64,000 nt of DNA from Myxococcota bacterium (GTDB taxonomy: Bacteria > Myxococcota_A > Polyangia > Polyangiales > Sandaracinaceae). The stretch is from NCBI GenBank assembly GCA_036149055.1, contig JAYZQJ010000227.1, positions 32,001 through 96,000 of the forward strand. The letters are read 5' to 3'. Both the position numbers and the translations under genes were made by a program. Shown here piece after piece: positions 1 through 64,000 of the stretch; within the stretch, counting starts at the first letter, position 1; each line of letters begins with the position of its first letter. The notes under the pieces were generated by a model. It had not been told where the DNA came from. It made no database searches and saw only the letters and a program-made list of their open reading frames with translations.

Positions 1-1242
1 CGCCTCCGTTCGAGCGTCCAAGCCCGCAGGCATCTGCGCGGCGACGACGTCTGCGTGGTCCTGCACCGGGGCCCCGCGGCGATGAAGCTGGGCGAGCGGG
101 AGTGGCGGGTGGTGCGCGCGATGGACGGCACCCGGGACGCGGAGGGGATCGCGCTCGCGTCCGGGGTGGCCCGCGCGCACGTGGCCGCCTTCGTGGAGGC
201 GCTGGAGCGGGCCGGGTTCCTGGGCGAGGACGGGGGCGGAGGCGACCCGGCGGCCGGCGAGCCGTCGTTCGCCCGGGACCTGCCCGTGCTGCCGCTCCCC
301 GGCTACCGCTTCACCTGCGACGGTCGGGGCGCGTGCTGCGCGACCTTCGCCACCATGGCCTTCACGCCGCTGGAGGCCGCGCGCGCCCGGGCCGCGGCGC
401 CCGAGATCGAGCACGGCGGCCACGATCCGGACCGCGTGTTCACGCCTCACGCCGGGCTCGACGGGAGCCTGCTCGCGGTCGCGATGCGGGACGGCGCCTG
501 CGTCTATCGCTCGGACGCGGGGTGCCGGGTGCACGCGGCGGCGGGCGCGGAGGCCAAGCCGCTCGGGTGCCGCACCTACCCGATGCGCCACGTCGACGTG
601 GGCGACGCGATCCGGGTCGCGCCCCGCCCCGAGTGCGACTGCGTGTTCGCGTCCGGCCGGGACGAGATCACCGACGCAACGCGCGGCGCCGACCTGCCGC
701 GCGCGCTCTACGTCGATCGGCTCGGCCCGGTCCGCATGGGGCCCGAGACCGTCTCGGCGCAGGACTTCATCCGGTGGTGTGACGCGCGGCGCCCCGAAGA
801 CGCCGCCGCCTGGTGCGCCGGGACCGCCGACGCGGTCGCGCGGGACGGCGCCCGGGCCGAGGGCCGCCCCGGCGAGCTCGCCTCGCTCCACGCCGCGGCG
901 CGCGCGATCGCGGCGAGAGCGGAGCAGCTCGCGGCGGTCCTGGCCGACCACCGCGGCCCGCGCGATCCCTTGCGCCGGCGCGTCGACGGGCTGCTCGAGG
1001 CCGCCGCCCGGATCGGCGAAGGCGCGCCGGCGGTCGACGACGAGCGCCTCTATCTCACGGCCACGCTCTTCGGCGGCTGGCTGGCCGACGAGCCCTCGGT
1101 CGAGCTGGCGCTGCGAGAGCGAGGCGCCCGGGTCCTGCTCGCGCGCGCCTTCCCGCCCGGGATCTCGCCTCACCCGCTCGGCGTGGTCGAGTCGCTCGCG
1201 CGAGGACACGGGCTCGCCGCCGCCCCCTCCGGCGCGCTATGA
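1..1242 (+). CDS. YkgJ/CxxCxxCC-type Cys-cluster protein with N-terminal PqqD/RRE-like winged-helix domain (5' truncated)
   Basis: Frame +1 is open from base 1. It has 'LGEREWRVVRAMDGTRD...FVEALERAGFL' (RRE-like), then 'FTCDGRGACC', 'CVYRSDAGCRVH', 'KPLGCRTYP'. Confidence 0.65.
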   Translation, partial: RLRSSVQARRHLRGDDVCVVLHRGPAAMKLGEREWRVVRAMDGTRDAEGIALASGVARAHVAAFVEALERAGFLGEDGGGGDPAAGEPSFARDLPVLPLPGYRFTCDGRGACCATFATMAFTPLEAARARAAAPEIEHGGHDPDRVFTPHAGLDGSLLAVAMRDGACVYRSDAGCRVHAAAGAEAKPLGCRTYPMRHVDVGDAIRVAPRPECDCVFASGRDEITDATRGADLPRALYVDRLGPVRMGPETVSAQDFIRWCDARRPEDAAAWCAGTADAVARDGARAEGRPGELASLHAAARAIAARAEQLAAVLADHRGPRDPLRRRVDGLLEAAARIGEGAPAVDDERLYLTATLFGGWLADEPSVELALRERGARVLLARAFPPGISPHPLGVVESLARGHGLAAAPSGAL

Positions 1243-1249
1243 GCGGCCC

Positions 1250-2737
1250 ATGGCGAAAGTCGACGGGGTCAACCTCCGCCCGGGCACGAGCGCGTCCGAG
1301 CTCTTCTACGACGTGCTGGACGAGGCGCGCCGCGCCCACCCGAGCGCGTTCGAGGGGCTGCGCTGGCCCAAGGACGCGCGCGCCTTCAAGCGCGACTACG
1401 CCGCGCCCCTGATCGCCTTCGAGCGGCGCCGGGTGGCGTCCCCGCACCGGGCCGAGATCGCGCGCACCATCGTCGAGGCGAGCGAGGCGTCGATGATCTT
1501 CGCCGGCGAGGGCGCCGAGACCCCGCTGCGGGAGCACCTGCGCGGCGGAGCGGAGCCGCTCCCCACCGAGACGGTGAAGCTCGAGCAGACGGCCGGCCTC
1601 GTGCCGGAGGTGACCTTCCGCGGGCGGCATTACGAGGGCGCGGGGCTCGGCGATCTCGCCGACGCGTGGCTCGCCAAGCGCTGGATGACCGACAGCGCGC
1701 ACCGCGGGATCCGCTGGACCCTCGAGCAGGCGGCGCAGGGCGCGGGCGGGCGCGCGCACCTCTCGGGCCACAAGTGCGTCTCCCTCGGCGGCGGGGCGGA
1801 GCTGTCGCCCACCCGCGCGATGCTGCGGGCCGGCGCGGACGTGCTCTACATCGACGCGCGCGATCCCAGCGAGGCCCTGCTGAAGGATCCGCGGGTCTCG
1901 GGCACGCTGACCTGGGTGCCGGGCGGCGCCGACCTTCTCGCGCGGCCGGCCGAGGTCGCGGCGACGATCGAGCGCTGGGCCGGCGACGACCCGGTCCACG
2001 TCGGCATGTACGCCTACGCAGGCGGCGCGGCGCAGGAGTGGCGGCTCACGGCGTCGATGAACGCGATCGTGCGGAGCCTCCCGAAGGCGATCGTGCGCTC
2101 GGTGGTGATGCTGATCTCGCCGACCACGCCGGGCACGGTGAGCCCCGAGGACGCCGCGCTCGCCGACGCCCGCCTGAAGCGGCTCGTGACCCGCCCGCTC
2201 GGGCTCGGCCGCTCCCAGGCGTCGGTGGGGCAGAGCGGGGAGCTGCCCAACCGGGTGTCGCACGCGATCGTCAGCCTGCAGGGCGCGAGCTACCAGGCGG
2301 CCCAGTACGTCGGCAAGATGATGCCGGCCGAGGTGTTCGCGGTGTACGGCGTCGACGGCCGGAGCGAGGGCATCTCGGTCTCCGCGCCGGTCGCCCCGAT
2401 CACGAAGACCGCCTCGCTCCAGCACCCGCTCTTCGACGCCGGCTTCGAGGGCGCCGAGCTGTTCGGCATCCTCATCTCCGAGCCGCAGGCCACCCGGGTG
2501 ATGTGCGCCCTGCTGGCCTTCCACGATCTGCTGAACCCGAGCGCTCCGAGCCGCGCCTCGAGCGCCCTGCCCCCGGGCGACCGGGTGGCCGCGATCATGG
2601 GCGAGCAGATCCACGGCGGGGTCTACGCCCAGCCGCACGCGCTCGAGCGCGAGATCATGGTCGCCGCCGTCGCCGGCCTCGGCCGCAAGCCGAGCCTCAT
2701 CGCGCCCGCGCTCCGCTTCCTCGCCACCGGGAAGTGA
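1250..2737 (+). CDS. hypothetical protein (Rossmann-like segment)
   Basis: Globular-looking ORF from ATG 1250 (MAKVDGVNLR), 7 nt after the upstream stop. 'CVSLGGGAELSP...ADVLYID' resembles a nucleotide-binding fold. Confidence 0.65.
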   Translation: MAKVDGVNLRPGTSASELFYDVLDEARRAHPSAFEGLRWPKDARAFKRDYAAPLIAFERRRVASPHRAEIARTIVEASEASMIFAGEGAETPLREHLRGGAEPLPTETVKLEQTAGLVPEVTFRGRHYEGAGLGDLADAWLAKRWMTDSAHRGIRWTLEQAAQGAGGRAHLSGHKCVSLGGGAELSPTRAMLRAGADVLYIDARDPSEALLKDPRVSGTLTWVPGGADLLARPAEVAATIERWAGDDPVHVGMYAYAGGAAQEWRLTASMNAIVRSLPKAIVRSVVMLISPTTPGTVSPEDAALADARLKRLVTRPLGLGRSQASVGQSGELPNRVSHAIVSLQGASYQAAQYVGKMMPAEVFAVYGVDGRSEGISVSAPVAPITKTASLQHPLFDAGFEGAELFGILISEPQATRVMCALLAFHDLLNPSAPSRASSALPPGDRVAAIMGEQIHGGVYAQPHALEREIMVAAVAGLGRKPSLIAPALRFLATGK

Positions 2738-2862
2738 AACGTGAGCGACGCCTCGCGTTTCCGCTCAAGAAGCTGGAATCATGAGAGGAATCCCGCGGCT
2801 TCATGTGAGTCGACCCTGGCTCGCGGTCGGGTATATTGAACTCGATTCAGGAAGGGGCGGAC

Positions 2863-4392
2863 ATGCTGAAGCGATCGGACGTGGGGGACGACGAGCTGCC
2901 GGTGGCCATCATCGGCGCGGGCTTCGCCGGGCTGGGCATGGCGATCCAGCTGAAGCAGCGCGGGGTCGACGCCTTCACGATCTTCGAGGGCGGGAGCGAG
3001 GTCGGCGGCACCTGGCGCGACAACACCTACCCCGGCTGCGCGTGCGACGTGCCCTCGCATCTCTACTCGTTCTCGTTCGAGCGCAACCCGGACTGGTCGC
3101 ACAACTACAGCCCGCAAGAAGAGATCCTCGCCTACCTGAGGCGCTGCGCCGAGAAGTACGACGTCCGCGCGCACATCCGCTTCGACACGTGGATCGCGAA
3201 GGCGGAGTGGCGCGAGGCGGAGAAGCGCTGGCGCCTCGAGAGCGCGGAGGGCGACGTCTTCTTCGCGCGTGTCCTCGTCGCCGGCACCGGCCCGCTGCGC
3301 ACGCCGTCGCTCCCGGACGTGCCCGGCCTCGAGACGTTCGAGGGCGAGGTCATGCACTCGGCGCGCTGGAACCACCACTACGACTTCGCCGGCAAGCGCG
3401 TCGCCGCGGTCGGCACCGGCGCGAGCGCGATCCAGTTCGTGCCCGAGCTCGCGAAGGAGGTCGATCGCCTCCACCTCTTCCAGCGCACGCCGCCCTGGGT
3501 GATGCCGAAGATCGACGGCGCGTTCTCCGAGGCGTGGAAGGCGCGCTTCCGCCGCTTCCCCGCGCTGACCTTCGGCTTCCGCAACGCGATCTACTGGGCG
3601 GCCGAGCTCTTCGGCACCGGCTTCTTCGTCGACCCGCGCATCAACGAGTGGCGACAGAACATGGCCCGCCGCTACATCGAGGAGTCCATCGACGACCCGG
3701 CGCTGCGCGAGAAGGTCACGCCCGACTACGTGATGGGCTGCAAGCGGGTCCTCTTCTCGAACGACTACTACCCCGCGCTGAACCGCGAGAACGTGGAGCT
3801 CGTCGACCGCGAGGTCACCGAGATCCGGGCCCGCAGCGTCGTCGCCAGCGACGGCACCGAGCGCGAGGTCGACGCGATCGTCTTCGGCACCGGCTTCCGG
3901 GTCACCGACTTCCTCACCCCGCTCGAGGTGAAGGGGGTGGGCGGCCTCGACCTGAACGACGCGTGGCGCGACGGCGCGGAGGCCTACCTCGGCATGACCG
4001 TGGCGGGCTTCCCGAACCTCTTCATCCTCGTCGGCCCCAACACCGGGCTCGGCCACAACTCGATCGTGTTCATGATCGAGGCGCAGGTGCACTACGTGCT
4101 CGCGTGCCTCGAGCGCATGAAGCATCGCAAGGTCGGCGCCCTCGAGGTGAAGCCCGCCGCCCAGCGCGCCTTCAACGACCGGGTCCAGGAGCGCCTCTCG
4201 AGCGTGGTCTGGAACACGGGGGGCTGCACCAGCTGGTACCTCGACGAGAACGGCAAGAACGTCACCCTCTGGCCGGGCTACACCACCGAGTACTGGCTGC
4301 GCACGCGCCGCCCGCGCTGGACGCACTACGTCGAGCGCCCCCTGCCCGCGAGGGTGGAGGCGCGCGGGGGCGCGTTCGCGGAGGCTCGATGA
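2863..4392 (+). CDS. Baeyer-Villiger/flavin-containing monooxygenase
   Basis: GAGFAG, GGTWRDNTYPGCACDVPSHLYS, FEGEVMHSARW (FxGxxxHxxxW fingerprint), GTGASA. Confidence 0.93.
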   Translation: MLKRSDVGDDELPVAIIGAGFAGLGMAIQLKQRGVDAFTIFEGGSEVGGTWRDNTYPGCACDVPSHLYSFSFERNPDWSHNYSPQEEILAYLRRCAEKYDVRAHIRFDTWIAKAEWREAEKRWRLESAEGDVFFARVLVAGTGPLRTPSLPDVPGLETFEGEVMHSARWNHHYDFAGKRVAAVGTGASAIQFVPELAKEVDRLHLFQRTPPWVMPKIDGAFSEAWKARFRRFPALTFGFRNAIYWAAELFGTGFFVDPRINEWRQNMARRYIEESIDDPALREKVTPDYVMGCKRVLFSNDYYPALNRENVELVDREVTEIRARSVVASDGTEREVDAIVFGTGFRVTDFLTPLEVKGVGGLDLNDAWRDGAEAYLGMTVAGFPNLFILVGPNTGLGHNSIVFMIEAQVHYVLACLERMKHRKVGALEVKPAAQRAFNDRVQERLSSVVWNTGGCTSWYLDENGKNVTLWPGYTTEYWLRTRRPRWTHYVERPLPARVEARGGAFAEAR

Positions 4393-4408
4393 TCGCGCCC
4401 CTCGAGGA

Positions 4409-6505
4409 TCACTCCCAGGGGTAGAAGGCGTTGTCCACGTGGGCGAGGCCGGTGTCGGCGAGCTCGGGGAAGTGGCGCAGCAGCACCGACTTCATCGAGT
4501 TGGCCTCGACCCAGATCAGGCCCTCGTTGGTGTACGTCTCGGCGTTGTAGAGCTCGGTGTAGTAGCGGTCCGCCTGGAGGCGGCGGGTCGCCATGAGGGT
4601 GAAGACCTGGAAGAGGGTCTCGCCGAAGCCGTAGCAGCTCGGGCGCTGCGCCTCGGCGAAGGTGCCCACCATCAGGTCGAGCCGGTCGATGCTGCCGTAG
4701 ACCCGCTCCAGCCGATGGGCGAGCCGCCGGTCGCCCCCCGTCAGCGTGAGGAAGTCCGGCACCGGAGGCAGGCCCAGCATCTGCCGGGCCGCGTTGTAGC
4801 GAGGCACGCCGCGCTCACGATCCCGCAGGACGTCGACGGTGCCCATGTCGAGCACGCCGCGGCCCGGGATCTCGATGTCCTGGAGGAAGCGCGGGTAGTT
4901 CTGGAGCACCAGCGCGCCGGGGTGGCTCGTCCCGAACGTGTAGAGCATGTCGGTCATGCCGTGGCGCTCGACGAGGCCGCGCCCGCGCGCGTCCCGGGTG
5001 CGCCCGGTGGGCACGATCTGCCGCAGCCGACCGGAGCGCGCCGAGCGCACCGCGAACACCTCGGGCAGGAGCGGGTGCATCCGGTAGACCGAGACGAACT
5101 CCTCGGTCATCGCGTAGGCCGCGTCGTGGAGATCACGCCCGCCCGCGTTGCCGACGACGCCGTACACCACCGGGTTCGGGTAGAGCCCCGGGATCTCGGG
5201 CAGCGGCGGGCAGGTGAAGTGGTTCAGCCCGTACCAGTTCGTGTTCATCGCCACGTTCAGGCTGCTGTTCGGCAGGATCGCCGGCGTCCACTCGAGGGTG
5301 TGGATCTTCGCGATCAGCGCGGCGTTGATCAGGCGCGCGGTCTGGAAGAGGCGCTCGTCGTCCCAGCTCGGGTAGGCGGCGGCGAGCATGTCGGCGATCG
5401 CGTTGTGCTCGAGCGCGAAGAGGGTGTGGAGCAGCTCCAGGCCGACCCAGAAGTTCTCGCGCATGCCGGTGTCGGCGTAGCCGCGCGAGCCCACCGGGAG
5501 CAGCCCATCCGGCCCGACCCGCAGCCGGCCGCCCACGTGCGCCCGGAGGCGGTGCGCGGTGGCGTCGTCGCTGCCGTAGATCTGCGAGCCGTCCCACCAG
5601 TGCGTGACCTCGTTGGTGAAGGTCGGCGGAAGCGCGTCGTCGCGCCCGGGCACGCGGGTCGGATCGGCGCGGGTGGCCGGCACGATCAGCGTGTCGAGCC
5701 CGCGGGTGAAGCGCAGCGGATCCCAGCGGCTCAGCGGCACCTCGATGACGTCGCGGGTGTGCGGGCGGCCGTGATCGAACCAGTCGTGGATCTGGAACTG
5801 GGTCCAGACCCCGGCGAGGTTGTTGAGGAACGGCACCGGCTGGAAGCCGCCGGTCCGCCGACGCAGCAGCGAGAGCGAGACCTTGCGCGGGTTGGGCTCG
5901 AGCAACATCGACGGGTCGGCGTGGGCGCCCGCGAGCGGCACGTTCCGCCCGAAGCGCGTCCCGGCCGCGCCCATCAGCGGGTTCGTCGGATCGTTGCAGG
6001 TGCCGTCCAGGGTCCGCGCGGCGTAGGGGCCGGGCGGGCACACCGGGCTCGGCCGCGCCGGGTCGGTCACCAGCGGCACGCCGGTCTCCCCGCCGACGTA
6101 CATGTCGGTGAGGTTGTAGGCCTCGAGGATGCCGCGCATGAGCGCGAGCTTCGCCAGCCCGCGCTCGCGGCCGTCGCGGTACCAGTTGGTCCACGGGCCG
6201 GTGAAGAGATCGGCGGCCAGCGCCGGATCACTCGCGAGCCCGAGCAGGCTCATCAGATCCGACGCGAGCACGGTGGCCGGCGGCGGGCCCTCCGGGCCGA
6301 TGCACACCGGGGGTTGCCCGGTCGCCGGATCGTCCGGGCAGCACAGGCCGGTCGACGCGCTGATCGGCTCACAGACGAGACCGGGATCACACGCGGGACC
6401 ACCGCCCACCCCACAGTACTGCGCTTCGCCCGCGCTCGGGACCCACACCGCGGCGAACGTCGCCACGACCCCGAGCCGGCAGACCCAACCCAAACGATTT
6501 TTCAT
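4409..6505 (-). CDS. secreted heme peroxidase, cyclooxygenase/alpha-dioxygenase family
   Basis: [73 protein letters not shown]. Signal peptide and short Cys-rich module at the N-terminus. Confidence 0.88.
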
Positions 6506-6645
6506 CACCGCTCCCCGCACCGCCCCCAGTGCGCAACCACACGAAGAGAATGGGGGAGCCCGACCCTTTGCGCAAGTTTCGTACATCGATGGTCGAGGAC
6601 GTGGCGCCCATGACCTCCGGGCCGAAACCGAATAGAGTCGCCGAC

Positions 6646-7065
6646 ATGCGGTTCCTGCACACGATGCTCCGGGTCCAGGACCTGGACGCGGCGCTCGACT
6701 TCTACATGAACAAGCTCGGGCTGAAGGAGGTCCGCCGGCGGGACAGCGAGGGCGGCCGGTTCACCCTGGTCTTCCTCTCCACCGGGGAGGACGAGGCCGA
6801 GATCGAGCTGACCTACAACTGGGATCCGGAGGAGACGTTCACCGGCGGGCGCTACTTCGGGCACCTGGCCTTCGCGGTGGACGACATCTACGCGACCTGT
6901 CAGCGGCTCATGGACGCGGGGGTCACCATCAACCGCCCGCCGCGAGACGGGCGCATGGCCTTCGTGCGCTCCCCGGATCTCCACTCGATCGAGCTGCTCC
7001 AGCGGGGCGACGCGCTCGCGCCGCAGGAGCCCTGGGCCAGCATGCCGAACACGGGGGAGTGGTGA
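6646..7065 (+). CDS. gloA: lactoylglutathione lyase (glyoxalase I)
   Basis: [46 protein letters not shown]. Confidence 0.88.
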
Positions 7066-8432
7066 GCACCGATCTGCGCGCGCAGGGCGCCGCCGGCCCG
7101 ATCGACTGGGCGGCGGTGGAGGCGGAGGCGATCGCGCACTTCAAGGCGCTGCTCCGCATCGACACCACCAACCCGCCCGGCAACGAGCGGCCGGCCGCCG
7201 ACTACATCGCGAAGGTGCTGAGCCAGGAGGGGATCGAGTTCGAGATCATCGAGTCGAAGCCCACCCGAGCGAGCCTGATCGCGCGCCTGCGCGGCACCGG
7301 GCAGGACGGCCCGCTGCTGCTCAACGGGCACCTCGACGTCGTGCCCGCCGACCCCGCCTTCTGGACCCACCCGCCCTTCGAGGCGAAGGAGGCGGACGGC
7401 TGCATCTGGGGCCGCGGCGCGATCGACATGAAGAACATGGTGACGATGGGCCTGATGGCGCTCGTCCTCGCCAAGCGCTCCGGGCTCCGGCTGAAGCGCG
7501 ACCTGATCTTCGCCGCGGTCGCCGACGAGGAGGCGGGCAGCCACGAGGGCGCGCTCCACCTGGTCGAGGAGCACCCCGAGAAGGTCCGCGCCGAGTACGT
7601 GCTCAACGAGGTCGGCGGCCACACGCTCTACATGGGCGACAGCCGCTTCTATCCGATCCAGGTCTCGGAGAAGGGGATCTGCTGGTTCGAGATGACGGTC
7701 GAGGGCGAGCCCGGTCACGGCTCCATGCCCCGGCCCGACAACTCCGTGGTCCGGCTCGGTCGGGCCCTCGCCCGGCTCGGGGAGGTGCGGCTCCCGCAGC
7801 ACAACCTCCCGGTGGTCGAGAACTTCCTCCGCACGCTCGCCGCGGGCTCGCCGTTCCCCAACAAGACGGTGCTGCCGCTGCTCCTGCAGCCCCGCTTCGC
7901 CTCCACCCTGCTCGGCCTCCTCGAGCGGCACGAGCTCGAGAAGGCGATCGGCATCAACGCGATGCTCCGGAACACCGCGTCGCCGACGATGATGGAGGCG
8001 GGCAAGAAGGTGAACGTGATCCCGTCGAGCGCGAAGGCGCGGGTCGACGGACGCATCCTCCCCGGCCAGACCCTCGAGCAGTTCCTCGCCGAGGTGCAGC
8101 GGGTGGTGGGCCCCGAGGTGAAGATCAACGTGATCGACCACCACGACGGCACCACCTTCGACGCGAACACGCCGCTCTACGACACGATCTGCGACGTGCT
8201 CGGCGAGCGCGACCCCGGCGGCACTCCGGTGCCCTACATGATCCCCGGGTTCACCGACTCGTTCGCCTACGCCCGCCTCGGCGCGACCTGCTACGGCTTC
8301 TCCCCGGTCAAGCTCGGCCCCGAGCTCAACTTCACGCGCATGTACCACGGCCACGACGAGCGCATCCCGGTCGACGGCTTCAAGTGGGGCCTGCGCACCC
8401 TCTGGGACGTCGTCGAGCGCTTCGTGACGTGA
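7062..8432 (+). CDS. M20/M25/M40 family metallo-hydrolase (ArgE/DapE-like)
   Basis: [46 protein letters not shown] overlap with gloA. Confidence 0.9.
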
Positions 8433-8434
8433 CG

Positions 8435-9037
8435 TCAGCGCTGCGCGCGGAAGATGCCGCTGCGCTCGACGCTGAAGGAGAAGGCGGCTTCCTCGGGCTC
8501 CGACGACGGGCCGAGGAGGCCGCGCTCGCGCAGGTCCGCGGTGGTCATCAGGTCGGCGGCCCGGCCGTCGTCGTCGCCGCGGGCGAGCACGAGGTGGGCG
8601 AGCTCGATCAGCTCGGTCGGCCGCGCGAGCGTCGGATCGAGGGCGAGGTCGGAGAGGCGTCGCTCCCGGGCGCGCTCGCGGGCCACGGTGCGCTCGAGCT
8701 GGGCGCGGAGCGCGTCGAGGGCGGGCCGGGCGACGGTGCGCTGCGCGAGGGTGCGCTGGGCGAGGGTGCGCTGCGCGAGGGTGCGCTGCGCCTCTTCGAC
8801 CAGGGCGAGCGCCTCGCGCGAGGCCTCGCCGAGCTCGTGCAGCATCACCTCGGCCGCGTCGCGGTAGCGAAGCAGGGCCAGGGCCACCAGCACCTCCGGA
8901 GGGCGGGCGTCGGAGCGCTCGAGGTGCCCGCGGAGCTGATCGATCACGTCCGGACGCAGCGCGTCGTCGGTCAGCCCGCGCGCCACGAGAGGACGCAGCG
9001 CGGCGGGGAGACGGTCGAGCTCGAGGGCGGCGTCCAT
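8435..9037 (-). CDS. hypothetical helical protein
   Basis: ORF from MDAALELDRL fills the gap between the peptidase and argJ. Contains (RTLAQ)n. Confidence 0.55.
   Translation of the reverse strand: MDAALELDRLPAALRPLVARGLTDDALRPDVIDQLRGHLERSDARPPEVLVALALLRYRDAAEVMLHELGEASREALALVEEAQRTLAQRTLAQRTLAQRTVARPALDALRAQLERTVARERARERRLSDLALDPTLARPTELIELAHLVLARGDDDGRAADLMTTADLRERGLLGPSSEPEEAAFSFSVERSGIFRAQR
8735..8790. repeat. 15-bp tandem repeat, about 3.7 copies (QRTLA on the minus strand)
   Basis: ggtgcgctg(c/g)gcgag repeated in tandem. Confidence 0.85.
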
Positions 9038-9215
9038 GAAGTGTCCTACCGACGGCCGCTCTGGATCTTCCCTCCGGAAACTGGGTGAGTGTTCCGTCGG
9101 GGCTGGAATCGAGACCTCCTGGTCGCGCTTTGTGGGCGACAAAACGCCCCGCACCGACGATTGGCCCGGATGATGGTTGACGGCGACCGGCCCGGTCATG
9201 GAATTCTGCGCGCGC

Positions 9216-10418
9216 ATGACCGACTCCCAGCATCCCACCGTGGCCGGCTTCTCGTTCGCCGCCACGCACTGCGGCATCAAGAGCAACGGGGCCCTCGACC
9301 TCGGCCTGATCGTCGCCGACGACGCCGTCTCCGTGGCCGGCATGTTCACCAAGAACCGGGTGAAGGCCGCGCCGGTCGAGCTCTCGATGCAGCGCGTCGA
9401 GCGCGGGCGCGCGCAGGCCATCGTCGTCAACAGCGGCAACGCCAACGCGTGCACCGGCAAGAAGGGCAAGGAGGACGCCCGGGTGATCACGTCGATCGTC
9501 GCCGACGAGCTCGGCGTGGCCGACGACATGGTCCTGATGGCGTCGACCGGGATCATCGGTCACCCGCTCCCCTCCGAGCGCATCGAGAACGTGCTGCCCG
9601 ATCTGCTGAAGTCGGCGACCCCCGATCAGATCGACCCGTTCGCGCGGTGCATCATGACCACCGATCGCTGGCCGAAGATCTCGTCGATCAAGTTCCCGAT
9701 CGGTCAGGACCAGGAGGTCACGGTCCTCGGCATCGCCAAGGGCGCCGGCATGATCCACCCGGACATGGCGACCACCCTGGCCTTCGTGCTCACCGACGCG
9801 CCGATGCACAGCTCGTTCTTGAGCCGCGCGCTCAACACCGCGGTCGACCGGACCTTCAACCAGCTCACCGTCGACGGCTGCACGAGCACCAACGACTCCA
9901 TCTTCGCGATGAGCTCCAACAAGGTGCAGGCGGAGCCGCTCCGGGGCAGCGACCGGGACGCGCGCCGCTTCATCGACGCGCTGGTCGACGTGCTCGGCGA
10001 GCTCGGCCGCCGCATCGTGCAGGACGGCGAGGGCGCCAAGCACGTGGTGAGCCTCGAGGTCATCGGCGCGCCGAGCGAGGACGCGGCTCGCAAGGTGGGC
10101 GAGGCGATCGCCTCCAGCCTGCTCGTCAAGGCGGCGGTCTACGGTCGAGACCCGAACTGGGGCCGCATCATGGCGGCCGCGGGCACGGCGGGCGTCGCCT
10201 TCGACCCGACCAAGGTCGACATCAAGATCGGCAAGGTCACCGTCTGCAAGAAGGGCATGGGCGTGGGCCGCGACGCCGAGGAGGACGCGCGCCGGGTCAT
10301 GAACGACCCGAGCTACCGCATCACGGTGAAGCTCGGCCCGGGCAAGGCCAAGAGCACCTACACCTTCTGCGACATCGGCGAGGACTACCTCCGCCTCAAC
10401 GCGGCCTACCGCACCTGA
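9216..10418 (+). CDS. argJ: bifunctional ornithine acetyltransferase/N-acetylglutamate synthase
   Basis: FTKNRVKAAPV, NSGNANACTG, STGIIG, IMTTD, KGAGMIHPDMATTL, DGCTSTNDS, DGEGA, DPNWGRI. Confidence 0.96.
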   Translation: MTDSQHPTVAGFSFAATHCGIKSNGALDLGLIVADDAVSVAGMFTKNRVKAAPVELSMQRVERGRAQAIVVNSGNANACTGKKGKEDARVITSIVADELGVADDMVLMASTGIIGHPLPSERIENVLPDLLKSATPDQIDPFARCIMTTDRWPKISSIKFPIGQDQEVTVLGIAKGAGMIHPDMATTLAFVLTDAPMHSSFLSRALNTAVDRTFNQLTVDGCTSTNDSIFAMSSNKVQAEPLRGSDRDARRFIDALVDVLGELGRRIVQDGEGAKHVVSLEVIGAPSEDAARKVGEAIASSLLVKAAVYGRDPNWGRIMAAAGTAGVAFDPTKVDIKIGKVTVCKKGMGVGRDAEEDARRVMNDPSYRITVKLGPGKAKSTYTFCDIGEDYLRLNAAYRT

Positions 10419-10425
10419 GCGGTCC

Positions 10426-11262
10426 ATGACCGAGCTCGCCCGCTGCGCGGCGCACCCCGACGTCCCGGCGTCGGAGACGTGCGCGCGCTGCGGCGACTAC
10501 TACTGCCGCGGCTGCGCCGACCCTCGCCACGCGAGCGTGTGCATCCGCTGCGGCGAGCGGCTCCCGAGCGGCATCGCCTGGGAGGATCGACGTCACGGCG
10601 TCTTGCCATGGCGCTGGCTGAAGACGGTCGCCCAGATCGTGCTCCGCCCGAGGGTGGCCTTCCCCGGGCCGGCGCGCTTCGGCGCCTCGGTGGGCTTCGC
10701 CGCCGCATGCGGCCTCGCCATCGGTGTGCTGCTCGTGTCGATCGGCGCCGCCCTCCTCGTCCCGCCCGACGGCCTGCTCCGCCAGCTCCTCGGCGGCCGC
10801 ACCCCCGCGCTGCTCGGCCTCAGCGGCGCCTTCGTGCTCGGCGTCCCGGTGGGCTTCACCGTCGCCTGGACCGCGGCCTCGGGGCTCTCCTTCGCCGCCG
10901 GGCTCGCCAGCGTGGGGCGGAGCCGCGGCGCGCTCCGCTTCGGGCTGCGGGCGTGCGGCTACGCGCAGGCGATCACCCTGCTGGCGGTGCTCGTGCCCTT
11001 CTGCTTCGCCCTCCCCGCCCAGCTCGTGGGCGACAGCCGGCTCCTGTTCCAGCTCGGGCACGCGAGCTGGATCGCCAGCAGCCTCGCCTGGCCCCTCCTC
11101 ACCGGGCGGGTCTGCTTCTGGGCCGGGCGCGGCCTCGGCCTCGACACGTCGCGCGCGATGATGGCCGCCATCGGGCCGACCTTCGCCTGCGCGCCGCTCG
11201 CGGCGTTCGTCACCGATCAGCAGCTCGAGCTCCTCGCCCAGTCCGCGGCGCTCGGCGTCTGA
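10426..11262 (+). CDS. membrane protein with N-terminal B-box-like zinc finger (YIP1-like)
   Basis: CAAHP..A..CARCGDYYCRGC...CIRC, then 'IAWED' and several hydrophobic helices. Confidence 0.7.
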   Translation: MTELARCAAHPDVPASETCARCGDYYCRGCADPRHASVCIRCGERLPSGIAWEDRRHGVLPWRWLKTVAQIVLRPRVAFPGPARFGASVGFAAACGLAIGVLLVSIGAALLVPPDGLLRQLLGGRTPALLGLSGAFVLGVPVGFTVAWTAASGLSFAAGLASVGRSRGALRFGLRACGYAQAITLLAVLVPFCFALPAQLVGDSRLLFQLGHASWIASSLAWPLLTGRVCFWAGRGLGLDTSRAMMAAIGPTFACAPLAAFVTDQQLELLAQSAALGV

Positions 11263-11304
11263 ATGCCGCCGCCGTTGCCAACGTCCATCCCCGGGACCAC
11301 CTTC

Positions 11305-11619
11305 ATGCCCGTGAACCGCCTCGCCCCGCTCCTCGGCCTCGCCGCCCTCCTGGCGCTCCCGATGATCGCGCTCGCCCAGAACCAGGTCCCGGAGTGCGTG
11401 ACCGTCAGCCACTCCGCCCGCTGGGGCGCGGCCGGCTACGATCACTGGGTCCGGGTCGACAACGGCTGCGAGCGCGCCGTCCGCTGCACGGTCGCCACGA
11501 ACGTGAACCCCGACCCGTCCACGATCCGTGTCCCCGCCGGTCAGTCGGAGGAGGTCCTGACCTGGCGCGGCTCCCCCGCCAGCGAGTTCACCCCCCGCGT
11601 GACCTGCGAAGAACAGTGA
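11305..11619 (+). CDS. small secreted protein with four Cys
   Basis: Signal peptide (LAPLLGLAALLALPMIALA) followed by a beta-rich domain. Confidence 0.7.
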   Translation: MPVNRLAPLLGLAALLALPMIALAQNQVPECVTVSHSARWGAAGYDHWVRVDNGCERAVRCTVATNVNPDPSTIRVPAGQSEEVLTWRGSPASEFTPRVTCEEQ

Positions 11620-11626
11620 GCCGGCG

Positions 11627-12340
11627 TCAGCTCTCTTCGATCGCGCGCCTGACCACGCGGTCGAGGTCTTCGAGCGCGCTGGCCTCGGCAGCGTCCGCGC
11701 GCGGATTGCCCGCGGCGACGGCGCGCGCGGACTCGCGGACGGCCTCGGCGCAGGCGGCGACGACGAAGAGGAAGGCGCCCTGCGCGGGGTCGCCGGCGGC
11801 CGCGAGCACGTCGAGGCGGGCCGGCCCCTCGGGGGACGAGAGCGCGACCTGCACGCCGACGCCGAGGTAGGCGCTGCGGGCGCGGGCCTGATCGAGCCGG
11901 AGCGCCTCGCGCTGCGCTTCGCCGGCCGCCAGCCCCTCGGCGCCGCGGGCGACCAGCGCCGCCGCGCGCGCCGCCTCCGCGCTGCCCGGCTCGGCCGCGC
12001 TCCGGTAGCCGCCCGCGCCGAAGCCCGAGACGGCCACCGCCTCGCAGGCCTCCGCCGCCGCCAGGAGCTCGGCCGGCTCGGCGCCGCCCACCGACAGCTC
12101 GAGCGCGCGGACGACCGGCTCGGGGGCCTCGGTGAAGGTGTCGACGGCGGTGAGCACCGCGGCCGCGGTCGCCTCGACGAGCACCTCGACCGGCGTGCCC
12201 CCGACCGCGGCGAGCCAGAGGCGATGATCGGCCCGGGCGACGCGCGCCCACGCGGCGTCGAACTCGAGCTCCGCCTCCTTCACCTCGGCGACGAGCGCGT
12301 CGGGGGCGTCGGCGGACTCCAAGAGCGCGTGCAGCTCCAT
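11627..12340 (-). CDS. hypothetical protein
   Basis: Ala/Glu-rich ORF directly downstream of the sigma54 regulator on the same strand. Confidence 0.65.
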   Translation of the reverse strand: MELHALLESADAPDALVAEVKEAELEFDAAWARVARADHRLWLAAVGGTPVEVLVEATAAAVLTAVDTFTEAPEPVVRALELSVGGAEPAELLAAAEACEAVAVSGFGAGGYRSAAEPGSAEAARAAALVARGAEGLAAGEAQREALRLDQARARSAYLGVGVQVALSSPEGPARLDVLAAAGDPAQGAFLFVVAACAEAVRESARAVAAGNPRADAAEASALEDLDRVVRRAIEES

Positions 12341-12355
12341 GACCCGAGTATGGGG

Positions 12356-13738
12356 TCATTCGAGGTCGAGGCGGCGGAGCTTCTTCCAGAGCGTCGAGCG
12401 CGACACGCCGAGCAGCTCGGCGGCCTTGCTCTTGTTGCCCTCGGTGTGCTTCAGCGTCGCCTCGATGTGCCGGCGCTCGGCGTCGTCGCAGGCCTCGCGG
12501 GCCACGTCCTCGAGCCGCCGCGGCACGAACGGCGCCGGGGCGTCCGGGGGCAGCGAGCTGACGAGCGGCTCGTGCGCCCGCCCGAGCACCGAGGCGACGT
12601 CGTCCGGGCTGACCTCGGGGCCGTCGATCAGGAGCGCGAGCCGCTCGACCACGTTGCGCAGCTCCCGCACGTTCCCGGGCCAGGCGTGGTCCGCGAGGTG
12701 GGTGAGCGCCTCGGGCGTGAAGCGGACCGGGCCCCGGCCGGTCTGGCGCCGCACGTCCGAGAGGATGGCCTTGGCGAGCGCGGGCACGTCGGCGCGGCGC
12801 TGACGGAGCGGCGGCACCCGGATCACCACCGACGCCAGCCGGTAGTACAGATCGGCCCGCATGCGCCCCGCCGCGACCTCGGCCTCCGGGTCCCGGTTGG
12901 TGGCGGCCACGATGCGCACGTCGCCGTGGACCTCCCGCCGGGCGCCGACCGGGTAGTAGCGGTGGGTCTCGATCACGCGGAGGAGCTTGGCCTGCAGCTC
13001 GGTGCGGAGCTCGGCGATCTCGTCGAGCAGGAGCGTGCCTCCGTCGGCCGCGGCGAAGAACCCGCTCCGGTCGGTGCGCGCGTCGGTGAAGGCGCCGCGC
13101 ACCGCGCCGAAGAGCTCCGCCTCGATCATGGTGTCGGGGATGGCGGCGACGTTGATCCGCACGAAGGGGCCGCGCGCCCGGTTGGACTGGCGGTGCAGGT
13201 AGGCGGCCACGATCTCCTTGCCCACCCCGCTCTCGCCCACCAGGAGGACGGCGGTGTCGCTACCCGCGGTGCGGCGCGCGAGCTCGAGCGTCGCCCTCAT
13301 CGCCTCCGACTGCGCGGTCGCGGCCGGGTCCGGATCGTCCTGCACGGTCCGCTGCAGGAAGTCGACGCGCCGCCGGAGCCGGGTCGTCTCGACCACCCGG
13401 TCGAGCACGTGCTCGAGCGCCTTCATCGTGAGCGGCTTGTTGACGTAGTCCGCCGCCCCCGCCCGCATCGCGTCGACCGCGGTGGTCACGTCGGTGTCCC
13501 CGGTGACCACGATGACCGGGGGCGCGTCGTCGCCGGAGATGCGGCGCAGCAGATCCAGCCCGCTCATGCCCGGGAGGTGGAGGTCGGTGACGACGACGTC
13601 GACCATCTCGCGGCCGAGCGCCTCGACCGCGTCCTCCGCCGACGGGACATGAGAGACCTGGTGCCCGCCGCGCGACAGGTATTGCTCCATCATGCGCGAC
13701 TCGAACGGGTCGTCTTCGACGATGAGTACGGAGGGCAC
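12356..13738 (-). CDS. sigma54-dependent response regulator (NtrC family)
   Basis: Receiver domain (LIVEDD, TDLHLPGMSG, KP), GESGVGKE, GAFTDA, LLDEI, WPGNVRELRN, Fis-type HTH. GTG start inferred. Confidence 0.93.
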   Translation of the reverse strand: MPSVLIVEDDPFESRMMEQYLSRGGHQVSHVPSAEDAVEALGREMVDVVVTDLHLPGMSGLDLLRRISGDDAPPVIVVTGDTDVTTAVDAMRAGAADYVNKPLTMKALEHVLDRVVETTRLRRRVDFLQRTVQDDPDPAATAQSEAMRATLELARRTAGSDTAVLLVGESGVGKEIVAAYLHRQSNRARGPFVRINVAAIPDTMIEAELFGAVRGAFTDARTDRSGFFAAADGGTLLLDEIAELRTELQAKLLRVIETHRYYPVGARREVHGDVRIVAATNRDPEAEVAAGRMRADLYYRLASVVIRVPPLRQRRADVPALAKAILSDVRRQTGRGPVRFTPEALTHLADHAWPGNVRELRNVVERLALLIDGPEVSPDDVASVLGRAHEPLVSSLPPDAPAPFVPRRLEDVAREACDDAERRHIEATLKHTEGNKSKAAELLGVSRSTLWKKLRRLDLE

Positions 13739-13808
13739 CGAGGCGATCCTATCAGCCGCGCGAACCGCGGGTGTCCAGACTTCGCCCCTCAGCGCTACCA
13801 TCCCCGCC

Positions 13809-14693
13809 ATGACGCCCGCCGAACGAGACGCGATCCTCGGCGCGCTGCCCGACGGGGCGCTCGCGGAGCGCTACGCCGGCGGGGTGGCGAGCCTGATCGT
13901 CGCCCACGACGGCGCGCTGGTCGACGGCGCGGTCGGGCTGGGCCCCGAGCCCGAGGTCTGGCGCCGACCGCTGCCGCACTCCGACCCGGCGCAGCTGCAG
14001 CGCTGGCTCGAGATGATCGAGCGGCGGCGCGGGCAGCTGGCCCACGACCTCAGCGGACCGGCCACCGGGGTGATGGCCGCGCTCGAGACGGTGCTGGAGT
14101 TCGAGCCGATCCCCGACTCGTCGCGCCGGCTGCTGACCGAGGCGCGCTCCGGCATGCTGCGGCTCACCCGGCTGCTCGACGATCGCAGCGGGCTGGTGAA
14201 CGCGCGGAGCAACGCGGTCGCCGCGCCCCTCGTCTCGCTGGTCGAGCACTGGTGCCAGAACCTGCGGGAGGCCTACGACCCGGATCACGAGCGCTTCCAG
14301 ACCCGCGTCGTCGCCTCGCTGTCGGAGGCGCGGGTGGACGCCACCCTCGCGCAGGGCGCGCTCTCGGTCATGTTCGCCAACGCCTGGAAGTTCCGGAAGG
14401 GGCAGCGGGCGGAGCTCGAGGTCCGGGCGGAGCAGCTCGGCGGCCGCCTGCACCTCGAGGTGACCGACGATGGCCGAGGCATCGACTCCGACACTTGCCG
14501 ACAGGCGGGGGAGCTCGGCTTCTCGGGGCGCGCGAACGGCGTGGGCTGCGGGCTCTTCCTGCTGCGCTGGGCGTCGCGAGGCCCGAGCCCGGGGGTGGTC
14601 ATCATTGCCCCGTCACCAAACGGTGGCACCAGAACGGCGATGTTTCTTCCGATGAACAATATCACCCCACCTCGGGGACAGGTGTTCGGCTGA
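13809..14693 (+). CDS. sensor histidine kinase (cytoplasmic)
   Basis: H-box LAHDLSGP, N-box FANAWKF, DDGRGI, GVGCGL. Divergent from the response regulator. Confidence 0.85.
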   Translation: MTPAERDAILGALPDGALAERYAGGVASLIVAHDGALVDGAVGLGPEPEVWRRPLPHSDPAQLQRWLEMIERRRGQLAHDLSGPATGVMAALETVLEFEPIPDSSRRLLTEARSGMLRLTRLLDDRSGLVNARSNAVAAPLVSLVEHWCQNLREAYDPDHERFQTRVVASLSEARVDATLAQGALSVMFANAWKFRKGQRAELEVRAEQLGGRLHLEVTDDGRGIDSDTCRQAGELGFSGRANGVGCGLFLLRWASRGPSPGVVIIAPSPNGGTRTAMFLPMNNITPPRGQVFG

Positions 14694-14742
14694 CGAAACA
14701 CTGTTCACATCGTCGAACACCGGGTGTTCTGACCGAGAAACG
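14641..14742. promoter_or_regulatory. four 18-bp TGTT-N10-AAC(A/G) boxes, putative enhancer for a sigma54 activator
   Basis: TGTTTCTTCCGATGAACA (14641), TGTTCGGCTGACGAAACA (14683), TGTTCACATCGTCGAACA (14702), TGTTCTGACCGAGAAACG (14725). Confidence 0.65.
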
Positions 14743-14782
14743 CATCTCCCGGGAAAGCGCAACGATTCCGTGACGGCGAAGC

Positions 14783-14797
14783 CGGCCCGGGGATTGC
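14783..14797 (+). promoter_or_regulatory. putative sigma54 (-24/-12) promoter
   Basis: CGGCCCGGGGATTGC (GG-N10-GC), lying between the enhancer boxes and ATG 14813. Confidence 0.55.
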
Positions 14798-14812
14798 GTC
14801 ATCTCCAGCCGA

Positions 14813-15517
14813 ATGGCTTCACGTGCATTCGCTTCCAGCGCCCCCGGCCCTTCGGCGGCGCTCATCGTCGAGGAGGTCCTCGCCAGCGTGCTCTCTCCGG
14901 AGCGCCGCGGTGAGGTGATCGGCGAGGCGCTCGGCATGGCGGCCATCCCCGCCATCCCCGACTCGCCGGCCAGCCTCCGGGTCTTCGTCGAGGGCGCCCT
15001 GTTCTCGACCCTCGCCCGGCACCTCGAGGTGTCGGACGCGCTCGAGCTGGTGGGCCAGATCCGCTCGGCGCTCGAGCTGGCGATGGACACGCTCGAGGAC
15101 CAGCGCCCGACCTCCGACATCCACACCCGGATGTCGCTCCCGGCGGGGCCTCAGCGCGTGCTCGTGGTCAGCCAGGCCTCGCTGGTCGTCTTCCTGCTGC
15201 AGGACGTGGTCGGCGACGCGGTCGAGGTCCTCCCGGTGTCGAACACCCCGGACCTGCGCGATCGCCTCCGCCGCATGTCCGGCCAGGCGCTCCTCGTGGT
15301 GATCGACCGGAAGCACCCCTGCGTGGGCCCCGGCGTCTGCAACCTGCTCCGCACCGAGCTCGGCCCCGACAGCACGGTGATCTGGTGGGGCGCGCACGGC
15401 GCCGAGCGCGAAGAGGTCGCCCGACGGCTCCGGGGCGGACCGCAGGCGATCCCCTGCGACTTCGACCTCCGGCTCACCGACCTCGGCGATCTCTGCCAGC
15501 GCTTGCTGGAAGAGTAG
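14813..15517 (+). CDS. hypothetical protein with a degenerate receiver-like C-terminal domain
   Basis: RVLVVSQ...LLVVID alpha/beta pattern. Confidence 0.65.
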   Translation: MASRAFASSAPGPSAALIVEEVLASVLSPERRGEVIGEALGMAAIPAIPDSPASLRVFVEGALFSTLARHLEVSDALELVGQIRSALELAMDTLEDQRPTSDIHTRMSLPAGPQRVLVVSQASLVVFLLQDVVGDAVEVLPVSNTPDLRDRLRRMSGQALLVVIDRKHPCVGPGVCNLLRTELGPDSTVIWWGAHGAEREEVARRLRGGPQAIPCDFDLRLTDLGDLCQRLLEE

Positions 15518-15520
15518 CGG

Positions 15521-15946
15521 TCACTTCTTCTTGGTCGCGCTCTCGACGAGGTCCTCGAACACCTCGCCGAGGATGCCGCGACCGCGCGGGCTGGCCGCGG
15601 CCGCGCCGAGCGCGCTGATGCCGGTGGCCGCGAGCCCGAGCAGCTGCTGTTGACGGCGCTGCTCCTCCCGCTCCTTCTTGCGGGCCTCGGCGCCCTCGAA
15701 CGCTTCGCCACAGTGGGCGCAGCTCGACCGCGCGACCGAGCTGGACTGGGCGCAGAAGAGGCACACCGCCTGGAGCGAGCCGTTGCACCGCGCGCAGCGG
15801 AGGCGGCTCGGCAGGTTGTCGTCCCCGCAGGCCGGGCAGCTCACGCCGGCGGGCGCGCCCGGGAAGGGGGTGTCGCAGTAGGAGCAGGCGACCAGCCCGG
15901 TGAGGGACGGCGCGCCGCAGGCCTCGCACTCGGCTGGCGTGGTCAC
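15521..15946 (-). CDS. multi zinc-ribbon protein
   Basis: Six CxxC motifs followed by a coiled-coil/amphipathic tail. Confidence 0.75.
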   Translation of the reverse strand: MTTPAECEACGAPSLTGLVACSYCDTPFPGAPAGVSCPACGDDNLPSRLRCARCNGSLQAVCLFCAQSSSVARSSCAHCGEAFEGAEARKKEREEQRRQQQLLGLAATGISALGAAAASPRGRGILGEVFEDLVESATKKK

Positions 15947-15996
15947 AGCGAGGTCGAGGATACCCAGGCCCGGCCGCTCCGTGCTAGCACCAAGCC

Positions 15997-16641
15997 GTGG
16001 CCGACCCGTTGCCGCTGGTCGTGCTCGTCAGCGGGCGCGGCTCGAACCTGCACGCCATCGCCGACGCGATCGACGCCGGAGCCTGCCGCGCCCGGATCGT
16101 CGGCGTGGTCTCCGACCGCGGCCCGGAGCGCTGCGAGGCGCTCGGCTGGGCGTCCGAGCGCGGCGTGCGGACGCAGACCGTCTCCCCGAAGGCGCACCCC
16201 GACCGGGCCGCCTGGGACGCCGCCCTCACCGACGCGGTGGCGGGCTTCTCGCCGGAGCTGGTGGTGCTCGCCGGCTTCATGCGGATCGTCGGCGAGACCT
16301 TCCTCGGTCGCTTCGGGGGCCGGACGCTCAACGTGCATCCGTCGCTGCTCCCCTCCTTCCCCGGCCTGGCCGCCCCCGAGCAGGCCATCGACGCCGGGGT
16401 GCGGATCAGCGGCTGCACCGTGCACCTGGTCGACGCCGGAGTCGACACCGGGCCCATCCTCGCTCAGGCCGCGGTCCCGGTCCGCCCGACCGACGACGCC
16501 GCCGCGCTCCACGCCCGCATCCAGCAGCACGAGCACCGCCTGCTGCCGCAGGTGATCGACTGGCTCGCCACCGGGGCCCTCTCCCTCGAGGAGCGGCGGG
16601 CCCCCGACGCCGACGGCGTGCTCTTCTCTCCCGGGGTGTGA
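15997..16641 (+). CDS. purN: phosphoribosylglycinamide formyltransferase
   Basis: SGRGSNL, LAGFMRIV, NVHPSLLPSFPG, GCTVHLVDAGVDTGPI, EHRL. Confidence 0.96.
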   Translation: MADPLPLVVLVSGRGSNLHAIADAIDAGACRARIVGVVSDRGPERCEALGWASERGVRTQTVSPKAHPDRAAWDAALTDAVAGFSPELVVLAGFMRIVGETFLGRFGGRTLNVHPSLLPSFPGLAAPEQAIDAGVRISGCTVHLVDAGVDTGPILAQAAVPVRPTDDAAALHARIQQHEHRLLPQVIDWLATGALSLEERRAPDADGVLFSPGV

Positions 16642-16781
16642 GCGAGCTTGGCGCGCCGGCGCTTGCCGGATCGAGCAAGAGTTGCGTGAAGGGCCGACCG
16701 GCGCTCGCGCAGGCCTCTGCAGCTCCGTTTTCACTGTGATCCCGAAGACTTGGTCCCTGCATCGGCCGCGGGCACGCCGCC

Positions 16782-16796
16782 TGGCGCGGCGGTTGC
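16782..16796 (+). promoter_or_regulatory. putative sigma54 promoter
   Basis: TGGCGCGGCGGTTGC, 60 nt upstream of ATG 16857, which has an AGGAG RBS. Confidence 0.65.
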
Positions 16797-16856
16797 GGAA
16801 GGGGAGGACGTGCCGCGCCATGGAGACGCGGCCCGCGCAAACCTCAGGAGACCACC

Positions 16857-17291
16857 ATGAACTTCGATCTCAACCAGCTCGCCGCCGCCGCCAACGCCCC
16901 CGACACCGAGGAGGGCACGCTCGACATGCCCAAGGCGATCATGGGCGCCCTCGCGGGAGCGCTCGTCATCGGCCTCGTCTACGGCGTGGTCGGCCGCTTC
17001 GTCGCCGAGTTCAGCTACCTGGCCGTCCTCATCGGGACCGCCAGCGGCCTCGCGGCGGTGCGTCTCGGCGGCAAGGCCAGCCGCACGGCCGGCATCGTGG
17101 CCGCGGTGGCCTCGCTGGTGATGGTCCTCGCCGCCAAGATCCTCGTCGGCGCGCCCGCGGGCAGCAGCTGGATCAGCTACCACACCACCCTCTTCGACAT
17201 CATCTTCTGCTACATCGCCAACCCCGTCGCGGCCTTCGCCGCGGGCGGCACCGGCGTGGGGCGCGGCCTGCTCTCGAAGCTGCCCTTCTGA
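16857..17291 (+). CDS. small multi-pass membrane protein
   Basis: AGGAG RBS and 3-4 hydrophobic helices. Confidence 0.75.
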   Translation: MNFDLNQLAAAANAPDTEEGTLDMPKAIMGALAGALVIGLVYGVVGRFVAEFSYLAVLIGTASGLAAVRLGGKASRTAGIVAAVASLVMVLAAKILVGAPAGSSWISYHTTLFDIIFCYIANPVAAFAAGGTGVGRGLLSKLPF

Positions 17292-17392
17292 ACGGAATCC
17301 CTTCTTTGCGCGGCCGGTCGGGGCCTCGCGTCACAATGGTGTGAGGGGAGGCCTCGGCCGGACACTTCTCTCGGGCACCGCGCAAGGAAGCC

Positions 17393-17419
17393 GCGAGGAC
17401 CTCGTCACGAGGTCCTCGC
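17393..17419. terminator. perfect 12-bp hairpin between convergent genes
   Basis: GCGAGGACCTCG-TCA-CGAGGTCCTCGC followed by AATTTT. Confidence 0.65.
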
Positions 17420-17424
17420 AATTT

Positions 17425-19236
17425 TCATTCGTAGCTCTTCTTGATGCCGTACGACTTGATCTTGTGCACCAGCGTGCGGAGCGGCATGCGGAGGATCTTC
17501 GCCGCCTGCGTCTGGTTGCCGCCGGTGCGCGCGAGGGCGTCGAGGATGAGCTGGGTCTCGTAGGCCTTCACCCGCTCCTTGAAGTCCGCGTCGGGATCGG
17601 CCTCGGGCGCGGCGGGCGTCGCCCCCTGCACCGGCGCCGGGGCGCGCAGCCGATCGGGCAGATCCTCGGGCCCGATCGTGTCGCCGGCGCAGACGATCAC
17701 CGCGCGCTCGATCACGTTGCGCAGCTCGCGCACGTTCCCCGGCCAGGCGTGCGACCGGAGCAGCGCCCACGCCGCCGGATCGATCGCGCGCACGCGCCCT
17801 CCCGAGGCCTGGGCCGCCTCCGCGAGGAACCGGCGCGCGAGCGCCTCGAGGTCCTCGGGCCGCGCGCGAAGAGGCGGCACCTCGAGCCGCATCGTCTCGA
17901 GCCGGAACAGGAGGTCCTGCCGGAAGGTGCCCTCGCGCACCATCGCCTCGAGGTCGCGGTGGGTGGCGGCCACGATGCGCGCGTCGACCGCGATCTCCTC
18001 GGCGCCTCCCACGCGGGTGACCCGCTTGGTCTCCAGCACGCGGAGCAGGGCCGCCTGCGCCTGCGCGTCGAGCTCGCCGACCTCGTCGAGGAAGAGGGTG
18101 CCGCCGTGGGCCTGCTCGAAGAGCCCGGGCGCGGTGCGATCGGCGCCGGTGAAGGCGCCCTTCTCGTGACCGAAGAGCGTCGCCTGCAGGAGGGTCAGGG
18201 GCATCGCGCCGCAGTTCACGCTGCGGAGCGGGCCCGCGGCCCGGGGGCTCGCGGCGTGAATGGCCCGCGCGACCACCTCCTTGCCGCTGCCGGTCTCGCC
18301 GTGCACCAGCACCGGGATGTGCGACGTGGCCACGCGCTCGATCAGGCCATGCAGCGCCTGCATCGCGGGGCTCGCCCACACCGGCGCGCCGGTCACCGTC
18401 CGGGCGCTCGCGTCGCCCTCGACCACCACCCGCGCCCCGGCGGTCGCCTGCCGCGCCAGGCCCCGCGCGCGATCGATCATCGTGTCGGGGCTCGCCCCCT
18501 GGAGCGCGACCCCCGCGACCAGCGTGGGCTCCCCCAGCCGGGCGCCGTCGACCAGCGCCGAGCTCACCGTGCGGGCGCGGGCCGCGTCGGTCTCGGGCAG
18601 CAGCACCAGGGCCGCCCGCTCGCCCCAGAGGGTCACCCGATCCACCGGCCGCAGCGTGCCCCGACAGCGCGGGACCCAGCGGCTCACGTGGGCGTGCTCG
18701 CCGCCGAGGGCCCGGAGGAAGAGGAGCGCGAGCGGGCGGCCGAAGGTGCCGGCCCGGAGCCGCTCGTCCTCCCCGTGCCGGACGAAGCGCTCGTAGCTCT
18801 CGGTGCCGGCGACCAGCGGGCCGCTCGCGCTCGCCAGGCTGAACGAGACGGTGACGTTGCCGAGGGTCACCGCGTCGCCGGGGCCGAGCGTCACCTCCTC
18901 GACCCGGGCGCCCGCGTGGTGCGTCCCGTTCGTCGAGCCGAGATCCTGCACCGCGAGCCCGGCCTTCACGCGGGTGAAGCGGGCGTGCTGCCGCGAGAGG
19001 CTGGGGTCGTCGACGACCACGTCGGCCGGCGCGGAGCGGCCGACGACCAGCGATCCGCCCTCCGCGAGGGGGACGCTCTTGACCCGCTCTCCGTCGGGCG
19101 CGCGGTGATGCAGGACGAGCGCGGCCCGCGGGCCCGACGCCTGCCGCGCCCGCTCCACCGTGTCCTGCGACAGCGTCGTCTGGTCCTTCTCGTGGGGCAG
19201 GCCTCGATCGTGGGCCGCCGGGGCCGCCGCCGTCAA
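17425..19236 (-). CDS. FHA-domain sigma54-dependent activator with a degenerate GGDEF-like middle domain (start uncertain)
   Basis: FHA (VVGRS, SLSRQHA, DLGSTNGT), GETGSGKE, GAFTGA, FLDEVGEL, WPGNVRELRN, HTH. Confidence 0.88.
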   Translation of the reverse strand: MTAAAPAAHDRGLPHEKDQTTLSQDTVERARQASGPRAALVLHHRAPDGERVKSVPLAEGGSLVVGRSAPADVVVDDPSLSRQHARFTRVKAGLAVQDLGSTNGTHHAGARVEEVTLGPGDAVTLGNVTVSFSLASASGPLVAGTESYERFVRHGEDERLRAGTFGRPLALLFLRALGGEHAHVSRWVPRCRGTLRPVDRVTLWGERAALVLLPETDAARARTVSSALVDGARLGEPTLVAGVALQGASPDTMIDRARGLARQATAGARVVVEGDASARTVTGAPVWASPAMQALHGLIERVATSHIPVLVHGETGSGKEVVARAIHAASPRAAGPLRSVNCGAMPLTLLQATLFGHEKGAFTGADRTAPGLFEQAHGGTLFLDEVGELDAQAQAALLRVLETKRVTRVGGAEEIAVDARIVAATHRDLEAMVREGTFRQDLLFRLETMRLEVPPLRARPEDLEALARRFLAEAAQASGGRVRAIDPAAWALLRSHAWPGNVRELRNVIERAVIVCAGDTIGPEDLPDRLRAPAPVQGATPAAPEADPDADFKERVKAYETQLILDALARTGGNQTQAAKILRMPLRTLVHKIKSYGIKKSYE

Positions 19237-19257
19237 CGCGTGCCATGATGGCCGACG

Positions 19258-20757
19258 GTGCTCGACCTGGTCGGTACGCGCGTCGATCGCTACGACGTCC
19301 TCTCGCAGCTCGGGCGAGGCGGCTTCGGCGTCGTCTACCGGGCGCGCCACGCCGTCGTCGGCAACGAGGTCGCGCTGAAGGTGCTCTGGCCCGACCACGC
19401 CGACGACCCCCGCAAGGTCGAGCGCTTCGTGCGGGAGGCGCGCGCCGCCGCCTCGCTCGGCCACCCGAGCATCGTCAGGGTGCTCGACGCGGGCGCGGCC
19501 GAGGGGGTGACCTTCCTCGCGATGGAGCTGCTCGACGGCGCCGACCTCGACGACTGGATCGAGCGGCGCGGGGCGCTGCCGGTGGCGGAGGCGGCGGGGA
19601 TCGCGGACGAGCTCCTCAGCGCCCTCGAGGCGGCCCACGCGCGAGGCATCGTGCACCGCGACCTGAAGCCCGCGAACGTCTTCGTCACCGGCGGCCGCGC
19701 GCCGCGGGTCCGGATCCTCGACTTCGGCATCAGCAAGATCCGCGGCGAGGCCAGCCTGACCGACACCGGCATGATCCTCGGCACCCCGGCCTTCATGGCG
19801 CCGGAGCAGATCGAGGGCCGGGTGGACGCGCGCTCCGATCTGTTCGCGGTCGGCGCGATCCTGTTCACCATGCTCGCCGGCCGAGCGCCCTTCGACGGGG
19901 GAGGCTTCGAGCTGCTGTCTCGCCGCATGTCGGGCGAGCGTGAGCCGCCGCTGCGCGACGTGGCGCCCGAGGTGCCCGCCGCGCTGGCCGCCGTGGTGCG
20001 GCAGGCCATGGCGCCCGACCCCGACGCCCGGTTCGCGGACGCCACGTCGATGCGGCAGGCGCTCGCCGGGCGGGCGCCCGCCTCGGCCGTCACCCTGCCC
20101 GCCGCCGCGTCCCGGGCGCCGACCTCGCTCCCACCCCCGTCCGTCGCCGCGCCGCCGCGTCGCTCCCGGATCGTGTGGGGAGGGCTGGCCGGGCTGGCGC
20201 TGCTGCTCGCGGCCGGCGTGGGCGTGCTGGCGGTGCTGGGCGCGACGCTCTGGCGACGACACGCGGCCGCGCCGGCGGAGACCTCGAGCCCGCCGACGCC
20301 CCTCGCGCAGCCGACGCCGGTCCCCACGCCGGCGCCCGCTCCCGCACCGGCGGTCGTGCCCCAGGAGGTGCCGGTCGCTCCGCCCGAGCCAGCGCCCGAG
20401 GCGTCCCCGCCGACCGTGGAGCGGAGCGGCGCGCCCGGAGACCCCGCCGGGGTCCGCTACACCTACGTCTCGTACCTGAGCGCGGCCCCTCGCTCGGCGA
20501 TGCGCGCCGTGCTCGAGCGGGCCCGGCCGGCGGTGGCCGGGTGCCATCGCGGGCGCCAGGACACGGTGAGCGTGGAGATCATCGCCACGACCGGCGGCGA
20601 GATCACCATCGCGATGCCCCACACCACGCGCCACTCCTCGGACGCGGGCGTCGCGGCCTGCGTGGCGGGCGCGATACGAGGGGAGGGCCCCCTCGCCATC
20701 GGCCCCGACCAGACCGCGATCGCCGAGCTCGACGTGGTCGTGCCCGCACCGTTGTAG
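19258..20757 (+). CDS. membrane-anchored Ser/Thr protein kinase
   Basis: LGRGGFGVVY, VALK, HRDLKPAN, DFG, GTPAFMAPE, a TM helix and a Pro-rich linker. Confidence 0.93.
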   Translation: MLDLVGTRVDRYDVLSQLGRGGFGVVYRARHAVVGNEVALKVLWPDHADDPRKVERFVREARAAASLGHPSIVRVLDAGAAEGVTFLAMELLDGADLDDWIERRGALPVAEAAGIADELLSALEAAHARGIVHRDLKPANVFVTGGRAPRVRILDFGISKIRGEASLTDTGMILGTPAFMAPEQIEGRVDARSDLFAVGAILFTMLAGRAPFDGGGFELLSRRMSGEREPPLRDVAPEVPAALAAVVRQAMAPDPDARFADATSMRQALAGRAPASAVTLPAAASRAPTSLPPPSVAAPPRRSRIVWGGLAGLALLLAAGVGVLAVLGATLWRRHAAAPAETSSPPTPLAQPTPVPTPAPAPAPAVVPQEVPVAPPEPAPEASPPTVERSGAPGDPAGVRYTYVSYLSAAPRSAMRAVLERARPAVAGCHRGRQDTVSVEIIATTGGEITIAMPHTTRHSSDAGVAACVAGAIRGEGPLAIGPDQTAIAELDVVVPAPL

Positions 20758-20792
20758 GCCCTCGATCCCGGGGTCATGTAGGCTCGGGGACG

Positions 20793-22112
20793 GTGACGCG
20801 GCGGCAGGACGACAGCTCGGACACCGAGACGGATCTCCCCTACGGCAGCGGGGTGGAGACGCGGGACGGACTGTCGGCGCGCGACCTCGTGCTCGAGCTC
20901 CGGGCGTCGCTGCGGGATCGCTACGGTCCCCCGGTGGCGACGGCGTACGGCGGCATGGGCACCGTCGAGACGGTCCAGGACAAGCCGCTCGCCCGCGTGC
21001 TCGCGCGCAAGGTCATGCACGACGAGCTCTCGGATCAGCGCGAGGTGGCCGAGATGTTCCTCCGCGAGGCCCGCATCACCGGCCAGCTGGATCACCCGAA
21101 CGTGGTGCCCGTGCACGACCTCGGCGCCGACGAGCGGGACCGCCTCTTCTTCACCATGAAGCTGGTGACCGGCCGCACCCTGCGCGACTGGATCGGGGAG
21201 CTGCCCCAGGGCCCGATCCCGCGCTCGGAGCTGCTCGACCTGCTCGACGTGGTGCTCCGCGTCTGCGACGCGCTCGCCTTCGCCCACAGCCGCGGCGTCC
21301 TGCACTGCGACATCAAGCCGTCGAACGTGATGGTCGGCGAGTTCGGGCAGGTCTACCTGATGGACTGGGGCGTCGCCCGGTGGATCGCGCAGGAGGCCGC
21401 GCGCGGGGCCGAGGAGGCGGAGTCCGACGACCGCGTGATCGGGACGACCGGCTACATGCCGCCGGAGCAGGCGCGCGGGGCGCCGCTCGATCCCCGCGCC
21501 GACGTGTTCGCGGTCGGCGCGCTGCTCTATCACGTGCTCACCCGGCGCCCGCCCTTCCGCGGTGAGACCGGCGTGCAGGCGCTCACCGCCGCGCTGCTCT
21601 GTCGCTTCCCCACGCCGGACGAGCTCGTCGGTGAGGGGGTCGTGCCGCCCGCGCTCTCCCGCATCGTGCTCCGCGCGATGGCCAAGGATCCCGCCGATCG
21701 GTACCCGACCGTCGCCGACCTGAAGGCCGACCTCCAGCGCTTCGTCCGGGGCGGAGAGTCCTTCGAGGGGATCGTGTACGAGGCCGGCGAGGTGGTCGTG
21801 GCGGAGGGCGCGCCCGGAAACGAGGCGTTCATCATCGAGAGCGGCCGCTGCGAGGTCTCCCGAGGCGGCGCGCCCATCCGCGTGATGGGCGTGGGCGAGG
21901 TCTTCGGCGAGATGGCGATCCTCTCGAGCGGCGTGCGCACCGCGACCGTGCGCGCGGTGGAGCGCTCGGTGCTGCGGCGCGTCTCCGGGCAGGCGCTGCT
22001 GGCCGAGCTGGACGCGATGAAGCCCTGGATGGGCGCCCTGGTGCGCCGGCTCGCCGAGCGCTTCCGCGAGCGCGAAGACGAGCGCGAGCGCCAGGACGAG
22101 GACGAGGCCTGA
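20793..22112 (+). CDS. Ser/Thr protein kinase with C-terminal cyclic-nucleotide-binding domain
   Basis: GGMGTV, HCDIKPSN, MDWG, GTTGYMPPE. The cNMP cassette is FGEMAIL...RTATVRA. Confidence 0.9.
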   Translation: MTRRQDDSSDTETDLPYGSGVETRDGLSARDLVLELRASLRDRYGPPVATAYGGMGTVETVQDKPLARVLARKVMHDELSDQREVAEMFLREARITGQLDHPNVVPVHDLGADERDRLFFTMKLVTGRTLRDWIGELPQGPIPRSELLDLLDVVLRVCDALAFAHSRGVLHCDIKPSNVMVGEFGQVYLMDWGVARWIAQEAARGAEEAESDDRVIGTTGYMPPEQARGAPLDPRADVFAVGALLYHVLTRRPPFRGETGVQALTAALLCRFPTPDELVGEGVVPPALSRIVLRAMAKDPADRYPTVADLKADLQRFVRGGESFEGIVYEAGEVVVAEGAPGNEAFIIESGRCEVSRGGAPIRVMGVGEVFGEMAILSSGVRTATVRAVERSVLRRVSGQALLAELDAMKPWMGALVRRLAERFREREDERERQDEDEA

Positions 22113-22155
22113 AAGGGGTCCACCCGCCCTCGCTTCTCGGCTACAGTCGCGCCCC

Positions 22156-22809
22156 GTGAAGCCGACGATGCCGATGAACTCGTACCCGGGCGGGCCGCCC
22201 GGGACGCCTCCTCCCGGCGGCACGCCTCCCGGCGGCGGCTGGGGCCCGCCCCCCGGCACGCCCCCTCCCGGCTTCCCGCCGGCGCAGCCCGAGCCCAAGA
22301 AGAGCAAGACCGGCCTCTACGTCGGCGTCGGCTGCGGCTGTCTCCTCCTGCTCGCGTGCATCGGGGGCGGCGCCGCCTACTGGGCCATCAGCGGCATCGG
22401 CCCGGGCGAAGAGGTCGTGAGCCAGCAGCTCGTGCCCGGCCAGCCCTTCACCCTGAGCTACGTGCAGTCGGGCTCGCAGAAGTACGACGCGTGGCTCGAG
22501 GTCGACGTGAACCACAGCGCCGGCTACAACCTCTCCGGTCAAATTCTCTTGAACGAGAACAACACCCCGTTCGGGCAGTACACGCTGGCGGAGACGGGGA
22601 GCGGCTCTCCGATCCAGGAGCGCAGCAGCTCGACGCGCATGAACTGGACGAGCTCGAACGTGAACGGGAGCGGCAGCACCTCGGGCACGGTCTCCCTCTT
22701 CCCGATCCCCGCGCGCGCCGCCGGCAGCAACGTGAGCCTGACGGGCACGATCCAGGCCTCGCCCGGCACCACCGGCTCGATCCGGCTGATCGTCGCCAAG
22801 CGCGATTGA
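22156..22809 (+). CDS. Pro-rich single-pass membrane protein
   Basis: Pro/Gly-rich N-terminus, KKSK then a TM helix with Cys, then a beta-rich external domain. Confidence 0.7.
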   Translation: MKPTMPMNSYPGGPPGTPPPGGTPPGGGWGPPPGTPPPGFPPAQPEPKKSKTGLYVGVGCGCLLLLACIGGGAAYWAISGIGPGEEVVSQQLVPGQPFTLSYVQSGSQKYDAWLEVDVNHSAGYNLSGQILLNENNTPFGQYTLAETGSGSPIQERSSSTRMNWTSSNVNGSGSTSGTVSLFPIPARAAGSNVSLTGTIQASPGTTGSIRLIVAKRD

Positions 22810-22815
22810 CCGACC

Positions 22816-23781
22816 GTGCGCGTCCAGGCCGCCATCGAGCGCTGGCCGCTGCGCGAGGCCTTCACCATCTCGCGCGGCGCCAAGCGCGAGGCGGTGGTGG
22901 TGGTGGCGACCCTCGAGGACGACGCGGGGCACGTCGGCCGCGGCGAGTGCGTGCCCTACGCGCGCTACGGCGAGACCCCCGAGGCGGTGGCGGCGGCGAT
23001 CGACGCGTGGGCCCCGACCGACCCGGAGACGCTGCGCGCGTCGATGCCGGCCGGCGCCGCGCGCAACGCCCTCGACCTCGCGCTCCTCGACCTCGAGGCG
23101 GCGCGCTCGAGCGTCCCGGTGCACGCGCGGCTCGGCCTCGCGCTCGGGGAGGCCACCACGATGTTCACCCTGCCGATCCGCTCGCCCGAGGAGACCGAGC
23201 GCCGAGCGCGCGAGGAGGCGTCCCGCCCGGTGCTCAAGCTCAAGCTCGGCGCCGTCGGAGACCTCGCCCGGGTCGAGGCGGCCCGACGCGGCGCCCCGGC
23301 GAGCGAGCTGGTGGTCGACGCCAACGAGGGCTGGGATCGCGCGCAGCTCGAGGCGATCGCGCCCGCGCTCGCCGGGCTCGGCGTGACCCTCGTCGAGCAG
23401 CCGCTGCCGGCCGACCAGGACGCCGCGCTCGCGGGCTGGGACGGGCCGGTGCCCCTCTGCGCGGACGAGAGCTTCCACGGCGACGTCGACCCCGCCGCCC
23501 TCGCCGACCGCTACCAGGCCGTCAACGTGAAGCTCGACAAACAGGGCGGCCTCACCGCGTCGCTCGACGCCGTCCGTCGCGCCCGGGCCGCCGGCCTCGA
23601 GGTGATGATCGGCTCGATGGTCGCCACGTCCCTGGCGGTCGCGCCCGCGCTCCTGCTCGCCCCCGTCGCGCGCTGGCTCGACATCGACGGCCCCCTCTTC
23701 ATGGCCCGCGATCGCGATCCCGGCCTCCGCTTCGAGGGCTCCCGCGTGAGCCCGGCCCCGCCAGGCCTCTGGGGCCTGTAA
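22816..23781 (+). CDS. dipeptide epimerase / N-acetyl-D-Glu racemase, enolase superfamily
   Basis: FTISRG, GECVPY, KLK, VDANEGW, EQP, ADES, NVKLDKQGG, DIDGP. Confidence 0.88.
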   Translation: MRVQAAIERWPLREAFTISRGAKREAVVVVATLEDDAGHVGRGECVPYARYGETPEAVAAAIDAWAPTDPETLRASMPAGAARNALDLALLDLEAARSSVPVHARLGLALGEATTMFTLPIRSPEETERRAREEASRPVLKLKLGAVGDLARVEAARRGAPASELVVDANEGWDRAQLEAIAPALAGLGVTLVEQPLPADQDAALAGWDGPVPLCADESFHGDVDPAALADRYQAVNVKLDKQGGLTASLDAVRRARAAGLEVMIGSMVATSLAVAPALLLAPVARWLDIDGPLFMARDRDPGLRFEGSRVSPAPPGLWGL

Positions 23782-23851
23782 TCCCGCTGTAACTTCAACT
23801 CGAGCGGAATCTCCGGCATCCTGCCATCGCTCGGAGCCCGGAGGGAGATAC

Positions 23852-25567
23852 ATGCGCGCGTCCCATCTGATCTGCGTCCTGCTGCTGGCCGTCGGCTGCA
23901 GCGAATCCGTGACCCTCGAAGACGGGGGCCTGATGGACGGCGCCACGCCGGGCGACACCGGCGTCGTCGACGTCGACTCCAGCACCGAAGAAGACTCCGG
24001 CGTGTCCGACGACTCGGGCATCGAGGAGGACTCCGGCGTGATCGACGTCGACGCGGGGCCGCCGTGCGGCTCGGTCGGGCAGGACTGCTGCGACGGCGGC
24101 GAGTGCGACGAGGGCTTCTGCGACACGACGAGCAACACCTGCGCGGCCTGCGGCGGCGGCGGCGAGCCCTGTTGCCCCGGCGGCATGTGCACGGGCGGCT
24201 TCTGTGACGCCACCACCGACACCTGCACCGCCTGCGGCATGATCGGGGAGGCCTGCTGCCCAGGGAGCACGTGCCTCGACGGCTTCTGCGACGGCGCGAC
24301 CGACACCTGCAGCTCCTGCGGCGCGGCCGGCGAGAGCTGCTGCCCGGGCGACCTGTGCGACGCCGGGAACACCTGCAACCCGGCCGGGCTCTGCGTCGGC
24401 TGCGGCGACCCGGGCGAGGCGTGCTGCACGGACACCACCTGCAACGGCGGCGGCTGCTGCGTGTCGAACACCTGCGTCGGCGCGGGCTCGACCTGCGGCG
24501 GTGGGATCGGCGGCACCTGCACGGGCGGCAGCTGTGGGACCTGCGGCGGCGCCGGGCAGCCCTGCTGCGCGGGCGGCAGCTGCACGGCCTCCACCACGGT
24601 CTGCAACGGCGGCACCTGCGCGACCTGCGGCGGCGCCGGACAGCCCTGCTGCCCCGGCGACTCCTGCGGCGGCGGCCTGGTGTGCGGGGCGAGCGACATC
24701 TGCCAGCCCTGCGGCGGCGCCGGACAGCCCTGCTGCCCCGGCGACAGCTGCACCTCGGGCTGCTGCGATCCCAGCACCGACATCTGCGTGGCCGACGGCT
24801 CGGCCTGCGGCGTGGGCACCTGCACCGGCTCGACCTGCGTGGCCTGCGGCTATCCCGGCGAGGCCTGCTGCCCGGGCGACACCTGCCGCGGCGGCGGCTG
24901 CTGCGACGGCGGCTCCTGCCTCGCGGCCGGTGAGGCCCCGACCGGCACGAGCGGCATGGTCTGCGACCTCGGCGCGGTGGTCGCCTGCGGCGGCATGGGC
25001 GAGCCCTGCTGTGACGGCGCCGACTGCGCCGGCGGGTGCTGCCTCGAGGGGCTCTGCACCGCGGACGGCACGATGTGCGGCGGGCGCACCACCTGCTCGA
25101 TGGGGTCGTGCACGGTCGGCAGCTTCAGCTGCGGCGGCATGGGCGAGTCCTGCTGCGACTTCGGGATCACCGAGATGTGCACCTCCCCGGGCCTCGCCTG
25201 CGTCGGCGGCGGCAGCGGCTCCTGCCAGGCGTGCGGCGGCCCCGGTCAGCCGTGCTGCGATGGCCAGGCGTGCGACGGCGGCGGCTGCTGCGTGGGCAAT
25301 GTCTGCGTCGGTGACGGAGACAGCTGCGGCGGCGGCAGCCTCGGGGCCTGCTCCGCGGGCTCGTGTCAGGGCGGCACCTGCGGTCGACCGGGTCAGCCCT
25401 GCTGCCCGGGCATCGGGTGCAGCGGGCCGTTCGCCATCTGCGCCGGCGGCGCGGTGTGCGAGACCTGCGGCGGTGAAGGCGAGCCGTGCTGCTCGCCTCA
25501 CCAGCACTGCAACGGCTCGCTCGAGTGCACGTTCTCGGGCGGCGCGCAGGTCTGCGCTCGCCCTTGA
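23852..25567 (+). CDS. Cys-rich repeat lipoprotein
   Basis: GGAGGG RBS, lipobox LAVGC, acidic linker, 14 CGxxG(E/Q)xCC repeats. Confidence 0.82.
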   Translation: MRASHLICVLLLAVGCSESVTLEDGGLMDGATPGDTGVVDVDSSTEEDSGVSDDSGIEEDSGVIDVDAGPPCGSVGQDCCDGGECDEGFCDTTSNTCAACGGGGEPCCPGGMCTGGFCDATTDTCTACGMIGEACCPGSTCLDGFCDGATDTCSSCGAAGESCCPGDLCDAGNTCNPAGLCVGCGDPGEACCTDTTCNGGGCCVSNTCVGAGSTCGGGIGGTCTGGSCGTCGGAGQPCCAGGSCTASTTVCNGGTCATCGGAGQPCCPGDSCGGGLVCGASDICQPCGGAGQPCCPGDSCTSGCCDPSTDICVADGSACGVGTCTGSTCVACGYPGEACCPGDTCRGGGCCDGGSCLAAGEAPTGTSGMVCDLGAVVACGGMGEPCCDGADCAGGCCLEGLCTADGTMCGGRTTCSMGSCTVGSFSCGGMGESCCDFGITEMCTSPGLACVGGGSGSCQACGGPGQPCCDGQACDGGGCCVGNVCVGDGDSCGGGSLGACSAGSCQGGTCGRPGQPCCPGIGCSGPFAICAGGAVCETCGGEGEPCCSPHQHCNGSLECTFSGGAQVCARP

Positions 25568-25573
25568 ACCGCG

Positions 25574-26173
25574 TCACTCGACGAGCGTGATGACCCCACA
25601 GGCGACGCGGGCGCCCGCGTTGCCGGTGGGCTGTCCGCCGTCGTCCGGGTCGGCGTGCACGATGACCGCGCGGCCGGTGACCGGCGGCAGGTGGTCACCG
25701 TTCACGCTGAAGGTCTCGAAGGCCAGCTCGACGTGGACCTCGCCGCTGATGTCGGCCTCGACGTTGCCCATGTCCCCGGCGTGTCGCGCCGCGCCGTCCG
25801 GCAGCGCGTGGTCGTGGCCGCCGGGGTTGTAGTGCCCGCCCGCGCTGGTGCCGTCGGGAGCCGAGCAGTCGCCGTTCTCGTGCACGTGGAAGCCGTGGCG
25901 GGACTGCGGCGGGAGCCCGGTCAGGTCGACCTGCACCCGGACGAGCTGCCCCTGCTGCTGGAAGCGAACGGTGCCCTCGACCGCGTTGCCCTCGGTGGGG
26001 CGCATCTCGGCCACCGCGACCGGGGCCGGCTCGATCGGCCCCTCGGGCGCGATCACGTCGACCTGGGTGTCACCTTCTCCGCCGCTCGACGTCGCCTCCG
26101 CGGGCTCGCCCTGAGCGTCTCCCCCGCCGCAGGCGCCGAGCGTGAGAGCGACCATGATCATCAGCTTGCGCAT
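25574..26173 (-). CDS. sodC: Cu/Zn superoxide dismutase (lipoprotein)
   Basis: Lipobox LGAC, HGFHVHENGDCS, SAGGHYNP, HAGDMGN, IVHADPDD, GNAGARVACG. Confidence 0.93.
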   Translation of the reverse strand: MRKLMIMVALTLGACGGGDAQGEPAEATSSGGEGDTQVDVIAPEGPIEPAPVAVAEMRPTEGNAVEGTVRFQQQGQLVRVQVDLTGLPPQSRHGFHVHENGDCSAPDGTSAGGHYNPGGHDHALPDGAARHAGDMGNVEADISGEVHVELAFETFSVNGDHLPPVTGRAVIVHADPDDGGQPTGNAGARVACGVITLVE

Positions 26174-26242
26174 CGTTTCGTCCTTTCGGTCTGCATCGAT
26201 AGACCCGAGCCCGGCGCGGCCAACCTCGTGTAGGGTGAGCCC

Positions 26243-27121
26243 ATGACGCGCTGGAGCTGGGTGATCGTGCTGGTGGTCGTGCTCGGGGGCTGCCGCCGGG
26301 AGAGCTCGGTGCGGCCCGACGCCACGGTCCCCGACGCGAGCGCCCTGGACGGGGGCGCGCTCGACGCCGGCCGCGCCGGGGACGCCGGAGCGGACGACGG
26401 GGGGAGCGACGCGGGCCCCGCAGAGGACGGCGGCCTCGGCGACGGAGGCGCGGGCGACGGAGGCGCGGGCGACGGAGGCGCCGGGGACGGCGGCCTCGAC
26501 GGAGGCCCGGTCTCGATGCCCTGCACGCCGACCGGCGCGTGCGATCCCTTCGACGCCTCGAGCTGCCCGTCGGGGCAGAAGTGCGCGGTCACCGACATGG
26601 GCACCGCCTGCGAGGACCTCACCGCCGCGCCGCCGCTCGGCGAAGGAGAGACGTGCACCCGCGACTCCCAGTGCGGCCCCGGCACCTGGTGCGTGAACTT
26701 CGGGGGCGGCTTCGAGTGCGCCGCGATGTGCGCGGCCGGGTCCATCGGCGACTGCGGGGCCGACGGAGCCTGCGTGGGCCGGGTCGGCGCCGAGATGTGC
26801 GTCCAGGTCTGCCGCCCGATCTCGCCGCGCTGCGACATCTACGCTCAGGACTGCGCCGACGCCGCCGACGCCTGCACCCTCGCGAGCCACCCGGAGACCG
26901 GAGAGCGCTACACGGGCTGCCGCCCCGCCGGCGCGCAGGGCCTGGGCGATCCCTGCGGCGGGGGCATGGGCACCTGCGACCGCGGGCTGATCTGCATCCG
27001 AGAGTCCGGGGCCGCGACGTGTCGCGAGGTCTGCCGCGAGCCCGGCCCCCCGAGCTGCAGCGTCGCGGGCGAGACCTGCACCGGCAACGCCCGCAGCTGG
27101 GGCGTCACCTACTGCCGGTGA
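26243..27121 (+). CDS. Cys-rich lipoprotein
   Basis: Lipobox LGGC, DGG/DAG linker, about 26 Cys. Confidence 0.8.
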   Translation: MTRWSWVIVLVVVLGGCRRESSVRPDATVPDASALDGGALDAGRAGDAGADDGGSDAGPAEDGGLGDGGAGDGGAGDGGAGDGGLDGGPVSMPCTPTGACDPFDASSCPSGQKCAVTDMGTACEDLTAAPPLGEGETCTRDSQCGPGTWCVNFGGGFECAAMCAAGSIGDCGADGACVGRVGAEMCVQVCRPISPRCDIYAQDCADAADACTLASHPETGERYTGCRPAGAQGLGDPCGGGMGTCDRGLICIRESGAATCREVCREPGPPSCSVAGETCTGNARSWGVTYCR

Positions 27122-27141
27122 GGCACGACTGTCGTGAGCCG

Positions 27142-28230
27142 CTATTTGGGCTCGGGCTCGGGCGCGCCGAACGGACCCTCGAGGGTGGAGCGGCGGGAGC
27201 GCGGGGGCAGCGCCGCGGGCGGCGGCACGCTGGGCACCGACGTCTTCGGCGGATCCGCGAAGCCCAGCATGCTGAGGAGCAGCGGCTCGATGCCGCGGCG
27301 GCGGAGCTCCGCGCTCGGCGTGGCCTCGCGGCGCACGAGATCGAAGACCGTCGCGTCGTCGAGGCTCATCGCGACCAGCGGCGAGTGGGTGGTCACGACC
27401 CACTGCACCCGCGGATGGAGCTCGGCGAGCGCCGGCAGGAGCTCCCGCTGGAGGCGCGGGTCGAGGTTGGTCTCGGGGTGATCGACGAGGACCACGCCGC
27501 TCGGCTCGAGCGCGCCGTCGCCGCTCCGCAGCCGCGACGCCTCGACCCGCATCATCACCTCGGCCCAGAGCCAGACCGCGGTGGCGTGGCCGAGGGACAG
27601 CCCGTCGAAGCCGACCCGGCGCCCGTCGGGCAGGTCGAGCTGCACCCCGCCGGGATCGAACGCGAGCCGGATCTCGGGCAGGTGCAGCAGCTTGCGCAGC
27701 GCGCTCCGGACCCGGAGGAACCACGCCTCGTGCAGCTTCTCGCGGAAGGTGTCGCCGCTCTCCCGGGCGAGGGTCTGCTCGGTCTTGCGGTTGACGAGGA
27801 GCTGCCCGAGCCGCTCGGCCACGCTCGCCTCCGGCGGCTGCGGATCGGTGTCGAGCGGGGTCGGCCGCGGAGCCGGCAAGAAGCGCGGCGACCGCGGCAG
27901 CGCGAGGTGGGCGAGGACGAGCCGCCCGCTCGCGTGCGCGGAGGCGACGTCGTCGTCCGTCCACGACACGCGCACCGGCCGCCCGAGGTGAGCCAGCTTC
28001 AGCGCCCGGTCGCGGGCCTCGCCGATCGGCGCGTCCACCTTCTCGGCCGGGTGCGCGCGCCCCTCGAGCGCCGCGCGGAGCTCGTCGACGATGCCCGACA
28101 GCAGGCTGCTCTTGCCCGAGCCGCTGGCCCCCAGCAGCACCAGCGACCGGGGCGCGTCCTCGTCCAGCGCGATGATCAGGGGCGACAGGTGGCGCAGCGT
28201 GCGCGCTTCGATGCGTCTCAGCCAGGTCAT
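27142..28230 (-). CDS. ABC/AAA_21-like ATPase
   Basis: Walker A GASGSGKS, signature-like LSLG, Walker B region LVDHPETNLDP, switch TTHSP. Confidence 0.8.
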   Translation of the reverse strand: MTWLRRIEARTLRHLSPLIIALDEDAPRSLVLLGASGSGKSSLLSGIVDELRAALEGRAHPAEKVDAPIGEARDRALKLAHLGRPVRVSWTDDDVASAHASGRLVLAHLALPRSPRFLPAPRPTPLDTDPQPPEASVAERLGQLLVNRKTEQTLARESGDTFREKLHEAWFLRVRSALRKLLHLPEIRLAFDPGGVQLDLPDGRRVGFDGLSLGHATAVWLWAEVMMRVEASRLRSGDGALEPSGVVLVDHPETNLDPRLQRELLPALAELHPRVQWVVTTHSPLVAMSLDDATVFDLVRREATPSAELRRRGIEPLLLSMLGFADPPKTSVPSVPPPAALPPRSRRSTLEGPFGAPEPEPK

Positions 28231-28294
28231 CGCGTGGCTCTCGTTTTCGCCCCTGGCTTCGCCCGGGTCAATGGCGGCTGCTACCTTGGCGCCG

Positions 28295-29632
28295 ATGAGC
28301 GACGAACGAGGCCCCGACCCGCTCAGCCCGACCGAGCGCGCCGCGCGCATGGACGCGCCGCGACCGAAGCGCGACCTGCCGATCGCGCCCGAGCCGCCGC
28401 CGGGCAAGCGTCACCTCCCCCTGCTCGCGCCGCGGCCGAGCGACGCGCGCTACCGGCCGATCTACGCGGTCTGGGAGATCACCCTCGCCTGCGATCTCGC
28501 CTGCCGTCACTGCGGCTCGCGCGCCGGCCGGGATCGACCCGGGCAGCTCTCCACCGAGGAGTGCCTCGATCTCGTCGACCAGATGGCCGACCTCGGGGTG
28601 CAGGAGGTCAGCCTGATCGGAGGCGAGGCTTACCTGCACGACGGCTGGGTCGACATCATCCGCCGCATCCGCGAGCGCGGCATGATCGCCCTGATGACCA
28701 CCGGCGGGCGCGGGGTGACGAAGGAGCGCGCCCGGGCGGCCGCCGACGCGGGCCTCCAGAGCGTCAGCGTCTCGGTGGACGGCGTCGAAGCGACGCACGA
28801 TCGATTGCGGGGCGTGAAGGGCAGCCACCGCGCGGCCTTCGAGGCGTTCGACAACCTCCGAGAGGTCGGCATCAAGGTCAGCGCCAACACGCAGATCAAC
28901 CGGCTGAGCATGCCCGAGATGCCGCGGGTGCTCGACGACATCATCGCCGCCGGGATCCACTCCTGGCAGATCCAGCTCACCGTGGCGATGGGGCGCGCGG
29001 CCGACGAGCCGGAGATCCTGCTCCAGCCCTACGATCTCCTCGACCTCTTCCCGATGCTGGCCGACCTCAAGGCGCGCTGCGACGCGGCGAAGGTGCGGCT
29101 CTGGCCGGGGAACAACATCGGCTACTTCGGCCCCTACGAGTCGACGCTGCGCGGGACGATGCCGCGCGGGCACATGGCGTCCTGCGGCGCGGGCCGGGTC
29201 ACCCTCGGCGTCGAGGCGGACGGGGCGATCAAGGGCTGCCCCTCGCTGCCCACCGAGGCGTGGACGGGCGGGAACATCCGGGACGCCTCGCTGAAGGACA
29301 TCTGGGAGCGCTCGGCGCCGCTCCGCTACACCCGCGACCGCACGGTCGAGGATCTCTGGGGCTACTGCCGCACCTGCTACTACGCCGACGTCTGCCGCGC
29401 GGGCTGCACGTGGACCAGCTTCGTGCTCTTCGGCAAGGCGGGGAACAACCCCTACTGCCACCACCGCGCGCTCGAGCGGCAGCGCGAGGGCAAGCGCGAG
29501 CGGGTCGTCCGCAAGGCCGAGGCGCCCGGCCTGCCCTTCGACCACGGCGAGTTCGAGATCGTGCTCGAGGACGCACCTCGAACCGACGAGCCACCTGCGC
29601 TAGCATCGTCGCCGGGAGGGACCGGAACGTGA
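28295..29632 (+). CDS. radical SAM/SPASM peptide maturase, PlpX-like splicease (tyramine excision at XYG)
   Basis: WEITLACDLACRHCGSRAG (CxxxCxxC), IGGEA, TTGG, NTQINRLS, WQIQLTVAMGRAAD, PGNNIGYFGPYE, GAIKGCPSL, LWGYCRTCYYADVCRAGCTWT, GNNPYCHHRAL, GLPFDHGEFE. These match my recollection of PlpX-family motifs. Confidence 0.88.
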   Translation: MSDERGPDPLSPTERAARMDAPRPKRDLPIAPEPPPGKRHLPLLAPRPSDARYRPIYAVWEITLACDLACRHCGSRAGRDRPGQLSTEECLDLVDQMADLGVQEVSLIGGEAYLHDGWVDIIRRIRERGMIALMTTGGRGVTKERARAAADAGLQSVSVSVDGVEATHDRLRGVKGSHRAAFEAFDNLREVGIKVSANTQINRLSMPEMPRVLDDIIAAGIHSWQIQLTVAMGRAADEPEILLQPYDLLDLFPMLADLKARCDAAKVRLWPGNNIGYFGPYESTLRGTMPRGHMASCGAGRVTLGVEADGAIKGCPSLPTEAWTGGNIRDASLKDIWERSAPLRYTRDRTVEDLWGYCRTCYYADVCRAGCTWTSFVLFGKAGNNPYCHHRALERQREGKRERVVRKAEAPGLPFDHGEFEIVLEDAPRTDEPPALASSPGGTGT

Positions 29633-29979
29633 GTCACCTGCTTCCTTGCGACGGCTGCGACCGTCACGTGCGGGCCGACGAGCCCACGTGCCCGTTCTGC
29701 GGAGACAGCCTCCGCCACCGCGGCGCGCCGCAGCTCCCCGGGGCTCGCCTGGGACGCGCCGCGACCTTCGCGTTCGGCGCCGCCCTCGCGGCCGCGACCG
29801 CGAGCGGCTGCGGCGAGAGCCACGACCGGACGGACGGCGGTGAGCCGCCCGCCGACGCCGCCGAGCCGCCCGCCGACGCGGGGATCGAGCGAGACTCGGG
29901 CACGGTCGCGCCGCCGTACGGCACGCCGCCCGACGACGGAGGCTTCGCCCCCTTGTACGGTGGGGCGCCCGAAGAGTAG
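29629..29979 (+). CDS. putative spliceotide precursor 1 (116 aa): Zn-ribbon, lipoprotein signal, two PxYG cores
   Basis: GTG overlaps the rSAM stop (GTGA). Sequence: MSHLLPCDGCDRHVRADEPTCPFC...RLGRAATFAFGAALAAATASGC...VAPPYGTPPDDGGFAPLYGGAPEE. It appears only as the tail of the spurious 26539..29979 ORF. Confidence 0.85.
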   Translation: MSHLLPCDGCDRHVRADEPTCPFCGDSLRHRGAPQLPGARLGRAATFAFGAALAAATASGCGESHDRTDGGEPPADAAEPPADAGIERDSGTVAPPYGTPPDDGGFAPLYGGAPEE

Positions 29980-29990
29980 GAGACACGACC

Positions 29991-30521
29991 ATGAGCTTGC
30001 TTCCTTGTCCGGGCTGCGACCGCCACGTGCGCGCGGCCGAGAGCACCTGCCCCTTCTGCGGAGAGGTCCTGCCGATGTCGCTGCGCAGCCGCGCGGCGCC
30101 GGTCCCCACCCGCCGGCTCGGGCGCGCGGCGACCTTCGCCTTCGGCGCCGCCCTCGCGGCGAGCGCCTGCGGCGGAGAAGTCACCCCGGAGGACTCGGGC
30201 GTGCAGCAGGACTCGGGCGCTACGCCGTCGGACGGCGGCGGGGCGGACGGCGGCGGTGACGTCGACTCCGGCGCGACCCCGGACCCGGACTCCGGCGTGG
30301 TGGCCGACGCGGGCTCCGCCCCGGAGGACGCGGGGACCGAGAGCGACTCCGGCGTCGAGACCGACGCGGGCGCGGCGCCGACCGACGCGGGCGGCGTGGT
30401 CCCGGCGTACGGCGGCCCGATGCCGATCGACGGCGGCCTGACCCGGCGCGACGGTGGCCTCTCCCGGCGCGATGGTGGTGGAGTGATGCCCCTCTACGGC
30501 AGCCCGCCCCCCAGCGAATGA
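29991..30521 (+). CDS. putative spliceotide precursor 2 (176 aa): Zn-ribbon, lipoprotein signal, two PxYG cores
   Basis: AGGAG RBS. Sequence: MSLLPCPGCDRHVRAAESTCPFC...RRLGRAATFAFGAALAASAC...VVPAYGGP...VMPLYGSPPPSE. Paralog of precursor 1. Confidence 0.87.
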   Translation: MSLLPCPGCDRHVRAAESTCPFCGEVLPMSLRSRAAPVPTRRLGRAATFAFGAALAASACGGEVTPEDSGVQQDSGATPSDGGGADGGGDVDSGATPDPDSGVVADAGSAPEDAGTESDSGVETDAGAAPTDAGGVVPAYGGPMPIDGGLTRRDGGLSRRDGGGVMPLYGSPPPSE

Positions 30522-31708
30522 GGCGACTGCTCTTCGCGCTGGCGCTCCTCGGCTGCGACGGCGCCACGGTCGCCGACGGCGGGCTCGCGATCGACGGCGG
30601 CCCGGAGGTCGTGGACGCCGGTCGCGCCGACGGCGGCGTCGACGCGGGCGGCGCGACCGGAGACGCGGGCGTCGACGCGGGCGCATCGGACGACGCGGGG
30701 CGCGACGACGCGGGCGCGCCCGACGCCGGGCCGAGCGGGCCGCTCCAGCTCTACGTGGCGCCCGACGGCGACGACACCCGCGACGGCCTCTCGGAGGCGA
30801 CCGCGGTGCTCAGCCTCGGCCGGGTGCACGAGCTCCTCGAGGCGCTCCGGCCCGAGCGGGACGTCGAGGTGCGGATCGCGCCGGGCACCTACCACGGGCA
30901 GACCGTGAGCTGGCGCTATCACCACCCGGAGCGCGAGATCCGCTTCATGCCGCTCGGCGACGAGCGCGACCGCCCGGTCTTCGACGGCTGCCTCGCCGAC
31001 GGCAGCTGCCCCGGCGGGACGTGGCTGCGGCTGCGGGTCTCGAGCGGCGCCCGGACGAACCTGCACTTCCGCTACCTCCGGGTGCAGCGCTACCAGACCG
31101 CGATCAGCCTCGACGGCAACCGCAACGATCCGGCGGCGTCGAACGGGGGCAACACGATCTTCGGCTGCTACTTCGACCGGATCGGCAACGTGTTCGCGCC
31201 GTCCCTCGACCCGTCGACCGCCGCGGTGCGCCTCGTCAACAGCGACGACAACCGCATCGAGAACAACCACTTCGTCGACGTCGTGAACACCCGGAGCGGC
31301 GGCCTGATCCACGCCCTCTACGTCGCCCACCTCAGCGACCGGAACACGATCGCGCGCAACCGCTTCCTCCGGAGCACGGGCGACCCGGTGCGCCTGCGCG
31401 ACTACTCCAACGACAACGTCATCACCGACAACCGCTTCATCCGGGTCGGGACCCACGCCGGCTACACCGACTGGTACTGCGACCACGACGCGCGGACCGA
31501 CTGCACCAAGCCCACGCCCGAGTGTCCGAGCTGGAACAACCAGTTCCGCGACAACCTGCTCGATGGCGACTGGACCTGCGGCGCGCTCGGCACCTTCCAC
31601 TACTTCCAGGACGACACCACCACCGGCTGCAGCCCACCGAGCGCCGGCGCCCGGCGCCTGAGGACGAGCGGCAACGAGTCGACCGCCGCGCCGTGCTCCA
31701 TGGAGTGA
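30518..31708 (+). CDS. lipoprotein with right-handed parallel beta-helix domain
   Basis: Lipobox LLGC, DAG linker, YVAPDGDD..DG motif, Asn-ladder repeats (NRIENNHF, NTIARNRF, NVITDNRF). ATGA overlap with precursor 2. Confidence 0.8.
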   Translation: MRRLLFALALLGCDGATVADGGLAIDGGPEVVDAGRADGGVDAGGATGDAGVDAGASDDAGRDDAGAPDAGPSGPLQLYVAPDGDDTRDGLSEATAVLSLGRVHELLEALRPERDVEVRIAPGTYHGQTVSWRYHHPEREIRFMPLGDERDRPVFDGCLADGSCPGGTWLRLRVSSGARTNLHFRYLRVQRYQTAISLDGNRNDPAASNGGNTIFGCYFDRIGNVFAPSLDPSTAAVRLVNSDDNRIENNHFVDVVNTRSGGLIHALYVAHLSDRNTIARNRFLRSTGDPVRLRDYSNDNVITDNRFIRVGTHAGYTDWYCDHDARTDCTKPTPECPSWNNQFRDNLLDGDWTCGALGTFHYFQDDTTTGCSPPSAGARRLRTSGNESTAAPCSME

Positions 31709-34644
31709 AGGTGCGGTACGGTGAGCGGGTGAGAGCGCTCTCCGGGATCGCCGCGCTGCTGCTCGCCGCCTGCACCGGCGGGAGCACCGTCTACGTGGAC
31801 GTGCGCACGGACTACGTGCCGGGCATCGAGTTCGCGGAGGCGCGGGCCGAGGTCGGCGCGGCCGGCGTGCTGCGGCGGGTGGATCGCGCGGCGGCGCGCG
31901 GCGAGGACTGGGTCGCCGGCCAGCGGGTGGGCCAGGTCGACGGGCTGGGATCGGGGACACACGAGATCCTGGTCGAGCTGCGGGCGAGCGACGGCGCCCT
32001 CGTGGCCACCCAGCGCGTGGTCCGCACCCTCTCGGGCGACGCCGCCGTCACCGTCGTGATCTCACGCGACTGCGGCGACGTGAGCTGCCCCGGGCCCCTC
32101 GACGACGCGGCGGCGACGAGCTGCCGCGGCGGACGCTGCGCGCCGCCCGAGTGCACCCCGGAGACCCCCGAGCGCTGCCCGGAGCCGGCCTGCGACGACG
32201 ACACGGACTGCGACGTCGGCGTCGACTGCGTGGCCGGGGTCTGCGCCGACGGCGTGTGCTTCCGCTCGGCCCAGGACTTCCGCTGCGCCGACGGCGAGTG
32301 GTGCGACCCGGACCAGGGCTGCGCGCCCCTGCCGGGCGGGCCGACCGACGGAGGCGTGCCCCCCGACGCCGGCTGCGCGGCGACGGTGGAGACCTCCTGC
32401 GCCGACGGCGTGGACGACGACTGCGACGGCGACGTCGACTGCGCGGACGACGACTGCGACGGCCGGACCTGCGCCGCCGACTCCGTGTGCGCGGCCGGGG
32501 TCTGCGGCGGGTGCGTGCCGAGCGGCGGGGTCGACGGCTGCGGCGGCGGCGACGAGAACTGCGACGGCGAGATCGACGAGGACTGCGGCTGCGTCCCCGG
32601 CAGCTGGATCGGCGGCACGATCGACACCCCCGGCGACGTGGGCCGCTACGCCGACGTCGCGCTCGACGCGGCCGGCGGCGTGCACGTGAGCTACCGGGAC
32701 AGCAGCGCCGACGACCTGCGCTACGCCTACCACCCCCCGAGCGGCTGGTGGACGATGGAGACGCTCGACTCGGAGGGAACGGTCGGCACCCACACCGACG
32801 TCGCGGCCGAGCCCGATGGATCCCTGCACGTCGTCTTCCACGACGCGACCAACCGCGACCTCCGCTACCGGCACCGCCGGGTCGACGGCGTGTGGGAGGA
32901 GGCGGTCATCGACGCGGTGGGCAGCGTCGGGCGCTACGGCAGCGTCGCCGTCGCCGACGACGGCACCGTGCACGTGGCCTATCAGGACTACGGCGCGAAC
33001 GACCTGAAGTACGCCGTGCGGCCGCCCGGGGGGCTCTGGAGCGCGGAGACCGTCGCCGACGCGGGCACGGTGGGCCGCTACGCCTCCATCGGCGTGGACT
33101 CCGGCGGCGGGGTGCTCATCGCCTACGTCGACGACTCGACGAACGACCTGGTGGTCGCCGAGGGGAGCGCGGGCGCGTTCACCCTCACCACCGTCGACTC
33201 GGAGGGGACCGTCGGCCGCGACGCGGCGCTCGCGATCGACGGCGCGGACGGCGTGCACGTCGCCTACCGCGACGCCACCAACAACCGGCTGAAGTACGCG
33301 CGCCGCGTCGCCGGCGGAGCCTGGAGCGTCGAGGTCGTCGACGAGACCGCGAACGTGGGCGAGTACGCCTCCATCGCGGTCGGGGCCGACGGAGTCGTGC
33401 ACGTCTCCTACTTCGACACCACCAGCGACGACCTCCGGTACGCGCGCCGCGACGGCTCGGGCGCCTGGGGCCTCGAGACGGTCGAGGCCACCGGCGCGGT
33501 CGGGCAGTACACCTCGATCGGGGTCGACGGCGCGCAGGTGCACATCGCCTACCGCGACGCCTCCCGCCAGGACCTCCGGTACGCCCGCCGCGGCGCGGAC
33601 GGCCGCTGGCGCGCCGAGCCGGTCGACACGGTCGGTCGCCGCGGGGAGTGGGCGGCGCTGGCGGTCGACGGCCGGGGGCGCGTGCACGTCACCTACTGGG
33701 ACGAAGACGGGGCGGACCTGCGCTACGCCAGCCGGGGCCGCGGCGGCATCTGGGAAGCCGAGACGGTGGACACGCCGGGCAACCTGGCCGCGGGCACCGC
33801 GATCGCGATCGCGCCCGACGGGGCCGTGCACATCGCCTACCGCGACTCGAGCGCGGCCGACCTCGAGCACGCCACCCGCGCGCGCCCGACCGACCCCTTC
33901 GTGCTGACCACGGTCGACGAGATCGGCGACGTGGGCGACGAGGCCGACCTCGTGGTGGAGGCGGACGGCACGGTGCAGATCGCGCACGTCGACCGGAGCA
34001 ACCAGGACCTGCGGCTCTCGACGCTGCCGCCGGGCGGCGCGTGGAGCTCGAGCACGATCGACGCGCCGGGGAGCGTGGGGTACGGGCCGCGGATCGCGAC
34101 CGATCCGAGCGGCGGGCTGCACGTGATCTACTACGACAACGGCGCCGACGATCTGCGCTACCTCTTCCGGCCGGCCGGCGGCGCCTTCGCCAGCCCGAGC
34201 CCGGTGCTCACGACCGGGAACGTCGGGCGGCGGAGCGGCCTCGCCATCGACGGAACCGGCGGCGTGCACGTGGTGGCCTGGCGGCAGTCCGTGCAGGACC
34301 TCGAGTACGCCTTCCGCCCGTCCGGCGGCCTCTGGTCTCCGGAGACGATCGTGCAGGCGGCCGCGATCCAGGACCACGCGGACATCGCCTCCGACGCGGC
34401 CGGCAACCTCTGGGCGGTCACCTTCGACAACACCCCCGAGGTCGTCGGGATGCGCGTGGTGCCTCGCTCCGATCTCCTGCTCGCGCGCCGCCCGGTCGGC
34501 GGCGCCTGGACGGTCGAGACGCTGGACGCGACCGGCGACGTCGGCCGGTGGGCCGCGGTCGCGAGCACCCCCGACGGCTGGGTGCACGTCGTCTACTTCG
34601 AGAACGGCGCCGACGACCTCCGGCACCTCCGCTACTGCCCCTGA
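31705..34644 (+). CDS. large lipoprotein: Cys/Asp-rich metal-binding motifs plus 14 beta-propeller-type repeats
   Basis: Lipobox LAAC, CADGVDDDCDG / DENCDGEIDEDC, and 14 copies of VGxYxxIAxDxxGxVHVxYxDxxxxDLxYA. Start is GTG 31705 or 31729. Confidence 0.82.
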   Translation: MKVRYGERVRALSGIAALLLAACTGGSTVYVDVRTDYVPGIEFAEARAEVGAAGVLRRVDRAAARGEDWVAGQRVGQVDGLGSGTHEILVELRASDGALVATQRVVRTLSGDAAVTVVISRDCGDVSCPGPLDDAAATSCRGGRCAPPECTPETPERCPEPACDDDTDCDVGVDCVAGVCADGVCFRSAQDFRCADGEWCDPDQGCAPLPGGPTDGGVPPDAGCAATVETSCADGVDDDCDGDVDCADDDCDGRTCAADSVCAAGVCGGCVPSGGVDGCGGGDENCDGEIDEDCGCVPGSWIGGTIDTPGDVGRYADVALDAAGGVHVSYRDSSADDLRYAYHPPSGWWTMETLDSEGTVGTHTDVAAEPDGSLHVVFHDATNRDLRYRHRRVDGVWEEAVIDAVGSVGRYGSVAVADDGTVHVAYQDYGANDLKYAVRPPGGLWSAETVADAGTVGRYASIGVDSGGGVLIAYVDDSTNDLVVAEGSAGAFTLTTVDSEGTVGRDAALAIDGADGVHVAYRDATNNRLKYARRVAGGAWSVEVVDETANVGEYASIAVGADGVVHVSYFDTTSDDLRYARRDGSGAWGLETVEATGAVGQYTSIGVDGAQVHIAYRDASRQDLRYARRGADGRWRAEPVDTVGRRGEWAALAVDGRGRVHVTYWDEDGADLRYASRGRGGIWEAETVDTPGNLAAGTAIAIAPDGAVHIAYRDSSAADLEHATRARPTDPFVLTTVDEIGDVGDEADLVVEADGTVQIAHVDRSNQDLRLSTLPPGGAWSSSTIDAPGSVGYGPRIATDPSGGLHVIYYDNGADDLRYLFRPAGGAFASPSPVLTTGNVGRRSGLAIDGTGGVHVVAWRQSVQDLEYAFRPSGGLWSPETIVQAAAIQDHADIASDAAGNLWAVTFDNTPEVVGMRVVPRSDLLLARRPVGGAWTVETLDATGDVGRWAAVASTPDGWVHVVYFENGADDLRHLRYCP

Positions 34645-35703
34645 TCAGCGCTGCAGCAGGCGGCGGAGCGAGGAGGGCAGCGGCGGGGCGTTGCGCACCC
34701 GGGAGTCGATCGGCGTGCTGCTCAGCGTGTGCCAGTAGAGCAGGCGACGCTTGGCGAGCCCGCCCGAGGCGTGCCGCAGCACCGCGGCGAAGGTCTTGGC
34801 GGTGTAGGTGTCGTCGAGCTCGATCCCGGCGTGCTCGTGCATGAGCCGCAGCGCGCTCCGCCCGGCGCTGCTCGGGATCCCGTAGCCCTGCCCGGCCTCG
34901 CCGTGATCGATCCGCACCTGCGCGCGCGCGAGCTTCGTGACGTCCGGGAAGCGGGCGTCGAGGCGGCGGAGGTGCTTGACGGTGCGCTTCACCAGCGACG
35001 CGATCAGGGCCGGGTGGGCGAGCGAGCGCGGCACCACGCGGACGCCGTGCACCGGGGTGGTGATGCCGCCGGCCGCGAGCCCGACCGCGAGGCCGCTGAG
35101 CGTGCCTCCGGTCCCGAGCGCGACGAAGATGGCGTCCGGCTCGGGCATCTGCCCGGCCTCGAGCTGGCGCGCGAGCTCGAGCCCCGCCTCCACGTAGCCG
35201 ATCACGCCGGCGACGTTCGAGCCGCCGGGCGGGATCACGTAGGGGTGGCGCCCCCGGACCCGCAGGCTCGCGGCGAGCGCGGTCATGCGCGGCACGATCG
35301 CGGCGCCGCCACCGACCGGGTGGGCGTGCGCGCCGGCGACCTGGAGCGCCCGCAGGTTCTCCTCGGCGTGTACCCCGTAGCGCTGCGGCATCAGCACCGC
35401 GTGGGTCTGGAAGCCCAGATCCGCGCCGTACAGGGTGGTCGCGAGCGCGTGGTGAGAGCCGGCCGCCCCGGCGGTGACGAGCGTGTCCGCCTTGCGGGAG
35501 AGCGCGTCGCCGAGGAGGTACTCGAGCTTCCGCACCTTGTTGCCGCCGTAGTGCTCGGCGCTGAGATCGTCCCGCTTGATCCAGAGCTGCGCGCCCGCGT
35601 GCTTCGACAGCGCGGGCAGCCGCTCCAGCGGCGTGGGCAGCCGGCAGAGACGCACATGGGGCACGTTCCTCAGGCCGTGCCATCGATCGCTCAGGATCGT
35701 CAC
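34645..35703 (-). CDS. D-cysteine desulfhydrase/ACC deaminase family PLP enzyme
   Basis: PTPLERL, IKRDDL, GGNKVRKLEYLL, SHH, GTGGT, LDDTYTAK. Confidence 0.88.
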   Translation of the reverse strand: MTILSDRWHGLRNVPHVRLCRLPTPLERLPALSKHAGAQLWIKRDDLSAEHYGGNKVRKLEYLLGDALSRKADTLVTAGAAGSHHALATTLYGADLGFQTHAVLMPQRYGVHAEENLRALQVAGAHAHPVGGGAAIVPRMTALAASLRVRGRHPYVIPPGGSNVAGVIGYVEAGLELARQLEAGQMPEPDAIFVALGTGGTLSGLAVGLAAGGITTPVHGVRVVPRSLAHPALIASLVKRTVKHLRRLDARFPDVTKLARAQVRIDHGEAGQGYGIPSSAGRSALRLMHEHAGIELDDTYTAKTFAAVLRHASGGLAKRRLLYWHTLSSTPIDSRVRNAPPLPSSLRRLLQR

Positions 35704-35768
35704 CGTGCGGGAGGGTCGCCGCCCGCTCGCGATCCGGCAAGGGGGAACTGGACTGGCACAGCTTGGCG

Positions 35769-35783
35769 CGGCACGATCGTTGC
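35769..35783 (+). promoter_or_regulatory. putative sigma54 promoter
   Basis: CGGCACGATCGTTGC, 31 nt upstream of ATG 35815. Confidence 0.6.
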
Positions 35784-35814
35784 TCGACCACTGCTCGTGG
35801 GTGGAGAGCAGCCG

Positions 35815-37374
35815 ATGACAGAACGCAACGCGCTACGGCACCCGGCCTTCTGGGTCGCGCTCGTCGTGCTGGTGGTGAACGACCACCTGCTCAAGGGGGC
35901 GGACCTGCTCCCGGGCTGGCTGACCGGCAAGCTCAGCGACTTCGCCGGGCTGATCGTCGCGCCGCTCGCGCTGGCCGCGCTGCTGGGGGCGCGCCGCAAG
36001 GGCCTCGCCTTCGCGCTCGTGGGCGGCTGGTTCGCCGCCGCCAACCTCGTGCCCCCCGTCGCCGAGGCGACGAGCGCGCTCGCCGGGCTGGTGGGCGTCG
36101 GCTGGCACTTCGTGGTGGACCCGACCGACCTCGTCGCGCTCGCGGTGCTGCCCTTCGCGTGGCGCCTCGGCGCCGAGCGGAGCGGCCGCAGCTTCGAGCG
36201 GCTGGCGCTCGGGCTGGCCGTCGCCGCGTCGATCGCGTCGCCGACGCCGGAGCCCTTCTACAGCACCGCCGCGTACCTGGTGAACGACACCGACCGGACG
36301 CTCGAGGTGCGGGTGCGCTACGTCGACTCCTCGGTGCGCTGCGACGAGGTCCGCGAGCGCTTCGACGAGGTGCTGGCGCGCGACGCGTATCGTCCGGCCA
36401 TCCGCTTCGTCGTGGAGGCGGGCGAGGTGCTGCCCCTCGATCGCGGGATCGCGACGTCCGGCGGCGGCGGCTTCGCGGACCCGGGCCTCCCGCCCGAGCG
36501 CCCGGTGGACCCGACCACCGCGCACCAGGGCGACTGCGACCTGGTCATCCTCGGCGCCGAGGGGCTGCCGGAGACGATCGTGTTCTGGGAGGGGCTGTCG
36601 ATCCGCACCATCCCGATCGACACCACCGGGGACCGACGCCTCCAGCTCGAGGACAGCGGCCTGTTCCTGATGGACGACGCGGACGGCGGGCTGCTCGTCG
36701 ACGTGCCGGACACCCACTACGACCTCCGGCCTCCCGTCGACGTGTACGACGGGGGCGCGCGCTGCCGCGACTACGGCACGATCAGCGGCTTCGACTGGTC
36801 GAGCTTCCCGATGTGGCGCGACGCCCGGATCCGGGTGCTCGAGGTGGAGCCCACCGTCGACGGCTGCGTGTCGCTCGCGCTCGAGGACCTCGACGCCGGC
36901 GGGACCCACGAGGGTTTCCTCTGCGTGCCGCCCGAGGACTTCCCCTTCGCGCGCAACGCGGAGCTCCGGATCACGCACCAGGAAGATCGTCTGCACGTCG
37001 TGCGCGACCTCGAGACCGCCGACGGCGACGTCTGGCGGACCGGCGAGCTGACCGTCTACCGCGGCGTCGAGGGGCTCACCGATGGGCCGTTCCAGGTCAC
37101 CCTCGACACGGTCGACGACGCGTGTGTGGGCGTGCGCATGGAGTGCGGCGGCTTCCGGGTGCCGGCGGCCGCGGTGCTGGGGGTCCCCGGGGATCACACG
37201 TTCGTGCACCCGGGCGACGTGCTGGAGAGAGACGCGGCCGATGGCCGACGCGCGCGGCTCAGGGTGGGCCGAGCGGAGAGTATGTGGGCGACGCACCCCG
37301 CTTGTGGGGCGGGGCGTGACGTCCTCGGACCGCGCCTCGAGGCGCTGGTCGTGTACGGAGAGGAGAGACGATGA
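35815..37374 (+). CDS. membrane protein with a large Cys-containing extracytoplasmic domain
   Basis: LVVNDHLLK...WLTGKLSDFAGL...VDPTDLVAL membrane domain, GGAG RBS. Confidence 0.78.
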   Translation: MTERNALRHPAFWVALVVLVVNDHLLKGADLLPGWLTGKLSDFAGLIVAPLALAALLGARRKGLAFALVGGWFAAANLVPPVAEATSALAGLVGVGWHFVVDPTDLVALAVLPFAWRLGAERSGRSFERLALGLAVAASIASPTPEPFYSTAAYLVNDTDRTLEVRVRYVDSSVRCDEVRERFDEVLARDAYRPAIRFVVEAGEVLPLDRGIATSGGGGFADPGLPPERPVDPTTAHQGDCDLVILGAEGLPETIVFWEGLSIRTIPIDTTGDRRLQLEDSGLFLMDDADGGLLVDVPDTHYDLRPPVDVYDGGARCRDYGTISGFDWSSFPMWRDARIRVLEVEPTVDGCVSLALEDLDAGGTHEGFLCVPPEDFPFARNAELRITHQEDRLHVVRDLETADGDVWRTGELTVYRGVEGLTDGPFQVTLDTVDDACVGVRMECGGFRVPAAAVLGVPGDHTFVHPGDVLERDAADGRRARLRVGRAESMWATHPACGAGRDVLGPRLEALVVYGEERR

Positions 37375-38927
37375 AGAACCGACTCGTGTTGGCGCCCCTG
37401 CTCGCGCTCGCGGCGCCCGTGATGGGCTGCAGCAGCGACGCCCCCGGCGCGGCCTCGCTGCCGCCCGAGACGATGGGCCCGATCCCGTCTCGCACGGTGA
37501 CGCAGGGCGGCGCACAGGACATCGGCTTCTTCCGTTCGCAGGTGGGCGCGGGCGAGGTCCCGCGGCCCGACGCGATCGAGCCGGTCGGCTTCTTCGCCGA
37601 GCACGCGGTGGATCTGCCGCCCGCGGACTGCGGCGACACCGTCTGCCTCCACGCCAACCTCGCGGTGGCCCCGGGCATCGACCGGGAGTCCAACTGGACG
37701 ATGGCCTTCGTCGCCATGAACACGCCGGTCGACCCGCGTGAGCTCGAGCGGCCCGAGACCCACGTCGTGCTCGCCATCGAGGACACGACCCGCTCGGCGA
37801 CCGTCGCCGCCCACGCGCACCGGCTCCTCCGCGCCCTGACCGCCGAGCTGCTCGCCGGCGACCGGGTCAGCGTGGTCCGCATCGGTGAGTCGGCCCAGGT
37901 CCTCGCCGAGGGCCTCGCTCCCAGCGATCCCGCGCTCGCCGACGCCGTCGGCGGCCTGACCGCGACCGACGCGCGGGCCGCGCTCTACGACGGCCTCGCC
38001 CGGGCCGCGCAGCTCACCGACGGGCTCGAGGGCTTCGGCGGCGCGCACCGGGTCGTGCTCGTCACGAGCGGCGTGGCGGACGCGGGCATCACCGACGACA
38101 TGCGCATCGTGGCCCTCGGCGAGGCCCTCGCCGGCCAGGGCACCGGCGTCAGCGTCGTGGGCGTGGGCGAGGGCTACCGGCCCGAGCTCGCCGCGCAGAT
38201 CAGCGAGGGCGGCGGCGGCTCGTACTACTACGCGCAGGACGGCGACGACCTCGAGGAGATCTTCCGCCTCGAGGGCCGCACCTCGCTCTTCCCGCTCGCG
38301 ACCGGCTTCGAGCTCGTGGTCACCCCCTCTCCCGGCTACCGCGTCGGCCGCATCTACGGCGCGCGGCGCGCGTGGGCCGAGGAGGCGGGCGCCCACCTGG
38401 CGAGCCCGGTGCTCATGGTCGGCAACCGGACCGGCGCCGAGGACGTCACCGAGGGTCGGCGCGGCGGCGGCGGCGGCCTCTTCGTCGAGCTCATCGCGGA
38501 CGCGACCTCGGGCATGGGCTCGGGCGCGCCCGCCTTCATCGTGACCGGCACCTGGACCGACGCCCAGACCGGCGAGACGGTGGAGCAGAGCCTGACGGTC
38601 GCGAACGGCCTCGCCCCCGGCGAGAACCCGGGCGGCATGTTCCCGCACTTCGCCGACCCGCTCCGCGGCAAGGCCTTCATGATGCTGAACATGTACCTCG
38701 CCTTGCGGGCGACCACCGAGCTCTACCACGGCGGCAACTGCCCCGAGTCGCTCGGCATCGAGCCCGCGCTCCTGGCCACCTACGAGGGCTGGCAGGCCGA
38801 GTACGACGATCCCGACATCGACGCGGACTGGGCGCTCCTCACCGCGCTCTCCGACAACGTCCAGTCCCGCTGCGGCGCCGTCGAGCCGGCCCCGCCCAAC
38901 GTCCCCATGTCCTGCTTCCACGACTGA
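37371..38927 (+). CDS. VWA-domain lipoprotein (degenerate MIDAS)
   Basis: Lipobox VMGC, TQGGAQDIGFFR, LYDGL, RVVLVTSGVA, VVGVG..Y..EL...GGGSYYY. ATGA overlap with the upstream gene. Confidence 0.8.
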   Translation: MKNRLVLAPLLALAAPVMGCSSDAPGAASLPPETMGPIPSRTVTQGGAQDIGFFRSQVGAGEVPRPDAIEPVGFFAEHAVDLPPADCGDTVCLHANLAVAPGIDRESNWTMAFVAMNTPVDPRELERPETHVVLAIEDTTRSATVAAHAHRLLRALTAELLAGDRVSVVRIGESAQVLAEGLAPSDPALADAVGGLTATDARAALYDGLARAAQLTDGLEGFGGAHRVVLVTSGVADAGITDDMRIVALGEALAGQGTGVSVVGVGEGYRPELAAQISEGGGGSYYYAQDGDDLEEIFRLEGRTSLFPLATGFELVVTPSPGYRVGRIYGARRAWAEEAGAHLASPVLMVGNRTGAEDVTEGRRGGGGGLFVELIADATSGMGSGAPAFIVTGTWTDAQTGETVEQSLTVANGLAPGENPGGMFPHFADPLRGKAFMMLNMYLALRATTELYHGGNCPESLGIEPALLATYEGWQAEYDDPDIDADWALLTALSDNVQSRCGAVEPAPPNVPMSCFHD

Positions 38928-39260
38928 GTTTGCTGGGCAGGGGCGGGTCCGCCCCCGCCCCCCCGCTGCGCCGGCACAACGGCGCGCGGCTCCGGGCGCA
39001 TCCGCGCCCTACGCACGCGCCGCTGCACCGGCTCCGCGGGGCCCCCCCTACCCACTCCGCGCGCGTCGCTCCGCTCGCGCGCGACCCCAGCGCGGGGCGC
39101 TGGGTCCCCTGCGGCTCGCGCTCGCGCTGCGCGCGAGCTGGCCGCCCGCTGCCGCGGGATCGAACCCGACGCGTCGCGCGTGCGGCGACCTCGCTCCGCT
39201 CGTCGCCTTCCGTGATCGCGCTCGGACTACGGCGTGGGCTCGACCTCGGGGGCGGGCCCA

Positions 39261-39470
39261 GGCTCGGATCCGGACTCGGATTCGGATTCGGACTCGGACT
39301 CGGATTCGGGCTCGGATTCGGGCTCGGATTCGGATTCGGGCTCGGACTCGGGCTCGGATTCGGACTCGGACTCGGACTCGGGCTCGGATTCGGACTCGGA
39401 CTCGGGCTCGGATTCGGGCTCGAATTCGGACTCGGACTCGGGCTCGGATTCGGATCCGGGGCTCGGATCC
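39261..39470. repeat. hexanucleotide tandem repeat (G[A/G][C/T]TCG)n, about 33-35 units
   Basis: Continuous ggctcg/gattcg/gactcg units. Confidence 0.95.
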
Positions 39471-39480
39471 GGCGAACGAG

Positions 39481-40030
39481 CAGCGGACCGAGCCCCGGCG
39501 AGCCGCCATCCCGCTGCCCGCCAGCCCCTTGGCGGCTTGGCGCCTTTGCGAGAGCCAACTTCGAGCTCGACGCCGATTCGCCCAAGAAGCAGCGGACCGA
39601 GCCCCGGCGAGCCGCCATCCCGCTGCCGGCCAGCCCCTTGGCGGCTTGGCGCCTTTGCGAGAGCCAACGTCGAGCTCGACGCCGATTCGCCCAAGAAGCA
39701 GCAGACCGAGCCCCGGCGAGCCGCCATCCCGCTGCCGGCCAGCCCCTTGGCGGCTTGGCGCCTTTGCGAGAGCCACTTCGAGCTCGACGCCGATTCGCCC
39801 AAGAAGCAGCGGACCGAGCCCCGGCGAGCCGCCATCCCGCCGCCCGCCACGACCTCTGCGCCTCTGCGACTCTGCGAGAGACAAATTCGAACCCAACGCT
39901 GATTCGCCAGACGAGCAGCGGACCGAGCCCCGGCGAGCCGCCATCCCGCTGCCGGCCTGCCCCTTGGCGGCTTGGCGCCTTTGCGAGAGCCAACTTCGAG
40001 CTCGACGCCGATTCGCCCAAGAAGCAGCGG
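39481..40030. repeat. 109-bp tandem repeat, five copies plus a partial sixth
   Basis: Units beginning cagcggaccgagccccggcgagccgccatcccg start at 39481, 39590, 39699, 39807, 39916 and 40025. Confidence 0.95.
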
Positions 40031-40167
40031 AGCCCACTCCGATTCAACGCTGATTCGGCTCGGGGCGGCTGGGTTTGGGGTGTCGCGTCCTCGGTTCCGT
40101 GGAAACATCTCGGAGCGGGGGAAGTGGTTTGACGGTGACGGTGGGCGATCCCAGAGTCGGGCGAGCG

Positions 40168-41208
40168 ATGCTGGCGCGGCGGGAGGGAAGTTGGCTCTGG
40201 GAGGTGCGTTCCCTGGTGGACGAGCGCCTCGCCGCCTTCTTCGACGCGAAGCGCAGCTCGGCGGCCTCGCTGGCCCCCGAGGCGGTGGAGCTGGTCGAGG
40301 CGGTCGCGATGCTGACCCTCCGCGGGGGCAAGCGCCTGCGGCCCGCGCTGCTGGTGGCCGCCCACCGCGCGGTCCGGCCGGAGGGGCGCGCGGACGAGGT
40401 GACGGACGCGTGCGCGGCGCTCGAGCTGCTGCAGTCGTACCTGCTCATCCACGACGACTGGATGGACCACGACGAGGAGCGGCGCGGCGGTCCCTCGGTG
40501 CACGTCGCGCTGCGGGAGGCCCACGGCGGGGACCCGCACCTCGGCGCGAGCCTCGCGATCCTCGCCGGCAACCTCGCGTCGGCCCAGGCGTGGGACCTGC
40601 TGGCCGGCGGCGCGTGGCCGGCGGAGACGAAGGCGCGCGCGATCGCCGTCTTCCTGGAGATGCACCAGGAGGTGGTGTTCGGGCAGCAGCTCGATCTGCT
40701 CGCGAGCGAGAACGTCTCCCTGATGCAGCAGCTCAAGACCGGCAGCTACACGGTGCGCGGCCCGCTCCTGCTCGGCGCGGCGCTCGCCGGCGCGGGAGAG
40801 GCGGAGCGCGCGGCGCTCGAGGCGTACGGCAACCCGCTCGGCGAGGCCTTCCAGATGCGGGACGATCTCCTCGGCACCTTCGGCGACCCGCGGGCCACCG
40901 GGAAGCCGGCGGGCGGCGACATCCGGGCCGGCAAACGGACCGCGCTCGTGCGGGCGGCCGAGGAGCGTGCCTCCCGGGCCGACCTCGACGCGTTCCGGGC
41001 GGTGCTGGGCCGGGCGGACGCCTCGGACGCGGACGTCGCGGGCGCGGCGGAGCTCCTGACCGCGTGCGGGGCGAAGGCGGCGGTCGAGGCCCGCCTCGGG
41101 GCGCTCCTCGACGAGGCGCGGGCGGCGCTCGACACCCGCGCGCTGAGGGCTCCGGGCACGGAGATGCTCTCGGAGCTGGCGAATCGCCTCGCAGTCCGCG
41201 ATAGATGA
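40168..41208 (+). CDS. polyprenyl diphosphate (FPP/GGPP) synthase
   Basis: GGKRLRP, LIHDDWMDHDEERRG, KTGSY, AFQMRDDLL, GDIRAGKRT. Confidence 0.92.
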   Translation: MLARREGSWLWEVRSLVDERLAAFFDAKRSSAASLAPEAVELVEAVAMLTLRGGKRLRPALLVAAHRAVRPEGRADEVTDACAALELLQSYLLIHDDWMDHDEERRGGPSVHVALREAHGGDPHLGASLAILAGNLASAQAWDLLAGGAWPAETKARAIAVFLEMHQEVVFGQQLDLLASENVSLMQQLKTGSYTVRGPLLLGAALAGAGEAERAALEAYGNPLGEAFQMRDDLLGTFGDPRATGKPAGGDIRAGKRTALVRAAEERASRADLDAFRAVLGRADASDADVAGAAELLTACGAKAAVEARLGALLDEARAALDTRALRAPGTEMLSELANRLAVRDR

Positions 41209-41212
41209 GCCC

Positions 41213-42133
41213 ATGACGACGGAGAGGCCGTTCGGCCGAGGCAAGGTGATCCTCCTCGGCGAGCACGCGGTGGTGTACGGCACGCCCGCGCTCGCCGCCG
41301 GGATCGAGCGCGGCGTCGCGGCCCGCGTGGAGGAGGCGGAGGCGTTCCAGCTCGCCATCCCGACCTGGGACCTGGAGCTGGCGATCGACGCCGACGAGGA
41401 TCTGGCGCGCGCGTTCGCCGCGCTCGTGGAGACCCACCCCGATCGGGCCGCCCTGAAGCCGGTGCGGGTGACCCTGGACGTCGCGCTCCCGGCGGGCGCG
41501 GGGCTCGGCTGCTCGGCCGCGGTCGGGGTCGCGGTCTGCCGGGCGCTCGACGCCTCGGTCGGGCGCGCGGATCCCGACGCCGCCATCGGCGAGCGCACCC
41601 TGGCGTGGGAGCGCGTCTTCCACGGCAACCCGTCGGGCATCGACAACGCGGTGTCGGCCCACGGCGGCGTCGTCGTGTTCCGGCGGGGGGAGCCGCTCGA
41701 GCCGGTGACCCCGAAGAGCCCGCTCCACCTGGTCATCGGAGACAGCCGCGAGAGCGCCTCCACCAAGGCGATGGTGGCCGAGGTCGCGCGTCAGAAGGAG
41801 CGCGATCCGAAGCGCTTCCAGAAGACCCTCGATGGGGTGTCCTCGCTCGTCCAGAACGCGCGGCTGGCGATCGAGGCCGGAGATTGGTACGGGCTCGGCC
41901 AACTCATGAACCTGAACCACGCTCTGTTGAACACCCTCATGCTCTCCACCGCGCGTCTCGAAGAGATGTGCGCCGCGGCCCGGCACGCCGGCGCCCACGG
42001 CGCCAAGCTCACCGGCTCGGGCGGCGGCGGCTGCATGATCGCCCTGGCCGAGGACGAGGACGCGGCCGCGTCGATCGCCGAGGCCATCCGCGAGACCGGC
42101 CACGACGCCTTCACCACCCGGGTGGACCGATGA
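41213..42133 (+). CDS. mvk: mevalonate kinase
   Basis: GKVILLGEHAVVYG, PAGAGLGCSAA, HGNPSGID, AKLTGSGGGGC. Confidence 0.95.
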   Translation: MTTERPFGRGKVILLGEHAVVYGTPALAAGIERGVAARVEEAEAFQLAIPTWDLELAIDADEDLARAFAALVETHPDRAALKPVRVTLDVALPAGAGLGCSAAVGVAVCRALDASVGRADPDAAIGERTLAWERVFHGNPSGIDNAVSAHGGVVVFRRGEPLEPVTPKSPLHLVIGDSRESASTKAMVAEVARQKERDPKRFQKTLDGVSSLVQNARLAIEAGDWYGLGQLMNLNHALLNTLMLSTARLEEMCAAARHAGAHGAKLTGSGGGGCMIALAEDEDAAASIAEAIRETGHDAFTTRVDR

Positions 42134-43137
42134 GCGGCGCGGCCAGGGCCACCGCCTGCGCGAACATCGCGCTCGCGAAGTACTGGGGCAAGGCCGACGA
42201 CGGCCTGAACCTGCCGGCGGTCCCGAGCGTCTCGATCACGCTCGATCCGCTGGTCACCGAGACCACCGTCACCTTCGACGAAGGTCTCACCGAAGATGCA
42301 TTCGCGCTCGACGGCGAGCCGGCGCGGGCGGGCGAGCTGAAGCGGGTGAGCGCGCTCCTCGACGAGGTCCGCCGCGAGGCCGGCTTCGAGACGCGGGCCC
42401 GTGTCACGAGCGACAACCGATTCCCCACCGCGGCCGGGCTCGCCTCAAGCGCGTCGGGCTTCGCGGCCCTCGCCGGCGCCGCCAGCGCCGCGGCCGGGCT
42501 CGCGCCGTCGCTCGAGGAGCTCTCCGCCCGGGCGCGCCGGGCCAGCGCGTCGGCCGCCCGGTCGATCTACGGCGGCTTCGTGGAGCTCCCCGCCGGCCGT
42601 GAGGGCCGGGACGCCCTGGCCGCGCGCCAGCTCGCCGGGCCCGAGCACTGGGATCTCCGGGTGGTCGTGGCGGTCACCGCCGAGGGCCGCAAGCCGGTCG
42701 GCTCCCGCTCCGCGATGGGCGAGAGCCGCCACTCCTCGATGTTCTACGACGCGTGGGTCGAGGGCTCGCGTCGCCTCTGCACCGAGATCGAGGAGGCGCT
42801 GATGGACCGCGACTTCCCGCGCCTCGCGCCCCTGGTCGAGCAGAGCTTCTTCGCCATGCACGGGGTGGCGATGGCGTCGATCCCGCCGGTCCTCTACTGG
42901 CAGGGCGGGAGCGTCGCGGCGCTGCACGCGGTCCGCCGCCTCCGCGAGGACGACGGGCTCTCGGTGTGCGCGACCATGGACGCCGGGCCCCACGTGAAGG
43001 CCATCTGCACCGCCGCCGACGCCGACGCGGTGGCGAAGGGCCTCGAGGCCACCGACGGCGTGCTCCGGACCCTGGTCACGAAGCCCGGTCCCGGTATCTC
43101 CATCGAGACCATCCCGGCCGAGACCGAGGCCTCGTGA
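42130..43137 (+). CDS. mvaD: diphosphomevalonate decarboxylase
   Basis: NIALAKYWGK, PTAAGLASSASGFAAL, SASAARSIYGGF, TMDAGPHVK. Confidence 0.95.
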   Translation: MSGAARATACANIALAKYWGKADDGLNLPAVPSVSITLDPLVTETTVTFDEGLTEDAFALDGEPARAGELKRVSALLDEVRREAGFETRARVTSDNRFPTAAGLASSASGFAALAGAASAAAGLAPSLEELSARARRASASAARSIYGGFVELPAGREGRDALAARQLAGPEHWDLRVVVAVTAEGRKPVGSRSAMGESRHSSMFYDAWVEGSRRLCTEIEEALMDRDFPRLAPLVEQSFFAMHGVAMASIPPVLYWQGGSVAALHAVRRLREDDGLSVCATMDAGPHVKAICTAADADAVAKGLEATDGVLRTLVTKPGPGISIETIPAETEAS

Positions 43138-44096
43138 TCACCCTGAGCGCCCCCGGAAAGCTCATGATCTCCGGGGAGTACGTGGTGCTCGACGGGGTCG
43201 AGGCGCTGGTGGCGGCGGTCGATCGACGCCTGGTGGCCGTCGCTTCACGGACCCCGATCGACGGCTCACCCGGGCGAGGCGTCGGCTCGCCCGAGGGGCC
43301 GGGACTCCCCCCGGAGGCTCTGCTAGCCCGTCAACATGCCGAGGAAGCCCTCGGCGCCACCGACATGCAGCTCACCATCGACGCCAGCGCCCTGCGGAGC
43401 GCGGACCAGAAGCTCGGGCTCGGCTCGTCGTCGGCCGCCTCGGCCGCGGCGGCGGGCGCGGTGGTGGCGTCTCACGGAGGAGACGTCGCGAGTGAGCGCC
43501 GGCGCATCCTGGAGTGGGCGCTGCGCGGGCACCGGGCGATCGCGCCGCAGGGCAGCGGGGCCGACGTGGCCGCGGCGACCCTCGGCGGGCTGGTGCGCTT
43601 CGAGCGGGCTCGCGCCGAGGAGGCTCAGGTCGTCGAGTGGCCCGAGGATCTGCGGGTCGAGGTCGTGTGGACGGGCAAGCCCGCGCGGACGAGCGAGCTG
43701 GTCGCGAAGGTGCGCGCGCTCCGCGAGCGGGACCCGGCCGGCTACCGCGCGGTCGCCACGCCCCTGCGCGACGCGGCCGGCGCGCTGCTCGACGCGGTGC
43801 TGGCGGGAGACGCGGCGCGCACCGCCGAGGCCGCCGACGCGCACGGCGCGGCGATGGGCGCGCTCGGGGAGGCGTCGGACGCGCCGATCGTCACGCCCCT
43901 GCTCGCCGAGGCCGCGAGGCTCGCGCGCGCGCACGGCGGCGGGGCCAAGCCGAGCGGCGCGGGCGGCGGCGACGTGGCGCTCGCGTTCTTCAGCGGCGAT
44001 GATGACGCGGCGGCCTTTCGGCGCGCCTGCCCCGCGGCGGGGCTGGACCTACTGTCCGTGCAGCTGGGCGCCGAAGGCGTCCGGCGCGATCCCTGA
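43134..44096 (+). CDS. phosphomevalonate kinase (GHMP family)
   Basis: SAPGKLMISGEYVVL, KLGLGSSSAA, GSGADVAA, KPSGAGGGD, and operon context. Confidence 0.88.
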   Translation: MITLSAPGKLMISGEYVVLDGVEALVAAVDRRLVAVASRTPIDGSPGRGVGSPEGPGLPPEALLARQHAEEALGATDMQLTIDASALRSADQKLGLGSSSAASAAAAGAVVASHGGDVASERRRILEWALRGHRAIAPQGSGADVAAATLGGLVRFERARAEEAQVVEWPEDLRVEVVWTGKPARTSELVAKVRALRERDPAGYRAVATPLRDAAGALLDAVLAGDAARTAEAADAHGAAMGALGEASDAPIVTPLLAEAARLARAHGGGAKPSGAGGGDVALAFFSGDDDAAAFRRACPAAGLDLLSVQLGAEGVRRDP

Positions 44097-44111
44097 ACGA
44101 ACGGCGACTCC

Positions 44112-45416
<1,305 letters not shown>

Positions 45417-46673
45417 TCACACCGCCGAGACGATCTTGCGCAGCTTGCCGCGGCGCGAGAGCGGGATCTCGGCCACGTCCCGGATCTCCAGGCGGGCGTC
45501 GTCCCCGAGCAGCTCGGTCAGGCTGCGGCGCAGCGCGTCGTGGGCCGGCGCGCCCTCCCAGACCACGGTGAGCTCGAAGCGATCGGGCGCGTGCTGGGTG
45601 AGCCGGTACTGCCGGATGCCCGGGAGCCGCTCGACCCGAGGCGCGAGCACGCGCGGGCCGAGGCGCCGCCCGTCGGCGAGGGTGAGGATGTCGTCCGCTC
45701 GCCCTTCGGTCAGCGCGATCCGCGGCAGCCCCCGGCCACACGCGCAGCGCCCGGCGACGGTCATGCCCTCGTCGCCGATCGCGTAGCGGATCAAGGGCAT
45801 GAGCCGGTTGCGCAGCCCGGTGACGAGGAGGCGGCCGGAGACCCCTGGAGAGAGCACGTCGCCTTCGTCGTCCACCGCCTCGACGTGCACGGTGTCGGCC
45901 TCGACGTGCAACGCGTCGTGCAGCTCGCAGTCCCACGCGACGCGGTTGACCTCCTGGGCGCCGTACTGGTTCCAGACCGGGCAGCGGAACACGCGCGCGA
46001 TCTCGTCTCGGATCGGCGGCGCGAGCAGCTCGCCGTGACAGATGATGCCCTCGGGCCGCAGATCCACCCGCTCCGCCTCCACGATGCGGGCGATCATCAT
46101 CATCACGGTGGGGAAGTTGTAGATGTAGCGCGGCTGGAGGCGGATCAGCTGCGCGAGCTGCGCGCGCGGGTCCGGGTCGAGCGGGAGGAGGTGCTTCCGC
46201 ATGAGGCCCGCCCGCTCGTACGCCTTCTCCGCCCGCTCCTCCTCCCACCAGAAGTAGGCCATCGAGTGCCACGGGCGGTAGCCGGTCGCGAAGAGGGCGC
46301 GCGCGTAGGCCGCGTCCAGCCAGTCGTTCGCCTCGGCGGAGTAGGCGATCTCCATGAACAGCCCGCTCGACCCGGAGGTGCGGAAGACGACGTCCGACGC
46401 GCGCGGCGGCCTCGAGAGCGCCTCGTCCGGGTAGGCCTCGACGAGCTCCTCGCGGGTGAGGATGGGGAAGTGCCGGAGGTCGGCCAGCGTGCGCAGGTCC
46501 GCCGCGCTCACCCCGGCCGCCCGGAAGCGACGACGGTAGAGGGGCACCCGCGCCTCGCAGAAGCGCACCATGTCCTTCAGCAACCGGAGCTGACGCTGCT
46601 CGATCGCGACCCGCGACCGCCACTGGTTGGCCTGCAGGGTGGCGAGGTGACCGAGCTTTCGGACGAGCGGCAC
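45417..46673 (-). CDS. phenylacetate-CoA ligase/CapK-like adenylate-forming enzyme
   Basis: VPLYR, RTSGSSG, YGAQE, MPLIRYAIGD, EGRADD, GKLRKIVS. Confidence 0.85.
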   Translation of the reverse strand: MPLVRKLGHLATLQANQWRSRVAIEQRQLRLLKDMVRFCEARVPLYRRRFRAAGVSAADLRTLADLRHFPILTREELVEAYPDEALSRPPRASDVVFRTSGSSGLFMEIAYSAEANDWLDAAYARALFATGYRPWHSMAYFWWEEERAEKAYERAGLMRKHLLPLDPDPRAQLAQLIRLQPRYIYNFPTVMMMIARIVEAERVDLRPEGIICHGELLAPPIRDEIARVFRCPVWNQYGAQEVNRVAWDCELHDALHVEADTVHVEAVDDEGDVLSPGVSGRLLVTGLRNRLMPLIRYAIGDEGMTVAGRCACGRGLPRIALTEGRADDILTLADGRRLGPRVLAPRVERLPGIRQYRLTQHAPDRFELTVVWEGAPAHDALRRSLTELLGDDARLEIRDVAEIPLSRRGKLRKIVSAV

Positions 46674-46693
46674 CCCCCGGAGGGTAGTCCCGG

Positions 46694-47122
46694 TCAGTCC
46701 ATCTCGGCGACCACCTTCAGGAGGTCGTGGCTGGTGACGATTCCGACGAGCTCGTTCTTGGCGTCGACCACCGGGAGGCAGTCGAAGCGCGCCTCGACCA
46801 TCTTGCGGGCCGCGACCGAGATCGGCGTCTCCGGCAGCACGGTCTGGGGCTGCTGGGTCATGATCGCGCGGACGAAGGTGTTCGCCTTGTACATCGCGTC
46901 CTTCGAGGCGGCCGCGGGCCCGCGCTCGAGCTGGCTCACGGTGAAGCGGAAGAGATCCCGCTGACTCAGCAGCCCCACCAGGGTGCGGTCGTCCACCACC
47001 GGGAGGTGACGGAAGCGGAATCGCTCCATGTCGAAGGCCACCTCGGCGAGGTTGTCCTCCTCGTGAAGCACGACGACCTCGTCGGTCATGATCTCGCTGA
47101 CGGTCCGGCTCATGGCCGTCAT
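46694..47122 (-). CDS. CBS domain protein
   Basis: VSEIMT, RHLPVVD...LVGLLSQRD, CLPVVD...LVGIVTSHD. Confidence 0.9.
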   Translation of the reverse strand: MTAMSRTVSEIMTDEVVVLHEEDNLAEVAFDMERFRFRHLPVVDDRTLVGLLSQRDLFRFTVSQLERGPAAASKDAMYKANTFVRAIMTQQPQTVLPETPISVAARKMVEARFDCLPVVDAKNELVGIVTSHDLLKVVAEMD

Positions 47123-47159
47123 GTTCCCACCGCCGAACGTCGCGCAATGGCGACAGTGA

Positions 47160-48491
47160 CTAAATCAGCGGGCCGGTGCAGAAGCGTCGGTCGCCGAAGC
47201 AGTCGGTCTCGACCCCGAAGGCCTGCGCGATGCTGGTCAGCAGGTCGTTGTGGCTCGCGCCGTCGAAACGCAGGTGACGCCCCATCTCGAAGCCGCCGCC
47301 GCCGCCCGCGAGCACGAAGGGCATGTTGCGTCGCTGATGGCTGTTGCCCTTGCCGAGCTCGTTGCCCCACACGACGAGGGTGTTGTCGAGCAGGGTGCCG
47401 TCGCCCTCCGGGATCGCGTCGAGCTTGCCCAGGAGCGCCGCGAACTGCTCCGCGTACCAGGTGTTGATCTGGGTGAGCTTCTCTTGCGCGCCGCCGTTGG
47501 AGTCGCCCTCGTGCGAGAGGTCGTGGTGGCGATCGGTGAAGCCGAGGTGCGGGAAGCTCATCTGACCGACCGAGCGGTTCCACTGCAGGCTGCCCACCCG
47601 GGTCAGGTCGCAGGCGAAGGCCATCGTCACCAGCTCGCTCATGTGGTCGACGAGCGCCGGGAAGTGATCGGGGCTGCGCAGGTCGGTGATCGGGCTGCCG
47701 AGCTCGGGCGCGGCGCAGGCGGCGCCGAAGGCGGGCGAGGTCTCGAGCCGGCGCTCGAGCTCGCGGACCGACTCGAGGTGCGAGTCGAGCTTGCGGCGAT
47801 CGTCGCTGCCCAGGCGAGGCCGGAGCCGGTCGAAGTCCTGGCGCGTGAAGTCGAGCACGCTGCGCCGGAGGGCCCGGCGTCGCTCCACCCCGGTGCGGTC
47901 CTCGCCGAGATCGCCGAAGAGCCGGTCGAACGCCTGCCAGGGGTCGTCCTCGGGCGGCAGGGGCTCCCCGGCCGCGCGGTAGACCATGCGCGTCCAGACG
48001 TTCTCCGCCCGCCCGACGTCGACGCCGAGCTCGATGGAGGGGAAGGTCGCGTCGGCGCCGATCTGCCGCGCCACCGCCTGGTCGATGCTGAGGCTGCTCG
48101 CCCAGGAGACCGGCGGGCAGGAGTCGCAGCCACCCATGACGTCGCCGGGGAGGAGCTCCACGCCGGTCCAGAGGCAGCCCATGCCCTTCTGGTGTCCGTC
48201 GCCGGGGCCGGTGTAGGAGATCTGCTGGTCGACGCCCTGCAGGATCAGGAGCTTCTCGCGGAACGGCTCGAGCGACGACAGGATGCGCTTCAGCCGGAAG
48301 CCCGAGCCGGTCTCGTCGGGGAAGAACTCGCCGGGGATGGTGCCGTTCGGGCTGAACACGAGCAGCAGCCGCTTGGGCGCGGCGGACGGCTGCGCCTCGC
48401 CCCGGAGGATCTTCCAGAAGGGCACGGTCAGGGCGGTCGCGCCGGCGGCGCCGACGAACCCGCGGCGGGTCCACTTCGTGAGCGGCTTCAT
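47160..48491 (-). CDS. DUF1552 domain protein (Tat signal)
   Basis: TRRGFV, KRLLLVFSPNG, SIDQ, KLDSHLESVRELERRL, AFACDLTRV, HHDLSH, GTLLDNT. Confidence 0.88.
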   Translation of the reverse strand: MKPLTKWTRRGFVGAAGATALTVPFWKILRGEAQPSAAPKRLLLVFSPNGTIPGEFFPDETGSGFRLKRILSSLEPFREKLLILQGVDQQISYTGPGDGHQKGMGCLWTGVELLPGDVMGGCDSCPPVSWASSLSIDQAVARQIGADATFPSIELGVDVGRAENVWTRMVYRAAGEPLPPEDDPWQAFDRLFGDLGEDRTGVERRRALRRSVLDFTRQDFDRLRPRLGSDDRRKLDSHLESVRELERRLETSPAFGAACAAPELGSPITDLRSPDHFPALVDHMSELVTMAFACDLTRVGSLQWNRSVGQMSFPHLGFTDRHHDLSHEGDSNGGAQEKLTQINTWYAEQFAALLGKLDAIPEGDGTLLDNTLVVWGNELGKGNSHQRRNMPFVLAGGGGGFEMGRHLRFDGASHNDLLTSIAQAFGVETDCFGDRRFCTGPLI

Positions 48492-48622
48492 GACTGACCT
48501 CGGTACTGGGGATCGACGGTCACGGGGACCTCGCGGGGTGGAGGAGGCGGCGGCTCGTCCTCGGTCTCGGGTCGACGCCAGCGGGGCGCGCGAAATCCAG
48601 CCCGACCGGTAGGCTCAATCAT
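48488..48622 (-). CDS. possible 44-aa Pro-rich small ORF coupled to both neighbours
   Basis: MIEPTGRAGFRAPRWRRPETEDEPPPPPPREVPVTVDPQYRGQS*. GGGGGTG SD-like sequence upstream. Its ATG lies in the last codons of the upstream gene and its stop overlaps the downstream ATG (ATGA). Confidence 0.45.
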   Translation of the reverse strand: MIEPTGRAGFRAPRWRRPETEDEPPPPPPREVPVTVDPQYRGQS

Positions 48623-50270
48623 GAGTCACCCCCGTGGGCACCCGCTGGTGGCGGAAGGCGTCGCTGAGGGCCACCGCGACCATCAGCTCGCGCAGGTCGT
48701 AGCCGGACTCGCGGAAGTCCTCCTGGAGCCGCTGCACCGAGCAGAGGTCCCACTCGGTCTCGGTGCGGCCCATGGCGTATCGGAAGAGCTGCATGGCGAC
48801 GCACTCGCGGACCTGCAGGCTCCCCGCGAGCTGCCCGGCCAGCTCGGGCACCCCCTCGAAGGGGCCGTCGGCGTCGACGGTGGCGTGGACCGCGCCGCTC
48901 GCGTCGACCGGGACGCCTTCGTCGAGCTCGCGCCACCGGCCCATCGCGTCGTAGTGCTCGAAGCCGAAGCCGATCGGGTCCATGAGCTGGTGGCAGCCGC
49001 GGCAGCGCTCGTTGGTGCTGTGCTCCGCGAAGCGCTCGCGGGTCGTCAGGCCGGGCGCGGGATCGGGCGCCACCACCGCGATGTCGTCGGGCGGGGGCGG
49101 GAGCTGCTGGCAGAGCAGGCGGGTCCGGACGAACAGCCCGCGGTGGATCGGGTCGCTCTGGTTGGGCTTGGCGAGCACGGTGAGCAGGCCCGGCTGGGTC
49201 AGCAGCCCCGCGCGCTGCGCCGGGTCGAGCTCCACGCGCTGGAGCGCGTCGCCTTCGATCCCCTCGATGCCGTACGCCCGGGCGAGCGGCCCGTCGACGT
49301 AGGTGTGGGTGCCGAGCAGCAGGGTGTCGACGTCGGTGCCCTCCTCGCCGAGGAAGGCGTCCTGGACGTAGCGCTCGACCGACGCGCGGAGCCGGGCCCC
49401 GGTGCCGTCCGCGAACTCGGGGTAGCGCTCCGCGTCGCGCCGGGCGCCGTCGAGCACGTCGAGGTGGAGCCACTGCCGGGCGAAGTCCCGCACGCCGGCG
49501 ACCGCGCGCTCGTCGTCGAGCAGGCGCCGGGCCTCGGCCTCGAGCCCCTCGGGCGTCGCGAGCCGCCCCGCGCCGGCCGCCTCGAGGAGGGCGTCGTCGG
49601 GGATCGAGCCCCAGAGGAAGAACGAGAGCCGGCTCGCGACCGCGAAGTCGTCGAGGGCCACGGTGTCACCCGCCCGGCCGGCCAGCTCGGGCGCCGCCTC
49701 GACGTGATAGAGGAAGCTCGGCGCGCTCAGCACCCCCTGCACGACCGTCTGGATCCCGGTCCGGAAGTCGTAGGCGCGCCCCACCTCGTAGAGGGCGAAC
49801 AGCCGGTCCGCTTCGACCGGGTCGAGCGGCCGCCGGAAGGCGCGCATGCCGAAGCGCGCGATGAACTCCCGCGCGCAGGTCTCCTCGCCGCTCGCGGCCA
49901 CGTCGCACTCGAGCAGCGCCTCGAAGCGGGTCGAGACCGCCTGCTCGGCCAGGCTCTCGGCCGCGTCGACGTACTGCTCGGCGAGCAGCGGTGATACCCG
50001 GGAGCCGACCTCGTACCCGCTGGTGTCGTCGTCGGCCGCGAAGTCGCGGGCCGCGCGCGCCTCGAACCCGAGCAGCTGGGTCGTCGCCCGATCGTACTCG
50101 GCGCGCGTCAGGTGCCGCAGCGGCGCGAGGTCCACCTGGGGCAGGTCACACCCCGCGGCCGGCCCCGGTCCGTCGTCTCCCGGTCGGAACGGCCGCTCGC
50201 CCCCGGGCGGCAGGACGGAGCCCTGACACCCGAGCAGCAGGAGCGCCAACCACGCGTGTGCCCGCGACAT
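48615..50270 (-). CDS. DUF1592/DUF1588 family lipoprotein
   Basis: Lipobox LLGC, LRHLTRAEY, RAFRRP, SAPSFLY, ASRLSFFLWGSIPD, RAGLLTQ, PIHRG, CRGCH..MDPIGFGFEHYD. Confidence 0.9.
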   Translation of the reverse strand: MSRAHAWLALLLLGCQGSVLPPGGERPFRPGDDGPGPAAGCDLPQVDLAPLRHLTRAEYDRATTQLLGFEARAARDFAADDDTSGYEVGSRVSPLLAEQYVDAAESLAEQAVSTRFEALLECDVAASGEETCAREFIARFGMRAFRRPLDPVEADRLFALYEVGRAYDFRTGIQTVVQGVLSAPSFLYHVEAAPELAGRAGDTVALDDFAVASRLSFFLWGSIPDDALLEAAGAGRLATPEGLEAEARRLLDDERAVAGVRDFARQWLHLDVLDGARRDAERYPEFADGTGARLRASVERYVQDAFLGEEGTDVDTLLLGTHTYVDGPLARAYGIEGIEGDALQRVELDPAQRAGLLTQPGLLTVLAKPNQSDPIHRGLFVRTRLLCQQLPPPPDDIAVVAPDPAPGLTTRERFAEHSTNERCRGCHQLMDPIGFGFEHYDAMGRWRELDEGVPVDASGAVHATVDADGPFEGVPELAGQLAGSLQVRECVAMQLFRYAMGRTETEWDLCSVQRLQEDFRESGYDLRELMVAVALSDAFRHQRVPTGVTHD

Positions 50271-50436
50271 GGGGACGCTCATCCGCAAGCGGCGGGCCAC
50301 GCCGGCGCGAGCCCATGCGAGCGAGCAGGGCGCGGATCGGCCGGGATCCGGCCTGGCACGGAGCGCGGGGTGCTCCGCCCGAGGAAAGTGGAGCGCTCCA
50401 CGCTCCGCCGGGCGCGTTTGGACCCAGAGCTGCGTC

Positions 50437-50877
50437 GTGCGCGCGCTCCTCCTCACCCACCTGGCGACGACCCTCGGCATGGTCGCCGTGATCTGGTTCG
50501 TGCAGCTCGTCCACTACCCGCTCTTCGCCCGGGTCGGGGCGCGCGAGTTCCCGGTCTACGAGGCGTGGCACCAGACCCGGATCTCCTGGATCGTGGTGCC
50601 GCTGATGCTCGCCGAGCTCGGCACCGCGGGGCTCCTCGCGCTCCACGGCGAGCTCCCCTGGGCGCCGCGGTGGGAGCGGGTCGCGGGGCTCGGGCTGGTG
50701 CTGGCGGTCTGGGGGGTGACCTTCTTCCTGTCCGTGCCCGAGCACCGCCAGCTCTCGGGCGGGTTCGACCCCGACGCGCTCCGCCGCCTGGTCGGCACCA
50801 ACTGGCTGCGCACCCTCGGCTGGACGGCGCGAGGCGCCCTGGTCTGCGCCTGGACCTGGCGAGCGCTGAGCGTCTGA
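50437..50877 (+). CDS. small membrane protein
   Basis: IWFVQLVHYPLF, VVPLMLAEL, SVPEH, NWLRT: a four-helix membrane pattern. Confidence 0.75.
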   Translation: MRALLLTHLATTLGMVAVIWFVQLVHYPLFARVGAREFPVYEAWHQTRISWIVVPLMLAELGTAGLLALHGELPWAPRWERVAGLGLVLAVWGVTFFLSVPEHRQLSGGFDPDALRRLVGTNWLRTLGWTARGALVCAWTWRALSV

Positions 50878-50881
50878 GCCG

Positions 50882-51658
50882 CTAGCGTCCCTCGAACCGG
50901 GGATCGCGCTTCTCGAGCAGGGCCGCCATGCCCTCCTCGGCGTCGACGGTCGCGACGGTCACCGCCTGAGCGTATGCCTCTCGATACGCCGCGGTGCGCG
51001 GCTCCCAGCCGAGGCCTTGCCGGAGGCTGGCCTTGGTGGTGCGGATCGCGATGGGCGCGTTCGACGCGATGGTCCGGGCCACCTCCATCGCCTCGGGCAC
51101 CGGGTCGTCCGAGGCGGCGTTGAACAGTCCCGCCGCCGCTCCCTCGGCGCCGTCGAAGAGCCGCCCCGTGTAGAGCCACTCGCTCGCCTTCGGCAGCCCG
51201 ACGAGGCGAGGGAGCACGTAGCTCACCGCCATGCCCGGGTGCAGCCCGAGCCGGGTGAAGTTCGCGCCGTACTTCGCGTCGCTGCGGGCGTATCGAAGAT
51301 CACACATCAACGCGAGCCCGAAGCCCCCGCCGATCGCGTGCCCGTTGAGCGCGCCCACCACCGGCACCTCGACGTCGAGCAGGCTCAGGAACGGCTCGTA
51401 CATCGCGTACGATCGCTCGTGCGGCTGCCGGCCCGGCTGCTCCCGCTGGATCTGCGACTTGAAGTCGGCGCCGGCCGAGAACGACCGCCCCTCCCCGGTC
51501 ACCACGAGGCAGCGCAGCCCCTGGTCGCCCCGGGCCTCGCGCACCCGCGCCGCGAAGCCCTCGAGCAGCTCCTCGGTCATCGAGTTCCGGTTGTCCGGCC
51601 GGTTCAGGGTGATCACCCCGACCCCGCCGTCCCGCTCGTATCGCACCGCGTCGCTCAT
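50882..51658 (-). CDS. enoyl-CoA hydratase/isomerase family protein
   Basis: ITLNRPDNRN, FSAGAD, NGHAIGGG, LGLHPGM, EKRDPRFEGR. Confidence 0.92.
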   Translation of the reverse strand: MSDAVRYERDGGVGVITLNRPDNRNSMTEELLEGFAARVREARGDQGLRCLVVTGEGRSFSAGADFKSQIQREQPGRQPHERSYAMYEPFLSLLDVEVPVVGALNGHAIGGGFGLALMCDLRYARSDAKYGANFTRLGLHPGMAVSYVLPRLVGLPKASEWLYTGRLFDGAEGAAAGLFNAASDDPVPEAMEVARTIASNAPIAIRTTKASLRQGLGWEPRTAAYREAYAQAVTVATVDAEEGMAALLEKRDPRFEGR

Positions 51659-51748
51659 GCGCCTCGATACCACGCCAACGCCATTGGCGGGGAGTGGCAG
51701 CGCGCTTGCCCGATTGTCTTCGGCATCGAAGTTGCCCCCGACGCCAGC

Positions 51749-52168
51749 GTGCGCTGGCCTTCGCTCCTCTGCACCCTCGGTCTGTTCAGTTGCGCCGCTC
51801 CCGTGGGCGAGGCGCCCGAGTGCCGACACGGCCAGCTCATCCTCCGGGCGCAGACCGTAGGGGAGCCGGCCCCAGTACCGCTGTGCCTGCCGCGAGCCCC
51901 GCTGCGGCGTGCGGACGGTAGCCCCGTGTGCACGCTGATCGAGCGCCGTTTCGGGGAAGGGGCGTGCGATGACGTCGAGGGACGCGTCCGCCTGAGCCCC
52001 GATGATCCCCGAACCTGCGAGGTCGTCGGGCTGCTGTTGCTGTCGCCCGACGCCGAAGCGTGCTGGAACGCGGCCGCCGCCCTCCAGGTCGATCCGACCA
52101 CTCCGCCCGACACCGATCTCGAGCTCCGTTGCCAGACCGAGCTCAGCGCTCCCGTGCCGTGTGAGTGA
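51749..52168 (+). CDS. possible small Cys-containing lipoprotein
   Basis: MRWPSLLCTLGLFSC lipobox-like start. Codon usage is atypical. Confidence 0.4.
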   Translation: MRWPSLLCTLGLFSCAAPVGEAPECRHGQLILRAQTVGEPAPVPLCLPRAPLRRADGSPVCTLIERRFGEGACDDVEGRVRLSPDDPRTCEVVGLLLLSPDAEACWNAAAALQVDPTTPPDTDLELRCQTELSAPVPCE

Positions 52169-52185
52169 GACAGCAGCGCGCGGTG

Positions 52186-53622
52186 CTAGGAGGACCAGAG
52201 ATCGGCGGCGAGGTGGTCGACGTAGGCGACGGCTTCGAGGCCGGTGGGGAGGCCGGCGAGGCGGCGGAGCTCCTCGTCGGGCTCTTCGCTCGCCTGGAGG
52301 CGCAGGGTCACGATGGCGTCGCGGCGGGCCTGGTCGATCCGGGCGCGCTCGGCGTCGGTGAGCTGGGGCTCGAGCCAGGCGGCGACCGCCCAGCTGAGCT
52401 CGGCGTGTCGGATCTCGTCGTCGGCGATCTCTCGCATCGCCGCCGCGATCTCGGCGTCCTCCGCGCGGAGCGCCTGGTGCGCGCCCACCAGGGCGCCGAA
52501 GGTCTCACGAACGCAACCTTCCACCGCGTTCTCCAGCGCGATCTCGAAGGCGCTGCGGGGGCGGCGGGCGTCGATCGTCGGCTCGAGGCCGACTGCGCCG
52601 TACCTCGAAGCGACCGCGCCCATCGCGTCCGCGTGCCGCACCTCGTCCGCCCGCGCCTCGCGCGCCCGGGCCAGCAGCGCGTCCGGGGCGCCGAGCGCTC
52701 CGAGCTCGTCGATCAGCACGTCGAAGGCGGCCACCGCGCTCGCCTCGAGGCGAGCCACGTGTCCGAACCAGCGGCCGACGGTGTCCCGCGCCGAGTCGTC
52801 CGCGCGCAGGCCCTCGGGGCGCCGACCGATGCAGCCGAAGTCCTCCTCGCGCGCCACCTCGCGCTCGTCCTCGAGCGTCATCTCCCCGCCCGGGCTCACG
52901 TGGAAGGTGAAGCGGGTGGTGATCCAGGGCGAGCCGCAGCCGCCTCCCGCCTGATACGCGTAGACCCGGTAGCCGTCGCCCAGGGTCTCCACCGACGAGA
53001 GGTGCTCGCCGGCGCAGTAGATGTCGTAGCCGGCGTGCCAGACGAGCAGCGCGGCCTCGTTCGGGGTGTCGATGGTGCCCAGGAACGCGAGCACCTCGGC
53101 CGGCTCGATCCGCGCCTGGATCTCGTCGCCGTCGGTGCTCAGGAGCACGTTCTGCCAGATCTCGTTCGTCCGCTCGTCGAACCGGGTCTCGCAGCCGGCG
53201 CGGTCGGAGGCGTCCCCGCAGCGCTCTCCGGTCTCGTGGATCGGCGCGAGCGGCGCCCGGCCGAGCCCGACGCCCCAGGCCCCGAGGTAGTGCGGGGCGC
53301 TCGCCGCGTTCAACCCGTCCACCGCCCGATACTGCCCGTCGGCGCAGAGCACCGCGGGAGGCGGCGGAGGCGGCGGCGGCGGCGGCGGCGGCATGTCGGC
53401 GTCGACGACCTGCGCGTCGCCGCCCACCCCCGAGTCGGCCACCCCGGAGTCCACGCTCCCGTGGCTCATGTTGCAACCCGCCAGGACCGCGGCGGTCACC
53501 GAGGCGTGCGCGAGCTTGCGCAGGTAGTCGCCGAACGACGGCGCCCCGCCGTGGCGCGCGATGAGCGCCCGGAGCGTGCGCCGGGCGGGGTTGTCGTGGT
53601 CGAAGGGTCGTCGAGCCGTCAT
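52186..53622 (-). CDS. lipoprotein with C-terminal ferritin-like (di-metal) domain
   Basis: VLAGC lipobox, poly-Pro linker, CIGRRPEGL, ARLEASAVAAF, DEVRHA, ENAVEGCVRETFGA, DEIRHAELSW. Confidence 0.82.
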   Translation of the reverse strand: MTARRPFDHDNPARRTLRALIARHGGAPSFGDYLRKLAHASVTAAVLAGCNMSHGSVDSGVADSGVGGDAQVVDADMPPPPPPPPPPPPAVLCADGQYRAVDGLNAASAPHYLGAWGVGLGRAPLAPIHETGERCGDASDRAGCETRFDERTNEIWQNVLLSTDGDEIQARIEPAEVLAFLGTIDTPNEAALLVWHAGYDIYCAGEHLSSVETLGDGYRVYAYQAGGGCGSPWITTRFTFHVSPGGEMTLEDEREVAREEDFGCIGRRPEGLRADDSARDTVGRWFGHVARLEASAVAAFDVLIDELGALGAPDALLARAREARADEVRHADAMGAVASRYGAVGLEPTIDARRPRSAFEIALENAVEGCVRETFGALVGAHQALRAEDAEIAAAMREIADDEIRHAELSWAVAAWLEPQLTDAERARIDQARRDAIVTLRLQASEEPDEELRRLAGLPTGLEAVAYVDHLAADLWSS

Positions 53623-53637
53623 GAGCGGAGTCGAGCA

Positions 53638-53652
53638 GCATCGCGCGTGCCA
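53638..53652 (-). promoter_or_regulatory. putative sigma54 promoter
   Basis: TGGCACGCGCGATGC on the minus strand, just upstream of ATG 53622. Confidence 0.5.
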
Positions 53653-53702
53653 CGAGGGGACGTGGGCGATCGGCCGGGAGGCCAGGCACAACCCGGCACG
53701 CT

Positions 53703-55829
53703 TCAGGCCACCTCGACCGGGATCCCGCTGAGCACCGCGTTGCCGCTGAGCGCGTCGACGCGGCGGTCGTCGGTCAGGTCGTTGAGGCTCGCGCCGGCGT
53801 GGGCCCGGGCCACCTCGAGGCGCACCCCCTCGCGGTCGTGGCCGAAGCCGTGCGGCAGGCTCACCACGCCCGGCATCACGTCCTCGGTCAGCTCGACCGG
53901 GACGGTCACCGCGCCGGTGCGCGAGCGGACCTCGACCTCGTCGCCGTCGTCGATGCGGCGCGCCTCGGCGTCCTCGGGGTGCATGAGCAGGGTACAGATC
54001 GGCTTGCCCGCCATCAGCTTCGGCACGTTGTGCATCCAGCTGTTGTTGCTCCGGAGGTGGCGCCGCCCGATCAGGCTCAGCCCGCGCACCCGACCGCCGC
54101 TCCCCTCGAGCCGGGGCAGGTCGTCGAGGAAGCGCTTCGGCGCGATGTCGAGCTTCTCCCGCCACGGCTTCATGCGGCCCGGGAGCTGCGACTCGAGCGG
54201 CCCGAGGTCGACGCCGTGCGGACGCTTCTCGAGCGCCGACACGCTGAGCCCGCGCCGCGGCGGCCAGGCGCGCGCGCCGTGGGGGCCGAGCCGGAGGCCG
54301 AGATCGACGATCGCCTCGGGGCCGAGCCGCTTCATCGCCGCGTACCGGACGCGCTTGCCGGCCGTGAGGGTGCCGCGCCGCCGCTCGAGGCGCTCGACCA
54401 GCTCGATCAGGATGCGGTGCTCCGGCATGCCCTTCGGGGCGAAGAGCGGCGGCGCGTACTTCGCGGTGTTGCGCACCGCGAGGTGATGGAAGGCGACGTC
54501 GTAGTGGGGCCGCTCGAGGGGCGACGGCGGCGGCAGGATCACGCTCGCGTGGCGTGTGGTCTCGTTCACGTAGAAGTCGACGCAGACCACGTGCTCCAGC
54601 CCGGCGATCGCCCGGTCGAGCTGCCCGCCGTTCGGGGTCGAGAGCACCGGGTTGCCCGCGCTGGTGATCAGGGCCCTCACCTGGCCCTCGCCTTCGGTGA
54701 GCATCTCTTCGGCCAGCACCGCGACCGGCAGCTCCCCGTTGTGCTCGGGCAGCCCGCGCACCCGGCTGCTCCAGCGCCCGAACGAGCCGCGGCCGATGCC
54801 GAAACCGAGCGGCGCGTTCACCGCGTCGACCGCCGGGGTGGTCAGCATCGCGCCGCCGGGGCGGTCGAAGTTGCCGGTCACGAGGTTGATCGCCTGGATC
54901 AGCCACTGGCAGAGGCCGCCGAACTCCTGGGTCGAGCAGCCGAAGCGCCCGTAGACGACCGCGCGCTCGGCCGCGCAGAGCTCGTTCGCCATCGAGACGA
55001 GGGTGTCCTCGTCGATCTCGGTGCGCTCCGCGGCGCGCTCGGGCGTGAAGGGCTCCATCGCCTCGCGCAGCGCGTCCATGCCCTCGACGTGCCCCTCGAG
55101 GTGGCCGAGCCCGCGGCCCGCCCGGAGCGCCACGTGCAAGATCGCCGCGAGCAGCCAGGCGTCGGTCCCCGGCCGGATGAAGCAGTGCGCGTCGGCCATC
55201 TTGGCGGTCTCGGTGCGGCGGGGATCGATCACCACCACCTTGCCCCCGCGCTCCTGGATCGCCTTCAGCCGCCGCTTCACGTCGGGGGCGCTCATCAGGC
55301 TGCCGTTCGACGCCAGGGGGTTGGCGCCGAGGATCACCATGTGGTCCGTGCGGTCGATGTCGGGGATCGGCAGCAGGAACTGGTGGCCGAGCATGAAGTG
55401 CGCGGCGAGGTGATGGGGGAGCTGGTCGACGCTGGTCGCCGAGTACTTGTTCTTCGTCTTCAGGGCCCGCATCAGCATCGGCGCGAAGAGCGCGGCCGGG
55501 AGCGAGTGCACGGTGGGGTTGCCGAGGTACATCGCGACCGCGTCGCGCCCGTGCGCCTCCTGCACCCGGTGGATCCCCTCGGCGGCGAGCTCGAGCGCCT
55601 CCTCCCAGCCGCACTCCACGAAGCGCCCGCCCTCCTTCTTGAGCGGCGCGCGCAGTCGATCCGGGTCGGCGTGCAGCCCCGCGAGCGCGGGCCCCTTGGG
55701 GCACACGTAGCCCTGCGAGAAGGGATCCTCCCGGTCCCCTCGGATCGACACCACGCGCTCGCCGTCGGTCTCGATCGCGAGCCCGCACATCGCCTCGCAC
55801 AGCGGGCAGCTCCGGAAGTGCTCCGTCAT
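53703..55829 (-). CDS. molybdopterin oxidoreductase family protein (4Fe-4S)
   Basis: CPLCEAMCG...CPKG, DPDRLRAP, GANPLASNGS, IDPRRTETA, IRPGTD, RSNNSWMHN, PGVVSLPHG. Confidence 0.92.
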   Translation of the reverse strand: MTEHFRSCPLCEAMCGLAIETDGERVVSIRGDREDPFSQGYVCPKGPALAGLHADPDRLRAPLKKEGGRFVECGWEEALELAAEGIHRVQEAHGRDAVAMYLGNPTVHSLPAALFAPMLMRALKTKNKYSATSVDQLPHHLAAHFMLGHQFLLPIPDIDRTDHMVILGANPLASNGSLMSAPDVKRRLKAIQERGGKVVVIDPRRTETAKMADAHCFIRPGTDAWLLAAILHVALRAGRGLGHLEGHVEGMDALREAMEPFTPERAAERTEIDEDTLVSMANELCAAERAVVYGRFGCSTQEFGGLCQWLIQAINLVTGNFDRPGGAMLTTPAVDAVNAPLGFGIGRGSFGRWSSRVRGLPEHNGELPVAVLAEEMLTEGEGQVRALITSAGNPVLSTPNGGQLDRAIAGLEHVVCVDFYVNETTRHASVILPPPSPLERPHYDVAFHHLAVRNTAKYAPPLFAPKGMPEHRILIELVERLERRRGTLTAGKRVRYAAMKRLGPEAIVDLGLRLGPHGARAWPPRRGLSVSALEKRPHGVDLGPLESQLPGRMKPWREKLDIAPKRFLDDLPRLEGSGGRVRGLSLIGRRHLRSNNSWMHNVPKLMAGKPICTLLMHPEDAEARRIDDGDEVEVRSRTGAVTVPVELTEDVMPGVVSLPHGFGHDREGVRLEVARAHAGASLNDLTDDRRVDALSGNAVLSGIPVEVA

Positions 55830-55845
55830 GCCCGAAGGGTAGCGG

Positions 55846-56499
55846 TCAGGCGACCGATTGGCGCTCGCCGGGGACGACCTCGCCGCAGAGCTCGACCAGG
55901 GCGCCGGCGCGGACGCTGACGATCATGGCCGAGTCGGGGTCCATCTCCGCCGGGAAGAGCCCGGTGTCGACAACGACCGCGCGGGCCCCGTGCTCGAGGT
56001 ACTGCGGGGCGTTGTCGGAGCCGACGCCGCCGAAGGCGATGAGCTTCGCCTCCGGGAAGGCGCTCGAGAGCCAACCGAAGTACTCGGGGCCGCCGAGCCC
56101 GTGGGCCGGGATGACGCAGATCGGGCCGTCGTGGATCCGCACCGCGGTGTGGACCTCGTTCGGCGTCGTGACGCTCGGGATGACGTCCAGCCCCCGCGCT
56201 CGACCGGTCTGGACCAGCTCGAGGTCGAAGATCGGCGAGAGCACGAACTCGGCCCCGGCGGCGAGCGCGACGTTGAGCTGGTCGGAGACGACCACGTCGC
56301 TGAGCCCCACCGTCGCGTCGGTCATGTCGGCCACCTCGGCCGCGATCTCGGCCACGAAGGGCACCGAGATCGGCAGGGCCAGGACCTCGATCCCGCCCTC
56401 GGCGGCCGCGAGCGCGCGCGCCAGCAGCCCCTCGCGCTCCGGCGCCTGCACGATCGTCGCGAGCTTGCAGCGCTCGAGCACGTCCACCGCGTCCCCCAT
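55846..56499 (-). CDS. KDPG/KHG aldolase (Eda)-fold protein lacking canonical catalytic residues
   Basis: AGAEFVLSP, TPNE, GLGGPEY, FGGV..DNA..YL.HGA. The Schiff-base motif reads ICVIPA instead of LKxFPA. Confidence 0.8.
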   Translation of the reverse strand: MGDAVDVLERCKLATIVQAPEREGLLARALAAAEGGIEVLALPISVPFVAEIAAEVADMTDATVGLSDVVVSDQLNVALAAGAEFVLSPIFDLELVQTGRARGLDVIPSVTTPNEVHTAVRIHDGPICVIPAHGLGGPEYFGWLSSAFPEAKLIAFGGVGSDNAPQYLEHGARAVVVDTGLFPAEMDPDSAMIVSVRAGALVELCGEVVPGERQSVA

Positions 56500-56722
56500 G
56501 GCCCGCACAGCTATCCCCATTCACGGCCCCGTGGTCAAGCCCGAACGCCCCCCGTGCCCCTGCCCGTGCCCGCGAGAGACCCTTTTCCGGAGGAGACCCA
56601 CGAGCAGGGGACCTGGGCAGGGCCTCGGGGAATGACCTATGCTCCCAACCGGTTGCGTGCCTGAGGCCGCGCTACGGGCTGGGGGGCCGCGGGCGCGAGC
56701 GACCCATGTCGGGGGAATCGAG

Positions 56723-57355
56723 TTGTTGATCTACGCGTACCTGGTCTCGCTGATCGTCGGAGGGGTGCTCCTCGGAGCCTCGATCCTCCTGGGCGGCAAG
56801 GACCTCGACGCGGACGCCGACGCCGACGTCGATCTGGACGTCGACGCGGACGCGGACGCCGACCTGGACCTCGACGCGGACGCGGACGGGGAGTTCGACA
56901 AGGACGTCGGAGGCCACGGGGACTTCTCGGGCTTCCTGTTCATGTTCCTCTCGCTTCGCTTCTGGACCTTCTTCCTCGCCTTCTTCGGGCTCACCGGCCT
57001 GGTGCTCGACGGGCTCAGCCTCGTCAGCTCGGAGTGGCTCGGGCTCGGGCTGGCGCTCGGCATGGGCTTCGGCACCGGCGCGCTGGCGATGAGCGTGATC
57101 CGCATGCTGGGCTCGGACACGAGCGGCAGCGCGGTGCGGAGCACCGACTACATCGGCAAGACGGCGCGGGTCGTCGTGCCGATCGAGAAGGGCAGCGTCG
57201 GCAAGGTGCGCGTGGACATCAAGGGCACCAGCGTCGACCTGCTCGCCAGCGGGCTCGAGGAAGACGGCTTCACGGGCAAGGAAGAGGTCCTCATCGTCGA
57301 GATGGACGGGCCTCGGGCGCGGGTCGCGCGCCTGGATCCCAACGGCAAGGCCTGA
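56723..57355 (+). CDS. NfeD-like membrane protein with an acidic (DADAD) loop
   Basis: TM helices, LSLRFWTFFLAFFGLTG, C-terminal OB-fold (IGKTARVVVPI...GKVRV). Lies upstream of the flotillins. Confidence 0.85.
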   Translation: MLIYAYLVSLIVGGVLLGASILLGGKDLDADADADVDLDVDADADADLDLDADADGEFDKDVGGHGDFSGFLFMFLSLRFWTFFLAFFGLTGLVLDGLSLVSSEWLGLGLALGMGFGTGALAMSVIRMLGSDTSGSAVRSTDYIGKTARVVVPIEKGSVGKVRVDIKGTSVDLLASGLEEDGFTGKEEVLIVEMDGPRARVARLDPNGKA

Positions 57356-57445
57356 TCGGGGAGGGCCGCGAGAGCGGTTCGATCGGGCGGTTCGGCAATT
57401 CGGTTCATTGGGGGGCGTTCGGCGCCGCCGAGGAGAGAAGGAGAG

Positions 57446-58777
57446 ATGCAGTCACCCACCTTTGCGCAGATAGGAGGCGGCGAGCTCTGGGTCGTCGTGT
57501 TCGGCGCGCTCGCGTTCGCAGTCGGCCTGCTCGTGCTCATCGGGATCGCGAGAGCCCTGCTGCACATCGCGCGGCCCAACGAGGCGCTGATCTTCAGCGG
57601 TAAGCGCTACACCACCAGCGACGGCCAGACCCTCGGGTACAAGGTCGTCCGCTCGGGCCGCCGCGCCTTCAAGGTGCCCTTCATCGAGCGGGTCGACCGC
57701 ATCGACATGACGTTGATCCCGGTCGACGTCGTCGTGCAGAACGCCTACTCGAGGGGCAACATACCTCTCATGATTCACGCCATCGCGAACGTGAAGGTGC
57801 ACAGCGACGAGCGGCGCATCAACAACGCCATCGAGCGCTTCCTCGGCAAGCCCACCGCCGAGATCCAGCTCGTCGCGCAGCAGACCCTCGAGGGCGCGCT
57901 CCGCGAGGTGCTCGCGCAGCTCACGCCCGAGGAGGTCAACGAGGACCGGCTGAAGTTCGCCCAGAACCTCATCGAGGCGGCGGAGGACGACCTCGACAAG
58001 CTCGGCCTCCAGCTCGACACGCTGAAGATCCAGAGCGTGTCGGACGACACCGGCTACCTCGACTCGCTCGGGCGCCCGGCCATCGCGCAGGCGCTCCGCG
58101 ACGCGGAGAACGCCGAGAACCAGGCGATGCAGGAGATCGCGCAGGCCCAGGCGGAGGCGACGCAGCGCGCCGAGGTCGCCCGGGCCCACGCCGAGACCAA
58201 CATCCAGAAGAAGCAGAACGAGCTGCGCCGGGTGAAGGCGGAGCTCGAGGGTGAGGCCGCCGCGGTGGAGCGCGAGGCCGACGTGGCCGCGAAGACCGCG
58301 CGGGCCGCGGCGGAGAAGGAGCTCCAGCAGGTGCGCGCCGAGCTCGCGAAGCTCCGGCTCGAGGCCGAGGTGGTCATCCCCTCGGACTTCGACCGCCGGG
58401 CCAAGGCCATCGCGGCGATCGGCCAGGCGGCGCCCACCAAGGAGAACGGTGAGGCGGCCGTCGAGGTCCTCCGCATGATGAGCGACGCGTGGCGCGAGAT
58501 GGGCCCCCAGGCCCGCGAGCTCTACGTCATCCAGCACCTCGAGGAGATCGTCGGCACGGTCGTCGCCCAGCTGGGCAACGTCGACATCGACGAGGTGCAC
58601 GTGCTCGACCAGGGCGACGGCGCAGGCCTGAGCTCGTACGCGGCGACCTACCCCAAGATGGTCGCGGAGGTGATGAAGGCGCTCAAGGAGACCACCGGCG
58701 TGGACGTGCCGGGCATCCTGAGCGGCCAGAGCAGCGGCGGGCACGGCGTGCCGAGCCTGCCCGAGAGGAGGGTCTGA
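57446..58777 (+). CDS. flotillin/SPFH domain protein
   Basis: PNEALIFSG, AIANVK, TLEGALREVLAQLTPEEVNEDR, Ala/Glu coiled coil. Confidence 0.93.
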   Translation: MQSPTFAQIGGGELWVVVFGALAFAVGLLVLIGIARALLHIARPNEALIFSGKRYTTSDGQTLGYKVVRSGRRAFKVPFIERVDRIDMTLIPVDVVVQNAYSRGNIPLMIHAIANVKVHSDERRINNAIERFLGKPTAEIQLVAQQTLEGALREVLAQLTPEEVNEDRLKFAQNLIEAAEDDLDKLGLQLDTLKIQSVSDDTGYLDSLGRPAIAQALRDAENAENQAMQEIAQAQAEATQRAEVARAHAETNIQKKQNELRRVKAELEGEAAAVEREADVAAKTARAAAEKELQQVRAELAKLRLEAEVVIPSDFDRRAKAIAAIGQAAPTKENGEAAVEVLRMMSDAWREMGPQARELYVIQHLEEIVGTVVAQLGNVDIDEVHVLDQGDGAGLSSYAATYPKMVAEVMKALKETTGVDVPGILSGQSSGGHGVPSLPERRV

Positions 58778-60063
58778 TGGGCTTCGGAGCATTCATCGCG
58801 CTGGCGGGGATCGCCCTGATCGCGGTCGTGGCGATCACGCTGGTCATCAAGAACGTGCTCTACGTCTGTCAGCCGAACGAGGTGCTGGTGTTCAGCGGTC
58901 GAAAGAACACGACCACGGATGGACGCACGGTCGGCTACCGGATCATCAAGGGCGGTCGGACGCTGAGGGTGCCCCTCATCGAGACGGTCGACCGGATGGA
59001 CCTGACGAACATGATCATCGAGCTGACGGTGCGGAACGCCTACTCCAAGGGCGGCATCCCGCTGACCGTGCAGGGCGTGGCCAACATCAAGGTGCCCGGT
59101 GAGGAGCCTCTCATCCACGCCAGCCTCGAGCGCTTCCTCGGCAAGAGCCGCGGGGAGATCATGAAGGTCGCGCGCGAGACCCTGGAGGGGAATCTCCGCG
59201 GCGTGCTCGCGATCCTCACGCCCGAGCAGGTCAACCAGGACAAGGAAGCGTTCGCCATGAAGCTCACCGAGGAGGCGGAGCACGACCTGACGAACATCGG
59301 CCTCATCCTGGACACGCTGAAGATCCAGAACGTGACCGACGACGTCGGCTACCTCGACTCCATCGGCCGCATGCGGTCGGCGGAGATCCGCAAGAAGGCG
59401 CAGGTCGCGGAGGCGACGGCCAAGGCGGAGGCGAGCGTCCAGAAGTGGGCGAACACCGAGGGCGCCGAGCTCGCGAAGGTCAACGCGCAGATCCACGTCG
59501 CGATCAAGGACAACGAGCGCCGCATCGCCGACGCGCAGACCAAGCGTGAGGCGATGATCGCCGAGGAGCGCGCGGACGTGCAGGCCACCATCAGCCAGGC
59601 GAAGGCGGAGATCAGCATGCAGGAGGCGCGCATCGAGCAGGTGCGGCAGCGGCTGCAGGCGGACGTGCTCGAGCCGGCCGAGGCGGGACGCAAGCAGATG
59701 GAGCAGCGCGCCAAGGCGGACGCGGCCCAGATCATCGAGCAGGGCCGCGCCACCGCGGAGGTGCTCTCGAGCCTGGCCAAGACCTACCGCGGCAGCGGCA
59801 CCGACGGGCGGGACGTGCTCCTCATGCAGAAGCTCGTCCCCATGCTCCGGACGGTGAGCGGCACCATCGGGGAGCTCCGGGTGGACAAGCTGACGGTGAT
59901 CGGGTCCGGCGCGAAGAACGGCGCCGGCGACTCCGACCTCGCCACGACGCTGGTCCGCACCAACGAGCAGATCAAGGCGGCGACCGGCGTCGACATCCCG
60001 AAGATGTTGACCCGGCTGCAGGGGGAGCCCCGGGAGAGCGGTCCGCCTCCGATCCCGGAGTGA
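58777..60063 (+). CDS. flotillin/SPFH domain protein (second paralog)
   Basis: PNEVLVFSG, GVANIK, TLEGNLRGVLAILTPEQVNQD. TGATG overlap with the first. Confidence 0.93.
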   Translation: MGFGAFIALAGIALIAVVAITLVIKNVLYVCQPNEVLVFSGRKNTTTDGRTVGYRIIKGGRTLRVPLIETVDRMDLTNMIIELTVRNAYSKGGIPLTVQGVANIKVPGEEPLIHASLERFLGKSRGEIMKVARETLEGNLRGVLAILTPEQVNQDKEAFAMKLTEEAEHDLTNIGLILDTLKIQNVTDDVGYLDSIGRMRSAEIRKKAQVAEATAKAEASVQKWANTEGAELAKVNAQIHVAIKDNERRIADAQTKREAMIAEERADVQATISQAKAEISMQEARIEQVRQRLQADVLEPAEAGRKQMEQRAKADAAQIIEQGRATAEVLSSLAKTYRGSGTDGRDVLLMQKLVPMLRTVSGTIGELRVDKLTVIGSGAKNGAGDSDLATTLVRTNEQIKAATGVDIPKMLTRLQGEPRESGPPPIPE

Positions 60064-60101
60064 CCCCGGTCGGGGAGTGACCTTCCTCAGTGCCTCGTTC
60101 T

Positions 60102-60137
60102 GAGACGGGCGGACCTCTTCGGAGGTTCGCCCGTTTC
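60102..60137 (+). terminator. 16-bp hairpin with C(UUCG)G loop after the flotillin operon
   Basis: GAGACGGGCGGACCTC-TTCG-GAGGTTCGCCCGTTTC, with two G-U pairs. Confidence 0.65.
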
Positions 60138-60257
60138 GCGTTGGGACACCGGACGCGAGGGGGCGGCCGGCAGCGGATCGCGGATGGTCCCGACAGCTGT
60201 TGGCGCGACCCGACAATCGAACCCAAGTCGGGGGTCCGAACCGGTCAGAGGGCGCCA

Positions 60258-60272
60258 TGGCACGCCGGTTGC
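60258..60272 (+). promoter_or_regulatory. sigma54 promoter (consensus match)
   Basis: TGGCACGCCGGTTGC equals TGGCACG-N4-TTGC, 80 nt upstream of the AraC gene. Confidence 0.72.
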
Positions 60273-60352
60273 GAACCGGTTCATTCGTGACCTGCCCGGT
60301 GCGGGGTGGGAACTGAAATCCCAACGGGGGGACGACCCCAAGTGAGCCCAAC

Positions 60353-61378
60353 ATGACGTCCGACGCAGCATCCATTGCATGGTACCTCCGCCGCGCGACG
60401 CCCACGAGCGCCATCGAGTGGCCCGAGGGCGCGGCCGGAGACTCTCCGCCCGACTACCCGACTCGGCTGCCCACGTCCGACGTGACGCGGCTGCTCGAGC
60501 AGGCGACGCAGCACGGCCCCGCGGCCGCCGCCCGCGCCGGCGTCGAGGCGGGACGAAGGCCGGTGACCGCGCTCCCGCTCCTCGTGCGAGCCAGCGCCAA
60601 GGCCAGCGAGGCGGCCGATCACGCGAGCCAGTTCTGGAGCGCGTTCAGCGGCAGCACCCGGCTCGAGAGCCGGAGCGAAGGCGGCCGCTGGGAGCTGGTG
60701 CTGGTCGAGAACTGGCGCGAGCGCACCCGCGGGCAGGACCTGCTGCTCCAGTACCTGGTCGGCAGCCTGGTCGGCGCGCTCGCCGAGCACACCGCCGGCG
60801 CGGTGCAGCCGCGCGAGATCCGGCTCCCGGGCGTGCCTCACGCGGGCGACGACGAGGTGGCGCGGGCGCTCGGCGCGCCCATCCAGCGAGGCTCGGACCT
60901 CGCGCGGGTGGTCTACGATCGGAGCGCCGGCGACGTGCCGCTGCGCACCGCCGACGCGCTCGTCTCGACCTTCCTCGCCGCGGAGCTCCAGCGCGCCATC
61001 CAGCGCCTCCGCCTCGCGGTGACCTGGCAGATCGACGAGCTCATCCGCGAGAACCTCTCGGAGGGCCTCGGGATGCGGGACGCGGCCAAGCACCTCGGCC
61101 TGAGCGAGCGGACCCTGCGCCGCCGGCTCGACGAGGAGGGCACGTCCTTCCGCGAGCGCCTCGACCACGTCCGCCGCGGGCGCGCCCTCGAGCTGCTCGC
61201 CGACCACGACGTGCAGACGGTCGCCCGGCAGCTCGGCTTCGTCGACGCCCGCTCGTTCCAGCGCGCCTTCCGCCGCTGGACGCGCATGACGCCGCTCGAG
61301 CACAAGCGCCGCCTCCGCGCGGCCGCGCGCCAGGCCCCGATGGTCTCGCGCACGCACGCCGCCGAGGCGGCTCAGTAG
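60353..61378 (+). CDS. AraC family transcriptional regulator
   Basis: AAKHLGLSERTLRRRLDEEGTSF, VARQLGFVDARSFQRAFRRWTRMTP. Confidence 0.9.
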   Translation: MTSDAASIAWYLRRATPTSAIEWPEGAAGDSPPDYPTRLPTSDVTRLLEQATQHGPAAAARAGVEAGRRPVTALPLLVRASAKASEAADHASQFWSAFSGSTRLESRSEGGRWELVLVENWRERTRGQDLLLQYLVGSLVGALAEHTAGAVQPREIRLPGVPHAGDDEVARALGAPIQRGSDLARVVYDRSAGDVPLRTADALVSTFLAAELQRAIQRLRLAVTWQIDELIRENLSEGLGMRDAAKHLGLSERTLRRRLDEEGTSFRERLDHVRRGRALELLADHDVQTVARQLGFVDARSFQRAFRRWTRMTPLEHKRRLRAAARQAPMVSRTHAAEAAQ

Positions 61379-62073
61379 CGCGCCTCGAGGATCCGGACGT
61401 TCTCCTGCAGCCGCGCGTCGAACGCGGTGAGGAACGCCCGGGCCTCGGGGGTCTCCAGCGCGGCGCCCAGCTCCGCGGTGCCGCGCTGCATGGCCGCCTC
61501 GTCGGCCTCGCTGAGGCCGGCGGTCGGGTCCGCGTCTTCGCCCTTGCCGCGAAGGCGCCGGACCGCGTGCCACGCCGCCTTGGGCAGCCCCGACACCCCG
61601 CGCAGGGCCTTCCTCAGGAGCGCCTGCAGCAGCTTCATGTCGGTCCCGGCCACGGCGTTGTCGAACGCGGCCCGGAGCAGCTCCGCCTCCCGCCGGCGCG
61701 CCTCCGGAGCGGCGTCGTCCGCGAGCCTCCCCTCGGCCAGCCAGCCGTCGAGCGCCCGACCGAGCAGCACCGCGTCGCTCAGGTCCCGGGTGAGATAGCG
61801 GAGCGCGAAGATCCAGCTCAGCACCTTCTTGATCGGGAAGAGCAGCAGCTTCAGCCCCGAGAGGAGGCACCCGTAGACGCAGCCGTGCGGGTCCGCGTAG
61901 AGCGGCGCCACCTGCTTGGAGGGGAAGCCCCGCCCGTGGGCCTGGAGCGCCTTGGTGATCATCAGCTGGCGCGCCCGATCACCGAGGAAGTCGTCGAGGA
62001 ACGGGACCGGGGTGAGCCGCGCCGCGGAGGCGAGCAGACCGCAGGTCAGGCGGAGGCTGAGGGCGGCGTCCAT
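61372..62073 (-). CDS. hypothetical protein
   Basis: PVPFLDD motif and helical composition. Confidence 0.65.
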   Translation of the reverse strand: MDAALSLRLTCGLLASAARLTPVPFLDDFLGDRARQLMITKALQAHGRGFPSKQVAPLYADPHGCVYGCLLSGLKLLLFPIKKVLSWIFALRYLTRDLSDAVLLGRALDGWLAEGRLADDAAPEARRREAELLRAAFDNAVAGTDMKLLQALLRKALRGVSGLPKAAWHAVRRLRGKGEDADPTAGLSEADEAAMQRGTAELGAALETPEARAFLTAFDARLQENVRILEARY

Positions 62074-62122
62074 GAAGAGGTCAGCCTACCCAAACCGGAG
62101 CGCGGCCGGTTGATTCCCGCGA

Positions 62123-62659
62123 TCAGGCGCTGAGCCGCCCGACGTCGCTGCGGCAGTCGCGGCAGACGGCGTAGACGACCACCGCCTCGCGGGGCAGATC
62201 GCCTCGGGACGCGGCGTCGCTGGCCTCGTGCCAGGCGCCGTCGAGCTTGACCCGATTGCACATGCTGCAGCGCACGTGCGCGTTCGGTCCGCGCGCGAAG
62301 CGGAAGCGCACCCCCGGCCGCATGCGCTCCTCCTCCAGGATGCGGTGCTCGAGGCGCACCCGGTCGCCCTCGGGGCTCAGCCGCATCTCCATGTGGCGCC
62401 GGTGGGTCGGGGAGTCGCAGCGGTAGCGGCGCACGAGGGTCTTGTGGTGGGTGCGCACCGCGGCGAGCAGGGTGGAGAGCAGCATGCGCGTCGTGTCGCC
62501 CTCGATGAACGACCAGAGCGGCTTGCCCAGCACCCGCTCGCGCAGGACCGCGTCGCCGTCGTTGTCGCGCGCGAAGCCATCCCAGGCGCCGCCCACGTCC
62601 ACCACCACGTCGTCCGCGTCCACCCAGTAGACGACCGCTTCCCTGACCCGCTCCGTCAC
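62123..62659 (-). CDS. PAS-like protein with C-terminal Cys pairs
   Basis: WDGFARDN...VLGKPLWSFI...YRCDSP..RRHMEM...CSMC...VCRDC. Confidence 0.7.
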   Translation of the reverse strand: MTERVREAVVYWVDADDVVVDVGGAWDGFARDNDGDAVLRERVLGKPLWSFIEGDTTRMLLSTLLAAVRTHHKTLVRRYRCDSPTHRRHMEMRLSPEGDRVRLEHRILEEERMRPGVRFRFARGPNAHVRCSMCNRVKLDGAWHEASDAASRGDLPREAVVVYAVCRDCRSDVGRLSA

Positions 62660-62679
62660 CGCGATCAGGTTCTTAGGTC

Positions 62680-63513
62680 CTAATTGCCGGAGAGCCACTT
62701 CGAGATGCGCGGGCTGCGCGTCACGTGGCCGATGACCCCGAAGAAGCCCTGACCGAGCAGGCGCTTGGCGCGCCACATCACCTTGCCGTCGGCCTGGGGC
62801 ACGACGTAGAGGTCGCCCCGCTCGAGCCCCCGGAGCGCCACGTCCGCGACCGCCTCGGCCGTCCACTTGGAGCTGGTGATCAGCTTCGCGGTCTGGGCCC
62901 GGAGCGCCTCGTTCGCCCGCGCGTTCTCGTGGATGCGGGTGCGGAAGAAGGTCGGGCACAGCGCCGTCACGTGCACGCCGGTCCCGGCCAGCTCCCCGTA
63001 GAGGGTCTCGCTCAGCGCGACCACGCCGGCCTTGGTGACGTTGTAGGGCCCCATCATCGGCGCCGAGAGCAGGCCGGCCGCCGACGCGACGTTGAGCACC
63101 CAGCCCTGCCCCTGCTTCTTCATGCGCGGCACGAAGGCGTGGCAGCCGTGCACGACGCCCCAGAGGTTGATGTCGATCTGCCAGCGCCAGTCCTCGAGGC
63201 TCACGTCCCCGACCGCGCCGGCCACCGCGACGCCCGCGTTGTTCACCAGGATGTCGACGCCGCCGAACGCCTCGTCGACGCGCGCCGCCTGGGCCTCGAC
63301 CTGCTCCGGGTCACGCACGTCGCAGCGCAGGCTCAGGGCCTCGCCGCCCGCCCGCGTGCACAGCTCGACGGTCTCCGCGAGGCCCTCCTCGTCGACGTCC
63401 GAGAGCACGAGGCGCCCACCGCGCTCGGCGAGGCGGAGGCTGATGGCGCGGCCGAAGCCGCTCGCGGCCCCGGTGACCGCGGCGCGAGGACGGGAGGGGA
63501 AGGTGCGGGCCAT
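62680..63513 (-). CDS. SDR family oxidoreductase
   Basis: TGAASGFG, NNAG, NVAS, YNVTK, CPTFF. Confidence 0.93.
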   Translation of the reverse strand: MARTFPSRPRAAVTGAASGFGRAISLRLAERGGRLVLSDVDEEGLAETVELCTRAGGEALSLRCDVRDPEQVEAQAARVDEAFGGVDILVNNAGVAVAGAVGDVSLEDWRWQIDINLWGVVHGCHAFVPRMKKQGQGWVLNVASAAGLLSAPMMGPYNVTKAGVVALSETLYGELAGTGVHVTALCPTFFRTRIHENARANEALRAQTAKLITSSKWTAEAVADVALRGLERGDLYVVPQADGKVMWRAKRLLGQGFFGVIGHVTRSPRISKWLSGN

Positions 63514-63616
63514 GCCTCCGCTGTAGCACATCGCGTCGGCATCGTTCGGGGACGACTCAAGGATCGCAGCCACCCCGCCGTTGATCGCGCCGTACCCAAA
63601 AGGGAGGAACGAGAAG

Positions 63617-63973
63617 ATGAAGGTCCTCGTCGTCGACGACAGCAAGGCCATGCGCATGATCGTCCGCCGCGCCCTGCGGCAGACCGGGCTCGATCTGGAC
63701 GTCTCGGAAGCGGAGAACGGGAAGGCGGCCTTCGACCAGCTCGTCGAGACTCGCTTCGACTTCGTGCTGAGCGACTGGAACATGCCCGAGATGAACGGCT
63801 ACGAGCTGCTCCAGCGCATCAAGGCCGAGAACATCCCCGTCAAGCTCGGTTTCGTGACCTCGGAGAGCACCGACGAGATGAAGTCGCAGGCCCGCGAGGC
63901 TGGCGCCGAGTTCCTCATCTCGAAGCCGTTCACGCCCGAGGTCCTGAGCGAGCGGCTCGGCCGCTACGCCTGA
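63617..63973 (+). CDS. CheY-like single-domain response regulator
   Basis: VLVVDDS, SDWNMPEMNG, VTSE, KPF. Confidence 0.92.
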   Translation: MKVLVVDDSKAMRMIVRRALRQTGLDLDVSEAENGKAAFDQLVETRFDFVLSDWNMPEMNGYELLQRIKAENIPVKLGFVTSESTDEMKSQAREAGAEFLISKPFTPEVLSERLGRYA

Positions 63974-64000
63974 CGCCGCCATGCCCCGCCCCGACGACGC

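Follow-up and report, generated by a model that had tools for sequence, protein, structure and literature searches.

The window analysed here, a stretch of 64,000 nucleotides from a Myxococcota bacterium of the Sandaracinaceae, contains a radical SAM/SPASM enzyme, a candidate splicease, that is coupled to two small proteins, A1 and A2, with Tyr-Gly sites in their tails. With a probability of roughly 60%, these genes represent a binary (two-component) spliceotide system whose precursors belong to a class of their own, apart from those with Nif11/NHLP or DUF1843 domains, and in which a zinc ribbon and a lipoprotein signal peptide together make up the leader. The evidence comprises the family placement of the enzyme, its conserved pairing with such small proteins, the conservation of their motifs, and a supportive model of the complex. 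The probable outcome is a set of envelope proteins that are anchored by a lipid and carry reactive keto-amide groups. A preliminary description of the locus had proposed a splicease acting on lipoproteins that have no Nif11/NHLP leader. The parts of it that can be tested in silico held, whereas the absence of a leader has to be qualified and the lipobox cysteine lies outside the usual range for lipoproteins.

Gene arrangement and family of the enzyme

The candidate splicease, recognised by Pfam and NCBIfam profile matches, is encoded on the plus strand at 28295..29632. Translation from the start at 28295 yields 445 aa, matching a database protein at 100% over 100% of its length. The protein scores 84.7 bits against Pfam Radical_SAM and 31.4 bits against SPASM (residues 297-362), and has both the CxxxCxxC radical SAM cluster motif (C66, C70, C73; 28490..28513, plus strand) and a complete SPASM region, the translation of which (29183..29458, plus strand) contains seven cysteines (C297-x12-G-x4-C315; C358-x2-C361-x5-C367-x3-C371; C388). 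In a 47-row enzyme alignment, which takes in cyanobacterial proteins named by NCBI as nif11-class peptide radical SAM maturase 3, the cluster motif as well as C358, C361, C367, and C388 are invariant, and C297, C315, and C371 are at least 90% conserved. Four motifs that had been described as shared with PlpX (WQIQLTV.MGRAAD, PGNNIGY.GPYE, GNNPYCHHRAL, and GLPFD.GEF) fall on invariant or at least 90% conserved columns of the same alignment, PlpX itself not being among the rows.

A1 (precursor 1, 116 aa; 29629..29979, plus strand) is joined to the enzyme gene by a GTGA overlap, as its GTG start (29629-29631) overlaps the TGA stop (29630-29632) when read in the sequence, and it ends with a TAG stop at 29977-29979. 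A Shine-Dalgarno-like (ribosome-binding-site-like) word, AGGAGA (29978..29983, plus strand), is located 8 nt before the ATG start, at 29991, of A2 (precursor 2, 176 aa; 29991..30521, plus strand), a paralogue with 77% identity to A1 across the first 62 residues. The coupling of the enzyme gene to two paralogous small genes, as first described, was confirmed at every coordinate. Contigs from RNA libraries (four runs, two studies) cover the locus and bridge the enzyme/A1 and A1/A2 junctions; such libraries can contain DNA, coverage in one run extends to all bins of the region, and depth cannot rank the genes, hence this evidence is weak and is not counted as proof of transcription. A beta-helix lipoprotein gene downstream (30518-31708, ATGA overlap with A2) was considered as a member of the operon and was dropped because it has no match in a same-genus locus (L056) or in any of 20 extended loci. 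A divergent AAA ATPase gene (27142-28200, minus strand) was also rejected as part of the system, being kept only in the same genus and family. Across the 20 extended loci, only the enzyme and the small zinc-ribbon genes are conserved together; no gene for a dedicated protease, exporter, acyltransferase, Y/RRE partner, or sigma factor is conserved nearby.

The best family for the enzyme is TIGR04103 (nif11-class peptide radical SAM maturase 3), with 529.3 bits over profile positions 2-379 of 412 against a curated cut-off of 725 bits. TIGR03913 follows with 477 bits, under its curated cut-off of 591.75 bits, and the third-ranked NCBIfam family reaches only 156 bits. The system does not fall among the TIGR03913 GDL motif maturases with DUF1843-type partners, as A1 and A2 have no DUF1843 match, and among 401 genomes sampled from the phylum none reaches the TIGR03913 cut-off. 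For this reason the label 'GDL motif peptide-associated maturase', under which NCBI lists one close homologue (P0038), was rejected; that homologue itself scores 492.9 bits, under the 591.75-bit cut-off.

The enzyme nevertheless shares 52-58% identity with cyanobacterial proteins across about 375-424 residues (tblastn). Each of five cyanobacterial loci inspected has an upstream small protein bearing QP[LM]YG[VAI] cores, and a Nif11 domain is present in both of the two such proteins scanned. In a quick tree of 62 rows, which holds NCBI-named family members and unnamed cyanobacterial relatives and no experimentally characterised splicease, the window enzyme and the cyanobacterial enzymes form one 47-row clade (SH-aLRT 100). 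Zinc-ribbon partners accompany 34 of its members, two of which come from this genome; 10 further members are cyanobacterial, and for the other 3 no partner was found. A second quick tree of 67 rows, composed in the same way, agrees with this placement among enzymes whose partners are XYG precursors. The splicease affiliation proposed earlier is therefore supported by the grouping with Nif11-associated cyanobacterial enzymes of the splicease family, although the enzyme misses the cut-offs of both TIGR04103 and TIGR03913.

The precursors and their modelled complex with the enzyme

Both precursors begin with a zinc ribbon, which in A1 reads C7-x2-C10-x2-H13 ... C21-P-F-C24 (29647..29700, plus strand) and in A2 occupies 30006-30059 (plus strand). 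In an alignment of 35 precursors that is otherwise 20% identical, C7, C10, H13, C21, F23, C24, and C61 are invariant, and R43, Y97, G98, and P100 are at least 90% conserved. The plus-strand Tyr-Gly sites are APPYGTPP (29908..29931; Y97, TAC at 29917) and APLYGGAP (29947..29970; Y110, TAC at 29956) in A1, and VPAYGGPM (30399-30422; TAC at 30408) and MPLYGSPP (30486-30509; TAC at 30495) in A2. The four TAC codons are thus where they had been reported, two per protein, and every tyrosine of A1 and A2 belongs to a P-x-Y-G motif.

The same signature is found well beyond this genome. Among 43 homologous small proteins from 31 loci, 89 of the 98 tyrosines after the signal are followed by glycine, far above chance, as 15.7 would be expected from the Gly content; a count that parsed the proteins slightly differently gave 88 of 97. 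Proline stands at position -2 in 51/89 and at +3 in 69/89 of these sites. The motif is therefore kept in precursors adjoining homologous enzymes, the conservation on which the earlier proposal had been made to depend. Nine of the 98 tyrosines are not in Tyr-Gly, the corresponding C-terminal site in three relatives (L101, L103, and L140) reading Y-S, Y-A, or Y-R, and in site 1 of A1 the Tyr is preceded by Pro; these exceptions count against the splicing reading.

Behind the ribbon, A1 has a signal-peptide-like stretch, R43...A-S-G-C61 (29755..29811, plus strand; Cys codon TGC at 29809-29811), and A2 has a corresponding signal at 30123-30170 (plus strand; TGC of Cys residue 60 at 30168-30170, context A-S-A-C). 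The lipobox core pattern applied here, after PROSITE PS51257 (an uncharged run, small residues at -1/-2, and Cys), is matched by 39 of the 43 homologues, A1 and A2 included, with Ala or Gly at -1 in all 39 matches. The uncharged run ahead of the Cys spans 11-18 aa (median 16), which is the length of a signal peptide, and the n-region flanking the hydrophobic run carries a net charge of +1 to +4. The core pattern is failed by 4/43, and one homologue lacks the Cys. Two copies of lspA score over the cut-off in the genome. In lipoprotein precursors, the Cys is expected no further in than about residue 35. Here it is located at residue 61 in A1, 60 in A2, and 45-83 in homologues, because the zinc-ribbon extension precedes the signal. 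By this pattern, A1 and A2 are putative lipoproteins; the lipobox-type signal ascribed to them stands and recurs in the small proteins beside homologous enzymes, but its Cys falls outside the usual N-terminal range.

Profile scans with Pfam and NCBIfam gave no Nif11 or NHLP match in A1 or A2, and no member of the PqqD-like family (as in a PlpY-like RRE partner) among the scanned neighbours. In this literal sense the absence of a Nif11/NHLP leader is correct; calling the precursors leaderless is probably wrong in spirit. Since the invariant C-x2-C-x2-H...C-P-F-C zinc ribbon at the N-terminus is modelled docking on the enzyme, it is likely to be the recognition element.

The model of the enzyme-A1 complex received a score of 0.90, the best control scoring 0.00. 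In the calibration, 116 of 157 solved complexes attained this mark, as did 2 of 215 mismatched pairs; this run used custom alignments and ligands, unlike the calibration, and the score expresses model confidence. Runs agree in at least 87% of contacts, and the pLDDT of the partner is at least 59. The modelled interface takes in A1 residues 2-13, 22, 34-51, and 91-101 (GTVAPPYGTPP) and, on the enzyme, the barrel residues beside the cluster and the GGE motifs together with residues 268-303 and 362-390. The model thus inserts the first YG site of A1 (residues 91-101) into the barrel, with the zinc ribbon docked on the enzyme. A sequence search of the PDB retrieved no solved splicease structure, the best match to the enzyme being SkfB (9e-22), so that the high score is unlikely to reflect memory of solved structures; for A1, the same kind of search gave nothing meaningful (best E 0.26).

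Proposed pathway and competing explanations

From these observations we infer the splicing chemistry, the order of modification and export, lipidation, cleavage, and the function of A1 and A2 as follows. In the cytoplasm, the enzyme would bind the N-terminal zinc ribbon of A1 or A2, possibly with the adjoining signal-peptide helix as well, and thread a P-x-Y-G-x-P-P site into its barrel. A PlpX-like excision of a tyramine equivalent (C8H9NO, -135.06 Da) from Tyr would leave the preceding residue as an alpha-keto-beta-amino amide. An Fe-S/SAM enzyme must act before export; the modified protein would then leave via its internal signal peptide, the invariant lipobox Cys would be lipidated, and signal peptidase II would cut. 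The same cut would take off the zinc-ribbon 'leader' too, so that the system could do without a protease or exporter of its own. The product would be a lipid-anchored, acidic, Gly/Pro-rich disordered tether displaying one to five keto-amide groups in the envelope. An anchored Ser/Cys-protease inhibitor would be its most plausible role, and crosslinking may be another. If this holds, export, leader removal, and lipidation would all fall to the housekeeping lipoprotein machinery, and the tethers would offer varied P1-like residues (Leu, Val, Ala, Pro, Met, Arg, Glu, and Lys).

The splicing pair may be correctly recognised while the precursors are not lipoproteins, staying uncleaved in the membrane instead, as bitopic proteins with the ribbon inside and the tail outside, or being freed as soluble peptides by another protease. 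This explanation, which is judged unlikely, draws on the position of the signal behind a folded N-terminal extension of 30-45 residues, on the late Cys, and on the homologues that fail the lipobox core or lack its Cys. Moreover, residues 46-51 of A1, in the hydrophobic stretch, contact the enzyme in the model and may therefore serve binding rather than export. However, the Cys is invariant in 35/35 aligned precursors and the lipobox matches always have Ala or Gly before it, the uncharged run, at 11-18 aa, is short for a helix that has to be stable in a membrane, and no dedicated protease or exporter is conserved at the loci.

Different doubts concern the reaction itself and the role of the small proteins. 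Many anti-sigma factors have an N-terminal zinc-binding head, then a hydrophobic segment, and then an extracytoplasmic tail, and the small proteins with their single hydrophobic segment share this layout; rather than being substrates, they might serve regulation or an accessory task, in the manner of anti-sigma factors or chaperones, and only happen to adjoin the enzyme. This is regarded as highly improbable, as no sigma factor gene is conserved nearby, the tail is of low complexity with xYGxP as its sole conserved feature, the precursors occur in 1 to 4 copies per locus, and the YG site sits in the active-site barrel of the complex model. It is also quite improbable, if somewhat less so, that the enzyme acts on the Tyr-Gly sites by a different radical reaction, for instance crosslinking them or modifying a side chain, instead of tyramine excision. 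The sub-threshold scores for both families leave room for it, and SPASM peptide maturases run many reactions, the family list including sactipeptide, PQQ, and mycofactocin maturases. Against it stand the 52-58% identity and the common clade with cyanobacterial enzymes that, where their partners were inspected, adjoin Nif11 proteins sharing the P-x-Y-G-x-P core, and the fact that the only conserved residues of the substrate are Y, G, and flanking Pro, which is the splicease signature (PMC11414181). Tyramine excision from lipoprotein precursors hence remains the preferred reading.

Relation to known systems and distribution

To our knowledge, no ribosomal route to alpha-keto-beta-amino acids is known apart from the spliceases. 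Their target is XYG, which AlphaFold models put in the splicease active site, and some of the systems are binary and lack a Y protein (PMC11414181). The window cores resemble the PlpA splice tag, given as P-I-R-P-[L/G]-Y-G-L-P-I in Table 1 of PMC10533398. The type I systems of Pleurocapsa (PlpX/PlpY/PlpA and PcpX/PcpY/PcpA) likewise combine a radical SAM/SPASM enzyme of the same superfamily with several adjoining P-x-Y-G-x-P precursors, according to excerpts of PMC11414181 and PMC11002830. Unlike type I, the window system has neither a Nif11/NHLP leader nor a conserved Y/RRE partner such as PlpY, and has a zinc ribbon and a lipobox signal instead. The type II systems of Rheinheimera, RhaX/RhaA (RasX/RasA) and RcsX/RcsA, also consist of two components with no Y protein, and in both type II and the window a leader element is modelled as binding the enzyme directly (excerpts of PMC11414181 and PMC11626197). 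Type II products inhibit Ser/Cys proteases only when spliced, the unspliced forms being inactive, and not every YG is spliced in known systems, the DYG of RcsA having been left intact (both from the accessible text of PMC11626197). By description in these sources, type II has helical leaders and small secreted peptides, whereas the window has a zinc ribbon and a putative lipid anchor.

The TIGR03913 'GDL motif' maturases with DUF1843 partners form the sister clade in the trees. Acidobacterial relatives adjoin DUF1843 proteins (PF08898, E 3e-9 to 3e-16) in which xYG stands at the start, and these TIGR03913-type partners are small, helical, cytoplasmic-looking, and signal-less, unlike the window precursors. 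Classical lipoproteins processed by Lgt, LspA, and Lnt share with A1 and A2 the positive n-region, the short hydrophobic run, the small residues at -1/-2, and the invariant Cys; in the window, however, the signal follows a conserved zinc ribbon of 30-45 residues, and a low-complexity tether takes the place of a folded domain in the mature part. Lipidated RiPPs (PMC8784127 and PMC13647313) are also ribosomal peptides that end up bearing lipid, but there a cluster-encoded acyltransferase adds it, whereas here the housekeeping lipoprotein pathway would do so, with no acyltransferase conserved in the locus.

A literature search, out of whose reach lay the primary survey by Scott et al. 2022 (Chem), found no published description of spliceotides as lipoproteins and no tyramine-splicing radical SAM enzyme with a zinc-ribbon precursor. 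No myxobacterial spliceotide type was evident in what the matching records display, and the titles of tyramine-splicing papers since 2022 name no myxobacterial or lipoprotein type. If Scott et al. 2022 already catalogued the type, its value shrinks to a well-documented member with a sharper mechanistic proposal. With the signal for export and anchoring built into the precursor, the location of the product and the manner of leader removal can be predicted, and the participating housekeeping enzymes can be named. Ketone-reactive probes, fractionation of the envelope, and sensitivity to globomycin provide direct handles for detection. If the proposal is true, the zinc ribbon would be a new kind of RiPP recognition element, the system would set a natural precedent for splicing envelope-destined proteins, and predatory, protease-secreting bacteria would possess a possible self-protection or prey-interaction device.

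The enzyme is matched at E<=1e-80 in 109 of the 401 sampled genomes of the phylum. At 29 of 31 loci examined, which include both loci of this genome, at least one neighbour with a zinc ribbon and a hydrophobic stretch lies within +-1.5 kb. Among 79 named loci, a strict pattern detects a YG-bearing partner in 34/47 with myxobacterial-type labels versus 1/32 others, and a looser pattern adds one in a myxobacterial-labelled locus (L112) and one labelled Alphaproteobacteria (L149). On a tentative view, held with less than even confidence, about a quarter of the sampled genomes may encode a RiPP lipoprotein class in which the leader is a zinc ribbon plus a Sec/signal-peptidase-II signal, the splicease reads the ribbon, and the products are surface tethers with multiple keto-amide warheads.

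This genome has a second radical SAM enzyme (contig C208), which is 55% identical to the first; upstream of its gene lie three genes that are built like A1 and A2. Genome-wide, all 8 members of the precursor family carry YG, against none of 22 other pattern matches, and 3 of the 8 lie far from any radical SAM gene. In the quick tree, the paralogous enzyme falls on the cyanobacterial side. There, the cyanobacterial Nif11-type enzymes branch from within those that have zinc-ribbon partners, and their sister is a Sericytochromatia enzyme that has one as well. On a bold reading, the lipoprotein type may therefore be ancestral, with Nif11 leaders swapped in at a later stage. The exact A1 protein is present in public collections without a name, precursors being labelled only 'hypothetical protein', and in a protein atlas they belong to unnamed clusters that are commonest in Myxococcota.

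The operon and its small proteins

Four genes lie in tandem on the plus strand of the window, whose G+C content is about 74% and whose nearest database relatives bear names pointing to a Sandaracinaceae-like member of the Myxococcota. The radical SAM/SPASM gene (28295-29632, 445 aa) is followed by the candidate precursor genes A1 (29629-29979, 116 aa), which begins with a GTG overlapping the TGA stop of the enzyme gene, and A2 (29991-30521, 176 aa), which has an AGGAGA word ahead of its start. A lipoprotein gene with a weak right-handed beta-helix/NosD match (30518-31708) then shares an ATGA overlap with the A2 stop. Across 20 extended loci, conservation is limited to the enzyme and the precursors; the beta-helix gene is absent from the same-genus locus L056 and from the remaining 19, and thus appears to have been inserted recently. 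RNA-library contigs from two studies span rSAM/A1 and A1/A2, giving weak support for transcription, as one run fills every bin and DNA carry-over is possible. Divergently upstream lies an AAA ATPase gene (27142-28200, minus strand; AAA_21, with a PtuA-like C-terminal part, E 2.7e-17), whose adjacency to the rSAM gene is retained within the genus (80%) and the family (40%) but no further.

The preliminary description had placed every tyrosine of A1 and A2 in one motif, and the sequence bears this out: the four TAC codons (29917, 29956, 30408 and 30495) each lie in P-x-Y-G, and the two genes contain no other Tyr codon. Profile searches with A1 and A2 gave no significant family match, only sub-threshold zinc-finger matches, in agreement with the claim that they carry no Nif11 or NHLP leader.

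Precursor family in Myxococcota

The pair of enzyme and precursor recurs widely. Enzyme matches at E<=1e-80 were present in 109 of 401 sampled genomes of the phylum (96 of 340 high-quality genomes; 79 of 254 genera). Among 31 loci inspected together with some 1.5 kb of flanking sequence, which are not independent because two come from the window's own genome and several are close kin, 29 had one or more neighbours in which C-x2-C...C-x2-C precedes a hydrophobic stretch (43 proteins in total). L036 and L048 showed no such neighbour within these flanks, the flank of L048 at least being short. Additionally, 79 named public contigs were surveyed by a strict pattern for zinc-ribbon neighbours with YG. 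These were found on 34 of 47 contigs with myxobacterial-type labels, some of which read merely 'Deltaproteobacteria' or 'Proteobacteria', and on one of 32 others (cyanobacteria, Acidobacteriota and a few more), a Sericytochromatia MAG. A looser pattern added YG-bearing precursors in L112 (myxobacterial-labelled) and L149 (labelled Alphaproteobacteria), and several of the strict-pattern misses proved to be loci at contig ends.

Alignment of 35 precursors (mean column identity 20%) leaves seven invariant columns, C7, C10, H13, C21, F23, C24 and C61, with L4, P22, R43, Y97, G98 and P100 at least 90% conserved. The precursor is therefore a three-part protein. An N-terminal zinc ribbon, beginning a few residues past the start codon (ATG in 40 of 43), is followed by a basic stretch with a short hydrophobic run up to a Cys, and then by an acidic Pro-/Gly-rich tail (mean D+E 0.22, P 0.16, G 0.15) bearing one to five xYG sites. 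Conservation of P-x-Y-G in homologous neighbours, on which the splicing proposal depended, was confirmed, as 89 of 98 tyrosines in the 43 proteins are Tyr-Gly against 15.7 expected. The site consensus, [P/A/V/I]-x-P-[L/V/A/P/M/R/E/K]-Y-G-[A/G/L/M]-P-P, resembles the PlpA splice tag P-I-R-P-[L/G]-Y-G-L-P-I, a protein-engineering tag listed in Table 1 of PMC10533398.

In the window's genome, a second rSAM on contig C208, 55% identical to the window enzyme, has three zinc-ribbon precursor genes upstream, the last of which overlaps its start. A whole-genome pattern scan returned 30 matches. Eight are family members, all with YG: two in the window, three on C208 and one orphan each on C4, C128 and C199. 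The other 22, all off-frame or Cys-repeat sequences, have no YG. The orphans are C4 (-17670), C128 (L011:1486-1950, minus strand) and C199 (-16633), and L112 holds another rSAM-distant member. The C4 and C128 proteins finish with C-P-P-Y-G-x-P-P and a brief hydrophobic tail, and the L112 end is similar (PMPYGAPPARRRLV). L060, L061 and L062 (family f7 genomes) have an rSAM paralogue on either side of one to three precursor genes, arranged rSAM-A-(A-A)-rSAM. The two paralogues share about 70% and 62% identity with the window enzyme, and the arrangement suggests a division of labour between two spliceases.

The sequence pattern is in most respects compatible with the proposal that the precursors are lipoproteins. 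The lipobox core pattern of PROSITE is matched by 39 of 43 precursors, with Ala or Gly at position -1 to the Cys in all 39. Against the proposal, one precursor lacks the Cys, and in the family it lies as far in as residue 45-83, because the zinc ribbon precedes the signal. The uncharged run ahead of the Cys (11-18 residues, median 16) is about as long as that of a signal peptide and rather short to form a membrane helix, and the flanking n-region has a net charge of +1 to +4. Two copies of lspA (signal peptidase II), both above the TIGR00077 cut-off, lie in tandem in the window's genome (C206:28652-29721). No conserved protease or exporter accompanies the pair in 20 extended loci, which fits the borrowing of a general lipoprotein pathway.

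Enzyme family and modelled complex

The window enzyme has Radical_SAM and SPASM domains (Pfam), with the CxxxCxxC motif and all seven SPASM cysteines present and conserved. Two NCBIfam families stand out: the enzyme scores 529.3 bits with TIGR04103 (nif11-class peptide radical SAM maturase 3), which has a cut-off of 725, and 477 bits with TIGR03913 (GDL motif peptide-associated maturase), which has a cut-off of 591.75. The third family reaches only 156 bits. Because both scores are under the cut-offs, the enzyme formally belongs to neither equivalog, yet its sequence places it clearly within their superfamily. An exhaustive representative search gave 663 clusters at E<=1e-30, and 74 full-length representatives were picked among the 150 matches listed. 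All 74 matched TIGR04103 at E<=1e-60, and 70 also TIGR03913. None exceeded the TIGR04103 cut-off (best P0130, 550.6 bits), and one, P0125, exceeded that of TIGR03913 (771 bits). InterPro IPR026482 is presumably the entry corresponding to TIGR04103. PlpX is assigned to IPR026482 according to PMC11002830.

A second homologue search yielded cyanobacterial proteins named nif11-class maturase 3 by NCBI, and two quick trees were built, with SH-aLRT support only. In the 67-row tree, the window clade (nine rows, support 98) is nested in a 41-row clade (support 96) that also contains the nif11-maturase-3 and TIGR03913 clades. The 62-row tree, built of enzymes with inspected neighbourhoods, has a 47-row clade (support 100) of 34 enzymes with zinc-ribbon partners, two from the window's genome, together with 10 cyanobacterial ones and three for which no partner was found; its cyanobacterial side includes an rSAM paralogue from the window's genome and a Sericytochromatia enzyme. 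The window enzyme is 52-58% identical to its cyanobacterial relatives. The earlier placement among spliceases survives in both trees, whose rows hold no experimentally characterised splicease.

A complex of the enzyme and A1, each given as an alignment, was folded with SAM and three 4Fe-4S clusters. It scored 0.90 against 0.00 for the best control; in a calibration set without such alignments or ligands, 116 of 157 solved complexes attained this mark, as did 2 of 215 mismatched pairs. Contact agreement between runs was at least 87% and partner pLDDT at least 59. The model supports binding of A1 to the enzyme, short of demonstrating it. Recall of a solved complex is an unlikely source of this score, because a PDB sequence search found no solved splicease structure (best match SkfB, 9e-22). 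Three parts of A1 make up the confidently modelled interface: zinc-ribbon residues 2-13 and 22, with R12/H13 against enzyme residues 278-284, 293, 362-366 and 390, including the conserved G-N-N-I-G-Y-x-G-P-Y-E; residues 34-51, the linker and beginning of the signal helix; and residues 91-101 (GTVAPPYGTPP), against barrel residues flanking the cluster motif, the GGE motif and W224/Q225. This agrees with the AlphaFold models of PlpX, PcpX and RhaX described in PMC11414181, which place XYG at the active centre and dock the helix of a leader or Y protein onto the enzyme.

Precursor classes and proposed product

Each of five inspected cyanobacterial control loci has an upstream small protein bearing QP[LM]YG[VAI] cores, and both scanned proteins contain the Nif11 domain (PF07862). 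In Acidobacteriota, sister rSAMs (L117, L119, L120, L121, L128, L142) adjoin one to three small proteins that begin with xYG and have G-D/N about ten residues later; the three scanned match DUF1843 (PF08898), and they are probably the 'GDL motif peptide' class. Sister enzyme clades would thus serve three precursor classes sharing only xYG. Outside Myxococcota, the Candidatus Sericytochromatia MAG encodes a precursor of the zinc-ribbon/lipobox type that carries two QPVYGAP sites (L124:3756-4166, minus strand), and its enzyme is sister to the cyanobacterial Nif11-type clade (SH-aLRT 99). This hints that Nif11 leaders replaced the zinc-ribbon/lipobox type, or at transfer or mis-binning.

Most likely, the enzyme would recognise the zinc ribbon and splice out tyramine at P-x-Y-G sites in the cytoplasm. 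The product would then be exported and lipidated at the Cys, signal peptidase II would remove the zinc-ribbon-plus-signal 'leader', and an acidic tether bearing keto-amide groups would stay anchored in the envelope. Counted against this are the three orphans among eight precursors of the window's genome, far from any rSAM; these and the L112 member may be modified in trans. The precursors of L101, L103 and L140, which lie downstream of the rSAM and have a complete zinc ribbon and lipobox, show Y-S, Y-A or Y-R at the Y-G position (PIYSAA, AIYAAA, PVYRAT), perhaps because the sites have decayed or the motif is relaxed. Moreover, Pro precedes Tyr at A1 site 1, and the DYG of RcsA is not spliced (PMC11626197). 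For the function, the best guess is a tethered protease inhibitor, since inhibition of Ser and Cys proteases is a property of spliced but not of unspliced peptides (PMC11626197; PMC9811515); variation at the position before Tyr would then match a range of protease specificities.

Spliceases, the XYG rule and binary systems are already known. According to papers that cite it (PMC10533398; PMC10849128), the study of Scott et al. 2022 predicted 939 systems, with 27 pairs characterised and YG-rich partners in 189 genera. Its way of surveying would very probably have picked up the myxobacterial loci described here. Our literature search found no publication joining spliceotide with lipoprotein or joining tyramine, radical SAM and zinc ribbon, and no title on the zinc-ribbon/lipobox type in the tyramine-splicing literature since 2022. 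Public records call these precursors 'hypothetical protein'.

Further proteins with lipoprotein-type signals are encoded nearby. Upstream lie genes for a secreted, lipobox-bearing Cys-rich protein (23852-25567, plus strand; 571 aa, C-G-x-x-G-x-x-C-C-type repeats, no Pfam match), a Cu/Zn superoxide dismutase (25574-26173, minus strand; Sod_Cu, E 3.5e-42) with the lipoprotein signal LTLGAC, and another secreted, lipobox-bearing Cys-rich protein (26243-27121, plus strand) with a weak Dickkopf_N match as its sole match. Downstream, 31705-34644 (plus strand) encodes a lipoprotein of about 979 aa with repeats of ~45 residues ending in D-L-R/K-Y-A and a weak BNR_4 match; its counterpart in the same-genus locus shares 76% identity.
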